Positions 1 through 42,780 of a stretch of 42,780 nt of DNA are shown in pieces. Position 1 is the stretch's first letter. The number at the start of each line of letters is the position of its first letter. The DNA is from a virus. A model generated the notes under the pieces. It did no database searches. It was given only the letters and a program-made list of their open reading frames with translations, and had not been told where the DNA came from. Position numbers and translations under genes: made by a program. The stretch covers positions 1 through 42,780 of IMG/VR virus record IMGVR_UViG_3300045988_170124; one strand, given 5' to 3'.

Positions 1-119
1 GCTTTTTTGTTGCCTTTTTGACTCCTATCAAAAACCGGTCACCTAACCAGAATACCCTGAAGTCATCTTTTATAGTTGACAAGCAGGTTAGTGATGTGGT
101 TTAATTTCGGGTACGCAGA
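1..119. repeat. Terminal direct repeat, copy 1 (identical to 42662..42780)
   Basis: Direct reading: bases 1-119 equal bases 42662-42780. The repeat starts inside the repressor-gene terminator stem and includes the early promoter. Confidence 0.95.
76..105 (+). promoter_or_regulatory. Sigma70-type early promoter (TTGACA - 18 nt - TTTAAT, with TG at -15/-14)
   Basis: TTGACA at 76-81 and TTTAAT at 100-105, preceded by TGg. It lies downstream of the cI terminator and 58 nt upstream of the first early gene. It is flanked by TACCC (53-57) and GGGTA (109-113) and followed by the inverted repeat GATGAGT-N7-ACTCATC (118-138). Confidence 0.55.
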
Positions 120-162
120 TGAGTAATTCGGACTCATCTAAACAAAACCACCAGGAGGCAAC

Positions 163-636
163 ATGACCATCACCCTCACCCCCCGTGAAACCGCGCGTCT
201 CATCGTTGACCGCGCAAACGAACTCCAGGAGCTCGTCAACCAGAAGTGCGAGCCCAAGCACCGAGATATTTGGCGCGCCGCCCTGCGGACGCTGGAAAAC
301 CGCATCTGGGAAGCCGTTAACCACTTGAACGACATCACCAACCTTTGCGGCGTCGGCGAAAGCAGCAAGCCCGAAGGTGCGCCGATCCCGCCGGAAGGCG
401 AAGTACCGGTAACTCAGGCCAAAGACGAAGAAGTAATCGCGATCGATCAGGAAGCCGCCTGCCACAGCATCTACGCCCTGACGACCGAACTCTCGCACTT
501 GGCCTCAACGCACGAAGAAGGCCGCAGCATCCCCGAGGACGCAAACAAAGCCGTCGGCATCCTCGGAGAGCTGATTGAAAACGTGAAGATGCTCTACAGG
601 GTCACAGCCGGTGATTCTTCACAGCAAACCGAATGA
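163..636 (+). CDS. Hypothetical early protein (157 aa)
   Basis: AGGAGG lies 4 nt upstream of the ATG and third positions are GC-rich. No family recognised. Confidence 0.7.
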   Translation: MTITLTPRETARLIVDRANELQELVNQKCEPKHRDIWRAALRTLENRIWEAVNHLNDITNLCGVGESSKPEGAPIPPEGEVPVTQAKDEEVIAIDQEAACHSIYALTTELSHLASTHEEGRSIPEDANKAVGILGELIENVKMLYRVTAGDSSQQTE

Positions 637-649
637 CGAGGAGTAAGCC

Positions 650-787
650 ATGACGCTTGAGCATTGTTTACTTATGGGGCAACTGGCCGACATTGCCGAG
701 GAGCGTTTTTGTTCTCAGGCAAACGTGGTGATCGGCATCGCGGCCGTCACCGCCCTGATCGTTCTTCTGCAGTGGGTGCTGGCATGA
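650..787 (+). CDS. Small hydrophobic protein (45 aa), not in the ORF track
   Basis: GAGGAG lies 6 nt upstream of ATG 650. My translation is MTLEHCLLMGQLADIAEERFCSQANVVIGIAAVTALIVLLQWVLA, with one C-terminal TM-like segment. Its stop overlaps the next ATG as ATGA. The 68-aa track ORF 664..870 has an Arg-rich N-terminus that looks like an out-of-frame shadow of this gene. Confidence 0.45.
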   Translation: MTLEHCLLMGQLADIAEERFCSQANVVIGIAAVTALIVLLQWVLA

Positions 788-870
788 AAAAAGAATGGTT
801 CGAGAACGCCATTGCGGCCGCCGGCTTCGTCGTCCTCATGTACACCCTGCTTTCCCTTCCCGGCTACTAG
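784..870 (+). CDS. Very small hydrophobic peptide (28 aa; MKKEWFENAIAAAGFVVLMYTLLSLPGY)
   Basis: ATGA stop/start overlap with the 45-aa ORF. This is the C-terminal part of track ORF 664..870 and contains one TM-like segment. Confidence 0.35.
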   Translation: MKKEWFENAIAAAGFVVLMYTLLSLPGY

Positions 871-909
871 AAACGAGAAGGTGAGCGCCCTGCCTTACCG
901 GAGAAAGAA

Positions 910-1149
910 ATGATTGATCTCAGCAAACACAACGAAGATTTGATCCGAGACGCCAACACCTGGAAGCCGCTCAGCATCAACCCGCTTGAACGCGTGATGG
1001 CGTTCGAGAGCGGCAGCCAAAGCTACTTCGTCTACAACGAGCTGCATACCGTCTCAGTGATGGACACCCGCCACAGAGAAGTATCGAACTCCTACGCCTT
1101 AACAGAAGACGAGTTCTCCCGCCTGATGGACGAACTCAACCTCGACTAG
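910..1149 (+). CDS. Hypothetical early protein (79 aa)
   Basis: GGAGAAAG lies upstream of the ATG. No family recognised. Confidence 0.6.
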   Translation: MIDLSKHNEDLIRDANTWKPLSINPLERVMAFESGSQSYFVYNELHTVSVMDTRHREVSNSYALTEDEFSRLMDELNLD

Positions 1150-1219
1150 GCGCCACCCCATGACCAACTACCACAACGCAATCAACGAAGACAGCCGCGA
1201 AGCGGCATAGGTACAAAAA

Positions 1220-2242
1220 ATGACAAGACTCATCCCCATCACCGGACTCGCCCGTGAAGAATGGCTGCAGCAGCGCACCAAGGGCATCGGCGGCTCTGAC
1301 GTGGCGGCAGCCCTGGGGCTTTCTACTTGGCGCACCCCGGTCGAACTGTGGCAGGAGAAGCGCGGCGAAGGCGAACCGCAGTCGCCCACGAATTCGATGC
1401 ACTTCGGCGCCACCCTGGAAGACATCGTCGCCAAGGAATTTCAGGAACGCACCGGCATGAAGGTTCAGCGCGTGGGCTACACGTTCGTCGACGGTGAAGG
1501 CGACTGGATGCGGGCCAACATCGACCGCGCCGTCGTCATGCCGGAGATTCAGAAGAACGTGCGGCCGGCCAAAAATCCGAAGGAGGGCGAAGCGCTCATC
1601 ACGACGGACGCCATCCTGGAATGCAAGACCGCGTCCGCCTATGCGTCCGGACTCTGGGGCGAATCCCAGGAAGACGAGATCAAGGCTGGAAAGATCGTCA
1701 CCGAACACGAAATCCCGCTGTACTACGAAACGCAGGTTCAGTGGTACATGCGACTCACCGGGGTTCACGTCTGCTACGTAGCCGTCCTCATCGGAGGAAA
1801 CGACTTCCGTATGTACAAGGTCGACCGAAACGAAGACGCCATCAACGCCATCGTTTCCACGCTGCGGGCTTTTTGGTTCGACAACGTCCTCGGAGGCAAG
1901 GCACCGGAACCGAAAGACCTGGACGACATCCGGCACCTGTACCGCCGGGAAGTCGGCCCCATGGTTGAAGCCACTCCGGAAGCGGCCATCGCTATCGGCG
2001 AATACCGCCAGCTGAAGGACAAGGCCACCAGCATCAAAGATCAGATGGAGGCCGTCGCCACCAAGATTGCAGGGTTCATCGGTGAAAACGAAGGAATCCT
2101 CATCGGTGGCGAGAAGGCAGCCACCTTCAAGTCTCAGTCCCGCGCGATGTTCAACGCCAAACAGCTGAAGGCTGATGACCCCGAACTTTGGGCCAAGTAC
2201 GCAGGACGGTCTGAGCCGTCTCGGATTCTCCGGGTGTTTTAG
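1220..2242 (+). CDS. YqaJ-type (lambda Exo-like) recombination exonuclease
   Basis: The N-terminal motif GIGGSDVAAALGLSTWRTPVELWQEKRG is characteristic of YqaJ viral recombinase-domain exonucleases. The gene is immediately followed by RecT. Confidence 0.85.
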   Translation: MTRLIPITGLAREEWLQQRTKGIGGSDVAAALGLSTWRTPVELWQEKRGEGEPQSPTNSMHFGATLEDIVAKEFQERTGMKVQRVGYTFVDGEGDWMRANIDRAVVMPEIQKNVRPAKNPKEGEALITTDAILECKTASAYASGLWGESQEDEIKAGKIVTEHEIPLYYETQVQWYMRLTGVHVCYVAVLIGGNDFRMYKVDRNEDAINAIVSTLRAFWFDNVLGGKAPEPKDLDDIRHLYRREVGPMVEATPEAAIAIGEYRQLKDKATSIKDQMEAVATKIAGFIGENEGILIGGEKAATFKSQSRAMFNAKQLKADDPELWAKYAGRSEPSRILRVF

Positions 2243-2305
2243 TCGCAATCCCTTTTCACTCAGGGCAGGGGCTTCCAGCCCCGCCCATTTTAGAAGGTAC
2301 ACATA

Positions 2306-3166
2306 ATGTCTACTACCGACGCTCTCATTGAAAAAGTCAACCCAGCTGCTGCTAAGAAGGCCGTCGCCGTCAAGGCCACGAAAGAAGGCTCTCTGCTGGA
2401 CGTGGTGACCGGTAAAGCGTTTCAGCAGCAAATGGCCTTGGCCCTGCCGAAGTCCCTCACCCCGGAACGCCTGACACGTATCGTCATGAGCGAATGCCGC
2501 AAGACGCCGGCACTCCTCAATTGTTCCCCGGCGTCGTTCTACGGGTGCGTACTGCAGTGCGCCCAGTTGGGGCTTGAACCCGGCTCGGCCCTGGGCCACT
2601 GCTACCTTCTCCCGTTCGGAAACGGCAAGGCTTCCGATGGCCGCCCGAATGCGCAGCTAATTATCGGCTACCGCGGCATGATCGACCTTGCCCGCCGTTC
2701 CGGACAGATCGTTTCGATCTCCGCTCACTGCGTGCACGAGGCCGACGAGTTCCACTACGAATTCGGCCTGCACGAGGACTGCCGGCACGTCCCTGCAGCT
2801 ATGGCCGACCGAGGCCCCGTGACCCACGTCTACGCCGTGGCCCGTCTTGTCGGCGGCGGCTTCCAGTTTGACGTGATGAGCCGCGCTGAAATCGAAGCCG
2901 TGCGCAACCAGTCGAAAGCCGGCAAGAACGGCCCGTGGGCCACCCACTGGGACGAAATGGCGAAAAAGACTGTGATCCGCCGGTTGTTCAAGCTCCTCCC
3001 CGTCAGCATCGAAGCGCAGCGCGCCGTAGAAGTTGACGAGAAGGCTGACCGCGGCGAAGCCGTCACCGCGTCCGACGTGATCGATGGGATCGCTACCGAG
3101 AAGGGCGTAGGCATCGAGATTCTTCCGGAAGAGGAAGAACCCGCTCCCGTCGCCGAACCTGCCTAA
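2306..3166 (+). CDS. recT: RecT-family single-strand annealing protein
   Basis: RecT-like core (ALPKSLTPERLTRIVMSECRKTPALLNCSPASFYGCVLQCAQLGLEPGSALGHCYLLPFGN) and an acidic C-terminal tail. It is paired with the upstream exonuclease. Confidence 0.85.
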   Translation: MSTTDALIEKVNPAAAKKAVAVKATKEGSLLDVVTGKAFQQQMALALPKSLTPERLTRIVMSECRKTPALLNCSPASFYGCVLQCAQLGLEPGSALGHCYLLPFGNGKASDGRPNAQLIIGYRGMIDLARRSGQIVSISAHCVHEADEFHYEFGLHEDCRHVPAAMADRGPVTHVYAVARLVGGGFQFDVMSRAEIEAVRNQSKAGKNGPWATHWDEMAKKTVIRRLFKLLPVSIEAQRAVEVDEKADRGEAVTASDVIDGIATEKGVGIEILPEEEEPAPVAEPA

Positions 3167-3213
3167 CAACTGAAGAGGCGGGGTACAAGTTGTACCCCAC
3201 CTGAGGAGTAAAG

Positions 3214-3426
3214 ATGCAGACCGTTTGGTACACAGTTAAAGAAGTCGCTGAGATGTTCCGCGTCTGCGAACAGACCGTGCGCAATTGGATCAAAGGAATC
3301 TTTTACGACAAGGGTAAAGCCCGCGCGTACAAAAGCGACATTCGCCTGAAGGCGACCAAGTTTGGGAAAGGCTTTCGCATTGCCGCACCGGACCTTGAGC
3401 GATTCCGGAGAGATCTCGGATGTTGA
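3214..3426 (+). CDS. Excisionase-family / MerR-like helix-turn-helix DNA-binding protein (70 aa)
   Basis: YTVKEVAEMFRVCEQTVRNWIKG ... GKGFRIAAPDLERF matches the HTH_17/excisionase pattern. The sequence alone cannot separate an Xis role from a regulator role. Confidence 0.65.
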   Translation: MQTVWYTVKEVAEMFRVCEQTVRNWIKGIFYDKGKARAYKSDIRLKATKFGKGFRIAAPDLERFRRDLGC

Positions 3427-3452
3427 CAAACGCACAAGAATCCGCGCATAAT
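3423..3452 (+). promoter_or_regulatory. Near-consensus sigma70 promoter (TTGACA - 18 nt - CATAAT) inside the early operon
   Basis: TTGACA at 3423-3428 and CATAAT at 3447-3452. The predicted start, around 3459, coincides with the palindrome cGTTCggttGAACt (3458-3471). Confidence 0.6.
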
Positions 3453-3692
3453 GCCCGCGTTCGGTTGAACTACCGAACCGGGCCTGAGAAACCCGAACGA
3501 ATTGGCGTACAGCCGCCTTACGTTCGTATGAGCGGATTTTTTGTACGTGGACATCACTTCTTGACGAGTGAGGCCAGCGGATACCTTTATGGTGGCCGTT
3601 TCCAATTTGGCGGTTTTCTCAACCCGCTGTGCCTCGCTCACCATCCTGAGAAAATGGCGCGAGGCTCCATCAACGCAAATTGGAGTCTTGCT

Positions 3693-3965
3693 ATGCAAGT
3701 GATCTCTGCTGCTCAAACGCAGCCGTCAACATTCAATCTCCCGTTCGCCATCACGGCGCTCATCAAACACCAGCTGACCTCCGGCGAAGCCAAGGACTAC
3801 GCGATTATGTCGTGTTCAGAAGCTAAGAACATCCTCATCGCCGCAGCCGACTCGGCCGAAAGCGATAGCCAGATGCTTTCCACCGCCGGGCTTCTCAGCG
3901 TCATCAAATCCGCCGCATCGATACTCGAATGCGCCGAACTCCTCGTTAATGAGACGGAGAAATGA
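3693..3965 (+). CDS. Hypothetical protein (90 aa); shortened version of track ORF 3420..3965
   Basis: TGGAG lies 7 nt upstream of ATG 3693. Third-position GC is mixed before 3693 and clearly GC-rich after it. The stop overlaps the next ATG as ATGA. Confidence 0.5.
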   Translation: MQVISAAQTQPSTFNLPFAITALIKHQLTSGEAKDYAIMSCSEAKNILIAAADSAESDSQMLSTAGLLSVIKSAASILECAELLVNETEK

Positions 3966-4765
3966 AAATGACAAACGAACTCATCACCCTGAAAGACGGG
4001 CAAGCCGTCACCGACACCTACACTATCTCAGTCGGCGTCAATTACCCGCATAAGAATGTAATCGCCCTTTGCCGCAAGCACGTTGAAAGTCTTAAGAAAT
4101 TCGGAAGGGTAGAATTTATTATTCAACCCTTTGAGACCACCGGCGGTACCCAAAGACGCGAAGTTGCTCTTCTCAACGAGGATCAGGCATTGCTCTTAAT
4201 GTCCCTCATGCAGAACAACGAGACCGTTGTAGCTTTCAAGGTTCGTTTAATTCAAGCCTTTCGGAATTGCCGCGATGAACTCACCAAGGTAAAAGCGGCC
4301 CCCGCGGTTCAGTCAACACCTGCCTCCCCGGTGGATCAAACCGTTAGCGGCATCCTGTGCGTAGCGACGTACATTTCGCAGAAACACGGCGTGCCTCAAG
4401 GCCGCGCAACGGCTCACGCGTTAGCCGAGATTGAAGAGAACACCGGGATCAATATGGAAAAGATGCGCGCCCTGATTCCGGCCACGCCGACGGAAGAAGT
4501 TCGGATGTTCAATCCAACCTACATCGGCAAGCGGCTGACCCCACAGAAGTCGGCAGTCGCAGTAAATAACCTTTTGGCAGGCCTGGAGTATCAGAAGAAG
4601 GTCAACGGCGAATGGCAATTAACCGAAAAGGCTGAAGGCTTCGGCGAGAACCGTCCATTCGAAAACCACGGGCACAGCGGCTTTCAAATTCAGTGGGGCG
4701 AAAACATTATTGAAGTGCTTCAGGCCGCACTTGATTCAGAACCCAAACAAGGAGAATTAGTATGA
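3962..4765 (+). CDS. Rha-family phage regulatory protein with KilAC-like C-terminal domain (antirepressor-type architecture)
   Basis: The N-terminal segment VTDTYTISVGVNYPHKNVIALCRKHVESLKKFGRVEFIIQPFETTGGTQRREVALLNEDQALLLMSLMQN matches the Phage_pRha pattern. The C-terminal half resembles antirepressor KilAC domains. Confidence 0.8.
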   Translation: MKMTNELITLKDGQAVTDTYTISVGVNYPHKNVIALCRKHVESLKKFGRVEFIIQPFETTGGTQRREVALLNEDQALLLMSLMQNNETVVAFKVRLIQAFRNCRDELTKVKAAPAVQSTPASPVDQTVSGILCVATYISQKHGVPQGRATAHALAEIEENTGINMEKMRALIPATPTEEVRMFNPTYIGKRLTPQKSAVAVNNLLAGLEYQKKVNGEWQLTEKAEGFGENRPFENHGHSGFQIQWGENIIEVLQAALDSEPKQGELV

Positions 4766-5145
4766 CAAAACTCGCAAAATACTACGGCCACAAGGGCCGT
4801 ACCGAAATCACGAACGCCAAATTCGGCACGTGGTACCCGCTGGATTACACGCCCAAAATCGAAAATTACCTCGACTTTGAGGACGGAGTCGGTGCAATGG
4901 TTTCCATCGTGTGCATCGGTGACGATGGAAAATCCTACGACGCCTACACTGCCGACGCCTTTTGGAAAATAAACCGGGACAAGTGCGGCGACTATGAAAC
5001 CGAAGAACCGTACCTCGAAATCTGCGAAGACGACCGAAACTGTCTGACCAGAGATCAGGAGCTTATGCACACACTCGCCACCGGATGGATGCCATACCCG
5101 CGCCTCCCGTTGCATAAAGCCAAGAAGCCAATAAAAGTCGCGTAA
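4762..5145 (+). CDS. Hypothetical protein (127 aa)
   Basis: AAGGAGA RBS and an ATGA overlap with the upstream gene. No family recognised. Confidence 0.65.
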   Translation: MTKLAKYYGHKGRTEITNAKFGTWYPLDYTPKIENYLDFEDGVGAMVSIVCIGDDGKSYDAYTADAFWKINRDKCGDYETEEPYLEICEDDRNCLTRDQELMHTLATGWMPYPRLPLHKAKKPIKVA

Positions 5146-5172
5146 CCATCTTCGCGGCGTCACGAAAATGGT

Positions 5173-5204
5173 CCCCGCCATCCGAGAGGGTGGAGGGGAT
5201 TTTC
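5173..5204. terminator. Bidirectional intrinsic terminator between convergent operons
   Basis: CCCCGCCATC / GGTGGAGGGG stem (10 bp, one mismatch, one G-U) at 5173-5198. It is followed by ATTTTCT on the + strand and by ACCATTTTCG on the - strand. Confidence 0.6.
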
Positions 5205-5494
5205 TAATATTTGAATTTGTAAGATGGACGAGAATATGGCCTATAAGAATATCCTCGATATCTGCGAGATGTTCCATATCCGTAATCAGGAGATTTTGTA
5301 CCACGTTTCCCCGTGTACGGGTTTATATTTCCACGAGTAGACCAATTATCGTTCCGTGTGTAATTTGGATTCGTTCGAAAATGTGGAGCAACATAAGTCC
5401 CATTCTTCCGGACATATCCGCCAACGTGTACGCTTGCAAACACAGAACCAGCGAAGAACGCTACACCAATTACCAATAATACCTTTTTAAACAT
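5204..5494 (-). CDS. Small secreted basic protein (96 aa)
   Basis: Clear signal peptide (MFKKVLLVIGVAFFAGSVFA). The mature part is rich in Y, R, N, G and P. From memory, the motif GYVRKNGTYVAPHFRTNP...NWSTRGNINPYTGKRGT recurs in uncharacterised bacterial secreted proteins. The region is AT-richer than the phage core by eye. Confidence 0.7.
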   Translation of the reverse strand: MFKKVLLVIGVAFFAGSVFASVHVGGYVRKNGTYVAPHFRTNPNYTRNDNWSTRGNINPYTGKRGTKSPDYGYGTSRRYRGYSYRPYSRPSYKFKY

Positions 5495-5505
5495 TTACGC
5501 ATCCT

Positions 5506-6444
5506 TTAAAAATTCTTTTTTATTCTGTAATTTAAAATAAATCTCGTAAATCTTTTTTCAAAGAAATCTTCCGTGTTCATCCTATCAGCGAGCATTTGGC
5601 ATTCTTCACTAGAAAACTTTTCAGAAGCACACAGCGTCCTGATTGTTCTTTCAACAAACAAACTGCACTGTCTGCCCGCTTCCTGAGCAATCGTCGTTGC
5701 ATCCGAAATCCCATCATCAATCGACCGAATGGTTCGTTGAACGCAGCGATCCATTTCAGCAAGCCGCTTCTTTGCTTCCTTCCGCGCCTCCTCTTGTTCG
5801 GCATCTTCCGCTGCCTTTGCAGCCGCCATCTGCAACGCCAATGAAGTATTTAATTTCGGATCATTTGGAATCTGTCGTCCAACTTCGCTCACAACCTCTG
5901 AGATCGCGTTCTCGCTCACCTCTTTGAGGAATTCGCCATAGTCGCTGATTGTTGACGCCGCCAAAGCACCGAGCAGGAAACCATTTACAGCCGTCTTTCG
6001 ATTTAATGCTGCAGAAGGAGAAGCGTCGCCACTGGACGTACTCGAAAGACGAGTTAAGAATTGTCCGCTTCTATCGTAAAAGTCACACTGCAAGAAAGAC
6101 CGGTAAGTTTCTGCATTCTGATTTATTGAAACGCCTGCTGACGCACGAGAAAATAATCCACACTCCGAGCATTCAGACTCGTTTTTAATTACCACAACGT
6201 TTCGAAAATGCTGTAAAAATTCCGATTGAACCGCGTAGATGAAATTATTTACATCGAGTCGATAATCCACCGACTGACCATATTTAACATCTTTAGTTTT
6301 AATCGGGATAAGTCCAACTACAGAATCTTCTTTATATTGATTAACACTCGAATTTCCAACATAAAAATCCCGACTGATTTCCCCTGTCCACGAGCACCCC
6401 GACAAAAGTGCCGCGGCCGCCAAGGCGATTGCAAGATACTTCAT
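5506..6444 (-). CDS. Lipoprotein of unknown function (312 aa)
   Basis: Lipobox: MKYLAIALAAAALLSGC. The ATG overlaps the integrase stop as ATGA. The C-terminal third is charged and helical with several Cys. The gene is visibly AT-rich. Confidence 0.8.
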   Translation of the reverse strand: MKYLAIALAAAALLSGCSWTGEISRDFYVGNSSVNQYKEDSVVGLIPIKTKDVKYGQSVDYRLDVNNFIYAVQSEFLQHFRNVVVIKNESECSECGLFSRASAGVSINQNAETYRSFLQCDFYDRSGQFLTRLSSTSSGDASPSAALNRKTAVNGFLLGALAASTISDYGEFLKEVSENAISEVVSEVGRQIPNDPKLNTSLALQMAAAKAAEDAEQEEARKEAKKRLAEMDRCVQRTIRSIDDGISDATTIAQEAGRQCSLFVERTIRTLCASEKFSSEECQMLADRMNTEDFFEKRFTRFILNYRIKKNF

Positions 6445-7745
6445 TTAGATTCTCCGTCTGTTTTTACTTTACTAAAGCAAAAATCCGCCCACGCCTGCAT
6501 CAGCTCACGCCGCCGGCGCAGGTACTTATTCCGGTTGTAAGCGCCGTTGTATTTCTTGTCGATCTTGTGGTGCAGCGCCTGTTCCACCACCAGCGAATCA
6601 AAGCGCTGATCGTTGTCGTATTCGTCCGAGAGTGCCCAAGTGCAGAACGTACCTCGCGCCGTGCCATGCTGAGTGGGAATAATCGGATCATCTTTTTTGC
6701 CGCGCTCTTTTGTCTGGGCTTTGTCGATCCATATCGGCAACCCTGCAGCTTTTCGGGCTTTATTCGCATTCTTAATTAGTGCCGAGAATATTGGCTGACA
6801 GTAATGATTGCCCTTGTCACCCACAAATACCCAACCTTCTTTTTTTATACCAACGCTTTTTAAAATATCAATTGCCTGATCTGATAACGGAACAATAAGA
6901 GCGCCGTTAGATTTTATTTTTAGATCGATGCGCTTAATCCACCATACTTTCTCGTTAAGATCAATGTCTTCCCATTTAGCAAGCCGCGCCGTCTTTGAAC
7001 GGGTAGCGGTCAAAATTGAGAATAAAAAGAGTTTTGCACTATCGTTCGGATTCTCGGTTAATTCCTTGATAAAGTCAGGCAAGTCCTCTGCGTTTACCGC
7101 GCCATAATTTTCAGTCTCAATATCGTTCTTTCCCAAGAGGTGCTTTAATGGCCCGTTCTTGTCGGCCGGGTTAATCCATCGATCGGTCTCTTCGGCATAA
7201 ATCCAATCGAAGGTATCTTTGATTGAGCGAAGGCATCGGTTAAAGACAATGGGCTTATCGAGTAGGTTTTTCTGAAGCTGTACCATATCCTTCGGGACAA
7301 TCTGATCGATCTTCATATCACCCAACACAGGGAACACGTGGTTTTTCCAGTTAGCCGTAAAGTCCCGATCAGCACCGGTACGCTCAGTCCAGTCCCCAAC
7401 TTCGAGTTTATGTGCTCTATATAGAAGGGCGGCTTCTTTGAACGTCGGAATCTTGGCCGCCTTCTCCTGCTTCTTCGCCTCCTCTTTGGCCGCAGCCTTC
7501 TCCTCAAGATGCTTCAAGAAATCGTATGCGGAGAGTGCCCGAAGTTTTGAGGCTTCCCGCCGGGCAGTGGCTAAATCCATTGTCGCACCGCCCATGCCGA
7601 GTTCAATGCGCTTGCCGGCAATCTGTCGCCGGAAGACCCATGAGCGATACTCACCGCGGACACGGTAATAAAGGCCGACTACCGACCCGTCGTTATGGAG
7701 ACCATCGGGAAGAGAAGCAAGTTTTGCTTGTGTGAGACGCGCCAT
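6441..7745 (-). CDS. int: Tyrosine integrase, P4-like (N-terminal DUF4102-type arm-binding domain)
   Basis: N-terminus LTQAKLASLPDGLHNDGSVVGLYYRVRGEYRSWVFRRQIAGKRIELGMG. C-terminus HGTARGTFCTWA ... ALHHKIDKKYNGAYNRNKYLRRRRELMQAWADF. I place the start at ATG 7745 (AGGAGG 8 nt upstream) rather than the track start at 7799. Confidence 0.9.
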   Translation of the reverse strand: MARLTQAKLASLPDGLHNDGSVVGLYYRVRGEYRSWVFRRQIAGKRIELGMGGATMDLATARREASKLRALSAYDFLKHLEEKAAAKEEAKKQEKAAKIPTFKEAALLYRAHKLEVGDWTERTGADRDFTANWKNHVFPVLGDMKIDQIVPKDMVQLQKNLLDKPIVFNRCLRSIKDTFDWIYAEETDRWINPADKNGPLKHLLGKNDIETENYGAVNAEDLPDFIKELTENPNDSAKLFLFSILTATRSKTARLAKWEDIDLNEKVWWIKRIDLKIKSNGALIVPLSDQAIDILKSVGIKKEGWVFVGDKGNHYCQPIFSALIKNANKARKAAGLPIWIDKAQTKERGKKDDPIIPTQHGTARGTFCTWALSDEYDNDQRFDSLVVEQALHHKIDKKYNGAYNRNKYLRRRRELMQAWADFCFSKVKTDGESK

Positions 7746-7782
7746 AAAGTAGACCTCCTGGGAGGTGGTGGTAAGAAGTTCT

Positions 7783-8137
7783 GCCACCAGTTTTTCCACC
7801 AGCCTTACTTTACAACGAAATGAACTACCTTACACTACCTTAAAGTGACGAGTAGAAATTGACGAGGCCTTGCGCCTGATTTTGAACGAAAAACTTATAC
7901 TACCTTGCACCACCTTAAACTACCTGCGCACAATAAGAATGCGTTTTTAGCAGACGTTTAACCACCAATAATTGCAACGCTTTCAGGTCGCTGTCTAATT
8001 ATTCCACCAGTATTTCCACCAGTATTCATAGGAAATTGATAGAATCCATTCAGATGTCCCGAGCGCCTTCGAGCGTCTGAGACACGGAACCCCGAGCGCC
8101 GCAAGGTACCCGGGGTTCAATTCTACCCGAAGGTAGT
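7783..8137. other. Candidate attP / integrase arm-site region (largest non-coding stretch)
   Basis: There are four copies of (T/G)(T/C)CCACCAG, at 7783-7790, 7794-7802, 8002-8010 and 8014-8022. There are at least five ACTACCT(T/G)-type copies at 7834-7852 and 7899-7926, plus an inverted copy at 8129-8136. CCCGAGCGCC occurs twice (8058-8067, 8091-8100). Hairpins are GAACCCCG/CGGGGTTC (8087-8118) and CTACC-cgaa-GGTAG (8123-8136; a UUCG tetraloop on the - strand). The core crossover site cannot be defined without the host sequence. Confidence 0.5.
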
Positions 8138-8138
8138 G

Positions 8139-8318
8139 TCAGGCTTCTTTGCAGACAGCCTTCGCGTACCACAGTGCTTTCAGTACGTCTTTCACCGCGC
8201 AGATTTCCTCACGGCTCATGCGGGACGAATCCCGTGCATTGTCCAGTCGACGATCCAGTTCTTCCGTCAGTTGGGCGACGGCGCGTTCGCACTGCATTTT
8301 CGTTTGATCCATGTTCAT
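8139..8318 (-). CDS. Small helical protein (59 aa), not in the ORF track
   Basis: My translation is MNMDQTKMQCERAVAQLTEELDRRLDNARDSSRMSREEICAVKDVLKALWYAKAVCKEA. The ATG overlaps the upstream stop as ATGA. It is followed by two hairpins. Confidence 0.5.
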   Translation of the reverse strand: MNMDQTKMQCERAVAQLTEELDRRLDNARDSSRMSREEICAVKDVLKALWYAKAVCKEA

Positions 8319-8656
8319 GTCTGTTCTCCGTGACGGTTCATGATTTCCCGCAGCTTATCCAAGTCTGTTTTGTCGGGCTTATACGGCCCAATATTGAACG
8401 GATGCGCTTCGAGATTCTTCGAGACCTCCTCATAAAGCAGGTCAACGTCAATACGGTTTTGTTCGTCAGCTATCCCAAGAGACTTCATCAGGGGTAGATA
8501 CTGCGTAGCCATCGCGGGAGCCTGTCGTGCAACAAGGCCCCCGACGATGCCGACTGAGAAGGGCAGCATGCCGCCCTTCGTCTCGGCGGCGGGAATGAGC
8601 ACCTGCTGCACGAACTCAAGCACCACCGCCTGCAGATTTCCAATCGGCATTCTCAT
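8315..8656 (-). CDS. Hypothetical protein (113 aa)
   Basis: ORF with an RBS-like GCGGAG, lying 2 nt after the upstream stop. No family recognised. Confidence 0.6.
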   Translation of the reverse strand: MRMPIGNLQAVVLEFVQQVLIPAAETKGGMLPFSVGIVGGLVARQAPAMATQYLPLMKSLGIADEQNRIDVDLLYEEVSKNLEAHPFNIGPYKPDKTDLDKLREIMNRHGEQT

Positions 8657-8658
8657 GG

Positions 8659-9300
8659 TCAGCTCCGCTGCACCCGGACGGTACCGGAAATCGGCTGAGT
8701 GGCCGGAGCCACGTCAGTCGTCGCCGGAGCCGTCCAGCTGTTGTAGCGCGGCATGACCGGCGGGCAAATAGCCGACTGCGGGATAATCGTCTGCGTGATG
8801 CCGTTGACAGTATTCTGCAGAGATGCAACGGCGTTGTTGAGCTGGGCAATACCACAGCCGCACGTCTGAGCAACGCTGTCGATCTTGGCACCGAGTTCGG
8901 CGCGGACAAGCTTTTCACGCAGGTCAGCGATTTCGCCGTTCTTCGCCTGCTGGGCTTCAAGCACCGCAACCCGTTCACGGTTCTGCGCGGCCTCGTCGGA
9001 GAGCGGCTTAATGTAGCCCATCAGACGGTTTTCGAGCTTCTCGTTTTCATCGCGGGTCGCGTGATACAGCACCGCGTCTTGGTTGTCCGAGTACTTCTGC
9101 GCCGTCAGTTCGGCAATCTTGGCATCCTTCTCAGCGAGGACCCCCATGGCCGCCATCTGCGCATTGTTGTTACCGAAGAGTCCGCCGCCCAAAAGACCGC
9201 CACCGTTTCCACCGAGAGCCATCAGGCCCGCCAGGGATGTGCCAATGATGCCGGTGGTCAAACCTGCCTTGGCGACACCGGAAGATTCAAATTCAGCCAT
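8659..9300 (-). CDS. Glycine-zipper / coiled-coil protein with Cys-containing C-terminus (213 aa), function unknown
   Basis: N-terminus GLTTGIIGTSLAGLMALGGNGGGLLGGGLFG. The centre is a heptad-like charged region. The C-terminus reads TCGCGIAQLNNAVASLQNTVNGITQTIIPQSAICPPVMPRYNSW. GGAG RBS present. Confidence 0.65.
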   Translation of the reverse strand: MAEFESSGVAKAGLTTGIIGTSLAGLMALGGNGGGLLGGGLFGNNNAQMAAMGVLAEKDAKIAELTAQKYSDNQDAVLYHATRDENEKLENRLMGYIKPLSDEAAQNRERVAVLEAQQAKNGEIADLREKLVRAELGAKIDSVAQTCGCGIAQLNNAVASLQNTVNGITQTIIPQSAICPPVMPRYNSWTAPATTDVAPATQPISGTVRVQRS

Positions 9301-9359
9301 GACAAAACTCCTGTTGTCATGGAACTCGTGGTTCTCTTGAAATGTGCGCTCGGTTGGCG

Positions 9360-9563
9360 CTAAGGATTAGGCTCAGGGGCCTTGTGTGAAGCAGAATCCG
9401 AACGGTTCTGCTGATTGGATTTATTGTATACAGAAAGATCAAGCACATCAAGCGTCTTGCAGCGCCGACATACGATCATCACCGTCCCGCCGGGCGGACG
9501 TTCTAACGAAAGGTCGAAAAGACGTTTCCCGCACCTCGGGCAAACAACCTTTACCACTTCCAT
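9360..9563 (-). CDS. Com-like zinc-ribbon protein (67 aa)
   Basis: MEVVKVVCPRCGKRLFDL...VMIVCRRCKTLDVL has the C-x2-C...C-x2-C spacing and the KxLF motif of Mu Com-family proteins. AGGAGG lies 7 nt upstream of ATG 9563; the track start at 9629 would overlap the upstream gene. Confidence 0.65.
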   Translation of the reverse strand: MEVVKVVCPRCGKRLFDLSLERPPGGTVMIVCRRCKTLDVLDLSVYNKSNQQNRSDSASHKAPEPNP

Positions 9564-9564
9564 C

Positions 9565-9933
9565 TTATTTCCTCCTATTAACAATCTCTCGAAGATCAGA
9601 AAGAACCGCGTTGAGCGATGTTTTGTCACCGCGGCCGCAGGCCAAGACCAGCTCGGTCACGAGCGCGTTCCGGAAAGAACAGAGAATTGACGAGAAGCTT
9701 TCTCGGCATGCGATCACTTGCGCGCGGCATTCGTCTGCAGAGAACTCGTCTACCATGCGCCGAACATACCATTCCGCCTTTTGCAGGTCCAAAAGCTCAG
9801 TGCCTTTGAAGGGCGCGCGTAAAATGTACTTCACGGCATTCCCCAGACAAAAACTCAGATGCTGAGTAAGCTCAATCACCTCGTGGTCGTAATGCTCGGC
9901 GTAGTGCTGAGGATGATTTACAAGATCGGTCAT
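9565..9933 (-). CDS. DUF3310-family phage protein (122 aa)
   Basis: NHPQHY...GNAVKYILRAPFKG...DLQKAEWY matches the DUF3310 signature. ATGA overlap with the upstream gene. Confidence 0.75.
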   Translation of the reverse strand: MTDLVNHPQHYAEHYDHEVIELTQHLSFCLGNAVKYILRAPFKGTELLDLQKAEWYVRRMVDEFSADECRAQVIACRESFSSILCSFRNALVTELVLACGRGDKTSLNAVLSDLREIVNRRK

Positions 9934-10340
9934 TTAAGAATCTCCGTCAGTGCGTCGTGGTTTGCGGCGCATCGCTGATAGAGTCGGCCGCACTCTGAAC
10001 CAGAGTCAGCCAGTCGGCGAACCAAGCCTTCCAACTCGGCAACTCGCTTTCTAAGAGCGTCTCCGGAACCTCCGCCGGCGGTGCTGTGACCGTCCGCGTG
10101 GCGCAGCCGGGCGCGAGCACGATCAAGCTCAGAACGCAGATCGTTGTACTCAGCCTGCGCCAAGTTAATCGTGTCCGTTGCTTTTGAAAGTCCTTCTGCA
10201 TTCTTTCTCTCCGCCGCACGTAGCGCATCAGACTGCGCTGCCTCCATGAGTGCGATTTCTCGGTCGTAGTGGGCAGAAGTAAGCCAGCCCCCCGCCCCGA
10301 AAGCCAGGACGACCGCCGCCATGCAGACGTAATCTTTCAC
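9930..10340 (-). CDS. i-spanin (Rz-like)
   Basis: N-terminal TM (CMAAVVLAFGAGGWL), a long coiled-coil periplasmic part, a GTG start in a GTGA overlap, and a position in the lysis cassette. It contains an embedded lipoprotein ORF in another frame. Confidence 0.8.
   Translation of the reverse strand: MKDYVCMAAVVLAFGAGGWLTSAHYDREIALMEAAQSDALRAAERKNAEGLSKATDTINLAQAEYNDLRSELDRARARLRHADGHSTAGGGSGDALRKRVAELEGLVRRLADSGSECGRLYQRCAANHDALTEILK
9947..10201 (-). CDS. o-spanin (Rz1-like lipoprotein), fully embedded in the i-spanin gene
   Basis: Alternative frame of track ORF 9947..10228. GGAG lies 7 nt upstream of ATG 10201. The lipobox is ...ICVLSLIVLAPGC, followed by the Pro-rich mature part CATRTVTAPPAEVPE. 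Confidence 0.7.
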   Translation of the reverse strand: MQKDFQKQRTRLTWRRLSTTICVLSLIVLAPGCATRTVTAPPAEVPETLLESELPSWKAWFADWLTLVQSAADSISDAPQTTTH

Positions 10341-10585
10341 AACTCAACCCCTTCGAGTTTCGCGCGATCTCGTAATATGTCGAGATAGCCGTCCATCGTG
10401 TAGAGCTGGAACATATAAAGGCCACGGGAACAAGTCGGCGTAAAGCCTAATTTCCCAGCGTCCCATTTAACAAGCATTGCAGCGAGTTTGTCTCGGCGAA
10501 TCTTCAGTTGCAGGTACTCCGCCTTGAAGCGATCTTTGTAGTCATCGCTACACATCAGCGCGGCAGTGTCTTTGAGCTCCATCAT
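10337..10585 (-). CDS. Small conserved phage protein (82 aa) within the lysis cassette
   Basis: ATG 10585 overlaps the endolysin stop as ATGA. The sequence KDRFKAEYLQLKIRRDKLAAMLVKWDAGKLGFTPTCSRGLYMFQLYTMDGYLDILRDRAKLEGVEL resembles, from memory, a widespread small phage family sometimes labelled crAss001_48-related. That assignment is uncertain. Confidence 0.6.
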   Translation of the reverse strand: MMELKDTAALMCSDDYKDRFKAEYLQLKIRRDKLAAMLVKWDAGKLGFTPTCSRGLYMFQLYTMDGYLDILRDRAKLEGVEL

Positions 10586-10959
10586 TTGCGACTCCTGTTG
10601 TCCCAAAAAGCGTGACGCCCACGCACGTCAACATGTACGAACGCGTCGTAAAGTCCAACGCCGCCGTCTTTATTGAGTTCCAGGCACAAGTCCTGAAACT
10701 CGGGAATTAACCGCGGATCATCCGGTCGAATATCCGCCGCCATGCCTTTCGTGTGATACGAATTAGGAACGGCCCCTGGGATCGTCGCGTTGTATTCCGG
10801 ACTGCGGTAGCCAGAGTTCACAAGAACCGGCTTCCCCCACTCGCGCCGGATGCGGTTCAAAATGTTCAAAAGCTCATCACGTACAACATGCGGAAAAGGA
10901 GACTTGTACGGGTCCTTCGGACTCTGCAACTCCTTTTCGTCAAAGAAACCGTATTTCAT
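10582..10959 (-). CDS. Endolysin, peptidase M15 (zinc D-Ala-D-Ala carboxypeptidase / L-Ala-D-Glu endopeptidase-like)
   Basis: SGYRSPEYN...SYHTKGMAADI...FVHVDVR provides the H/D/H zinc-ligand pattern of the Peptidase_M15_3/4 families. ATGA overlap with the holin. Confidence 0.85.
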   Translation of the reverse strand: MKYGFFDEKELQSPKDPYKSPFPHVVRDELLNILNRIRREWGKPVLVNSGYRSPEYNATIPGAVPNSYHTKGMAADIRPDDPRLIPEFQDLCLELNKDGGVGLYDAFVHVDVRGRHAFWDNRSRK

Positions 10960-11243
10960 CGGCCGCCTCTTTCTAAAAAACTTTTCAGAATGCTCACGCC
11001 GTCTTTCCCCATCATGCCGCCCAACCCAGCAAGAGCCCCTGCGGCCTCATCCGGCAAACCGTAAGAGTGCGCAGCCATACAGATCAGAAAACCGATAAAC
11101 CCCGACAGAGCTACCGCCCCAAAGAATTCCCACCAAAGGAACGGTTTCGCTTTATCCAACGAGTTCAAATACATCAGACACTGAGCCATGGCACCCACCG
11201 CAAAGGAAAAGAGGTATCGGAAGTATTCGTGGTAGTCCTGCAT
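10956..11243 (-). CDS. Holin (95 aa, 2-3 predicted TM segments)
   Basis: Hydrophobic segments FSFAVGAMAQCLMYL and WWEFFGAVALSGFIGFLICMAA, and a charged C-terminus. It lies directly upstream of, and is coupled to, the endolysin. GAGGGA RBS. Confidence 0.7.
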   Translation of the reverse strand: MQDYHEYFRYLFSFAVGAMAQCLMYLNSLDKAKPFLWWEFFGAVALSGFIGFLICMAAHSYGLPDEAAGALAGLGGMMGKDGVSILKSFLERGGR

Positions 11244-11342
11244 CGAAATCCCTCAACTCTTTTGTATCCTGCAGTATCAACGACGATCCCCGGCTTACGC
11301 GCACGAGCTTTTGTGCGCGTACACACATCGGACGGCTTGAAG

Positions 11343-11672
11343 ATGCCGTTCATGATGAGCAGAGACCCCTTCAATCCGGCTGACATCAAGGCCGAAGAAA
11401 CCACCCGACGCGAAAGCACGGAGCGCTATATGCGCCGCGTGAAGAAGTCCATCGCCTACGTAATGGACTCGAAAGAAGGCCGCGAAGCCATGGAGATCAT
11501 CTTGGATGCGACCGGGCTTTATCGACCGTCTTTCAACACAAACGCGCTTTCAATGGCTTACGCCGAAGGACGCCGCAGTGTCGGACTCGCACTGCTCAAT
11601 CTCATAGACCCGACTTCTTATCAAGAAATGCTGAGGGAATCTCATGAACGACGAAACAACGACCGTGGCTGA
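11343..11672 (+). CDS. Small conserved head-module protein (109 aa; Bbp19-like by recollection)
   Basis: Internal ATG of track ORF 11067..11672; the upstream part of that ORF overlaps the holin on the other strand. The motif ALSMAYAEGRRSVGLALLNLI resembles the EGRRxVGL motif of a small phage family found next to scaffold/capsid genes. Confidence 0.5.
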   Translation: MPFMMSRDPFNPADIKAEETTRRESTERYMRRVKKSIAYVMDSKEGREAMEIILDATGLYRPSFNTNALSMAYAEGRRSVGLALLNLIDPTSYQEMLRESHERRNNDRG

Positions 11673-12327
11673 AAATACAAACGATGCCCCCGCTGCAGAT
11701 CAGCCTGCAGCCAACCCGGCGGCTCAGTCCGCAGGTCAGGAAAGCCGGCCGCAGACCGACAAGCCTGCAACCGGAATGCCTGAGACCTTGCTGAACACTG
11801 CCACCGAAACTAAGCCCGAAGAAAAGCAGGACGGTGAAAAGGCGCCGAAAGACAGCGAGGCCGACAAGCCCGCTGAAGGTGCGCCAGAAAAGTACGAAGA
11901 GTTCAAGGCGCCTGAAGGCACCATGCTCGACGCCGCCGTTATGCAGCAATTCGGAGAAGTGGCAAAGGAACTCAACCTGCCGCAGGACAAAGCCCAAGAC
12001 GTGGTCAACAAAATGGCCCCGATCATGGTGCAGCGCCAGATGGAACAGATTGCGGGAATTTCCAAACAGTGGGCTGAAAAATCGTCCAATGATCCGGAAA
12101 TTGCCGACCACCTCAATGACATTGCCCGCATCCGAGATATGTTCGGCAAGGGCAGTGACGGGAATCTCGATCCGGATATTGCGGAGTTCATCAACTCCCC
12201 TGCCGGCAACCATCCAGGCGTGCTGAAGCTCCTTGCCCGTGTCGGTGCGCGTTTCGGCGAAGGCGGCTTCCCGACGGGGAAACCCGCGCCGCGACAAATC
12301 ACCGCAGAAGACGTTTACGCAGTCTAA
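11644..12327 (+). CDS. Scaffolding protein (227 aa)
   Basis: Acidic, Ala/Pro/Glu-rich and low-complexity N-terminal half, and a position immediately upstream of the major capsid gene. GAGGGA RBS. Confidence 0.7.
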   Translation: MNDETTTVAENTNDAPAADQPAANPAAQSAGQESRPQTDKPATGMPETLLNTATETKPEEKQDGEKAPKDSEADKPAEGAPEKYEEFKAPEGTMLDAAVMQQFGEVAKELNLPQDKAQDVVNKMAPIMVQRQMEQIAGISKQWAEKSSNDPEIADHLNDIARIRDMFGKGSDGNLDPDIAEFINSPAGNHPGVLKLLARVGARFGEGGFPTGKPAPRQITAEDVYAV

Positions 12328-12349
12328 TAATTTTTAATGAGGTACAGAA

Positions 12350-13393
12350 ATGGCAGATATTGTCAGCAACGTTGCACCGACGTCATTGGCCGAATTCGAA
12401 GGCCTTGTCGGTGACAAGGATGTGGCCCGCAAGGTGTTTTTGCACACCATCCGCGACTATATGCCCTTCTTCGACCAGGCCGTTATTGTTCGAGGCAATG
12501 ACGGTATGGGGGACAAGGGGCAGATCGTCACCCGCTACCCGGAAGGCGATCTTCACGGATACAACGAGGGCTGGGGCTCTGATGTTGTGACGGGCAACAA
12601 TGTTCGTTACACCTGCAGCCGCCGTTCTTCGAGCTCGACCATCGACCGCGATCAGTTCAACGACCAGAAGGAAAGCGACCGCGCTTCTTGGCGCTTGCGT
12701 CGCGATCAGGCCTTTAGCCGCGGCTTCGCCCGCGCTACGGTACGCAATCTCTTTTACGGCGACCCCGCGAAAGACCCGAATAGTGGCAAGGGGCTCTTCA
12801 ACATCGTGACGCCGACCGATCCCGTCTTCAAGGATCGAATCATCGACGCCGGCGGCACCACGGAAAACAAGCAGACGGAAATTCTTCTCGTCGGTTGGGA
12901 CCCGGCCTCGAACTATTTGTTCTACCCGCAGTACGGAGAGAATCTTGGCGGCTTCCAGACCACTGTCCACCCTGAAGCCGTACGAGTAACCGCCGGTACG
13001 TCGGACAATCCTAAGCACTACTGGGCGCTGGAAACCGATTTCCGTTGGGACATCGGCGTCGCTATCTACGATCCGCTCACCGTCGTTCGTATTGCCAACA
13101 TCGATACGACGAAGTGGAGTAAGTCTTCGAAGACTTCCGGTAGCCCCGATCTGATCGACCTCATGACGCAGGCCGTGAACCTGCTTCCGGACGAGTACAA
13201 GGGCCGTTGCGCGTTCTATTGCAACGAAGCGGTTACCGGCATTCTTCGTCGTCAGATCAACAACAAGGAAAACGTGCAGCTCACGACCGGAGAAGTTGCC
13301 GGACGCAAGGTTGTGACCTGGGACGGCATTCCTATCCATCGTTTGGGCACGGACGTTATCACCAACACGATGCCGGTTTTGTCTCTGGGCTAA
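12350..13393 (+). CDS. Major capsid protein (347 aa)
   Basis: Assigned on size, the position after the scaffold and before a small decoration-type protein, and the terminator after the pair. It was not matched to a named Pfam family by eye. Confidence 0.75.
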   Translation: MADIVSNVAPTSLAEFEGLVGDKDVARKVFLHTIRDYMPFFDQAVIVRGNDGMGDKGQIVTRYPEGDLHGYNEGWGSDVVTGNNVRYTCSRRSSSSTIDRDQFNDQKESDRASWRLRRDQAFSRGFARATVRNLFYGDPAKDPNSGKGLFNIVTPTDPVFKDRIIDAGGTTENKQTEILLVGWDPASNYLFYPQYGENLGGFQTTVHPEAVRVTAGTSDNPKHYWALETDFRWDIGVAIYDPLTVVRIANIDTTKWSKSSKTSGSPDLIDLMTQAVNLLPDEYKGRCAFYCNEAVTGILRRQINNKENVQLTTGEVAGRKVVTWDGIPIHRLGTDVITNTMPVLSLG

Positions 13394-13403
13394 GGAGGAC
13401 GCA

Positions 13404-13823
13404 ATGATTACCGATGCACTTTTGAAGTTTTGCTCTGACAAGGCTTTAGCGTCCGCCATTACGACGGGCAAAGTCATTGACCTGAAACAGGAGTATCCGA
13501 ACCTCGGTTCGCTGACTCCTCGATTCAATCTCATCCTGCAGGTTAAAGATGCCGGCGGTGAAGGTACCGTAACCTTTAAGTTGCAGGATTCCGCCGACGG
13601 ATCGACTTTCGCCGACTTGCTGAGCTTCACGCAGGCGGGATCGAAGATTCCGGCCAATCAGGCAATTCCGATGCCGTTGAAGCATCGTCGCTACCTGAAA
13701 CTTATCACGGCCGTTACCGGCACCGTGACGGGAACGCTGCAGCGTGCCGTACTTGATAACGGTTATGAATTGCCGCGCACGACAAAAACGGAAGGTTACG
13801 ATCCCGCGCCGACGGTTGATTGA
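13404..13823 (+). CDS. Putative capsid decoration / cement protein (139 aa)
   Basis: AAGGAGG RBS and a beta-rich small protein directly after the capsid gene. It resembles the Bbp16-type cement proteins of BPP-1-like podophages by position and size only. Confidence 0.45.
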   Translation: MITDALLKFCSDKALASAITTGKVIDLKQEYPNLGSLTPRFNLILQVKDAGGEGTVTFKLQDSADGSTFADLLSFTQAGSKIPANQAIPMPLKHRRYLKLITAVTGTVTGTLQRAVLDNGYELPRTTKTEGYDPAPTVD

Positions 13824-13846
13824 CCTGCTTTAAAGGCAAACTCTGA

Positions 13847-13875
13847 GGGGACGGTTAAACCGCCCCCTTTTCTTT
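13847..13875 (+). terminator. Intrinsic terminator after the capsid/decoration genes
   Basis: GGGGACGG-ttaaa-CCGCCCCC (one mismatch) followed by TTTTCTTT. The next gene's AGGAGG RBS follows immediately. Confidence 0.65.
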
Positions 13876-13887
13876 AGGAGGCCTGAA

Positions 13888-14541
13888 ATGGCTACATCCG
13901 TTGATATTTGTAATCTCGCTCTGTCGATTCTTGGCGATGACGGCACGGTAGTTTCCCTCATCCCACCGAACGGTTCAGACCAAGCCGGACACTGCGCCCG
14001 TTGGTACCCTGTAGCCCTTCGGCGCATCCTGGAATCAAACCCGTGGAGCTTCGCCACCAAACGCAGCCAGCTGACAAAACTCAATAATGTCGATGCCTCG
14101 ATCTACGGCTACAAAGGCGCCTACGCCCTGCCGAGCCAATTCATGCGAGCGCTCAAGATCGAATCGGCGGAATATCTGTCCGAAGGCATCGATTCCGACC
14201 TTTACCCCGAACTCGGTCATTTCGAACTAGGCCTTGTTGAAAACAACACCAATCGCGTACTTTTCTGCAATGTCACTGATCCGGTGCTGACCTACGTCGC
14301 CTACGTAGACAATGCCTCCCTCTTCCCCGGGTATTTTGTTGACGCACTGATGTTGCTTCTCGCCAGTTACCTTTACGGTCCGGTTAAGCGAGCTGACACA
14401 ACATCTCAGACAGTTGTCAACATCATGAAACAGTACGAAGCGGCACTGACAAAAGCTAAGACCGAAGACGCTCAGATTTCCATGCGACGCCGGGAAGCAC
14501 ACTACCTCGCGTCGCAACTTCGTGCGCGGGAGGTATGGTAA
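13888..14541 (+). CDS. Head-tail adaptor / tail tubular protein A-like (217 aa)
   Basis: The N-terminus ICNLALSILGDDGTVVSL...GHCARWYPVALRRILESNPWSFA is a pattern I associate with podophage adaptor / tubular A proteins. It precedes the large tubular B-like gene. Confidence 0.55.
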   Translation: MATSVDICNLALSILGDDGTVVSLIPPNGSDQAGHCARWYPVALRRILESNPWSFATKRSQLTKLNNVDASIYGYKGAYALPSQFMRALKIESAEYLSEGIDSDLYPELGHFELGLVENNTNRVLFCNVTDPVLTYVAYVDNASLFPGYFVDALMLLLASYLYGPVKRADTTSQTVVNIMKQYEAALTKAKTEDAQISMRRREAHYLASQLRAREVW

Positions 14542-17222
14542 TGGCAAGCATCCGCACCTATCAGCAGTCCTGCAACGGCGGGGAATTGTCGCCGGAAATG
14601 TACGGACGCGCCGGCGACCCGAAGTATCAGGCCGGACTCGCAAAATGCCGTAATTTCCTCATCGATCCCCGTGGTCCGGCAGAGAACCGACCGGGGTTCG
14701 CTTACGTCAACTACGCCAAATACGCCGACAAACGAGTGAAGCTGATCCCGTTCACATTCTCAACGGATCAATCCATGGTGCTCGAATTCGGAGAAAAGTA
14801 CATCCGCTTTCACACGAACGGGCAAACCTTATTGGGCAGTAACGGCCAGCCGTACGAAGTCGCTACGCCATACAGTGCCGACGATCTTTTCTCGTTGCAT
14901 TATGTTCAATCCGCCGACGTTCTCACCATCGTTCATCCGGCCTATGCACCGAGAGAACTACGCCGCTACAGCGTCGTTGATTGGCGTCTTGTGGAAATCA
15001 ACTTCAAAGGCGCACTGCCCTCACCGGAGGCTCCTACCGTCGTGCAGTCCATCAATGGCGACGTGCAGAATAAAGAGGACTACACCCGGGAATACTGCAT
15101 AACCGCCCTAAAGGCTGACGGCTCAAACGAGTCCGCGGCAGGCCCGTCTACTTCCATCCGTTGCAATCCGTATGGCACCGGCGCTTACAACACCATATCT
15201 TGGAACGCCGTATCCGGCGCAGAACTTTATCGCGTGTATCGCAATCAGGGCGGCGTTTGGTGCTTCATTGGCCAGACGAAAACTCTCAGCATTCGGGACG
15301 AACAAATCGACCCCGACGCATCAATCACCCCGCCTATTTACGACGACCCCTTCGGACAATCCGGCGGCATCACATCGGTCAAAGTCACCAATGGCGGGAG
15401 CGGGTATGGTTTATTGCGAAGCGTTTCATATATTTCGCAAAAAGGACGAATCGTAGGATCAAACGGAAACACCGTATCCGTAAACTTGGACGCGGAAAAT
15501 TTCCATCATGACGACGGGCAAGGTATTCCCTACCCCCCCATAACATCTTCTCAAGTGTTTTACGTTGATGGAACTATCGAAGGCAACGGCTCCGGAGGGA
15601 AAGGGCGCCTAACTTACGTAAACAACAAGCTGACTCAAGGCATGTGGTGGGACGCTTACCTGACGGGCGTTTCCCTCACATCTCGCGGGGAAGGCTATAC
15701 GGAGGGAGCCCAATTTCACGCAAGTTTGGAGTGTGGCTCTAAAGGAGCAAGGTGCGATTACTATTTTCCCGTCGTCTTGGAACCAGCCTCCGCCCCTAAC
15801 GTCTACGTCACCGACGCAACCGGTTCAGGGGCTGAACTTGAGGCCGTCGTCCAGAACGGTGTCATAGTCAGCATCGTAATCAAGAAACCGGGTTCAGGAT
15901 ACACCAATCCTGTCGTTCACATTGACGGCAGTAAATCCGGCGGATCAGGTGCAACAGCCACCGCCACTGTCGGCAAAGCTGGTGACTACCCGAGCGCAGT
16001 AACATACTTCGAACAGCGGCGTTGGTTCGGCGGCACTTACAACCGCCCTAACAACATCTGGGCCACCAAGTCCGGTACCGAGTCTGATATGAGCTACAGC
16101 CTGCCGTCGCAGGATGACGACCGCATCGCTATCCGCGTCGCCGCCCGCGAGGCTAACCGCATTCAGCACTTTGTCCCATTGTCACAACTGATGCTTTTCA
16201 CGGGCGCAGCTGAATGGCGAGTCAGCCCGTTAAACTCTGACGCCATTACGCCAACGTCAATGTCCGTGCGGCCGCAGTCGTATGTCGGCGCAAATTCTGT
16301 GCAACCGTTGGTAATCAACAACGCCTGCGTCTACGCGAGCGCCCGCGGCGGACACCTTCGGGAATGCGGCTACTCGTACGAAGCCGGCGGTTTCGTCACA
16401 AATGACGTTTGTCTCCGGGCAAACCACCTTTTCGACAACCTGGGACCTATCGACCTTTCTTACTCAAAAGCACCGTGGCCGATCATTTGGTGTGTCAGCT
16501 CTGCCGGCAACCTGATTGCGTTCACCTACGTTCCGGAACAATCCGTCGGCGCATTCTCGTCCCTTACCACGGACGGCGTCTTCGAATCGTGCACCGTCGT
16601 TCCGGAAGGCGAAGAAGACGTGCTTTACGTCGTCGTGCGCCGTACGATCAATGGCAACACCCGCCGCTTTATCGAACGGATGCACGAACGCAAATACACC
16701 ACGCTTGAAGAAAGCGTCCACCTGGATTGTTGCGGAACCTATCGCGGCGATGCCAAAGACGAGATTTCCGGACTAACGTGGCTCGAAGGCGCCACCGTTT
16801 CCATCTTGGCCGACGGTTCAGTAGAACCGAATCAAGTGGTGAAAGACGGAAAAATCAAGTTGCAGGAGCCGGCGTCGTTGGTGCATATCGGATTGCCGTA
16901 CACCGCCGACCTTCAGACCTTGCCGATTGCTTTGGCGCTGCAGGACGGTTCTTTCGGCTCAGGCCACATGAAGAACGTTCAGAAGGTTTCCGTACGTCTT
17001 GTCAACACATCAGGACTGCAGACGGGCCCGACGTTCGATAAACTCACAGACTACCCCGCACGCGGCACGGAACTTGCCGGCACGCCGCCGACACCCATCA
17101 CGGGCGAAGTGACGACGCAGGTCAATCCCCGTTGGGGCGACGGCGGACAAATCTGTATCCGGCAAAACCAGCCCTTGCCGATGAAGATTGTCAGCATTAC
17201 GACGCAGTTGGAAATCGTATAG
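14541..17222 (+). CDS. Tail tubular protein B-like / nozzle protein (893 aa)
   Basis: The N-terminus SCNGGELSPEMYGRAGDPKYQAGLAKCRNFLIDPRGPAENRPGF is typical of podophage tubular B-type proteins. I place the start at ATG 14541 (GGGAGG 7 nt upstream, TAATG overlap) rather than 14535. The central region carries three xGxGY motifs. Confidence 0.65.
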   Translation: MASIRTYQQSCNGGELSPEMYGRAGDPKYQAGLAKCRNFLIDPRGPAENRPGFAYVNYAKYADKRVKLIPFTFSTDQSMVLEFGEKYIRFHTNGQTLLGSNGQPYEVATPYSADDLFSLHYVQSADVLTIVHPAYAPRELRRYSVVDWRLVEINFKGALPSPEAPTVVQSINGDVQNKEDYTREYCITALKADGSNESAAGPSTSIRCNPYGTGAYNTISWNAVSGAELYRVYRNQGGVWCFIGQTKTLSIRDEQIDPDASITPPIYDDPFGQSGGITSVKVTNGGSGYGLLRSVSYISQKGRIVGSNGNTVSVNLDAENFHHDDGQGIPYPPITSSQVFYVDGTIEGNGSGGKGRLTYVNNKLTQGMWWDAYLTGVSLTSRGEGYTEGAQFHASLECGSKGARCDYYFPVVLEPASAPNVYVTDATGSGAELEAVVQNGVIVSIVIKKPGSGYTNPVVHIDGSKSGGSGATATATVGKAGDYPSAVTYFEQRRWFGGTYNRPNNIWATKSGTESDMSYSLPSQDDDRIAIRVAAREANRIQHFVPLSQLMLFTGAAEWRVSPLNSDAITPTSMSVRPQSYVGANSVQPLVINNACVYASARGGHLRECGYSYEAGGFVTNDVCLRANHLFDNLGPIDLSYSKAPWPIIWCVSSAGNLIAFTYVPEQSVGAFSSLTTDGVFESCTVVPEGEEDVLYVVVRRTINGNTRRFIERMHERKYTTLEESVHLDCCGTYRGDAKDEISGLTWLEGATVSILADGSVEPNQVVKDGKIKLQEPASLVHIGLPYTADLQTLPIALALQDGSFGSGHMKNVQKVSVRLVNTSGLQTGPTFDKLTDYPARGTELAGTPPTPITGEVTTQVNPRWGDGGQICIRQNQPLPMKIVSITTQLEIV

Positions 17223-17226
17223 GCGC

Positions 17227-17694
17227 TTAACCCCGTATGAGGCCGAACCATTGACCCCATACGGGGTACCACCTGTATAGGGCATAAGGAATAAAGAAGC
17301 ACTCCAGAAACAGCATGATTTTGATGTAACGCCCACTCAGTTTAACAACCCAATCCCGGCGTTCTTCTTCATCAAAATCTTTCGGCCAATTCCGAAGTTT
17401 CAACAAGAACACAATGATGCTGCTCAGAATGAGCCATTGAACAAAAGGCGACACAACCAATTCCCAAGGCGTATAAACTCTGTAGAAAACCGACGGGAGT
17501 ATCGGCAATCCGAAATAGCCTGTTGCTTCCGCCCATAGCTCTATCACCCATTTCATGAGGCATCCCAGCACGACACATAAGGCCGCACTAGCAAAAACAA
17601 CCTCAGGCCCAGTCAGACGCCTTTCAGAATCAAACAATTTCATAACGAGAGCCCCCAGGATAATTGAAATCGCAGTTGTTATAATGACTCCCAT
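17227..17694 (-). CDS. Polytopic inner-membrane protein (155 aa), cargo/moron candidate
   Basis: Four to five hydrophobic segments and a GGAGGA RBS. The gene is AT-richer than its neighbours, convergent with the tubular B gene (stop codons 4 nt apart), and sits upstream of a + strand terminator. Confidence 0.7.
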   Translation of the reverse strand: MGVIITTAISIILGALVMKLFDSERRLTGPEVVFASAALCVVLGCLMKWVIELWAEATGYFGLPILPSVFYRVYTPWELVVSPFVQWLILSSIIVFLLKLRNWPKDFDEEERRDWVVKLSGRYIKIMLFLECFFIPYALYRWYPVWGQWFGLIRG

Positions 17695-17726
17695 ATCCTT
17701 CCTCCAAAGGATGATTAGCGAAGTAA

Positions 17727-17764
17727 ACCCGTCGAAGTTCGCTCCTTCGGCGGGTTTTGTTTTG
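17727..17764 (+). terminator. Intrinsic terminator of the + strand head/tail-tube operon
   Basis: ACCCGTCGAAG-ttcgctc-CTTCGGCGGGT (11 bp, one mismatch) followed by TTTGTTTT. Confidence 0.7.
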
Positions 17765-17769
17765 GCATT

Positions 17770-20340
17770 CTACCTGCGAGGTTGATCCGCCATCCGGGGA
17801 GCACGTTCGGGCAACATCTGTTGCTGAGGCCACCAGTAGTCTTGTCCGTATTGCCGCATCGCCCGGTTGCGCTGACGACGATTGTATCCGGGGGACAGCA
17901 TTTCATTCACGTCGTTCATCACGGCATGATCGACGGCGTGCTTAATCCACCAGACATTAGCGAACGGAGTATTCCCGCGCACCAGCCGCAGCGCCTTTTG
18001 TTGCCACTTTGTATCCTTATCGTACATTGCGGCATCGCGCATACTCATCGCAACATCCCAGGTATCAAACGCAGACCCGGCGACCGGCCCCAGGAAACTG
18101 AGCACATTCGGAGAGCCGTAGGCATTTTCACCGAACACGCCGTTGTAAAGCATGTCGCCAAAGACGCCAAGGCCGCCGCCCTTCATCGCAGCATTGCCCC
18201 AAAAGTCCGCAGTCGTCATATCCTGCATATCTCGGCCAGCAAGGATGTTCGCAGCCTGCAACGACAGCGCGCCGAAGAGCGTCGTGCTAGCTACGATACT
18301 AGCGCCGTACAACATCGCGCCGCCTTTATTGCCGGACATCCATAAATCAGAACCGCGAGACCAGTGTCGCGTCAGCATCGCAAAGGGGAAGGACTTGAAG
18401 AGCATCAACGAACGCCAAAACTCCCCTGCTACCGTCCCGGCTTGTTCGCCACGGTTAGCGCCGGCGCGCGTCGCAAGGTCAGGTTCAAGCGATGCCATGT
18501 AGCTTTCGTCCGACACCATCGAAAGGTAATCGGACACCACCTTGTCCCGTTGAGCGCGGGTAAAGCCGTTCGCCGCAAGATCAGCGTCCGAAATCTTCTC
18601 AATGGCGTCACGCGTCAAAACGTCCACACCCTTGTAGTTTTCTGACTTCGCCAGGCGCAGCAGATTCCAACTATGTTCCGTCATACCGCCGTGCTCCAGC
18701 CGAGCGCGATCATAAGCGCTCAACTCTTTCCAGCCTTTTGACTTTGCGAGCTTTCCTGTCGCAGCCATGTAATTCAAGGCGAAAGCCCGGCGGATACCGT
18801 TCGTCCAAGCACCCAGCAAAGACATCCGAATCGTCGCATCAGCGAGAACGCCTGTCAGACCACTACCGACATTCTCGTCGTACCAGCGGCCAAGCCCCGC
18901 GCACACGTCATCAGCCAAGAACCCCGCACGCGCTGCAAACTCTCGATCTGACCGGCTAAAGGCGGTTATCAGCGAAAACGACGCATTCAACGGGTTGATG
19001 CCGTTCACCGCAAGCGTGACGTAGTACGAGCCAATATCCGAGAACGACGAGATCAACGCGCTACCCAGCTTCCCTGCCACCTGCAGATTCCGGACGCCCT
19101 GACCAACCGCAGCCACCAACCCTGTCCCCGCAGGACGAGCCGCCTCCCCGCTGAGAACCTTCCACATTGCTTCAGTCGAAACGCCGAGAGCGCCATTCAC
19201 ATCACGGTACTTCCAACGACGATCCCAAAGCGTATCCGTTGCCCTCGCGCGTTCCAAATCCTGTCCGGCGATCTGATGCAGCGTCCGGTAGGTATTCGTC
19301 GGATTCGGGCCTAGACTTTCCAACAGCGCAATATCCTTTGACATCGAATTGATGCGGGACGTAATCGTCTGCATCACGCTCCCGGTACCGAACTTCGTCT
19401 CATATTCGATATAGGCTTCAGCACTCTTGAAATGGAGAGCGCGGTGCTGACCATACCTATTTGCACGAGACTTTGAGCCCTGCCCGATAACACGTGAGCC
19501 AAACTGATCCCCGTTGCCGTCGGTGACGAGCGTCGTGTAAACCTTCTGAAGCATTGTGTGAAACTCCTCGTCATTGAGAAGTTCCCCGGTCTCTTCGCTG
19601 ATATACCGACTGCGGTCGAGTTTGTCGGAGATGAAATTTACCCAGGCTTCCATGTTCTGCGCCGGCGTATAGCGCGTGAAACGGTTTCCGGAAATCCGAT
19701 TCGCGGCTTTCACAATCTTGTCGGCATCATGGGACTGCGGCAAAGCCCAATCGGCCAACAAGCCGATATTGCCGCCGGCCCGGTTGAATCGCGTCCGGAG
19801 TTCCGAAAAGACTTTTGAGACGACGGCCGCAGCTTGCTTTGCGACTGGATTTCCCGAATCTTCGCCTCGAAGTTCCTTCACCAAGGCCAGGGCATTCGAC
19901 CGATCTTCGATCAGTCCAAAGAACTTCGGATTGAGCGCCGCCCGCAACTCGGCCGCCATTTGCGAAAAGTACTGCTGACGCACGCCAGTAATCTTCTTGT
20001 AGGTATCCTGCAGAATCCACGCTACCGCACGATAGCCATAAAGTCCTTTATCCGCCAGATTCTTGTATTTCGTCTGATTCTTCTCAGCCTGAACAATCGC
20101 CAGGCGCGCGCGGTACTTCCGCTGAGCCGCTTCGTTTTTCAGGTTTTCCGTCACGCGGGACGCAGCCTCAGCCACAATCTCGTCCAACGTCATCGCCGAA
20201 TATCCCGACGGATCCGCACGGCGCATTTCCGCCATCTGAGAGCGCAGCGCAGGGATGATCCCTTTGGACTCTGCCGGAGTCAAATCGCGCCCTAAAGCGC
20301 CTTTAATTGTGTCCTTACATTCTTGTCTTAAATCAGGCAT
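17770..20340 (-). CDS. Internal virion / DNA-ejection protein (856 aa)
   Basis: It sits in the block of large genes downstream of the portal. The C-terminal third has Gly-rich hydrophobic segments (GGAMLYGASIVASTTLFGALSLQAANILAG, GGGLGVFGDMLYNG), as seen in podophage ejection proteins. Confidence 0.6.
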   Translation of the reverse strand: MPDLRQECKDTIKGALGRDLTPAESKGIIPALRSQMAEMRRADPSGYSAMTLDEIVAEAASRVTENLKNEAAQRKYRARLAIVQAEKNQTKYKNLADKGLYGYRAVAWILQDTYKKITGVRQQYFSQMAAELRAALNPKFFGLIEDRSNALALVKELRGEDSGNPVAKQAAAVVSKVFSELRTRFNRAGGNIGLLADWALPQSHDADKIVKAANRISGNRFTRYTPAQNMEAWVNFISDKLDRSRYISEETGELLNDEEFHTMLQKVYTTLVTDGNGDQFGSRVIGQGSKSRANRYGQHRALHFKSAEAYIEYETKFGTGSVMQTITSRINSMSKDIALLESLGPNPTNTYRTLHQIAGQDLERARATDTLWDRRWKYRDVNGALGVSTEAMWKVLSGEAARPAGTGLVAAVGQGVRNLQVAGKLGSALISSFSDIGSYYVTLAVNGINPLNASFSLITAFSRSDREFAARAGFLADDVCAGLGRWYDENVGSGLTGVLADATIRMSLLGAWTNGIRRAFALNYMAATGKLAKSKGWKELSAYDRARLEHGGMTEHSWNLLRLAKSENYKGVDVLTRDAIEKISDADLAANGFTRAQRDKVVSDYLSMVSDESYMASLEPDLATRAGANRGEQAGTVAGEFWRSLMLFKSFPFAMLTRHWSRGSDLWMSGNKGGAMLYGASIVASTTLFGALSLQAANILAGRDMQDMTTADFWGNAAMKGGGLGVFGDMLYNGVFGENAYGSPNVLSFLGPVAGSAFDTWDVAMSMRDAAMYDKDTKWQQKALRLVRGNTPFANVWWIKHAVDHAVMNDVNEMLSPGYNRRQRNRAMRQYGQDYWWPQQQMLPERAPRMADQPRR

Positions 20341-23300
20341 GAGTTATCCCCCCGTTACGCAAAACGCACATCGCCGCTGTACTCATAACGTTTGCAAATT
20401 TTTCGATACTTTGAGCCTCAGCATCCACCGCAGCCACATACTCCGCCGCCGTCTTTCCGGGCTTTACATCATTGGCATCCGAAACCTCGTCCGGGGTTAG
20501 CTGCATATCCGGCGACTTTTCCAACACCTCGTCAGACCGCCGCATAATGTCCGCCACATCAGCGTCCTCCTTGGGTGCCGCATTCTCTTCCAGCTGCTTT
20601 CCGAGAAGCGCATCCGACACACGGCGCACTACCGCGGCAATGCCGCCCTCTTCCTGAACCTCCGGTTTCGGTTCAGCCTTCGTAATTTCGTGAACCGGCA
20701 TCCCTTCGTCTTTCGGGCGAGCCTCCAATGACTCCGGCATGTGAAGCGACTTCTTCACAGCGTCCTGTCGCCCCTGGAGCATATCGGCATCCATGGGGCC
20801 GTTTACATTAACCTTCTCCCGATTATTCAAGGCGTCCTTTGCCTGTTGTTCGGCAAACAACGAACCCTGCAACGATTGAGCATCCGACCGATCAACCAGT
20901 TGATCGTTTTTCACAACGTTTTCAAACGTCGCATACCGAGCAGCATCCGTCTGTGCCGTCGTCGGCGAGAAGTCCCGCTGCACAGCCGCCAACCGATCCT
21001 CATAGGCGATGTTGCGTTCGAGAATGTCGCGTACCTCATCGGACAGGGCCGGTAAATCCTTTCCGAATCCCTGACGGTAGCGAGAGTTCAAATGCGAACG
21101 AATGTCACGGTAAAGGTCAGTAATCCACTGCCGCATCTTTTCAAAGAGGCCGCGAAGCCCGTCATTCGGCACGCGTCCCGTCGCAAGAAACTCTTCGACC
21201 CATGAGGCGAATTGTTCGTGATACTGCCGCTGACCTTCGGTACCCAGTTTCTCCCATTCGGAAGCATCCTTGATGCCCCACGTATCCATTAGCTTCCGCA
21301 CGTCACGACGCAGGCTCAAATCACTTCCGGGCAGCGTGCTGAGTCTTATGGCATTCGTCAGCCAGAAATGCCCCATTTCATGGGAGAACGTCGTAATGTC
21401 GGCGTTCGGCGTCAGCCGAATGGTATTTGTTTGAGGATTGTAGGAACCACGAATCTCGCCGTTTTCTTTGGCTTCCTGAAGAAATTCTCGGATTTCAATG
21501 GCCTTGTCATCCCAAACGACGGCGCATTCTCCATCTACGCTGTTGGCGTACCTCAAGCCAAGAACGCCCTCATTGCGCAGCGCCTCACTCGCAGCCTTCT
21601 TTGAGCCGAGTTTTTTGGCAAGTTCATTGTAGAGAGCACGTCCTTTCTTCGAACCGTCCACCTCGCCGAGAAGTTTCCGGAACGCCTGCTGCACTGCTTC
21701 GGGCTGCTGATCGATAGTCGAGCCCGCCCGAACCATCACCGAATCTTCCGGAATTTCGGCGTCATAGACTCGCGGATGATCCGGTAACACCTTGTCTAAA
21801 GCGGCCTTAGCTTCAGTTAGCTGAGCCCGCAGACTGTCCGCCGCAGCCACATCCCCGGAATCTTCGGCCGCCGTCAACTCGTGCTGCAGGCGATCTGCTT
21901 CCGCCGACAGTCGGTTATACCGATCCCGAGTATCTTTGGATGCGTTGTAAAGATTCGAGGCGTACTGACGAGCAATATTTTTATCCAAGGAGAAGTACAT
22001 CCCCCAGCCGTACCACTGGGCCCGGGCACCTTCGCCGACGTGATCCAATGAGAACTTATCGAACATGTACGGACTGCCGTGGTAGGCGACCTGATAGAAC
22101 TCGCCGTTCCGAGCATCCATGTTTCGGACGCCGGTTTCGCCGATGATCTGATTGAATTCCTGCGGTTCGTAGTACGCCGCCCCTTCGGCACGATAGGAAT
22201 CATCCACCGAATCAAACGCCCCGCGCTGATCTTCGCGGACAAAACCCTTAAGCAAATCTGATAAACTGACGGTATCAGCAGACGACCACGCAGTAGGCAC
22301 CCCAGCACCGGGGGACTGCGCGGCACCGGGAGGGACATTAGTAGCGTCTGTGGGTGCAAGTGGTGCTATAACCCCCTCCCCGCCTGCGGTTTCAATCTCC
22401 TTCACTTCGACCGCATCAATGCTATGCGTCGCCAGTCTCTCGCCGCCGGCGGAAGGCAAATAATCCCTCACGATTAGCTGGACGCGATAGTTTTTCCCAC
22501 CGTAAGAAGCCGCGGACGCGAACTTGTGGATTCCGCGCACATCAGGGTTTTGATGCTGAGTGTCCGCATGAGATTCAATCAGCTTAGCGTCCGAAACTAT
22601 TTGTTCGAAGTTTTGGACAATGGCATCGTACAAACCAGCGTTCTTCTCTGAGAACTTAAAAGGCGGAAGCGACTTTTTAGCGTCGCCACGAGAACCTGTA
22701 AGAACCCAGCCGCTATCGCCATTCTTCAACCCATCCGACAGTTTTGCAGCCAAGGCATCTATCGCAGCCGTGCGCCCTTCTTCAGGAACGGCGCTCATGT
22801 GAACCACATTGACGGCCTCGTTTTCTCTGCCAATCGTCTGCGGCCCCATGTGCCATTCCTTGCCCTGCGTCACCGGCATAGCGAAGCCATCGGCCGCACT
22901 GGGCACGCCTTCAAGATCGATATTAGGCAGGATTTCCAACGGGTCACGATGAGCCAATTCAGCAAGGCGCATCACGGCGTTCGTCCAAATTCTCGCCTGC
23001 GCTTCCACCTGTTCGGTCTCTTGTCCCGCTGCAGTCAACTTTTCTCGGATAGTGTTGCTGATCTTTTCGCGCGCCTGCGTACGCGTCACCTGCGCCTTAA
23101 TCATATCCAACACGGACGGATCAACCGGAACCCCCGTCAAGTCCTGGAACTCCATCATCAGGTCAGCACGCGTCGGCAAGGGCGATTCGTCGGCGAACAT
23201 CCCCTCAGCCTGCAGCTTATTCGCAAGACTCCAATCCGCCAGCTGAGCGAAAACCTGCGTCGGCGCATTCACCTGATTTCCTACGCCCGACAGGTAATCC

Positions 23301-25252
23301 AAGAACGCCTGAGTTTCCGGCATACGTCCCAAACTCTGAGACGCCGCCAGTTCTTTGAGAGACTTGAAGGAGCCGGAGGCACGGGCTACATAGACTTCGT
23401 TCAGCGCAGCCACCAACGCATCCCGGAAGTCCAAGTCGCCGGCCCCTTCAAGCTGCATCATCTTCGGTGCGAGTTTCAGGAAGATCGACACCGCCCGGCC
23501 GCCTTCGCTTTCGGTATCGGTCAGAAGGCTTGTGAGATTCGCATTCCCGTACGCCCGCTGGAAGATAGCCCGCTCAAGTCGGGGACGAGCCAATGTGTTC
23601 GGAATACCGTTCCGATCCACAAGCGAAGAGTTATCCGGGACGAGCGCCGCAAACTGCTTCACCGTCTCATCCGTAATATTCCCGTTCTCATCGAACGTCA
23701 GCTTTGAAACGTCAATGGCCGCTGCATCGTTTTCCGCCTGCTCAGTCGCATCAAGCGCCTTCGTCCCGGACTGATTCGACAGCATCGCAATATCCGGCCG
23801 TCCGGCGTCACGGTCACTCATCACACGGACAAGCACTGGCTCCTTCATTCCTTCAATGACCGACGGCTTGATCCCGACGTTATCCGCGTCCTCAATGAGA
23901 TCAGCCTTGTACTTTTCAGCCGTCCCACGCTCATACGCAGCCGAAATGCCGGCCACACGCCCATTACCGGCAATCGTCACGTTCTGCTTCACCACGCCGT
24001 AGTCAGCGTTTCGAGTGCCGTCAGCGAAGTTAGATACCTGCAACTCATCCGCCTCAACAACGGCATACCGCATTTCCATCTGAGAACCATCGGAAGCCGA
24101 CACCGTTTCCGTACGCCCCCATTGCCCTTCAGAGAAATTGTTCGGGAAAGCAATCACCGGGGCACCGCTGGAGAGTTCACGGGAAACCGAGACCATGTTG
24201 TAAATCGGATTACCGGCGATCTGCTGCATCTGCACAATGCTCGAAGCCGTGCCACGATTACGGTTCTGAAGAACAACGCCGTTTTCGGCCATGCGGAGCG
24301 CAGAGGCTTCCTGCACCTGAGACACATCAGGCACTTCCGCCGCAGCCTTCTTTGCCGTTTTCACGCCTTCGACAACGGAATCAGCCAAAGTCTGAGGCTT
24401 TTCCTTTGTCGTTTCTGCGGGCTTTTCTTCGGTTTTCTTAGCGGCCGCCGTCGTCTTTTTATGGAAACCGATAGTACCGAACCCACCTCCGACGAACGCG
24501 GCCACGGCTAAATTCAACGGATCAAACGGATTGATCGTCGCCGCCAGTGCTTCGTAGTTCTGCTTCCGGAGAATCATTCGAGTCGTCAAATCTTCGGAAA
24601 CATTCGCCGCAGGATTCGTAATAGCGCCATAGACTGCCGAAGCCAACCGCGTAGGTCCAGCGGCCGCGGGAATCAAGAAACCAAGCGTACCCGTACCAAA
24701 GGCGCTCACGCCCAGCCAATTCGCCGTATTCTCGTCAACGCCTTTATCCTTGTAGCGCTGAGTCGTTTCAACGCCGTGCATCGCGCCATAGGCCAACGCC
24801 GCCGCCTGCGGAGACGCTGCAGCAATCGGGGCCACCAACACCGCTTTCGTCAGTTCTGTACCGACGCCGTGGATAATCTGTCCGGCCACGCCAGTAGTCT
24901 CAGGATTCGGCGTGTACTCTTCTTCGGCAATCCGACGCAGTTCCTTTGCTGAAGCATCCATGTATTCCGCCTGCTTTCGGGCGAATTCTTTCGGATCCGT
25001 AATCGGAATGCCTTGCTCCTGCGCTTCCGCGGCCGCCTGCTCAATCGTCGCCTGCCGGCCACTGCCCGTAAACATCCCCGTCAGCGCCGAGCCTACGTGA
25101 AGCGCGGCATTCGGGAGGATGTCCTTAATGGCATCTTTCGTACCGTCCCAGAAACCGACTTCCGGCGCAGTAATCCGACTACCGTCCCAATCGCGGACGC
25201 CCTGTGGAATCTTGTATCGATCTTCGGAAATAAACGAACTAATATCAATCAT
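20333..25252 (-). CDS. Giant polyvalent virion protein (1639 aa): ParB-like (GNGR) domain + YHGSP-type polyvalent-protein domain + zincin HEMGH motif
   Basis: - NRNR...GAPVIAF...TIAGNGRVAGISAAYERG spans roughly nt 23843-24280, with GNGR at 23957-23968.
- AYHGSPYMFDKFSLDHVGEGARAQWYGWGMYFS spans roughly nt 21950-22135.
- HEMGH lies at nt 21368-21382.
- The N-terminus has hydrophobic Gly/Ala-rich segments.
- ATGA overlap with the upstream gene. Confidence 0.75.
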   Translation of the reverse strand: MIDISSFISEDRYKIPQGVRDWDGSRITAPEVGFWDGTKDAIKDILPNAALHVGSALTGMFTGSGRQATIEQAAAEAQEQGIPITDPKEFARKQAEYMDASAKELRRIAEEEYTPNPETTGVAGQIIHGVGTELTKAVLVAPIAAASPQAAALAYGAMHGVETTQRYKDKGVDENTANWLGVSAFGTGTLGFLIPAAAGPTRLASAVYGAITNPAANVSEDLTTRMILRKQNYEALAATINPFDPLNLAVAAFVGGGFGTIGFHKKTTAAAKKTEEKPAETTKEKPQTLADSVVEGVKTAKKAAAEVPDVSQVQEASALRMAENGVVLQNRNRGTASSIVQMQQIAGNPIYNMVSVSRELSSGAPVIAFPNNFSEGQWGRTETVSASDGSQMEMRYAVVEADELQVSNFADGTRNADYGVVKQNVTIAGNGRVAGISAAYERGTAEKYKADLIEDADNVGIKPSVIEGMKEPVLVRVMSDRDAGRPDIAMLSNQSGTKALDATEQAENDAAAIDVSKLTFDENGNITDETVKQFAALVPDNSSLVDRNGIPNTLARPRLERAIFQRAYGNANLTSLLTDTESEGGRAVSIFLKLAPKMMQLEGAGDLDFRDALVAALNEVYVARASGSFKSLKELAASQSLGRMPETQAFLDYLSGVGNQVNAPTQVFAQLADWSLANKLQAEGMFADESPLPTRADLMMEFQDLTGVPVDPSVLDMIKAQVTRTQAREKISNTIREKLTAAGQETEQVEAQARIWTNAVMRLAELAHRDPLEILPNIDLEGVPSAADGFAMPVTQGKEWHMGPQTIGRENEAVNVVHMSAVPEEGRTAAIDALAAKLSDGLKNGDSGWVLTGSRGDAKKSLPPFKFSEKNAGLYDAIVQNFEQIVSDAKLIESHADTQHQNPDVRGIHKFASAASYGGKNYRVQLIVRDYLPSAGGERLATHSIDAVEVKEIETAGGEGVIAPLAPTDATNVPPGAAQSPGAGVPTAWSSADTVSLSDLLKGFVREDQRGAFDSVDDSYRAEGAAYYEPQEFNQIIGETGVRNMDARNGEFYQVAYHGSPYMFDKFSLDHVGEGARAQWYGWGMYFSLDKNIARQYASNLYNASKDTRDRYNRLSAEADRLQHELTAAEDSGDVAAADSLRAQLTEAKAALDKVLPDHPRVYDAEIPEDSVMVRAGSTIDQQPEAVQQAFRKLLGEVDGSKKGRALYNELAKKLGSKKAASEALRNEGVLGLRYANSVDGECAVVWDDKAIEIREFLQEAKENGEIRGSYNPQTNTIRLTPNADITTFSHEMGHFWLTNAIRLSTLPGSDLSLRRDVRKLMDTWGIKDASEWEKLGTEGQRQYHEQFASWVEEFLATGRVPNDGLRGLFEKMRQWITDLYRDIRSHLNSRYRQGFGKDLPALSDEVRDILERNIAYEDRLAAVQRDFSPTTAQTDAARYATFENVVKNDQLVDRSDAQSLQGSLFAEQQAKDALNNREKVNVNGPMDADMLQGRQDAVKKSLHMPESLEARPKDEGMPVHEITKAEPKPEVQEEGGIAAVVRRVSDALLGKQLEENAAPKEDADVADIMRRSDEVLEKSPDMQLTPDEVSDANDVKPGKTAAEYVAAVDAEAQSIEKFANVMSTAAMCVLRNGGITHA

Positions 25253-27468
25253 TTCACATCCATCACATCAAGAACGTAGGGGATCATTGTGTCGTTACCC
25301 AAATCCTGCATCACATAGCCATACGGCGAATTCGGATCAATGATTCGGTACTTGCCATCACTAATGGTCTCAAGCTGCATTGTTTTGAAATTCGGAGCAA
25401 TGGCCCCGACCGTAGTTCGATCTTTACCGGTAATTCCAGTAATAACCTTCGTCTTGTCGTCCTTTAAGGCGCCGATCTTGCGTTCCAAAAGATCATCAAA
25501 ACTCGTAGCAAAAATCGAGCTTTTGTCGTAGCCGCGCTTCGTATATTCGTTGTACGGCGTGACGATTCGCTTCCCGTTCCACTCGATCAACTGACCGCCA
25601 AGCACCTTTTCGAGGGCTGCTTTCGAGGTAAGGGCATTACCAAGTCGGGAGCTGTACGCCCACAGCCCTTGTGCAGCATCCGCCCACATTTCCATCAAAT
25701 CATTATTGCTGGAAAGTGCGGCTTCCTTGCCCTCTGCCTGCATATACCCGAGAATTTCTTTGACCGAGCCGTCGCCTGTCGTGGGCTTCTGCACAACGCC
25801 TTGAGACATAAAGTCTTTGCCCATCAGGTAGTTATTGCCCAGTCCAATATCACCACCGGACATCAGATACAGCGCCGTACCGTACTGCTGATTTTTCGGT
25901 CCCAATTGGTTTGCGAGCGTCCCAATGTTCTGCGTCCCGACCATCGTTGCCAGTTGGGCGAGTGTCTGAGTGCGCTTAACCACGTCCACGTTATCCAACG
26001 TAGCAACCAACTGTTGCGCCTCACCGTCCGAGAGGATTGCTTTGGGCGTCCCCCAAGACTCCGAAATCGCCTGCGCCTGATTGATGCGCGTCGTCAACTG
26101 CCGCTGCATTTGCTCAGGGTTATCAAAATTCAACGGCTCAAACCCAAACTGATTCGTCTGAATCGCCGCCCCTACAGGATCCTTTTGGCGAGCCGTCACA
26201 ACGTCAGAGGCCGCCTTCGCCATATCCAGGTAGCGCTTTTTGTCGGCCGCATAAGTCGGAGAGCCCGGCGTAGGCTTTGCGTTCTGCAGAGTTTCGGCAA
26301 TCTGCGACGTATCCATGTACTGACAACCAAAGGAAAAGCTACCCGCATCGAAGTTGCGCTTGTAGTTTTCGTACTGATCCTTACCACCCTTTTCGCCGAA
26401 GGCATTTATGAAGTCTTCTTCCGACAGTTCATTCTCGTCATACCCTTGATCCCCAACCGTAGCCAATGAGTTTTGAACCGCCGTCCGCAAGTCCGCCTGA
26501 GCCGCCGCCCGGTTCTGTGCCGCATAGGAATAGGCGGCCGAGAAAAGCTCCACCTTCTGCGCCTGATTGAGCCCATCAATCGCCGGAATGCCGGTACGAT
26601 GCCCAGGCTTCAGGGACTCTTTGATGAAGTCTTTCTTGTTCAGCATTGTTTCGCCGACGGAGCCGGCGAGCATCATCGCGAGCGGTTGTTTGGCCTGTTG
26701 CCACAGCTGAGTCCCGATCTTGGCCGCCACGTCATTGCCGATGGAGCTACGGTTGTTCTGAAAGTCCGTCAAGGCCGCCACAGCGTCATCCTGACCCCAC
26801 GTGTTATAGCGCTGAGCCTGAGCCATATCCCAGTAACCATCGCGCAAGGCTTTCGTCTGTTCCTCACCAAGACCCTGCATTTTGGCAAGGGCCGTGATTT
26901 CATCGTCAAGGCTTTGATAGGACGCGCCGCAGTAGTCTTTGTTGCCGTAGTTCTGCCCGATGCTTTCCACAAGCGAATCAATACGGGCTTTAGACGTTCC
27001 GATGTGCCAGGCGTCCCGCTGACGGCTCATCCACTGCATAGACTGCCCCTGAGCCGACCGGAGACGATCCTGAATGCGGGACTGCACCGCCTCACGGGCC
27101 CAAGGCGACAAACTGCCGAGAATGTCGTCGGCATCCTTCTTGAGGCCCTGCATCGCGCCGTCGTAGGCGTCTACGGCATTCTTACCCTTCTGATTGAAGT
27201 AGCCGGCTTCCGGATCATAGAGGCGCGTCTGCACCGCCTCCATGTACTTCATTTCGGCCTCGTCGCTTTCCGCCTTGATATTCCGTGCGGCAATCGTCTG
27301 AAGCGCCTTACCGGCATTGTTCGCAAAGTCCTGCAAGGGCTGTTGCGCATCCTGCATCAACTTCGCGTAGTTAATCGTCTGATTCGGAAGTTGGGCCACC
27401 TGCCGCCCTGTCTGTCCGGAATCCACAACGGACGGCACGCCGCCCTGATACATCGGAACCATCGGCAT
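25249..27468 (-). CDS. Internal virion protein (739 aa)
   Basis: AGGAGAAGG RBS and a position between the portal-proximal genes and the polyvalent protein. No catalytic motif recognised. Confidence 0.6.
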   Translation of the reverse strand: MPMVPMYQGGVPSVVDSGQTGRQVAQLPNQTINYAKLMQDAQQPLQDFANNAGKALQTIAARNIKAESDEAEMKYMEAVQTRLYDPEAGYFNQKGKNAVDAYDGAMQGLKKDADDILGSLSPWAREAVQSRIQDRLRSAQGQSMQWMSRQRDAWHIGTSKARIDSLVESIGQNYGNKDYCGASYQSLDDEITALAKMQGLGEEQTKALRDGYWDMAQAQRYNTWGQDDAVAALTDFQNNRSSIGNDVAAKIGTQLWQQAKQPLAMMLAGSVGETMLNKKDFIKESLKPGHRTGIPAIDGLNQAQKVELFSAAYSYAAQNRAAAQADLRTAVQNSLATVGDQGYDENELSEEDFINAFGEKGGKDQYENYKRNFDAGSFSFGCQYMDTSQIAETLQNAKPTPGSPTYAADKKRYLDMAKAASDVVTARQKDPVGAAIQTNQFGFEPLNFDNPEQMQRQLTTRINQAQAISESWGTPKAILSDGEAQQLVATLDNVDVVKRTQTLAQLATMVGTQNIGTLANQLGPKNQQYGTALYLMSGGDIGLGNNYLMGKDFMSQGVVQKPTTGDGSVKEILGYMQAEGKEAALSSNNDLMEMWADAAQGLWAYSSRLGNALTSKAALEKVLGGQLIEWNGKRIVTPYNEYTKRGYDKSSIFATSFDDLLERKIGALKDDKTKVITGITGKDRTTVGAIAPNFKTMQLETISDGKYRIIDPNSPYGYVMQDLGNDTMIPYVLDVMDVK

Positions 27469-27479
27469 CGTGCCTTCTC

Positions 27480-28199
27480 CTAATAGAGTTTGACGCCGTT
27501 AAAGACGCCGTACTGGAACGTCGGCGCAGCCTGAGTGCTACCCAGCATCGGAATCTTTGCGCCACCCACTTCGATAGTCGGCGTCTTTTTGAGCGTGAGG
27601 GAGTCGCCCGGCTGAGCGGTCTGCGTCCCATTGCCGGCATCCTTGAAAACGCCGTTGGCGGACATGAGCATGTAATTACTGCCGACCTGAGACGCCGTAT
27701 TGAGAATGGACGTAGCGAAGTTCAGACCAACGCTCTGCTTTGAGGCTTCCGCCATCAGCGCCTGCCCCTCGTAGTTCGCCGCCTGCATCCGGTAGCCCCA
27801 GGCGTTCCGGACGGCATTCTCCTTCATCTGATTCTTGTCCATTTCTTTGACAATATCAGTCGAAGCCTGCACTTCTGCTGCCGAACCTTCTCCTACTGCC
27901 ACGCCGTTCGCCGCCAAGGCCGCCCGCTGAGCCGACTTCACCTGCCCGGCTTCCATCGTCTTTCGCACTGTCGCGGACTCATTAGCCCGCAAGACAGCCT
28001 GCGCCTGCAGTTCCATGGACTGCGCATTGATTCGGGCAATATTGGCCTGAGCCTTCGCGATAGAGTTCTGATGCCGGGTAACGCTCATGCCGCCAAAAGC
28101 GCTCACAAGACCCGCCGCGGCCTGGAGCCATAACGCCCCGTACCCTGCCTGAGCCGGCGTGAGCCCGGTGCTTTCTGAAGTTGTCGGAGTTGTTGCCAT
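27480..28199 (-). CDS. Virion-associated protein (239 aa), Ala/Gln-rich
   Basis: Hydrophobic N-terminal segment (GYGALWLQAAAGLVSAFGG) followed by an A/Q-rich helical region. It is the first gene downstream of the portal. Confidence 0.55.
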   Translation of the reverse strand: MATTPTTSESTGLTPAQAGYGALWLQAAAGLVSAFGGMSVTRHQNSIAKAQANIARINAQSMELQAQAVLRANESATVRKTMEAGQVKSAQRAALAANGVAVGEGSAAEVQASTDIVKEMDKNQMKENAVRNAWGYRMQAANYEGQALMAEASKQSVGLNFATSILNTASQVGSNYMLMSANGVFKDAGNGTQTAQPGDSLTLKKTPTIEVGGAKIPMLGSTQAAPTFQYGVFNGVKLY

Positions 28200-28305
28200 A
28201 AAAAAATCCCCCTGATTGTCCGCACCCTAAGACAGGTCAGGGCGCATACGCGCAGGGGGAAAAGGCGGCGACATAAGACCGCCCACGGTTCTCAGGAGAG
28301 ATTCG

Positions 28306-29991
28306 TTACTGTTGCGCCGCCATCATGCCTTGCACCACCTTTCCGGCCATCGTGGAGCCGTCTGCCGGCACCTTGCCGAGTTTGGCGAGAGAGTCCACGC
28401 CCTGAGCCATCTGGGCTTGCTGCGCCTGCTGCTGCATCGCCTGATTCTCTGCTTCCACAGCCTGCATCGCCTGCTCGGTCGGCACCACCACCGACGGAGC
28501 CACGCTGAGGTAATCGGCATATTCGTCGGCCGCCGCAAAGGGGTCAATCTTCTTTATCACCCGATTGTCGTACTTAGCGAGATTGCCGATACGCATCAGG
28601 TACTGATCGAGGCTATTGGCCCGCAGCGAGCGTTGCGCCCGGCTCAACATCGACATGTAGCGGATTTTCAGCTGTTGCCCCTGCAGTTCCGGAGGCGCCG
28701 GCGGCAATTGTCCGGCACGGGCGAGGATGTTGAAAGCTCGTTCAATGAGGGACTTCAGCACCTCGTTATTGAGACGGGACAGCACCGGCCCCAGGAGCAT
28801 CAACTTTTCCTCATTGCGTCGCGCCACTTCTTCAGCCGTCATCTGATGCTTGTTCGCGGACGACACCATGAGGAACATATCGACACAGAACGCCTGATTG
28901 ATACGCTGACGAATATCCTGCATATCCGCCGCCAGGGCCGTGAGATCAGGTCTAACCGCCCAAGCACTCTGCACCTGATTCGCCTGAGACGGCATATCAA
29001 TGAAGTTTCGGCCGCCAGGCAGGAAATCAAGTTCCGATTCCTTCGCGGATACCGGGAAGATCAACGGTGGGTTCACCGCGTAATCAATGGCGTTCCCCTT
29101 CTGTAGGCACTCGTGATGCAGCTGTTTTGTATCGCCGATAGCAATGATGCCGGGGGCTTCTTCGGAATAAACGTCCGAAGCGTTCGCACCCCAGCGTCCC
29201 ACCACCGCCGGAAATTCGTTGTAGCCTGACTCCTGGAGAATTCCGTCTTCGCCTTCGTCGCAGTCAATCTGCAACACCACCATCCGCCACGGCATATTGA
29301 GATTGTCTTTCTTTGTGCGGTCACGGTCAAAGCGCGGCTCAATGGCATGAATGCACTTGAAGGACTTATCCGGGCGGCCCTGATCGTACGCGTCCCGCAC
29401 GGCCTTAGAACACTTGGCACGGCCATACTGCTCAATCATCTGCGCCGCCGTCATAGAGAAACGACGGTAAACCGTATTAGGACGATTACAGGCATCTACG
29501 CCAATGCAGTACTCACCGCAGACCAACGGATAGCAGTGGAAGCCAGCCTTCGCGTCCTCCACGATAATCATGGCGCACGTTCCGTAGACCCCGACCTCAC
29601 GCCAACCGTGGTGCAACGCCTGATAGACGTTTGTGCTTTCAAACGCCATTTCCAAAATGCGCTGCACACGGTCGAGATAAACTTTGACCTCGTGGCTTTC
29701 GTCCAAATCAGGCGTTCCCGTCGTGAGCGCGAACCACTGCGTCGAAGGATCGTTCATCCCCGACTGTAGCCCGGACGACAGAATCGTCGCCGCGTACGTC
29801 GCCGCATTGTCGTAGATTTTGTTCCACCGACTACGGGACTGATTCTTAACATCCGTCCCCAGGAAACGCCCACTTGCCGGCGTTATGTGGCGTGAAATCT
29901 CAAGCCACTGAGATTCGTATGGCTCACGCTCATTGCAGAGCACCACCCAGCGCCGCAGGATTGTTTCACGTAAGTCCTTACCGTCGCTCAT
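28306..29991 (-). CDS. Portal protein, T7 gp8-type (podovirus head-tail connector family)
   Basis: RRWVVLCNEREPYESQWLEISRHITPASGRF...NKIYDNAATYAATILSSGLQSGMNDPSTQWF matches the podoviral Head-tail_con family pattern. The C-terminus is Q/A-rich. Confidence 0.85.
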   Translation of the reverse strand: MSDGKDLRETILRRWVVLCNEREPYESQWLEISRHITPASGRFLGTDVKNQSRSRWNKIYDNAATYAATILSSGLQSGMNDPSTQWFALTTGTPDLDESHEVKVYLDRVQRILEMAFESTNVYQALHHGWREVGVYGTCAMIIVEDAKAGFHCYPLVCGEYCIGVDACNRPNTVYRRFSMTAAQMIEQYGRAKCSKAVRDAYDQGRPDKSFKCIHAIEPRFDRDRTKKDNLNMPWRMVVLQIDCDEGEDGILQESGYNEFPAVVGRWGANASDVYSEEAPGIIAIGDTKQLHHECLQKGNAIDYAVNPPLIFPVSAKESELDFLPGGRNFIDMPSQANQVQSAWAVRPDLTALAADMQDIRQRINQAFCVDMFLMVSSANKHQMTAEEVARRNEEKLMLLGPVLSRLNNEVLKSLIERAFNILARAGQLPPAPPELQGQQLKIRYMSMLSRAQRSLRANSLDQYLMRIGNLAKYDNRVIKKIDPFAAADEYADYLSVAPSVVVPTEQAMQAVEAENQAMQQQAQQAQMAQGVDSLAKLGKVPADGSTMAGKVVQGMMAAQQ

Positions 29992-29994
29992 GGC

Positions 29995-30312
29995 TTACCC
30001 CAACGTAGAACCACCGCCTAAGCTCATCTGATTCTTATTGACGCCGCCGGCCCCGGACAGAAGCGTAGACCCGCCGGACAAACCGCCGTCCTGATTCATC
30101 GAGAGAATGCCGGACACGTCCGCCCGATTCTGTTGCTGGCGCCGGGTAGCCTGCGCGGACTGTTCCGCCTGCTTTTTAGCGTTCTCTTCCGCCTGACGCG
30201 TTGCGCGATCTTGTGCTTTCGCCTGCTTATTGGCTGAGTACATCGAAGCGGCCGTACCCGCCGCAGCCACTGCCGCCATACCAACCATTGCCGCCGTTGT
30301 TGCACCTGACAT
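29995..30312 (-). CDS. Small virion-module protein (105 aa)
   Basis: GGAGGA RBS. The N-terminus is hydrophobic (AAMVGMAAVAAAGTAA), followed by a Q/A/K-rich helix and a Gly-rich tail. Confidence 0.55.
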   Translation of the reverse strand: MSGATTAAMVGMAAVAAAGTAASMYSANKQAKAQDRATRQAEENAKKQAEQSAQATRRQQQNRADVSGILSMNQDGGLSGGSTLLSGAGGVNKNQMSLGGGSTLG

Positions 30313-30314
30313 TG

Positions 30315-30743
30315 TTATTTCCTCCGAGTGAGAAGATGTTCGTATTCGCCCGTAAACTCAGGTTCACAGTCTTCCGGGACCGCTTTCTGAGTCGCATAAA
30401 TCATGGTGATCGTCGTGTCTTGAAGCGCGTGATAGGCCACCTTGCGCCCCGCCATGCCCCGTAGCACCGTGTAGCCCGACACCCGATGAGACTCGCTATC
30501 CGCGCGAATCACCACATCACCGCTGATGATGACCACCGTCGGCACCTTGATAAGGGCTGAGGTAAGCAGCACCCCGGCCGCGATTCGACACGTCCTCACA
30601 TAGCAGCCGGCATGGATAAAGTGATCCGTCGGCACGTCCGCCGGCGGCATCGTTTCGTTGAACGCCTCAAGGGCTTTCACTTCGGCAATCCCTGCCGCCG
30701 TTGTCGGAGGCAGTTCGCCGCGAGATTGCAGTGCCGCCGTCAT
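30315..30743 (-). CDS. Beta-rich (possibly cupin-like) protein (142 aa)
   Basis: ATG 30743 overlaps the GNAT stop as ATGA; the track start at 30791 would overlap the GNAT gene by 52 nt. The pattern HFIHAGCYVRTCRIAAGVLLTS...VVIISGDVVIR...GYTVLRGMAGRKVAYHALQDTTITMIY suggests a small beta-barrel. This is tentative. Confidence 0.55.
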   Translation of the reverse strand: MTAALQSRGELPPTTAAGIAEVKALEAFNETMPPADVPTDHFIHAGCYVRTCRIAAGVLLTSALIKVPTVVIISGDVVIRADSESHRVSGYTVLRGMAGRKVAYHALQDTTITMIYATQKAVPEDCEPEFTGEYEHLLTRRK

Positions 30744-31180
30744 AACCGCACCTGGAAAACCGTGTTGACGGGCGTATAGAGGCGCCGGCACAGTTCCTCA
30801 AACCGAGAACCGCAGCGCGCCCCTACCATCAGCACCTGGGCGCCGGCCTCACGGGCCACCTTCTCGGCCTCACGCAGAAGCCGCAGCCCCGCCGTACCCT
30901 GTCGGTGCTCTTTGGCGAGAAAGATGGATTCCACGGACGCGAGCACTTCCTGATAGTGCGGGATGCGATGGATCATGATATTGACCCCGCCGACAATGCG
31001 TCCGCCGTCAAAAACACCAACCGGGATAAAAGCCCCTGCCTTTTCGGCCGCAATGTACTCATCGGGATTCGGTGCGCCACGCATGAAAGGACTTCCGCTT
31101 TCGTCTGCGTAGTCCTTGATAATCTGCTGAAATTCCGGACGGGCGAACGTTTCCGCCCAAGTCGTTCTACGTACTTCCAT
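30740..31180 (-). CDS. GNAT-family N-acetyltransferase (146 aa)
   Basis: VESIFLAKEHRQGTAGLRLLREAEKVAREAGAQVLMV matches the acetyl-CoA-binding motif A (Q/RxxGxG/A) of GNAT enzymes. Confidence 0.75.
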   Translation of the reverse strand: MEVRRTTWAETFARPEFQQIIKDYADESGSPFMRGAPNPDEYIAAEKAGAFIPVGVFDGGRIVGGVNIMIHRIPHYQEVLASVESIFLAKEHRQGTAGLRLLREAEKVAREAGAQVLMVGARCGSRFEELCRRLYTPVNTVFQVRL

Positions 31181-31230
31181 AGCGCCTCCTATGCCAGCAT
31201 GATCGGCGCAGAGTCAGGAAGTACGCGCAC

Positions 31231-31260
31231 GAAAAACCCCGGTTTCCCGGGGTTCTCTTT
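31231..31260 (-). terminator. Strong intrinsic terminator inside the late operon (hairpin is also U-flanked on the + strand)
   Basis: AACCCCGG-ttt-CCGGGGTT (31235-31253). On the - strand the stem is followed by TTTTTC; on the + strand by CTCTTTTAT. Confidence 0.75.
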
Positions 31261-31279
31261 TATGACAGCCGCGCCTCAA

Positions 31280-31801
31280 TCAGTAGATTGCCGGAATCGG
31301 TATTCCGCCAATAAAGGGCGGAATGCCATTTTTATTCTCACGACGCCGAATCATTTTTTCAAGATTTCGCTGTACTGTCGGCGCGTTTTGATTCTTCGCG
31401 AGCCATACCCGCGCCGCCCGCATCAACCCGTGGCAGAAGTCCACGACGTCCGTGAGATAGGTCTCGTTGCAAACATTGTTGCTGAGGTGTATCCGGCCGT
31501 TTGGAATCGTAAGGATCAGCTTTTTGTTGCCTTTGCGGTCATCCACAGTCCCCGTATGAAGGAGATCGTTGCGAAGCTGCTTCATCAGTTCGGGCGTCGC
31601 CAATGAGAAAAACTCTTGCGACAGGTTCTTTTCGCACCATGCTACGTAGTTCACATTCTTCGCCCAGAAGCCCTCTGTTTCTAAGGCCGCGCACATATCG
31701 GGCAGGGTAAGCGCTGCCATCGTTGCGACGACATACAGTTCGGCCTTAAGCGCCCTGTCTATCTCGTCCAGCAGCATTTCGACACAGTTCGGCTCCGGCA
31801 T
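31280..31801 (-). CDS. Alpha-helical protein with R-x4-H motif (HEPN-like candidate), 173 aa
   Basis: GAGGAG lies 6 nt upstream of ATG 31801. LRNDLLH (R77-H82, nt 31556-31573) fits the RNxxxH form of the HEPN motif. The N-terminal helix is LDEIDRALKAELYVVATMAALTLPDMCAAL. The family was not confirmed. Confidence 0.65.
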   Translation of the reverse strand: MPEPNCVEMLLDEIDRALKAELYVVATMAALTLPDMCAALETEGFWAKNVNYVAWCEKNLSQEFFSLATPELMKQLRNDLLHTGTVDDRKGNKKLILTIPNGRIHLSNNVCNETYLTDVVDFCHGLMRAARVWLAKNQNAPTVQRNLEKMIRRRENKNGIPPFIGGIPIPAIY

Positions 31802-31982
31802 ACGGTTCTCCTCTTTGAGTTCTTACCCAATCGATAAGATCAAAGAGGTCAAGATCGGACTCACCATACCGGTCGACCGAATAAGTGCGGACAACAAGGC
31901 GGCCTTTATCGTTGGCCCATAGCTCAACGGGGTAGCCTTCCTTAAGTTCCCGAATGGGGAGCACAGCGATCTTTCTCTCCAT
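31746..31982 (-). CDS. Small protein (78 aa) upstream of and overlapping the HEPN-like gene
   Basis: ACGGAGAAAG RBS. The 3' end overlaps the next gene by 56 nt. No family recognised. Confidence 0.55.
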   Translation of the reverse strand: MERKIAVLPIRELKEGYPVELWANDKGRLVVRTYSVDRYGESDLDLFDLIDWVRTQRGEPYAGAELCRNAAGRDRQGA

Positions 31983-32002
31983 GATCTTTCTCCGTTGTCC
32001 GA

Positions 32003-32011
32003 ATTATGGCA
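32003..32011 (-). promoter_or_regulatory. Extended -10 promoter candidate (TGcCATAAT) for the two-gene moron
   Basis: The - strand reads aaTGcCATAATtcggacaACGGAGAAAGatcATG. It lies in the 36-nt gap between the tailspike stop (32019) and ATG 31982. No -35 element is evident. Confidence 0.4.
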
Positions 32012-32018
32012 TTAGTGT

Positions 32019-34349
32019 TCAAAGACGCGCCTCAATTTGCGCCAGGCGCCAGCGCTGGTAGGCGCACTCAAGGGCCAAGGCTTCCTCGTAGCGGATGCCG
32101 TACCGATCTCCAGCCGCAGTCACCAGGCGCTTTTCTACGTGCGATACTTCGGGCGTCGTAATGTTCCCGTCCTCGTCCGTCACCTCCGGCTGATCCACCA
32201 CGGTGACGTCCTCGTACTCATCCTCCCACTTGTCGTAGCAGAGAAGACCGTAGCGAGTTGCGTCCAAGCCTTCGGACTTGAAAGCCTCGATGACTTGCTG
32301 GGCGATCACGCCGACATGCAAGCGAGCGTCAGCACCCTTCTTCTCTATCGCGTCCTTGAACTGGAAGACCTTGAAGTTGACCTTGCCCCAAGCACGCATG
32401 AGCGATTCGTCAGGATCGACGATAGAAGTCTTTTCGCGTTCGTCGGAAGTATTGATTGTCCCTGTGGCTGCAAATACCGCAGACCATCTTGCACTACCCG
32501 TACCTAGAAAAGCCGTTCCATCTTCATTTGGACGTAACGACCCCATTGTACGTACATGCCCACTCAAAAAGCGAAGCGATTCTTCGTCGTTTGCATAGAT
32601 GGACGAGAACCCCTCATTGCGAGAAAAACCTATGCCATCAGATCCACCGACATAGAATTTCCGAATGTTTTTTGAATTATCGCCAAACATCCGGATCAAT
32701 TCTTCGTTCCCAACTGAAAAAACTAAATTTTTACTCGTTGAGTACCAGTTGAAAGCTGCCTGTGCAGGGGTATTACTATCCCCAAAGAATATGGATGCTA
32801 CTCGACCTGGATCAGCAACGACTCGAACCGAAGAATTATTTTCACCGCCAGAATCAAAACCACCTATCGTTAGCGTTTTTGCAGACAAATAATTGTCAAA
32901 TTCTGCATCTGAATCACAGGATAGAACCGTATGTCTGCCACCCAAAAACGTGGTGTAGGTGCTATAAGAATTTCCTACTGTACCAATAAACCGACAGCGT
33001 TGTGCATTCTTTGTTAACACGAGCCCATTGAAGGAAGTATCAGCAGACATCGTTATCGGCTTGCCTTGCGTGTCGTAGGCCTGACCTTCATTGTCGATCG
33101 TACATCCAAGGAACAAATCTCGACTTGATCTATCTACACGAACAACAAAAGGCGCATTAGAAGCAAAGCGACAATTAATGTAACGATGACCATGGATACG
33201 TCCAGTGCCGTTGCCAGCCATGCCACCAATGGAGAAAGCACCGCCCTTTTCAACATCAGCGACGGGATCCCCAACCTCCGTCATATCGACACGACGAAGA
33301 TGACTGTAGTGCTGAGGCCCGTAGATTTGACAACCTTCTAAGTAAAGATCGGAGCAACCAAAAGACCCTCGACGATCTCTTACGAGTCCACCTGATAGTT
33401 CATCATAGTAATTTGTCTCATAGGCATCCGATCCAGCTTTTGGCTCTGGGCCTTGTACACGCATCCCCCACAAACCGCCAAAGAACATACAGTCTTTAGC
33501 AGTAAAGCCATCTGCACCACCATCGACATTATCAGACGGATAAGCATTCCCATTTAAAGCAGGGAACCTTGGCATATTGTGCCCATTCGTAGAATCAAGC
33601 CAAACATTGGCTTCTCGGAAATAGCCAATGACATTGACTCGATTCAACTTCACTTGAGTGCGTGTGCCGACAAATACACCGACGCCCCAATTAGCACCTA
33701 AATTTTTACTTTGAGCGACAAGGAATTGTCGCTGTGTCTCAGTGGCAGTTGCGGGATCAATAATAGAGATCTGTTCACGATCAAACTCAGATACATCGGT
33801 TTTAAGACGAACCGCAAAATCAGATAGTACAACCCCTTCCGCTTGTACGTTGAGACATACTGAGATTGGGTCATCCTGCGGGTCTGAAGCAGATCCTCTG
33901 TATCGAACACGAGTACGAATTTTCTTAGCGGCTAAACCATCGACAGGATCTTTAAACAACAAGGTCGAGATATCAAAATATGAAATCACAGTATTGATGT
34001 TTCCACTTCGATACCCAGCTCCAGCTCCGGCTCCAGTGATGATTTGACCTTTTGTTTTGAGTTCAAGCTCACGGCCACATAAATACACTCCCATAGGGAT
34101 AAATACATTTTTACCACTATCGATAGCGGCTTGAATCGCCGCAGTGTCATCATGGTGGCCATCGCCAACAGCCCCAAAGTCCTTCACGTTCACAACGTCT
34201 GCAAACCGCTTGCTCAGCACTCGGGGCACGCTCGAACCTTCTGCTATCACCGGCAACATATCCCCGATGCCTGTGGGCGTTTCCACAATGTGAATATCCT
34301 TGCCCTTCTTCTTGGCGAGGGCGACTCCGGAATGGTATTGGATTGTCAT
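32019..34349 (-). CDS. Tailspike: pectate-lyase-type beta-helix with C-terminal intramolecular chaperone (peptidase S74) domain (776 aa)
   Basis: VNVKDFGAVGDGHHDDTAAIQAAIDSGKNVFIPMGVY is the Pectate_lyase_3 N-terminal signature. The C-terminal NTSDEREKTSIV...LHVGVIAQQVIEAF... is the S74 autoproteolytic chaperone pattern; the Ser codon is at 32445-32447. I place the start at ATG 34349, 2 nt after the upstream stop. Confidence 0.85.
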   Translation of the reverse strand: MTIQYHSGVALAKKKGKDIHIVETPTGIGDMLPVIAEGSSVPRVLSKRFADVVNVKDFGAVGDGHHDDTAAIQAAIDSGKNVFIPMGVYLCGRELELKTKGQIITGAGAGAGYRSGNINTVISYFDISTLLFKDPVDGLAAKKIRTRVRYRGSASDPQDDPISVCLNVQAEGVVLSDFAVRLKTDVSEFDREQISIIDPATATETQRQFLVAQSKNLGANWGVGVFVGTRTQVKLNRVNVIGYFREANVWLDSTNGHNMPRFPALNGNAYPSDNVDGGADGFTAKDCMFFGGLWGMRVQGPEPKAGSDAYETNYYDELSGGLVRDRRGSFGCSDLYLEGCQIYGPQHYSHLRRVDMTEVGDPVADVEKGGAFSIGGMAGNGTGRIHGHRYINCRFASNAPFVVRVDRSSRDLFLGCTIDNEGQAYDTQGKPITMSADTSFNGLVLTKNAQRCRFIGTVGNSYSTYTTFLGGRHTVLSCDSDAEFDNYLSAKTLTIGGFDSGGENNSSVRVVADPGRVASIFFGDSNTPAQAAFNWYSTSKNLVFSVGNEELIRMFGDNSKNIRKFYVGGSDGIGFSRNEGFSSIYANDEESLRFLSGHVRTMGSLRPNEDGTAFLGTGSARWSAVFAATGTINTSDEREKTSIVDPDESLMRAWGKVNFKVFQFKDAIEKKGADARLHVGVIAQQVIEAFKSEGLDATRYGLLCYDKWEDEYEDVTVVDQPEVTDEDGNITTPEVSHVEKRLVTAAGDRYGIRYEEALALECAYQRWRLAQIEARL

Positions 34350-34351
34350 GA

Positions 34352-36382
34352 TTAAGCCGTTGCGAGTTTGGTATAGGCGCCCCAGTTGACAGTTTCGTCG
34401 TCGCCGTTTGGGCATAGACCAAAGCGGATTGCGATCCCAGGGGTTGAAAGGTTGTAGACGGTCTGAATGATTTTCCGCGTAGCGTTTGAGACAGCGCGCT
34501 TAGTAACGATTACGATGGTCTGGCCAAAACCTGACGGAAGATTTGAAGCACTGCCATCGCATGTATAAACCCCTGAATCCCGGAGGTTATTTAGGTCTGC
34601 AGCGCCTTTCGGAATCGCGTCGCCTACCTGCCCCGAGGTCTGCAAGTAGTCCAGCAGGGATGCCCCTTGAGTCTCGCCAGCGCAGACTTGCCCGCCGTTG
34701 TTTCCGATCGCGTCAAATGCAGGAGATGACTTATAGGTGCAATTAGTAAAAGCAAGATACTTGCTACTTGGCCGCGTTATGTCTATTCGACCGCCGTTAA
34801 GGGCGTATAGCGCTGTACGATAATTCTTGAAATTGAAATTCTTAGAGCAATGAGCCAGGGATACCGCACCGCCGTATTCGGCGACGACGCCGCCCCAGCC
34901 GCTCGTCGCACCTACTGAGCCGCCATCGGTGTCACAATCGCAGAGAGTAACGAAAGCGCCATACTCTGCAAACCAGCCGCGGGGGTTCCCTGTAGCGGAT
35001 GAATTTTGTACGCTGACACGACACAGTCCACTAGCAAGCAAGCCTGCAACCGCATTGTTATTCGTTTCAGTTTTGTCAAGGTAAACTGAAGTGCCTCCAC
35101 TGAGGAAAAAGCCGCTGCTACCCGAATTTTTGGATATAAAATCACTGAAATACAGGTTACCGCAGTAGTTTGCATGAACCCCGTTCAGCTTGTTTCCCGT
35201 AGCAGAGCTTCCGTAAACATTTCCAGAAGCCCCCTGGGTAAAGGAAAAGCCGTTCCACGCATTGTTATCGGCCGCAGCATTCTGTACAGAGACTACGCAG
35301 TCACCCAGCGCACTGAATCCAGCGTGGCCGCATTCCGTAGCTCTGATGTCAGTGCAAGCTACGCTACCACCCTGGTGGCGGAAACCGTCAAGGGCGGCTC
35401 CTCTGACCGCGACACCTGAAATTGTAAGTTGGCAGTCTTTAGAAAAAATACCGTATCCCTTTCCCCCGGAGCAATCGAGTATCACAGCGGCTGACGAACT
35501 CCCTATTAACGTCGTCTTTTGTGCTGACAAACTGAGGCCGCTCGGTGCGTCATAGATGCCGTCGGCAAGGTGAACTTCAACGCTTGCTTTAAACCCCGAT
35601 AAAAAAGTGGACAATCCTTCGAGGGAGAAAGGAGCCCCTTCAGACCCATCCCCATCGCCGTCGGGAGAGGCATACACCACAACCGGCATACCCGCAGACC
35701 AACGAGCCAACGTGCGGCCGCCCACCAACCGGTTCGAAATATCTTCCCCGGCGTTGCCCGGATTGCCGTAGCCCTTGACCCAGAAGTACCCGTCGTAGGG
35801 GTAAGCCTCGACCTCTTCGAGGGAGTTCACCAGGTGGGGAATATCCCACGAGTAACGTTCGATCAAGCCCTTGATGGCTTCGCAGGCGGCAAGCGTTTCC
35901 TTGGACGCCCCGGCCGCAGCGATAGCGTCGTCCACCGCGGCGAGCAACTTATCGCGCAGCTGACGAGGGGTGATCGTGTCCGTGGGGTCTGTGATGAGCG
36001 CGCGGCTGACTTGCTCGACAAGCTGCTGAATTTGCACGACCGTTCTGTCAAGCGCCGTGTTTATCGTTTCCGGCGGAAAGCGGATGTAATTCGTGAGCTG
36101 AGTGGTCTGCGTGTAGGGAATGTCCGTCCCAACCGATACGATCTGCGTTTCATTCAGGGCATTCGTCAGAGTCACCGTACCACCGGGCGTAGCCTCCTGA
36201 TCTTGGTTCATTTCCACGGAGTAATCCGCGTTGTATTCCAAATTTTTCGGAGGATCATTCTCTTTTTCTGCCAGGGCGACAAATACGTCCGTCGGCTCAA
36301 AAATCTTGAAGCCAAACGGAAGAATCTTTGTCCCGGCCCCGGTAAAAGGCCCTGCTAATCGTTTTACGTTTCCTACAGCCAT
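34352..36382 (-). CDS. Tail fiber/spike with right-handed beta-helix repeats and C-terminal pyocin-knob-like domain (676 aa)
   Basis: N-terminus MAVGNVKRLAGPFTGAGTKILPFGFKIFEPTDVFV, a phage fiber N-terminal pattern. The centre has repeated G/S/N-rich beta-helix turns. The C-terminus LNNLRDSGVYTCDGSASNLPSGFGQTIVIVTKR...IIQTVYNL...WGAYTKL resembles pyocin knob domains. The start is placed at ATG 36382 (GAGGGG RBS). Confidence 0.75.
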   Translation of the reverse strand: MAVGNVKRLAGPFTGAGTKILPFGFKIFEPTDVFVALAEKENDPPKNLEYNADYSVEMNQDQEATPGGTVTLTNALNETQIVSVGTDIPYTQTTQLTNYIRFPPETINTALDRTVVQIQQLVEQVSRALITDPTDTITPRQLRDKLLAAVDDAIAAAGASKETLAACEAIKGLIERYSWDIPHLVNSLEEVEAYPYDGYFWVKGYGNPGNAGEDISNRLVGGRTLARWSAGMPVVVYASPDGDGDGSEGAPFSLEGLSTFLSGFKASVEVHLADGIYDAPSGLSLSAQKTTLIGSSSAAVILDCSGGKGYGIFSKDCQLTISGVAVRGAALDGFRHQGGSVACTDIRATECGHAGFSALGDCVVSVQNAAADNNAWNGFSFTQGASGNVYGSSATGNKLNGVHANYCGNLYFSDFISKNSGSSGFFLSGGTSVYLDKTETNNNAVAGLLASGLCRVSVQNSSATGNPRGWFAEYGAFVTLCDCDTDGGSVGATSGWGGVVAEYGGAVSLAHCSKNFNFKNYRTALYALNGGRIDITRPSSKYLAFTNCTYKSSPAFDAIGNNGGQVCAGETQGASLLDYLQTSGQVGDAIPKGAADLNNLRDSGVYTCDGSASNLPSGFGQTIVIVTKRAVSNATRKIIQTVYNLSTPGIAIRFGLCPNGDDETVNWGAYTKLATA

Positions 36383-36440
36383 AAAAAGCCCCTCAAAGAT
36401 GAGAGGCATTGTCAACAGCGTTCACCAGGCTACGCGCACA

Positions 36441-38012
36441 TCACGCATACGGGTCCCGAACGGTATGCGCCCCCAGACGACCGTTACGCGGCTGAGCGTG
36501 CCCCATCTCCGACAGGTACTCATTCATTTGAACGGCAAACGTGAGCATCAGCGCGTCCGCGCGATCGGGAGACGACAGGCCGCGATCCTTCATACTCTCT
36601 TTGCTTTCAAGCAGAATCTGATTCGTCGGCGTATAGCCGTACTCAACCCCTGTCAAGTCCGTCACAAGATCGTCGTTCTGTTCGATACAGCCGCCGGCCT
36701 TCAGCCATTCGCGCCCACGCCCCCACATTTCCGCTCGAAGATTCTTGTAGCGTTCGGTATTCGTTGCCCCGCCACCGAAGTTGATGGAGTTCACCGGATA
36801 ACCGTTATGCCGCAGCCAGTCAATCGGGGACGCCCCCACACCGCCGGCGTCCACATTGATAACAACCTTTCGGGCGCCCTTCTGTCGGAATTCGTTGTAG
36901 ACCTCAGCGATCTTCGCCGCCAACTCCCAACCGTCCAGTCCGCGGAACTCTTTTGCCGGATAAGACCGGGCATCGGTCCCGATCCTGCAACAGATGACAG
37001 ACGCGTCGTCACCGAACCGCGCCACGTCCACGCCAAGAATCACCACCTGCCGATAGTAGGAACAGTGCTCCAACTGCCGTTGCATCGCCTCATCGACTAT
37101 GGCACGCGGGATAAACTGCAGCGAAGACGCCGACGGGAACTGCCCCAGCACACGCACTCGCACAAAGTCCGAGTCGATGCCGTAGTCCTGAATCCACGTC
37201 GCAATCTTTTTCTTGTCCGTGCCGATAGTCGTCCGCCCATCCACATGACGATGCACCCAACGATGCCGGTACTTGTTAAAGCACTCGTAGAAGCGCCCGG
37301 TGTTTCGCGTCGGGTTGCCGAAAACCATCCAAAAAATCTGAGTGTCCTTATCGGTCATGGCACCTTCGACGACTTCCCAGATTATGTCGGCAATGGCCGA
37401 GGCTTCATCGAAAATCACCATGATGCGCTTTCGGGCGTTGTGTAACCCTGCAAAGCCTTCGGGACGCGACTCAGACCACGGGATCGCGTCAAAGCGCCAC
37501 GTCTTGTCATGATCCTTCTGTCGGCTACAGACGCACGTCGCCGAGATTCGGAACCACGACTTGAAGAGACAGAGATTGAACCACTTCGTCACTTCGGCAA
37601 ACGTCTTAGTTCGCAGCTGGGTGTCGGTGTTGGCCGTGACGATGCCGCGGGTATCCGGGAACGTCGCCATGCTCCACAGCGTGATCCAAGCCACGAGAGC
37701 GGACTTTCCCACGCCGTGACCGGCCGCCGTCGCGTCCAGGTAGGCGGAAATGGCCCCATCCTCATCCCCTCGCTGAAGGTAGTCCCGCATGCTCGTGAGC
37801 ACGTCCACCTGCCACACGTCCGGGCCGTCCCATCCGGCGAGGGTATCTTTGCCCCACGGGAAGGCAATCTGGACGAACTTCAGAGGGTCCTTTGAAGTCT
37901 GCGCGGCAACCTCCACAAGAGCCTGATTGACGCCCGCCGGCGTGTCGAGATCAATACGATCCAGCACCAAAAAGGCGTCCGCCTCTTTCTTCTTCGTCTT
38001 ACTTGAGGGCAC
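36441..38012 (-). CDS. terL: Terminase large subunit
   Basis: Walker A AAGHGVGKS, Walker B IMVIFDEAS, and a C-terminal nuclease-type region. GTG start with a GGGAGAG RBS. It overlaps terS by 14 nt. Confidence 0.9.
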   Translation of the reverse strand: MPSSKTKKKEADAFLVLDRIDLDTPAGVNQALVEVAAQTSKDPLKFVQIAFPWGKDTLAGWDGPDVWQVDVLTSMRDYLQRGDEDGAISAYLDATAAGHGVGKSALVAWITLWSMATFPDTRGIVTANTDTQLRTKTFAEVTKWFNLCLFKSWFRISATCVCSRQKDHDKTWRFDAIPWSESRPEGFAGLHNARKRIMVIFDEASAIADIIWEVVEGAMTDKDTQIFWMVFGNPTRNTGRFYECFNKYRHRWVHRHVDGRTTIGTDKKKIATWIQDYGIDSDFVRVRVLGQFPSASSLQFIPRAIVDEAMQRQLEHCSYYRQVVILGVDVARFGDDASVICCRIGTDARSYPAKEFRGLDGWELAAKIAEVYNEFRQKGARKVVINVDAGGVGASPIDWLRHNGYPVNSINFGGGATNTERYKNLRAEMWGRGREWLKAGGCIEQNDDLVTDLTGVEYGYTPTNQILLESKESMKDRGLSSPDRADALMLTFAVQMNEYLSEMGHAQPRNGRLGAHTVRDPYA

Positions 38013-38463
38013 CTATTCTCTCCCGCAGAATCTCAGCCAAAGACGTAAGGGCTTCGTCCTTAGCCTCTTCAGCCTTGTCTTTACCCATCTTGAGAAAGCC
38101 CCCGAGCGTTTTGGCGGCCTGATTCGCGGCCAGTGGATCGACCATGACCCAAACCTGTTTGCCGTCCTTGTCGAGCGTTTGTTCATCATCGTCTCCGTCC
38201 GCTATCAGCTGAGTATTGACTTCAATGATCTGTTTCAGCTTTCGGTAGACGTACTCGGGGTTGACGCCGGCGGCTTCCGCGGCGCGGTCGATCTCTTCCT
38301 CTACGGCCTTTTGAATGTTAGGTTTTTTCAAGTTCTCGCTTGCAATCGCCCCGGCCGTCTTTTTCGAATATCCGGCCTTAATCGCCGCCTCAGTCGCTGA
38401 CTTCGAAGCGGCGACGGCCTTCGCAAACTTCTGCTGCTTCACCGTCAGTTTCTTTTCCGTCAT
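37999..38463 (-). CDS. terS: Terminase small subunit (P27/Terminase_2-like)
   Basis: LTVKQQKFAKAVAASKSATEAAIKAGYSKKTAGAIASENLKKPNIQKAVEEEI matches the Terminase_2 HTH pattern. ATG 38463 overlaps the upstream stop as ATGA. Confidence 0.85.
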   Translation of the reverse strand: MTEKKLTVKQQKFAKAVAASKSATEAAIKAGYSKKTAGAIASENLKKPNIQKAVEEEIDRAAEAAGVNPEYVYRKLKQIIEVNTQLIADGDDDEQTLDKDGKQVWVMVDPLAANQAAKTLGGFLKMGKDKAEEAKDEALTSLAEILRERIGALK

Positions 38464-38861
38464 ACGCTCCTCTTGATCTTTTTCCACCCGGCGACCGATT
38501 GGCAGCGCCGGGAGCCATCCACATAACTCCGGATTGTCCGAATCGGCATATCCAGCATCAGGCTAATTTCCCGGAAGGTGTATCCCTCCTGCCTCAGTTC
38601 TATGGCGTGCTCAATATCCGAATCCAGGTACTTCGCGTTCCAATGATCCTCACCGATAACCGCGCCGTTGTCGGCTACTGTCGCAATCATCGTCACGACG
38701 GTATGCGTACGGGCACAGGTTGCGGGCTTTGGTTTCGGCCGTGGCGATGATCTTGGCGCGTTGCAGGCTTCCGACGGGGAGCGTTCGGGCATGATCGGCA
38801 GCTGAAACAAGGAGAGCTGCAGCCAAGGGCGGGAGAACAGTGCTAACTCCGATGGATTCAT
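38460..38861 (-). CDS. HTH DNA-binding protein upstream of terS (start uncertain: 133 aa from 38861, or 76 aa from 38690)
   Basis: The C-terminal DHWNAKYLDSDIEHAIELRQEGYTFREISLMLDMPIRTIRSYVDGSRR is a sigma-70 region-4-like HTH, common in front of phage terminase genes. The N-terminal 57 aa are Pro/Ser-rich and overlap an alternative 71-aa frame (38650..38865) that has the better RBS. Confidence 0.5.
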   Translation of the reverse strand: MNPSELALFSRPWLQLSLFQLPIMPERSPSEACNAPRSSPRPKPKPATCARTHTVVTMIATVADNGAVIGEDHWNAKYLDSDIEHAIELRQEGYTFREISLMLDMPIRTIRSYVDGSRRCQSVAGWKKIKRSV

Positions 38862-38865
38862 TCAT

Positions 38866-39231
38866 TTAAAACTCCTCTATGTTCCACCCGCACCCCTGAC
38901 GCTTCGCCTTTGGGAAGACCACAAACATCCGGAACGGGTACTGAGACGCAGCCACCTTCACCTTTACCCGGGCGTCGTCCTGAAACACGGCGAGCGTCCC
39001 TTTGACCTCGTGAAGTTCAATTTCACCGTTTGGCCGGAGCACCATGAAGTCGGGCGTGTACCAGCACTTCCCGGCGGCAATCTTGACTTTCATGGACTCG
39101 AACCAAAACTTCTCAATGCGCCCCGCCTGCTGTTCTGCCTTCAGAAAAGCCGCGTAGGCGGATTCAGTCGCGTTCATCTCACCGGGCCTCAGCCGCCCTT
39201 TGGCGTATAGACGTTTCATTGCGGGCTTCAT
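38866..39231 (-). CDS. DUF1064-family PD-(D/E)xK nuclease (putative resolvase-type endonuclease)
   Basis: ESAYAAFLKAEQQAGRIEKFWFESMKVKIAAGKCWYTPDFMVLRPNGEIELHEVKG matches the DUF1064 pattern (S.E...L...G.I......YTPDF.......EVKG). Confidence 0.8.
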   Translation of the reverse strand: MKPAMKRLYAKGRLRPGEMNATESAYAAFLKAEQQAGRIEKFWFESMKVKIAAGKCWYTPDFMVLRPNGEIELHEVKGTLAVFQDDARVKVKVAASQYPFRMFVVFPKAKRQGCGWNIEEF

Positions 39232-39431
39232 TCTTCGTCCTCCCTGTGGTTCTTTTCGACCTGAGCGTCGCAGACGCCCAGCCAGAAATACCGCTGCTCT
39301 AATTTCGTCTTGAACTGTTCAGCCTCTACGGACGGCGCCCAGCCTTTAAGCCCTACGTCGTGGCCGACCTTATAAGCGCGAGTCAGCTTCTCTGCGACAG
39401 CGCGTGAAACTCCGGTAGGCGTTTTCATCAT
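39228..39431 (-). CDS. Hypothetical protein (67 aa)
   Basis: ORF coupled on both sides by 4-nt overlaps. No family recognised. Confidence 0.5.
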   Translation of the reverse strand: MMKTPTGVSRAVAEKLTRAYKVGHDVGLKGWAPSVEAEQFKTKLEQRYFWLGVCDAQVEKNHREDEE

Positions 39432-39613
39432 TCCTCATCCTCCCTTTCGTACTGCGCGTGAACGCGCCGAACCTCTCGCTTCAGCCGCATGAGCTGAAGC
39501 GACAAACCTTGTTTTTTGAAATATCGCGGCGCAGTTGTTTCAACATCTGCGAGAACTTCCACGATCTTCGCGGCGTCCTCAGGCTTCAACTGCACGTGCT
39601 TCGGGTTGCTCAT
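39428..39613 (-). CDS. Hypothetical protein (61 aa)
   Basis: AGGAGG lies 7 nt upstream of ATG 39613, with an ATGA overlap with the upstream stop. The longer track ORF start (39706) is unsupported. Confidence 0.5.
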   Translation of the reverse strand: MSNPKHVQLKPEDAAKIVEVLADVETTAPRYFKKQGLSLQLMRLKREVRRVHAQYEREDEE

Positions 39614-39891
39614 GCCAATCCCTCCTTTTTGAGTTTTTCGATAAATTCCACAGCGACCTTTTCGCAGTCCTTTGCTGTCATGCGCCAGTCCGCCGGAACC
39701 GGCCACAGTCTGCGTTCGCCCTCAGCGAGCCCCACCCAGACGAGAGGCCGCCCCTGCATGTACGCCGGAATGCTGATAACGACGTGCCAAGAGTCGTACA
39801 CCACGTCTTCCGGCCCGAGTACTTTTTCTCTGACAAAGACGTCGCACGAAATCAGACCCGCGTTAGGATCAAGAAAAGTTTCGGTGCTCAT
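39610..39891 (-). CDS. Hypothetical protein (93 aa)
   Basis: ORF in an operon context with a 4-nt overlap with the upstream gene. No family recognised. Confidence 0.55.
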   Translation of the reverse strand: MSTETFLDPNAGLISCDVFVREKVLGPEDVVYDSWHVVISIPAYMQGRPLVWVGLAEGERRLWPVPADWRMTAKDCEKVAVEFIEKLKKEGLA

Positions 39892-40727
39892 GCCGCCTCT
39901 CCGAAAACGTCAGCCGAAAGCGGCCGGCGCATTGAGTTGCCTAAAAACTGATAAGCGACGCACTTGCCGCGGATGCGGTCCACAAGGCGCGGGCCGAGAA
40001 CGTTGTTAAGGTCTGCCGGGCGCAGATTCGAGAGGAAAATCGTCGGGCGGTTTTCTGAAATCCGGCTGTCGATGATCGAAAAAAGAATCTGCTTCTCGTT
40101 TTCGGTGCCGGCCTGGACACCGACCTCATCAATCACAAGCAGGGAGACCTCCGAGAAAAGCCGAATTGCGTCAAAACTTGTTCTGTCGCTTTTTCCGCTC
40201 CAGGTGCTACGGACGTATTGGATGATGTCTGTAGCGCGCGTATAGACGCCTTCTGACCGCGGCAAAAGGGCATGAAGAATGGCGCACGCCAAATGACTTT
40301 TGCCGGTCCCCGGGTTACCGAAGAAAAAGAGTCCGTAGCCGGTCTCTTTCGCCTTTTCCCAACCGCGCACGAACCGGCAGGCGAGGTCCAGCGCGCCTTG
40401 TTGGTTTTTCGTCTCGGCCAGAAAGTTCGAGAATGTTTTGGTGCGGTATTCGGCCGGGATGCAGGAGCGCCGTAATGCCTCCTCGATGCGGTCGCGGGCT
40501 TCGGCCGCTTTCTGAGCCTTTTCGTAGGCCTCACGCTCTGCCTGGCGGCGTTTACGTTCGATCAGTGCGCACTCAGGACACTGAGACTCACACACGACCT
40601 GCCCGCCCAAAACGGTCTGAATACCGTTATACGGTCCGTGAATTGCGCAGTTCAAAACGGCGCCCCTGCGGATCGGCAGAGGGACTGCGTCCTGCGAGGA
40701 TTCGATGATGGCTGAAAATGTCTGCAT
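39888..40727 (-). CDS. DnaC/IstB-like AAA+ helicase loader with N-terminal zinc-ribbon
   Basis: Walker A FFFGNPGTGKSHLACAI, Walker B LLVIDEVG, and an N-terminal Cys cluster CAIHG...CESQCPEC. Confidence 0.85.
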   Translation of the reverse strand: MQTFSAIIESSQDAVPLPIRRGAVLNCAIHGPYNGIQTVLGGQVVCESQCPECALIERKRRQAEREAYEKAQKAAEARDRIEEALRRSCIPAEYRTKTFSNFLAETKNQQGALDLACRFVRGWEKAKETGYGLFFFGNPGTGKSHLACAILHALLPRSEGVYTRATDIIQYVRSTWSGKSDRTSFDAIRLFSEVSLLVIDEVGVQAGTENEKQILFSIIDSRISENRPTIFLSNLRPADLNNVLGPRLVDRIRGKCVAYQFLGNSMRRPLSADVFGEAA

Positions 40728-40733
40728 GGTTGC

Positions 40734-41546
40734 TTACCCCCAATTGGCCGTACCGTCCGGATTCATTGATCCCTCGTAGTAGGCCTCGTCAAAAACTTCA
40801 GGTTGTTGGTGTGCGGTTGATCCCGCGGGTTTTCTCGATGCGATTTCTTTCTCGCGCTTGACCCAGTTGAGCCACGATTGATTCCATCCCTTGCCGCTAC
40901 GCATGGTGTCCTTGCCCTTGCCGATCCGGTAGTAGCCCGAGAAGCTGGCAAAGACCGTGTCGGGGTTGAGGTCAGGCCGAAGCTGCTCGCAGAACGTCCG
41001 CCAGTCTTCGGGCAGGGTGTCGAGGTTGAATGCGTGCGTGATTGCCTGCCGCTTTTCTTTCTTCTTTCTTTCTGTCTCTTTATTGGTTATTGGTTCTTGG
41101 TTATTGGTTAGCATTGCGTCCGCATTGCGTTCGCTATGCGTTTGCATTCCGTTCGCATCTGCGTCCGCATTGCAAGTGCATCCGTTTTGCATGTCGCTTG
41201 CATTTGCGTCTGAGGCTTTCTTTCCCCTTGAGCCCTTATTCCATCGGGCTTGAGCAGACTTCGCGGCCTTCTCGGACTTCTCCGCGGCCTTGGCAATCTC
41301 TTCATCGCACCGGCGATGCGCATAAACGTCACCTTCACGATGGAAAAAGCGGTCAAGCACATATTCCAGTGCGGCTTTCTCTTCCGGCGCATATGCTCGG
41401 GAGATGCGTTCGCATTCCGAACGCATAAGCGGACGCTCGACTGAGTAGTAGAGCATCAACAAATCTATGTAGACACCCTTTTCGAGTGGCGACAAAAGTC
41501 GCGTGCTCGAATCCCAGTCACCTACGTGAAACTGAACGTAGTTCAT
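40734..41546 (-). CDS. DUF1376 / YdaU-family replication initiation-type protein
   Basis: The N-terminus YVQFHVGDWDSSTRLLSPLEKGVYIDLLMLYYSVERPL matches DUF1376. GGGAGG RBS. It is followed by the helicase loader and contains a DNA repeat array (see the origin feature). Confidence 0.8.
   Translation of the reverse strand: MNYVQFHVGDWDSSTRLLSPLEKGVYIDLLMLYYSVERPLMRSECERISRAYAPEEKAALEYVLDRFFHREGDVYAHRRCDEEIAKAAEKSEKAAKSAQARWNKGSRGKKASDANASDMQNGCTCNADADANGMQTHSERNADAMLTNNQEPITNKETERKKKEKRQAITHAFNLDTLPEDWRTFCEQLRPDLNPDTVFASFSGYYRIGKGKDTMRSGKGWNQSWLNWVKREKEIASRKPAGSTAHQQPEVFDEAYYEGSMNPDGTANWG
41052..41211. repeat. Candidate origin of replication inside the initiator gene: Py tract + 4 x 7-bp repeats + 9 x 11/12-bp iterons
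   Basis: - There are nine contiguous units beginning GCAT/GCTA: 41111, 41122, 41133, 41144, 41155, 41167, 41178, 41189, 41200. The consensus is about GCATTGCGTYC.
- Four tandem T(A/C)TTGGT units lie at 41081-41108.
- An almost pure pyrimidine run lies at 41052-41080. Confidence 0.6.
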
Positions 41547-41560
41547 GGCGAGCCTCCCGG

Positions 41561-41794
41561 CTACTTGCCCGTGCTTTCAATGAGTTCCCAATCGATCTGA
41601 GGAAGAATCGCCCGACGGGAAACCTGCCGGCGCGTTGCCTCTTCGAGTTTGCAAGCAAGCGTGACGGACACACGACGTTCCGGGTGGTTGACGATGTTGT
41701 AAAAGTAGTTGAGTTTGATCCCGCACTTTTTGCAAATGGCCTTTTTCTCGACCGACGCAAGGGAGCGAAAATACTGCGATGCAGAGGGAAGCAT
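41561..41794 (-). CDS. Cro-like HTH regulator (YdaS/Cro family, 77 aa)
   Basis: KKAICKKCGIKLNYFYNIVNHPERRVSVTLACKLEEATRRQVSRRAILPQIDW fits the YdaS-type HTH pattern. It is divergent from the repressor gene and is the first gene of the replication/late operon. Confidence 0.7.
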   Translation of the reverse strand: MLPSASQYFRSLASVEKKAICKKCGIKLNYFYNIVNHPERRVSVTLACKLEEATRRQVSRRAILPQIDWELIESTGK

Positions 41795-41832
41795 GAGAAC
41801 TACTCCGTTTTAGTTCAATTATGGGTACTGGA

Positions 41833-41862
41833 ATACTACCCCATGCATTCCCCAAAAGTCAA
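41833..41862 (-). promoter_or_regulatory. Candidate rightward-switch promoter for the cro-like operon (TTGACT - 18 nt - TAGTAT on the - strand)
   Basis: -35 at 41857-41862 and -10 at 41833-41838, read on the - strand. It is overlapped by ATGGGTA (41821-41827) - N9 - TACCCCAT (41837-41844). Confidence 0.5.
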
Positions 41863-41884
41863 CCAATACGGATCAAAACTTTCC

Positions 41885-41914
41885 TAGACTTTGCGCGACA
41901 ATCTAACCCATAAT
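41885..41914 (+). promoter_or_regulatory. Candidate repressor-maintenance promoter (TAGACT - 18 nt - CATAAT)
   Basis: The -10 CATAAT (41909-41914) lies inside a third ACCCAT-type site, AACCCATAAT (41905-41914). The strong RBS AAGAGGAGG precedes ATG 41947. Confidence 0.4.
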
Positions 41915-41946
41915 TTGACCTAGCCGGACTAAGAGGAGGACAAATA

Positions 41947-42618
41947 ATGGTTGATGATGAACTGACAGCTCGTCGCCGGGTTAATCTGCGACGTATCGCC
42001 GATGAGTTAGGTGGAGCCGCTGCTGTTGCCAGGAAGACTCAAAAGAGCGTCCAACAAATAAGCAGTATGCTCAACGGCACCAAGTCCTTTGGCTCAAAGA
42101 TCGCTCGTGACATAGAACCTAAACTGGGGCTTCCCCTGCAAAGCCTGGATAAGGAAGCGCCAAATTTTGTAGTTGCAGCGGAAACGCCTGAAGCTACGGG
42201 GTACGTGCGCATTACAGCGCTTGAGGCGCGTAAAGAGTACAACCTGATGCGCATTCAGGAATTGAGCAAAATCAGGCTGATGGAGTGCAAAGAAGATTGG
42301 CTGTACGAACAAGCTCTTTCCACATCCAAGCCCAGTGCGCTAAAGCTATTCTCTGCGCCATCGGACAACATGGAGCCAGAAATTCTCCAAGGCGGATCAG
42401 TCGTCGTTGACATCTCGCAAAACACTTTCACCGCCAACGGCATATACGCCATGACGTATCAGGGTTCGGCATTCATATATCGGATACAGATGAACCCTGA
42501 CGGATCAGTATATTTTTTGTCGGATAATCCAAAATATGAAAAGATGGTAGTGAAGGACACGTCCAACATCGTGATAGTTGGACGGTGTGTCGGCTGCTGT
42601 AACACGCACTCGCTCTAA
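41947..42618 (+). CDS. CI-type repressor: N-terminal HTH + C-terminal S24 (LexA/CI) fold with substituted catalytic dyad
   Basis: N-terminal HTH: LRRIADELGGAAAVARKTQKSVQQISSMLNG. The C-terminal region aligns by eye to lambda CI and LexA: SDNMEP against G(D/N)SM(T/E)P, AFIYRI against FTFKKL/VTVKRL, and FLSDNPKYE against FLQPLNPQYP. Confidence 0.8.
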   Translation: MVDDELTARRRVNLRRIADELGGAAAVARKTQKSVQQISSMLNGTKSFGSKIARDIEPKLGLPLQSLDKEAPNFVVAAETPEATGYVRITALEARKEYNLMRIQELSKIRLMECKEDWLYEQALSTSKPSALKLFSAPSDNMEPEILQGGSVVVDISQNTFTANGIYAMTYQGSAFIYRIQMNPDGSVYFLSDNPKYEKMVVKDTSNIVIVGRCVGCCNTHSL

Positions 42619-42645
42619 TAAAATTCCATTGTTCATCAAATCTCA

Positions 42646-42670
42646 AGCCCGCGCACTGCGGGCTTTTTTG
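42646..42670 (+). terminator. Intrinsic terminator after the repressor gene
   Basis: AGCCCGC-gcact-GCGGGCT followed by TTTTTTG. The terminal repeat begins inside the 3' stem. Confidence 0.8.
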
Positions 42671-42780
42671 TTGCCTTTTTGACTCCTATCAAAAACCGGT
42701 CACCTAACCAGAATACCCTGAAGTCATCTTTTATAGTTGACAAGCAGGTTAGTGATGTGGTTTAATTTCGGGTACGCAGA
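42662..42780. repeat. Terminal direct repeat, copy 2 (identical to 1..119)
   Basis: Direct reading; see copy 1. Confidence 0.95.

Follow-up and report, generated by a model that had tools for sequence, protein, structure and literature searches.

The C4 RNA of phages P1 and P7 works through short complementary segments, with a1 and b1 upstream of the RNA, a' and b' inside it, and a2 and b2 downstream; b' occludes the ribosome-binding site and a' adds specificity (PMC5320573; for the mechanism, see also PMC8201110). In Gifsy-1, a fraction of IsrK transcription continues past the terminator of the short RNA, and the resulting long RNA is translationally silent (PMC4825925). In trans, the short form of IsrK switches on translation of a small ORF upstream of the antirepressor-like gene anrP, and anrP is expressed by translational coupling to this ORF (PMC4825925). 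Downstream of IsrK is STnc1160, a stable RNA produced by processing, and both Hfq binding and the activation of downstream translation in trans are experimental properties of IsrK (PMC4825925). For the small ORF, orf45, the nucleotides are conserved and the amino acids are variable according to a review (PMC12197685).

The DNA analysed here is IMG/VR virus record IMGVR_UViG_3300045988_170124, positions 1 to 42,780 (42,780 nt; "the window"). Positions 3423-3692 very probably form a cassette of the immI type in which two RNAs control an antirepressor operon, a short decoy RNA and a C4-type antisense RNA. The locus is a diverged, sub-threshold copy of the already catalogued C4/IsrK antirepressor-control family, carried by phages of gut Sutterellaceae.

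Materials and methods

The window was scanned with Rfam at default settings, and positions 3150-4000 were scanned with Rfam by E-value. Homologs of the 90-aa protein encoded downstream of the leader (ORF90) were found 13 times, all in metagenomic sequence, and their contigs shared the order HTH_17 gene, gap of ~270 nt, ORF90, and antirepressor. Loci L002-L006 were retrieved via the ORF90 protein, independently of the promoter. A promoter-based pattern returned 26 loci (1 genome, 12 metagenome contigs, and 13 IMG/VR viral contigs including L001), 25 of them new; L007-L031 were thus retrieved with the promoter pattern, and the invariance of the promoter in these loci is by construction. Several of the 12 metagenome contigs were titled human gut metagenome. 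The comparison set comprised 31 related gut-phage or prophage loci with 23 distinct leader variants. RNAalifold on MAFFT alignments gave poor consensus structures, the helices being out of register between clades; structures were based on single-sequence folds and Rfam alignments.

Results

The ends of the window repeat each other (1-119 = 42662-42780), which indicates a phage genome assembled as a circle. An integrase gene was present, and a gene scan found no tRNA or tmRNA genes. The operon headed by the PL-like promoter extends into the leader region (Table 1). In a blastn search of positions 2300-5200 against phage records, the RecT gene was the sole match, and a protein-pattern scan of viral contigs returned no relatives of the Rha protein. 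The only genome with the module was that of Duodenibacillus massiliensis (Sutterellaceae, Betaproteobacteria), which carries it in the L007 prophage.

Table 1 Predicted features of the leader and its surroundings, in coordinates of the window
Feature	Coordinates	Strand	Details
PL-like promoter	76-105		11/12 sigma-70 match; second copy at 42737 in the terminal repeat
YqaJ exonuclease gene	1220-2242	+	
RecT gene	2306-3166	+	
HTH_17 (excisionase-like) gene	3214-3426	+	70 aa; TGA stop 3424-3426
Sigma-70-type promoter	3423-3452	+	TTGACA 3423-3428, 18-nt spacer, CATAAT 3447-3452; 11/12 positions
Untranslated leader (gap)	3427-3692	+	266 nt; between HTH_17 gene and ORF90
isrK-like short RNA	3459-3542	+	Rfam isrK RF01394; C4 target mimics a1 and b1
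Short-RNA hairpin 1	3459-3478	+	7 bp GUUCGGU/ACCGAAC, 3459-3465 with 3472-3478
Short-RNA hairpin 2	3479-3495	+	a1 (UGAGAAA, 3485-3491) in the loop
b1 mimic	3498-3505	+	CGAAUUGG; complementarity to b'
Terminator hairpin and U6 tract	3513-3535, 3537-3542	+	called terminator-like
C4-type antisense RNA	3560-3645	+	Rfam C4 RF01695
C4 outer stem	3566-3580 with 3624-3639	+	encloses two hairpins
C4 hairpin 1	3582-3594	+	
C4 hairpin 2	3595-3614	+	
b' antisense loop	3600-3609	+	UUCCAAUUUG; loop of C4 hairpin 2
a' segment	3613-3621	+	GUUUUCUCA; single-stranded 3' junction
a2 target	3647-3655	+	UGAGAAAAU; complementary to a'
b2 target	3676-3685	+	CAAAUUGGAG; complementary to b'; contains Shine-Dalgarno GGAG 3682-3685 of ORF90
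ORF90	3693-3965	+	90 aa; ATG 3693; first gene of the controlled operon
Rha-domain antirepressor-like gene	3962-4765	+	start overlaps ORF90 stop (ATGA)
CI gene	41947-42618		

ORF90 is a conserved small protein with three predicted helices (AF2 mean pLDDT 70.6). It matched no Pfam or PHROG family, a fold search of the viral library returned only its own relative, and similarity to P1 Icd and Gifsy-1 orf45 was not detectable, with only position and coupling being alike. The protein encoded by the gene that follows matched Pfam Phage_pRha and anti-repressor families of PHROG. The initial annotation had described the leader as lying ahead of a Rha/KilAC antirepressor operon. The Rha domain and the control of an antirepressor were borne out, a KilAC domain was not detectable in this protein, and the 90-aa gene lies between the leader and the antirepressor gene of the same operon. 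The junction of the two genes, GAGAAATGAAAATGAC, is conserved in nearly all loci, and its ATGA overlap suggests that translation of the Rha gene is coupled to that of ORF90. Among the loci, the domains of the antirepressor occur in different combinations (Bro-N, Rha, or AntA with KilAC; Rha with ORF11CD3); in the window, Rha is joined to a C-terminal part without an assigned domain.

The phage CI was aligned with LexA and lambda CI (18-20% identity). It has Asn at the position of the catalytic Ser and Arg at that of the catalytic Lys, and no Ala-Gly, in agreement with the earlier proposal of a non-cleavable CI; from this alignment the repressor appears unable to self-cleave. A PDB sequence search with CI added no useful information.

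At default settings, Rfam reported nothing for the window as a whole, because the two elements found in the E-value scan score below the gathering thresholds. A full-length match to C4 (model positions 1-87) reached 36.9 bits (E = 3e-5) against a gathering score of 45 bits, and a full-length match to isrK reached 25 bits (E = 0.0037) against a gathering score of 50 bits. In the sister loci, isrK scores ranged from 22.5 to 39.4 bits, so that none in the phage group reaches the threshold. The related family c4-a1b1 (RF03163, gathering score 46.7) was not reported in the window at E <= 10 or in the sister loci at E <= 1.

The predicted short RNA starts at +1 and lies directly upstream of the C4 element, with an a1 loop followed by b1 and an intrinsic terminator, a layout that is the same as that of the above-threshold isrK in the Stx2a phage F723. 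The start near 3459 proposed in the initial annotation falls on the first position of the isrK model, and the 7-bp hairpin, the U6 tract after further stems, and a short RNA of about 84 nt, which were also proposed there, correspond to elements of this 84-nt terminated isrK-like RNA. The block GCGGATTTTTTGT at the terminator was invariant in all 23 leader variants.

Both the Rfam alignment and minimum-energy folds gave the C4 element its typical fold, with a long outer stem, two hairpins, the b' loop, and the a' junction. The same transcript carries its targets a2 and b2 further downstream, where b2 extends over the ribosome-binding site, and an antirepressor operon follows (Rha domain, PHROG anti-repressor families). 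In the window, 10 bp can form between b' and b2, 9 bp between a' and a2, 8 bp between b' and b1, and 7 bp between a' and a1. The b2 target spans -17 to -8 relative to the ATG of ORF90, and no other b2-like target was found in the window. The structured untranslated leader described earlier was confirmed as such, with its main element, the C4-type RNA and its targets, having been missed. The leader folds better than shuffled sequences (z = -5.2), as does the opposite strand (z = -5.3), which makes the z-score uninformative with regard to strand. A riboswitch or ligand-sensing attenuator was considered as a candidate and rejected, as no such Rfam match was found and the variable loops pair with each other.

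C4 scores in the sister loci were 70.5 (L007), 67.7 (L009), 67.3 (L029), 67.0 (L003), 64.2 (L004), 45.3 (L010), 42.9 (L012), and 34.0 bits (L002). Syntenic copies behind the same promoter thus reach 45.3-70.5 bits and bridge the window copy to RF01695. Judged by this sequence comparison, the window C4 has diverged within a group in which the remaining copies are unambiguously C4 RNAs. Folded individually, 14 distinct C4 sequences all gave an outer stem of 15-16 bp with two hairpins and an unpaired a', and the outer stem contains standard pairs only, though most of its positions differ between clades.

The covariation analysis of homologous leaders proposed in the initial annotation was carried out on the 23 variants, and the a and b pairings were found to be kept by matched changes. 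There are 11 types of b and 3 types of a, and the three copies of each change together. Because the columns of b' and b2 are out of register between clades in alignment A2, these segments were scored by per-sequence duplex energies: the cognate b'-b2 duplex was the best partner in 16/16 cases, with a mean of -13.3 vs -5.6 kcal/mol, and the cognate b'-b1 duplex was best in 15/16. The cognate a' pairings were best in 16/16. For both a'-a2 and a1-a' in alignment A2, four pairs had changed on both sides and none on one side only, and the six core pairs were paired in 23/23 rows. The observed level of a-box covariation was reached by 0/500 shuffles, a count that is not a probability, since the 23 variants are related and fall into few clades; sliding the partner by 1-3 columns destroyed the signal. 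In every variant, b2 lies 17-19 nt ahead of the ATG and over GGAG.

Discussion

Under the reading preferred here, transcription from the promoter at 3423-3452 would start at ~3459. A share of the transcripts would end at this weak terminator with its U6 tract, giving the isrK-like RNA with a1 and b1, and those that read through would contain the C4-type RNA, a2, b2, ORF90, and the Rha gene. By analogy with P1/P7 C4, the C4 RNA would be cut out of this precursor, and b' would then pair with b2 over the Shine-Dalgarno sequence of ORF90 and a' with a2, so that translation of ORF90 is blocked. Synthesis of the antirepressor would be blocked together with that of ORF90 because of the ATGA coupling, again as in P1/P7. 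By analogy with Gifsy-1 IsrK, the short a1/b1 RNA, or the same segment in cis, would compete for a' and b' and relieve the block, and the balance between termination and read-through would decide antirepressor production. From these analogies we infer the processing of C4, the repression of ORF90 and the antirepressor, and the relief by the a1/b1 RNA; the transcript ends, the involvement of RNase P in the processing, and the translational level of the repression are likewise predictions. Since CI appears unable to self-cleave, the cassette probably gates the induction of the prophage and sets a second immunity specificity, one that is based on RNA; the replaced catalytic Ser and Lys and the missing Ala-Gly would plausibly make the antirepressor the only induction route.

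The C4-like RNA might instead act as in phage P4, mainly by promoting termination at the U6 tract through pairing with a1/b1 (and a2/b2) in the nascent transcript. The b1 segment overlaps the 5' arm of a small GGCG/CGCC hairpin, some of whose bases also belong to the 5' arm of the long terminator stem, and when a1 and b1 were barred from pairing in silico, the 3' end refolded into the long CCGCC...GCGG hairpin adjacent to the U6 tract in 8/11 lineages. IsrK is also structurally homologous to SeqA of P4, and STnc1160, which lies downstream of it, is similar to CI RNA (PMC4825925). However, the unconstrained fold has a hairpin before the U6 tract as well, which leaves no clean on/off alternative, the exact placement of b2 on the Shine-Dalgarno sequence in every variant points to translation control, and thermodynamic prediction is the one source of evidence for the P4-type mode. 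As the main mode of action it is rather unlikely, and it may coexist with the translational control described above.

With regard to the coding status of the leader, GC3 is 0.52 in 3420-3692, compared with 0.68 in ORF90 and 0.75 in the RecT gene. Substitutions by codon position in the leader (8, 5, 2 and 6, 8, 4) have no third-position bias, whereas those in ORF90 (7, 3, 19; 11, 7, 21; 4, 5, 12) have a clear one. These values agree with the earlier proposal that the region before ATG 3693 is non-coding. The frame of ORF90 is nevertheless open back to ATG 3420 in 22/23 variants, the exception being L012 with an in-frame TAA, and the lengths of the leaders differ by multiples of three. In dinucleotide shuffles, the probability of a stop-free frame in the leader was 0.05-0.14 per sequence. 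The open frame is taken as a weak signal and not a finding.

A dual use of the leader would account for the 22/23 open frames and the multiple-of-three lengths despite the unconserved peptide. Transcripts from its own promoter would then yield the two regulatory RNAs, and on early-operon transcripts the leader would be translated in the frame of ORF90. Ribosomes ending at the TGA of the HTH_17 gene would restart at ATG 3420 or TTG 3423, and their passage through the leader would unfold C4 and bypass the block at b2, so that, with the early operon active, the RNA immunity would no longer affect antirepressor synthesis. This dual use is considered improbable.

It is very improbable that the 181-aa ORF at 3420-3965 is a real protein with the leader as its N-terminal coding half, as in public annotation. 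Besides the open frame and the multiples of three, the sole fold-search match to the ORF90 model, UniProt A0A8S5QRL1, is also 181 aa long. The substitution pattern and GC3 speak against it, as does the predicted peptide, which is unconserved between clades and locally frameshifted by indels. The frame is interrupted in L012, and ATG 3420 precedes the promoter and lacks a Shine-Dalgarno sequence of its own. RNAs of this kind are also generally poor in stop triplets, and the Stx-phage leader likewise has one open frame. A coding function for the leader was accordingly rejected on the absent third-position bias, the low GC3, and the unconserved peptide.

The near-consensus promoter reported in the initial annotation is present and strong. 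Sigma-70 sites matching at 11/12 positions occur at two distinct places in the whole window, vs 0.24 expected from first-order Markov simulations. The -35 hexamer of the promoter at 3423-3452 contains the TGA stop of the HTH_17 gene, and this promoter is identical in L002-L006. The palindrome GTTC-N4-GAAC, GTTCGGTTGAAC, was correctly located at 3459-3470, and the annotation had read it as a LexA operator in a host-repressor-gated induction circuit. An operator for host LexA or for the phage CI, in the manner of Gifsy or 186 Tum, would fit its placement at +1, the number of such palindromes in the window (4 vs 0.88 expected), and a CI that looks non-cleavable, for which an outside signal must reach the antirepressor. 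By their coordinates, however, the other three palindromes lie inside long ORFs, and the sequence was kept in only 13/23 variants, whereas the RNA hairpin was kept in 23/23. In L002 (GUCCGAU/AUCGGAC), the palindrome is broken and the stem is kept by two compensatory changes; in L008 (GUUCGAU/AUCGAAC), the stem is likewise kept through compensatory change; and 10/23 variants have an unrelated stem, GCCUC...GAGGC, without GTTC or GAAC. Because stems are compensated or replaced in this way across the variants, selection acts on RNA pairing and not on a DNA half-site, and GTTC-N4-GAAC simply represents the 5' arm of hairpin 1 in the short RNA together with its loop.

The usual SOS box of Betaproteobacteria, the class of the sole genome match, is CTGT-N8-ACAG (PMC6595937). 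This motif, which is usual for the class and may not be that of the host itself, was not found with <=1 mismatch near 3400-3700. The whole window held no exact match, and one-mismatch matches were at chance expectation. In a window search, 12-mers of the promoter region did not recur near CI or other promoters, even with one mismatch. A LexA or CI operator is therefore very improbable, and the host-repressor-gated circuit was abandoned, as the palindrome is not conserved as DNA and a LexA box is missing near the promoter.

A regulatory RNA pair is thus missed in this phage group at default Rfam thresholds, and its recognition changes the reading of the lysis-lysogeny circuit. Public annotation appears to treat the leader as protein, a related UniProt entry having 181 aa, the length of the extended ORF. 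Given that CI appears unable to self-cleave, induction would run via an antirepressor gated by RNA-RNA pairing and not via LexA. The three-way matching of decoy, antisense, and target indicates that selection acts on a1/b1 as it does on the real targets, and the 11 b and 3 a types represent ready-made orthogonal RNA-target pairs. A conserved cassette of RNA and ORF90 would drive interchangeable antirepressors. As the mechanism is already known from P1 and Gifsy, the gain is incremental.

Comparison with known systems

The P4 immunity region (seqA, CI RNA, seqC) resembles the window in that a processed leader RNA pairs with repeats up- and downstream. The CA RNA of phage N15, a processed leader RNA that pairs with flanking repeats, is grouped with P4 immunity. 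P4 CI works by ending transcription prematurely, and the genes under its control serve replication, whereas the window has an antirepressor, with the termination mode only possible.

The isrK-orf45-anrP region of Gifsy-1 (Salmonella) shares with the window the order of promoter, short terminated RNA, read-through leader, small ORF, and antirepressor-like gene. In Gifsy-1, a stable RNA is processed from the read-through leader, and its counterpart in the window is the predicted C4-type RNA. In both, the short RNA shows complementarity to the RNA downstream of it, and the structured RNA is crossed by a reading frame whose amino acids are not conserved. Unlike in Gifsy-1, the isrK match is weak (25 bits), the small ORF is a conserved 90-aa gene that starts after C4 and not a 45-codon frame inside, and no link to an AntQ-type antiterminator was seen in the window.

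In the immI region of P1/P7 (c4, icd, ant), as in the window, the antisense RNA is co-transcribed with its own target from one promoter. The three-helix shape with a' and b' is common to both (PMC5320573, PMC8201110), and both have a1/b1 upstream and a2/b2 downstream, with b2 over the ribosome-binding site. A small ORF that lies between the RNA and the antirepressor gene overlaps the latter, and ORF90 holds the position of icd. The window differs in that its outer stem begins with GAG, where GG(W) is described at the RNase P site, in that a1/b1 are placed in a separately terminated short RNA, and in that its antirepressor is of the Rha type and ORF90 is without similarity to Icd. The likely host of the window phage is in Sutterellaceae, and its integrase gene sets the phage apart from P1, which persists as a plasmid (PMC8201110).

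The L007 leader matched E. coli Stx-converting phages by blastn. One of these, Stx2a_F723 (AP012533.1), scored 78.6 bits with isrK, 50.1 bits with c4-a1b1 (RF03163, described as "a1, b1 targets of C4 antisense RNA"), and 74.3 bits with C4. Downstream are an a2 segment, GAUUGGCGU, a b2 segment over the Shine-Dalgarno sequence, AGAAAAAGGA, and an annotated antirepressor gene. In this phage, b2 masks the antirepressor's own ribosome-binding site without an intervening small gene, and the a box UUGGCGU/ACGCCAA is that of one clade in the phage group of the window, the window itself having UGAGAAA. Its promoter, TTGACG-17-TATATT, has the stop of the upstream gene inside the -35 hexamer, as in the window, and promoter, isrK with a1/b1, terminator, C4, a2, b2 over the Shine-Dalgarno sequence, and antirepressor follow in identical order and spacing.

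The cassette analyzed here consists of a leader with two regulatory RNAs, a short isrK-like RNA and a C4-type antisense RNA, and of ORF90; an antirepressor gene follows. The coordinates are listed in the table below.

Coordinates of the cassette and associated features
Feature	Position	Remark
Terminal repeats	1-119, 42662-42780	Repeats of each other
Promoter TTGACA-18-TTTAAT	76-105	Just past the CI terminator
Extended ORF	3420-3965	181 aa
Upstream-gene stop TGA	3424-3426	Within the -35 hexamer TTGACA
Leader	3427-3692	
Short isrK-like RNA	3459-3542	
Refolding 3' end	3498-3542	CCGCC...GCGG hairpin in silico
Terminator tract U6	3537-3542	
C4-type antisense RNA	3560-3645	
ORF90	3693-3965	90 aa
Conserved junction	3950-3975	
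Antirepressor gene	3962-4765	Rha domain
CI repressor	41947-42618	Peptidase_S24 domain

The junction at which the ORF90 stop and the antirepressor start overlap (GAGAAATGAAAATGAC) is conserved in the window and nearly all related loci, as are the first antirepressor codons (MKMT). Beyond MKMT, antirepressor domains are exchanged between loci, the combinations being Bro-N+KilAC, Rha+KilAC, AntA+KilAC, Rha+ORF11CD3, and Rha with an unknown domain. The RNAs and ORF90 behave together as a portable control cassette. For ORF90, structure prediction gives a small protein of three helices (mean pLDDT, 70.6), and its 18 C-terminal residues are invariant among homologs. No sequence family was found for it, and the viral fold search matched the ORF90 model only to its own relative, UniProt A0A8S5QRL1 (Myoviridae sp. 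ctRTx89; 96% identity). As that protein has the length of the extended ORF (181 aa), both regulatory RNAs appear to have been taken as coding sequence in the public gene call.

The ORF90 frame is free of stops from ATG 3420 to ATG 3693 in 22 of the 23 distinct leader variants, and length differences among the variants are multiples of three. Third-position substitution bias was absent from this frame over 3420-3692, and the peptide encoded there was not conserved among the variants. The open frame may permit upstream-operon transcripts to be translated across the leader; alternatively, it may stem from a scarcity of stop triplets in these RNAs.

The repeated window ends indicate that the contig is a circular assembly. 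The promoter at its left end, the only 11/12 promoter match in the window besides the leader promoter, is probably the early-left promoter feeding the operon with the RNA-ORF90 cassette. In an alignment of the phage CI with LexA and lambda CI, the catalytic Ser is replaced by Asn (SDNM) and the catalytic Lys by Arg, and the phage protein lacks an Ala-Gly cleavage site. Self-cleavage of this CI is unlikely. At the leader promoter, the upstream-gene stop lies within the -35 hexamer, and likewise in E. coli Stx2a phage F723 (L032, 1643-1645; TTGACG), such tight packing being common to two distant phage groups.

When pairing of the C4 target mimics a1 and b1 was barred in silico, the short-RNA 3' end formed a long hairpin adjoining U6 in 8 of 11 lineages, a hint that C4 binding could favor termination, as in satellite phage P4. 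The window clade has UGAGAAA in place of a box UUGGCGU (a', ACGCCAA), which was found in L003, L004, L007, L009, L020, L029, and L032. UUGGCGU thus occurs both in Stx phages of E. coli (L032) and in a single clade of Sutterellaceae-associated phages, whereas the b boxes differ.

Follow-up and report, generated by a model that had tools for sequence, protein, structure and literature searches.

Several prophages carry defences built on HEPN proteins, some of them with small cognate inhibitors. Tha/Ith (PMC11087260) and HepS (PMC13043305) are two examples, and AbiV (10.1101/2024.05.05.592566) and Butters gp57r (10.1101/2023.01.03.522681) are two more. Tail proteins are sensed by both HepS (PMC13043305) and Tha (PMC11087260). 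The HEPN core is a four-helix up-down bundle with an R-x4-6-H motif, and it acts as a metal-independent RNase through a composite R/H site formed by a dimer (Anantharaman et al. 2013, PMC3710099).

We analyzed a two-gene unit that can be compared with these systems. It lies at 31231-32011 of a 42,780-nt stretch of viral DNA (IMGVR_UViG_3300045988_170124; the whole stretch is called the window below), and all of its features are on the minus strand. It encodes a small protein, p78, and a larger one, p173. We tentatively read the pair as a conflict module in which p173 would be a divergent HEPN-like RNase and p78 its partner, carried in an optional cassette, and we give this reading somewhat less than an even chance. 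The features are as follows.

32019-34415, minus strand: tailspike gene, 798 aa (Pfam Pect-lyase_RHGA_epim 2.2e-12, Peptidase_S74 3.5e-13)
32019-32036, minus strand: left direct repeat, ATTGAGGCGCGTCTTTGA; last five codons of the tailspike gene (IEARL) plus stop
32003-32011, minus strand: -10-like TGcCATAAT, on the cassette's 5' edge; candidate promoter element
31989-31993, minus strand: RBS GGAGA of the p78 gene, 6 nt 5' of the ATG; invariant in the cassette-locus alignment
31746-31982, minus strand: ORF of p78, a small orphan protein of 78 aa
31808-31813, minus strand: RBS GAGGAG of the p173 gene, inside p78, 6 nt 5' of the second ATG
31280-31801, minus strand: p173, 173 aa, member of phrog_18591 (4.2e-23); HEPN-like, helical, putative RNase
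31556-31573, minus strand: R77-N-D-L-L-H82, the R-x4-H motif, closing helix 70-83 at its C terminus
31263-31280, minus strand: right direct repeat, ATTGAGGCGCGGCTGTCA; starts on the final base of the p173 stop codon
31232-31254, minus strand: intrinsic terminator, hairpin plus U-run; precedes GNAT in all 13 related loci
30740-31180, minus strand: GNAT acetyltransferase gene (Pfam Acetyltransf_1 8.1e-07), the first backbone gene downstream

An optional cassette behind the tailspike gene

The unit proved to be an optional cargo cassette of 756 nt, inserted between the tailspike stop codon and the terminator of that transcription unit. In this lineage of temperate phages the site is a recombination hotspot. 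The cassette contains a short 5' leader (the -10-like CATAAT and an RBS), the p78 gene and the overlapping p173 gene. On one side is the pectate-lyase/Peptidase_S74 tailspike gene, and on the other are the GNAT and T7-type portal genes; the Pfam matches agree with the placement given in the initial annotation.

The insert is flanked by a direct repeat of 14-18 nt (a repeat search paired 32023-32036 with 31267-31280; 14 nt, 93%, spacing 756). The right copy is a leftover of the tailspike 3' end. The tailspike is just 65-87% identical to those of near-identical phages, its ends excepted, and the conserved chaperone end at the C terminus of the tailspike serves as the cassette's left recombination flank.

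We compared the window to related loci. Sites in the close phages L035 and L041 are filled, as in the window. Two others, L040 and L042, are empty, and there the tailspike stop is followed by GNAT after 127 nt, via the same terminator. Portal is 99-100% identical between the filled window phage and nearly identical phages with an empty site (99% for L040 and L042). Other relatives have alternative content at the site: a 32%-identical allele of the p78/p173 pair (L037), different cargo behind a p78-like gene (L036 and L039), a p78-like gene by itself (L038), or a chimeric allele in which the p173 allele reads through into ...IEARL (L043). In L018/L035 a truncated copy of p173 is retained alongside p78. 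The cassette is also present in L017, an unrelated phage (terminase 32% and portal 36% identical) that shares with the window only 32008-31248, at 96%. GNAT, in contrast to the cargo, is 91-99% identical in 13 loci irrespective of what precedes it; it is backbone, kept in all relatives, and lies outside the cassette. The GC content of the cassette is 0.52-0.55, versus 0.58-0.62 for the backbone. The region had no match by blastn in 50,697 phage records. The locus is a natural experiment, since near-identical phages differ at this one site: some are empty, and others have either of two divergent alleles, a chimeric or truncated allele, or alternative cargo.

In some loci an ORF of 92-99 aa lies upstream of the pair. 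We rejected it as a conserved third component: the version in L001 is an unrelated membrane protein, and the window itself has no such ORF ahead of the pair. One MAG bin was labelled Coriobacteriaceae, and the lysis-gene types of related loci were ambiguous as to host.

Both genes are real, because substitutions between copies that are 96-99% identical fall mainly in third codon positions and because the proteins are conserved beyond the point at which the DNA can be aligned. In a distant clade p78 and p173 are both 47-58% identical to those of the window, and the DNA is alignable over only ~200 nt (72%), a stretch inside the larger gene, p173. The initial annotation had described ORFs of 78 and 173 aa that overlap by 56 nt, each with a strong RBS. 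The coordinates are exact in the ORF list, and GGAGA and GAGGAG are each 6 nt from an ATG.

The same annotation had taken the unit for a self-contained moron with its own promoter and terminator (the definition of a moron is reportedly that of Juhala et al. 2000). The claim of an accessory unit held: the empty sites and the L017 copy indicate a non-essential, horizontally exchanged two-gene unit in the structural region of a temperate phage, and presence and absence at one site among close relatives is what a moron should display. The claim that the unit is self-contained fell on the terminator, and the promoter is left as a candidate. The hairpin is there (AACCCCGG-GAAA-CCGGGGTT at 31254-31235, followed by TTT), and with its flanking A and U tracts it folds into an 11-bp stem with a centroid of -19 kcal/mol and a z-score of -2.9. 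It does not belong to the cassette: L040 and L042, which lack the cassette, have this hairpin ahead of GNAT, and so do L044-L047, which have other tail-fibre modules. Because the empty sites run the tailspike stop straight into it, the terminator belongs to the backbone, and it ends the tailspike transcription unit whether a cassette is present or not. It accompanies the cassette into L017, L015 and L011, and homologous pairs in L001, L032 and L033 have terminators of other sequence downstream.

The proposed extended -10 is likewise present in the DNA (TGCCATAAT at 32011-32003), and as a promoter it does not rise above chance: TGNTATAAT with at most one mismatch had 11 matches in the window versus 13.9 expected. 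No -35 was found for it, and a sigma-70 scan, whose consensus may not be that of the host, gave no call. CATAAT is carried by the cassette, being missing from the empty sites, and is invariant in 6 loci; the TG is displaced or lost in L017. The look of a promoter-gene-terminator unit can come from insertion just 5' of a backbone terminator. Caution is therefore in order when morons are called by sequence alone.

The p173 family and its possible HEPN-like fold

The protein p173 belongs to a large, unannotated family, phrog_18591, which matches 1,350 representative clusters at 50% identity. The family ranges over archaea, Parcubacteria-type and other uncultured bacteria, Firmicutes and the lysogeny modules of actinophages. 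Most members have neither a partner nor conserved neighbours, and seven cellular contexts contain solitary relatives (in Thermococcus, Desulfofundulus, Parcubacteria-type and other uncultured bacteria). Relatives of p173 in the phages Bowser and Nandita adjoin the integrase and repressor genes in the leftward lysogeny region, a placement that fits expression from the prophage. On these genomic contexts we rejected a virion or assembly protein; the relatives are solitary in cells or sit in lysogeny modules, an outcome on which the initial annotation had depended. That annotation had also called the cassette apparently unannotated, and indeed the p173 family is without annotation, and neither Pfam nor NCBIfam has a model for it. 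Should p173 prove to be an active RNase, a large family that lacks such models would gain a name and a testable activity.

In the alignments, the R-x4-H motif is the most conserved feature of the family. H82 is present in 98 of 98 aligned sequences and R77 in 97 of them, and 266 of 273 full-length relatives have R-x3-hydrophobic-H, so that the R-x4-6-H motif of HEPN proteins is conserved family-wide. In the window the motif had been read as LRNDLLH, and RNDLLH is found as described at 31573-31556.

We modelled p173 with AlphaFold2 (pLDDT 91.8). The model has helices at 6-19, 23-41, 70-83 (the motif at its end) and 119-137. Helices 2 and 3 are separated by a helical insert (49-65), and a beta-hairpin follows the motif. 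Published descriptions of HEPN and Csx1 proteins have the motif ending core helix 3, an insert between helices 2 and 3 and a post-motif beta-hairpin (PMC3710099), and the p173 model has this layout, as judged from helix boundaries along the chain. In a Foldseek search of the PDB, 12 of 23 matches were HEPN proteins from five independent families (AF0298, AbiV, IRE1, ST0689 and HepT). A first, shallower model of p173 had given the same best matches. All of the HEPN matches had E values of at least 0.15, TM-scores of 0.36-0.47 and rmsd of 6.6-11 Å; the best, 2hsb, had E 0.15-0.39 and TM 0.36/0.45.

Profile searches gave no link to HEPN proteins in Pfam (E up to 10, with p173 and 98 members) or NCBIfam, or in PHROGs and the PDB, by phmmer and by profile. 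With hhalign, the p173 family had probabilities below 1% against Butters gp57r and 80alpha Tha-1. PADLOC yielded no significant defence model, with sub-threshold values for Csx1/Csm6 (0.028, in the motif region) and Cas13b (0.024). The initial assignment of p173 as HEPN-like thus stood in its motif, its helical topology and its best structural neighbours, which are HEPN proteins; it did not stand in significance, the profiles being negative and none of the structural matches significant. A HEPN-like RNase is plausible and unproven.

Alternatively, p173 may not be a HEPN RNase. Its family could have a new helical fold and a different activity (perhaps with a Cys/His metal site, or by binding and not by catalysis), and the R-x4-H would then be coincidental. 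Nothing solved matches p173 significantly by sequence or structure, and TM-scores against HEPN structures are below 0.5. Beside H82, the family conserves three cysteines (C37, C78 and C123, each in 80-91 of 98 members), and these could indicate other chemistry. Moreover, the residue directly after the Arg is Cys in 233 of 266 members across the family and Asn in 18, whereas in HEPN proteins a polar residue (N, D or H) is typical there (Anantharaman et al. 2013, PMC3710099). In contrast, two independent models both had HEPN proteins enriched among their best structural neighbours, and the position of the motif and the inserts agree with the published HEPN description (PMC3710099). Furthermore, the clade of the window has N78 in place of C78 and yet retains R77 and H82. 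We consider this alternative rather unlikely.

The small partner and possible functions of the pair

The first 58 residues of p78 are conserved, and its C-terminal ~19 residues are encoded within the overlap with p173. Each close relative of p173 is accompanied by a p78 partner that is 47-49% identical, and in every one of them the p78-like gene overlaps p173 by 53-62 nt. Hotspot variants have a 57%-identical p78 allele. We found no match to p78 in Pfam, PHROGs, the PDB or the phage database, and none by tblastn in 50,697 phage records; p78 indeed has no recognisable fold, as had been supposed. We dropped the idea of an AbrB/MazE-type antitoxin because hhalign gave less than 1% against MazE and AbrB. 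A frameshift fusion of p78 and p173 is unlikely, p173 being in the +1 frame relative to p78 and having its own strong RBS.

If the pair is a conflict module, then p173 would act as a divergent HEPN-like, metal-independent RNase using R77 and H82, and the module would most likely be a phage-borne defence or abortive-infection effector. p78 would be a cognate regulator or self-immunity partner of p173, much as Ith restrains Tha. The gene arrangement, with a small overlapping partner and allelic pairs, is compatible with self-immunity of the Tha/Ith, Tai/Ati or BstA/aba type. The pair would be expressed either in the prophage state or as the last part of the tail operon. Transcription would come at least from read-through of the tailspike gene; an extra weak constitutive promoter at CATAAT is possible and unproven.

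A different possibility is that the pair serves in the lytic cycle, as an accessory or counter-defence module at the 3' end of the late tailspike message that degrades host or competitor RNA, or neutralises a host defence, and that gives a lysogen no protection. The cassette reads in the same direction as the tailspike operon and lies upstream of the operon's terminator, no credible independent promoter was found, and in five contexts the pair always comes after the tailspike and before lysis or portal genes. In the distant clade the pair begins 20 nt after the preceding gene, with CATAAC between the RBS and the ATG. On the other hand, L033 has a 110-nt spacer 5' of the pair with a promoter-like site, TTGCTT-18-TATCTT. 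Solitary chromosomal members of the p173 family are common in archaea and bacteria, and the actinophage members are next to integrase and repressor. These observations argue against a purely lytic role, which we regard as unlikely.

A type II toxin-antitoxin system, with p78 as a labile antitoxin, p173 as a constitutively toxic RNase and stabilisation of prophage or cassette as the outcome, strikes us as distinctly unlikely. Its appeal is in the layout, a small upstream gene overlapping a larger one that has a nuclease-like motif, with probable translational coupling of the two, and in cognate small/large allele pairs in three versions. AbiV, among the closest structural neighbours, is itself toxin-antitoxin-like with a small upstream element. 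Yet most members of the p173 family are solitary, which is hard to square with constitutive toxicity, and p78-like genes occur alone (L038) or with unrelated cargo (L036 and L039); the initial suggestion that p78 is an antitoxin has no direct support. The regular upstream antitoxin of such systems has a DNA-binding fold, and p78 has no detectable DNA-binding or antitoxin fold. Truncated p173 also persists with p78 (L018/L035).

A broader version, which we think quite improbable, is that a p78-like protein is a common adaptor or controller combined with swappable effectors behind the tailspike, in a modular phage immunity system. The effectors would be the two 32%-identical HEPN-like alleles, or a zinc-ribbon protein and a membrane protein. 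By analogy with HepS and Tha, the place next to the tailspike could mean that tail proteins are sensed, or that the system gives immunity to them. In that case phrog_18591, the main effector family, would be a branch of the HEPN RNases that had escaped recognition, or else an RNase family with a new fold.

Comparison with known systems

Our preferred reading, a conflict module with a HEPN-like effector, can be set against several described systems. By structure, AF0298 (PDB 2hsb) and ST0689 (PDB 1wol) are ranks 1 and 11 in Foldseek and have a four-helix core like that of p173 (TM normalised to target 0.45-0.47; E 0.15-6.8, rmsd 6.6-7.2 Å). Unlike them, p173 has an extra beta-sheet, to which both the post-motif insert and the conserved C-terminal tail contribute.

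By genomic setting, the cassette resembles the lambdoid morons and the antiviral hotspots of P2/P4-like elements (Rousset et al. 2022, PMC9122126, as cited in PMC11364771): optional genes lie between backbone genes, are present or absent among near-identical phages, have a composition off that of the backbone and alternate with other cargos at one place. Here, however, the terminator is backbone, the promoter is a candidate, and the insert is bounded by duplicated last codons of the tailspike.

The single-domain prophage accessory genes HepS of Gifsy-1 (PMC13043305) and Butters gp57r (10.1101/2023.01.03.522681) have a HEPN motif and are non-toxic when expressed alone, which parallels the many solitary relatives of p173. 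Neither has a small partner, and their genes are found in regions for replication or lysogeny. No sequence relationship to gp57r was detectable (0.2% in hhalign). A scan of six translated reverse-strand CDS from the Gifsy-1 record for R-x4-6-H near residue 100 gave no HepS candidate.

AbiV of Lactococcus (abiV1/abiV2; 10.1101/2024.05.05.592566; PDB 9bj5-9bj7) is a stand-alone HEPN-type protein of ~200 aa with a ~180-bp element directly upstream, to be compared with the p78 gene, and is among the best structural neighbours of p173 (TM 0.41-0.43). The Foldseek E value is at least 4, and there is no sequence similarity. In addition, abiV2 acts as an RNA and has no RBS, whereas p78 has a strong RBS, an ATG and conservation at the protein level.

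Tha, of the Tha/Ith system of S. aureus prophages (PMC11087260), is 301 aa with an N-terminal sensor domain, unlike p173 (hhalign probability 0.6%). ith and tha are antisense, in a non-contiguous operon of the lysogeny module, whereas p78 and p173 are co-directional and at the end of the tail operon. The likeness is in the organization: both are prophage-borne, the effector has an R-x4-H HEPN motif, a cognate partner gene of ~66-80 aa overlaps the effector gene, and allelic versions (Tha-1/Tha-2) are exchanged between phages.

The gene pair and its setting

We found that p78, a small orphan protein, and p173, which carries the motif R77-N-D-L-L-H82, are encoded by reading frames that overlap by 56 nt. 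The coordinates, ORFs, overlap, ribosome binding sites, motif and hairpin were accurate as initially annotated. The features are:

31993-31989, minus strand: strong Shine-Dalgarno sequence GGAGA, 6 nt 5' of the p78 ATG
31982..31746, minus strand: p78 ORF, 78 aa (ORF call)
31813-31808, minus strand: strong Shine-Dalgarno sequence GAGGAG, 6 nt 5' of the p173 ATG
31801..31280, minus strand: p173 ORF, 173 aa (ORF call)
31573-31556, minus strand: codons for R77-N-D-L-L-H82, read from the sequence
31254-31235, minus strand: terminator hairpin AACCCCGG-GAAA-CCGGGGTT plus U-run, 3' of the p173 stop

Copies of the pair that are 96-99% identical differ mostly at third codon positions. Judged by sequence comparison, both ORFs are real genes whose products are under purifying selection.

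The 5' neighbor of the pair encodes a 798-aa tailspike with a pectate-lyase-like domain and a Peptidase_S74 chaperone. Genes on the 3' side are those for a GNAT protein and a T7-type portal, along with two small genes. The window comes from a temperate phage and encodes an integrase, an S24-type repressor, YqaJ and RecT, along with both terminase subunits (small and large) and internal virion proteins. The tailspike ORFs of 687 aa and 798 aa, as listed, share 64 nt (34352-34415), and the second may have a miscalled start, given that relatives begin MTNYYHSG. The middle of the tailspike gene (32400-34200) has a GC content of 0.42-0.49 vs 0.58-0.62 for the backbone, and is 65-87% identical or wholly replaced among phages with 99-100% identical portals, which indicates a separately exchanged receptor-binding module.

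Optional cargo 3' of the tailspike gene

We scanned viral contigs with the GNAT protein and recovered 13 loci with portals 99-100% identical to that of the window (L-numbers denote related loci compared with the window).

Contents of the interval from the tailspike stop to GNAT
L040, L042: nothing (127-nt gap)
L035, L041, window: the p78 and p173 pair of the window
L037: p75 and p174; p174 is 32% identical to p173, motif RLRCKLVHEG
L036, L039: p78-like N-terminus, 92-aa zinc-ribbon-like protein, 139-aa membrane protein, in this order
L038: a p78-like gene by itself
L043: chimeric p173 allele running into ...IEARL
L044-L047: other tail-fibre modules 5' of GNAT, without p78 or p173

By alignment, the tailspike gene in the empty sites ends with ATTGAGGCGCGGCTGTAA and is followed directly by the terminator region. 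The window has the tailspike end ATTGAGGCGCGTCTTTGA, then the cassette, then a second copy, ATTGAGGCGCGGCTGTCA. A repeat search found this direct repeat at 32023-32036 and 31267-31280, a spacing of 756 nt; the insert is therefore 756 nt, bounded by duplicated last codons of the tailspike gene. That is, the unit is a cassette of cargo that is optional and recombines, placed in the 3'-terminal part of the tailspike transcription unit, and not the self-contained promoter-gene-terminator moron of the initial annotation.

The terminator, with its flanking A/U tracts, forms an 11-bp stem (centroid -19 kcal/mol; z-score -2.9). It was thought to belong to the unit, but it lies 5' of GNAT in 13 of 13 loci, including L044-L047 with their unrelated tail-fibre modules, and is thus a backbone element. 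The proposed promoter element, TGcCATAAT, is present at 32011-32003 (minus strand), but it has no -35, and near-matches were not above chance (11 observed vs 13.9 expected). A sigma-70 scan gave no call, and sigma-70 rules may not be those of the host. A 37-nt leader containing CATAAT does come with the cassette and is missing from the empty sites; in the L017 copy neither a -35 nor the extended -10 survives.

Several variations were seen around the site. A 47-nt segment between two copies of GAACCCCG, just 5' of the terminator hairpin, is found in L017, L011, L040, L037 and L038 but missing from the window, L015, L016 and L018 (window 31254-31262 vs L017:8555-8601, L040:4880-4930). GTGCGCGTA lies immediately 3' of the terminator (31222-31230, minus strand) and again at 11294-11305, within an inverted repeat TACGCGCAC...GTGCGCGTA (11294-11330, minus strand) ~50 nt 5' of an ORF. 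A distant clade has TGTGCGCGTGAG between the terminator and a holin gene (L001:8595-8606; L032 ~893-904; L033 ~7571-7582); GTGCGCGTA and TGTGCGCGTGAG may be a common regulatory element of the next operon. In L036 (2677-3575) and L039 (3951-4849), a 118-aa ORF with the p78-like N-terminus precedes the zinc-ribbon-like protein (CPMC...CQHC), and the 139-aa protein has a hydrophobic membrane stretch; this is alternative cargo with the same small-gene 5' end. The chimeric p173 of L043 (1-306) joins the front of allele 1 to the back of allele 2 and, without a stop codon, enters the tailspike remnant IEARL. The match to p173 in UViG 178677 (L018:8001-8447 / L035:4376-4822) is confined to residues 1-149, so this copy is frameshifted or truncated.

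The cassette was also found in other phages. L017, in which identity to the window is 32% for the terminase and 36% for the portal, matches the window DNA only over 32008-31248, at 96%; the homology begins at CATAAT and stops just past CCGGGGTTTTTCGT. L015 and L011 diverge from the window directly after the terminator. At the level of DNA comparison, the cassette is mobile. The distant clade (L001, L019, L032, L033, L034) carries a p81/p171 pair with 47% and 56-58% protein identity to p78 and p173, and at the DNA level its alignment to the window is limited to ~200 nt within p173 (72% identity). This pair, too, has an intrinsic terminator on its 3' side, with a sequence unlike that in the window (GCCCCGC-ttcg-GCGGGG-ttttt in L001 and L032; AACCCCGTAA...TTACGGGGTTTTTCT in L033). 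It is always 3' of a pectate-lyase tailspike and 5' of holin and lysozyme genes, including in L033, a phage with a myovirus-type baseplate.

The p173 family and its relation to HEPN proteins

Sequence searches with p173 found no match in Pfam, NCBIfam or PDB; in PHROGs it belongs to phrog_18591, function unassigned (4.2e-23). Word-based searches found 8 close relatives only. With an exhaustive profile search, the family grew to 1,350 representative clusters at E <= 1e-3, of which 464 reached E <= 1e-10; the proteins are mostly ~165 aa. Named members, from Thermococcus, Thaumarchaeota, Saganbacteria, Desulfofundulus, and Parcubacteria-type and other uncultured bacteria, are all annotated as hypothetical. 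Each of the 98 aligned members matches phrog_18591, and Pfam gave no match to any of them at E values up to 10.

Searching with tblastn gave 37 actinophage records. In Bowser and Nandita the gene has integrase and repressor genes nearby, on the lysogeny side of the genome. There it lies directly 5' of a lipase-annotated gene (Bowser gp32-gp31, L006:4941-6272; Nandita gp35-gp34, L007:4812-6288), and the Nandita protein has an N-terminal extension (229 aa). In seven cellular contexts the gene is solitary, without a conserved neighbor; one adjoins OLD-family nuclease, HicA and Mrr genes. In that one case (Desulfofundulus kuznetsovii, L009:3198-10571), which falls inside a glycosyltransferase region, the neighborhood is defence-island-like: an OLD-family ATPase/TOPRIM nuclease, an Mrr-type nuclease, a HicA toxin and a WYL fragment.

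Conservation of p173 residues among 98 aligned members
H82: 98/98
R77, P34, W133: 97/98 each
W55: 96/98
Y52, F122: 95/98 each
N146, G159: 94/98 each
C37: 91/98
C123: 88/98
C78: 80/98

The motif consensus is R-C-x-x-L-H-Q-G in the family and R-N-x-L-L-H-T-G in the clade of the window. It is present in 266 of 273 full-length relatives, with Cys after the Arg in 233 and Asn in 18. The clade of the window lacks C78 and retains R77 and H82. C37, C78 and C123 (helices 2, 3 and 4) may serve in core packing or may mark a different chemistry.

AlphaFold2 gave a pLDDT of 68 for p173 with 9 sequences, and 91.8 (pTM 0.87) with the 98-sequence alignment. The model has helix 1 (6-19), helix 2 (23-41), a helical insert (49-65), helix 3 (70-83; R77 and H82 lie near the C-terminal end), a beta-hairpin region (94-118) and a long helix (119-137); a small sheet gains strands from the conserved C-terminal tail. 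HEPN proteins have a four-helix core in which an insert separates helices 2 and 3 and helix 3 ends with the motif, and in Csx1 a beta-hairpin follows the motif in the chain (PMC3710099). The p173 model agrees with this description in core, insert, motif place and hairpin. The R/H pair, of which H is invariant and R almost invariant, occupies a HEPN-like position.

Foldseek with the confident model found no significant match in the PDB. Twelve of the 23 matches at E <= 10 were HEPN proteins from five independent families (AF0298, AbiV, IRE1, ST0689 and HepT), led by AF0298 (2hsb; E 0.39, TM 0.36/0.45). The shallow model gave the same top matches (2hsb at E 0.15, probability 0.87). PADLOC gave weak matches only, to Csx1/Csm6 (0.028, residues 54-132) and Cas13b (0.024), and hhalign gave no match to Butters gp57r or Tha-1, two HEPN defence proteins of prophages. 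A viral structure library returned family members only, Nandita gp35 (TM 0.83) and one other. The HEPN-like assignment of the initial annotation is thus favored by motif conservation and model topology, but not by a significant profile or structure match. We lean toward a divergent HEPN-like fold, with p173 as a candidate member of the superfamily only.

Possible roles of p78 and p173

We found no match to p78 in Pfam, PHROGs, PDB or the phage database, and an AbrB/MazE-like fold was unsupported by hhalign. A p78-like gene is beside every close p173 relative, with an overlap of 53-62 nt, and p78 is found only there and in the hotspot variants, where its N-terminus also lies 5' of different cargo (L036, L039) or stands alone (L038). 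Most members of the p173 family have no partner. Only residues 1-58 of p78 are conserved; the tail, encoded within the overlap, is constrained by the N-terminus of p173. The presence of p78 beside close p173 relatives and its overlap are compatible with a cognate regulator or self-immunity protein.

The original interpretation holds in part: the R-x4-H motif is conserved, in what proved to be optional cargo, and the moron architecture does not stand. Our preferred, tentative reading is that p173 is a metal-independent RNase, that p78 controls it, and that the pair acts in phage-phage or phage-host conflict. Expression would be either in the lysogen or only late, via read-through. The main value of these findings lies in the unannotated family of p173 and the natural allelic series at the hotspot.

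There are precedents for a conflict unit of this type in Tha/Ith (PMC11087260), HepS (PMC13043305), AbiV1/abiV2 (10.1101/2024.05.05.592566) and Butters gp57r (10.1101/2023.01.03.522681), and prophage defence with cognate counter-defence is a general pattern (PMC11364771). Based on these precedents, the mechanism proposed for p78 and p173 would be ordinary in kind.
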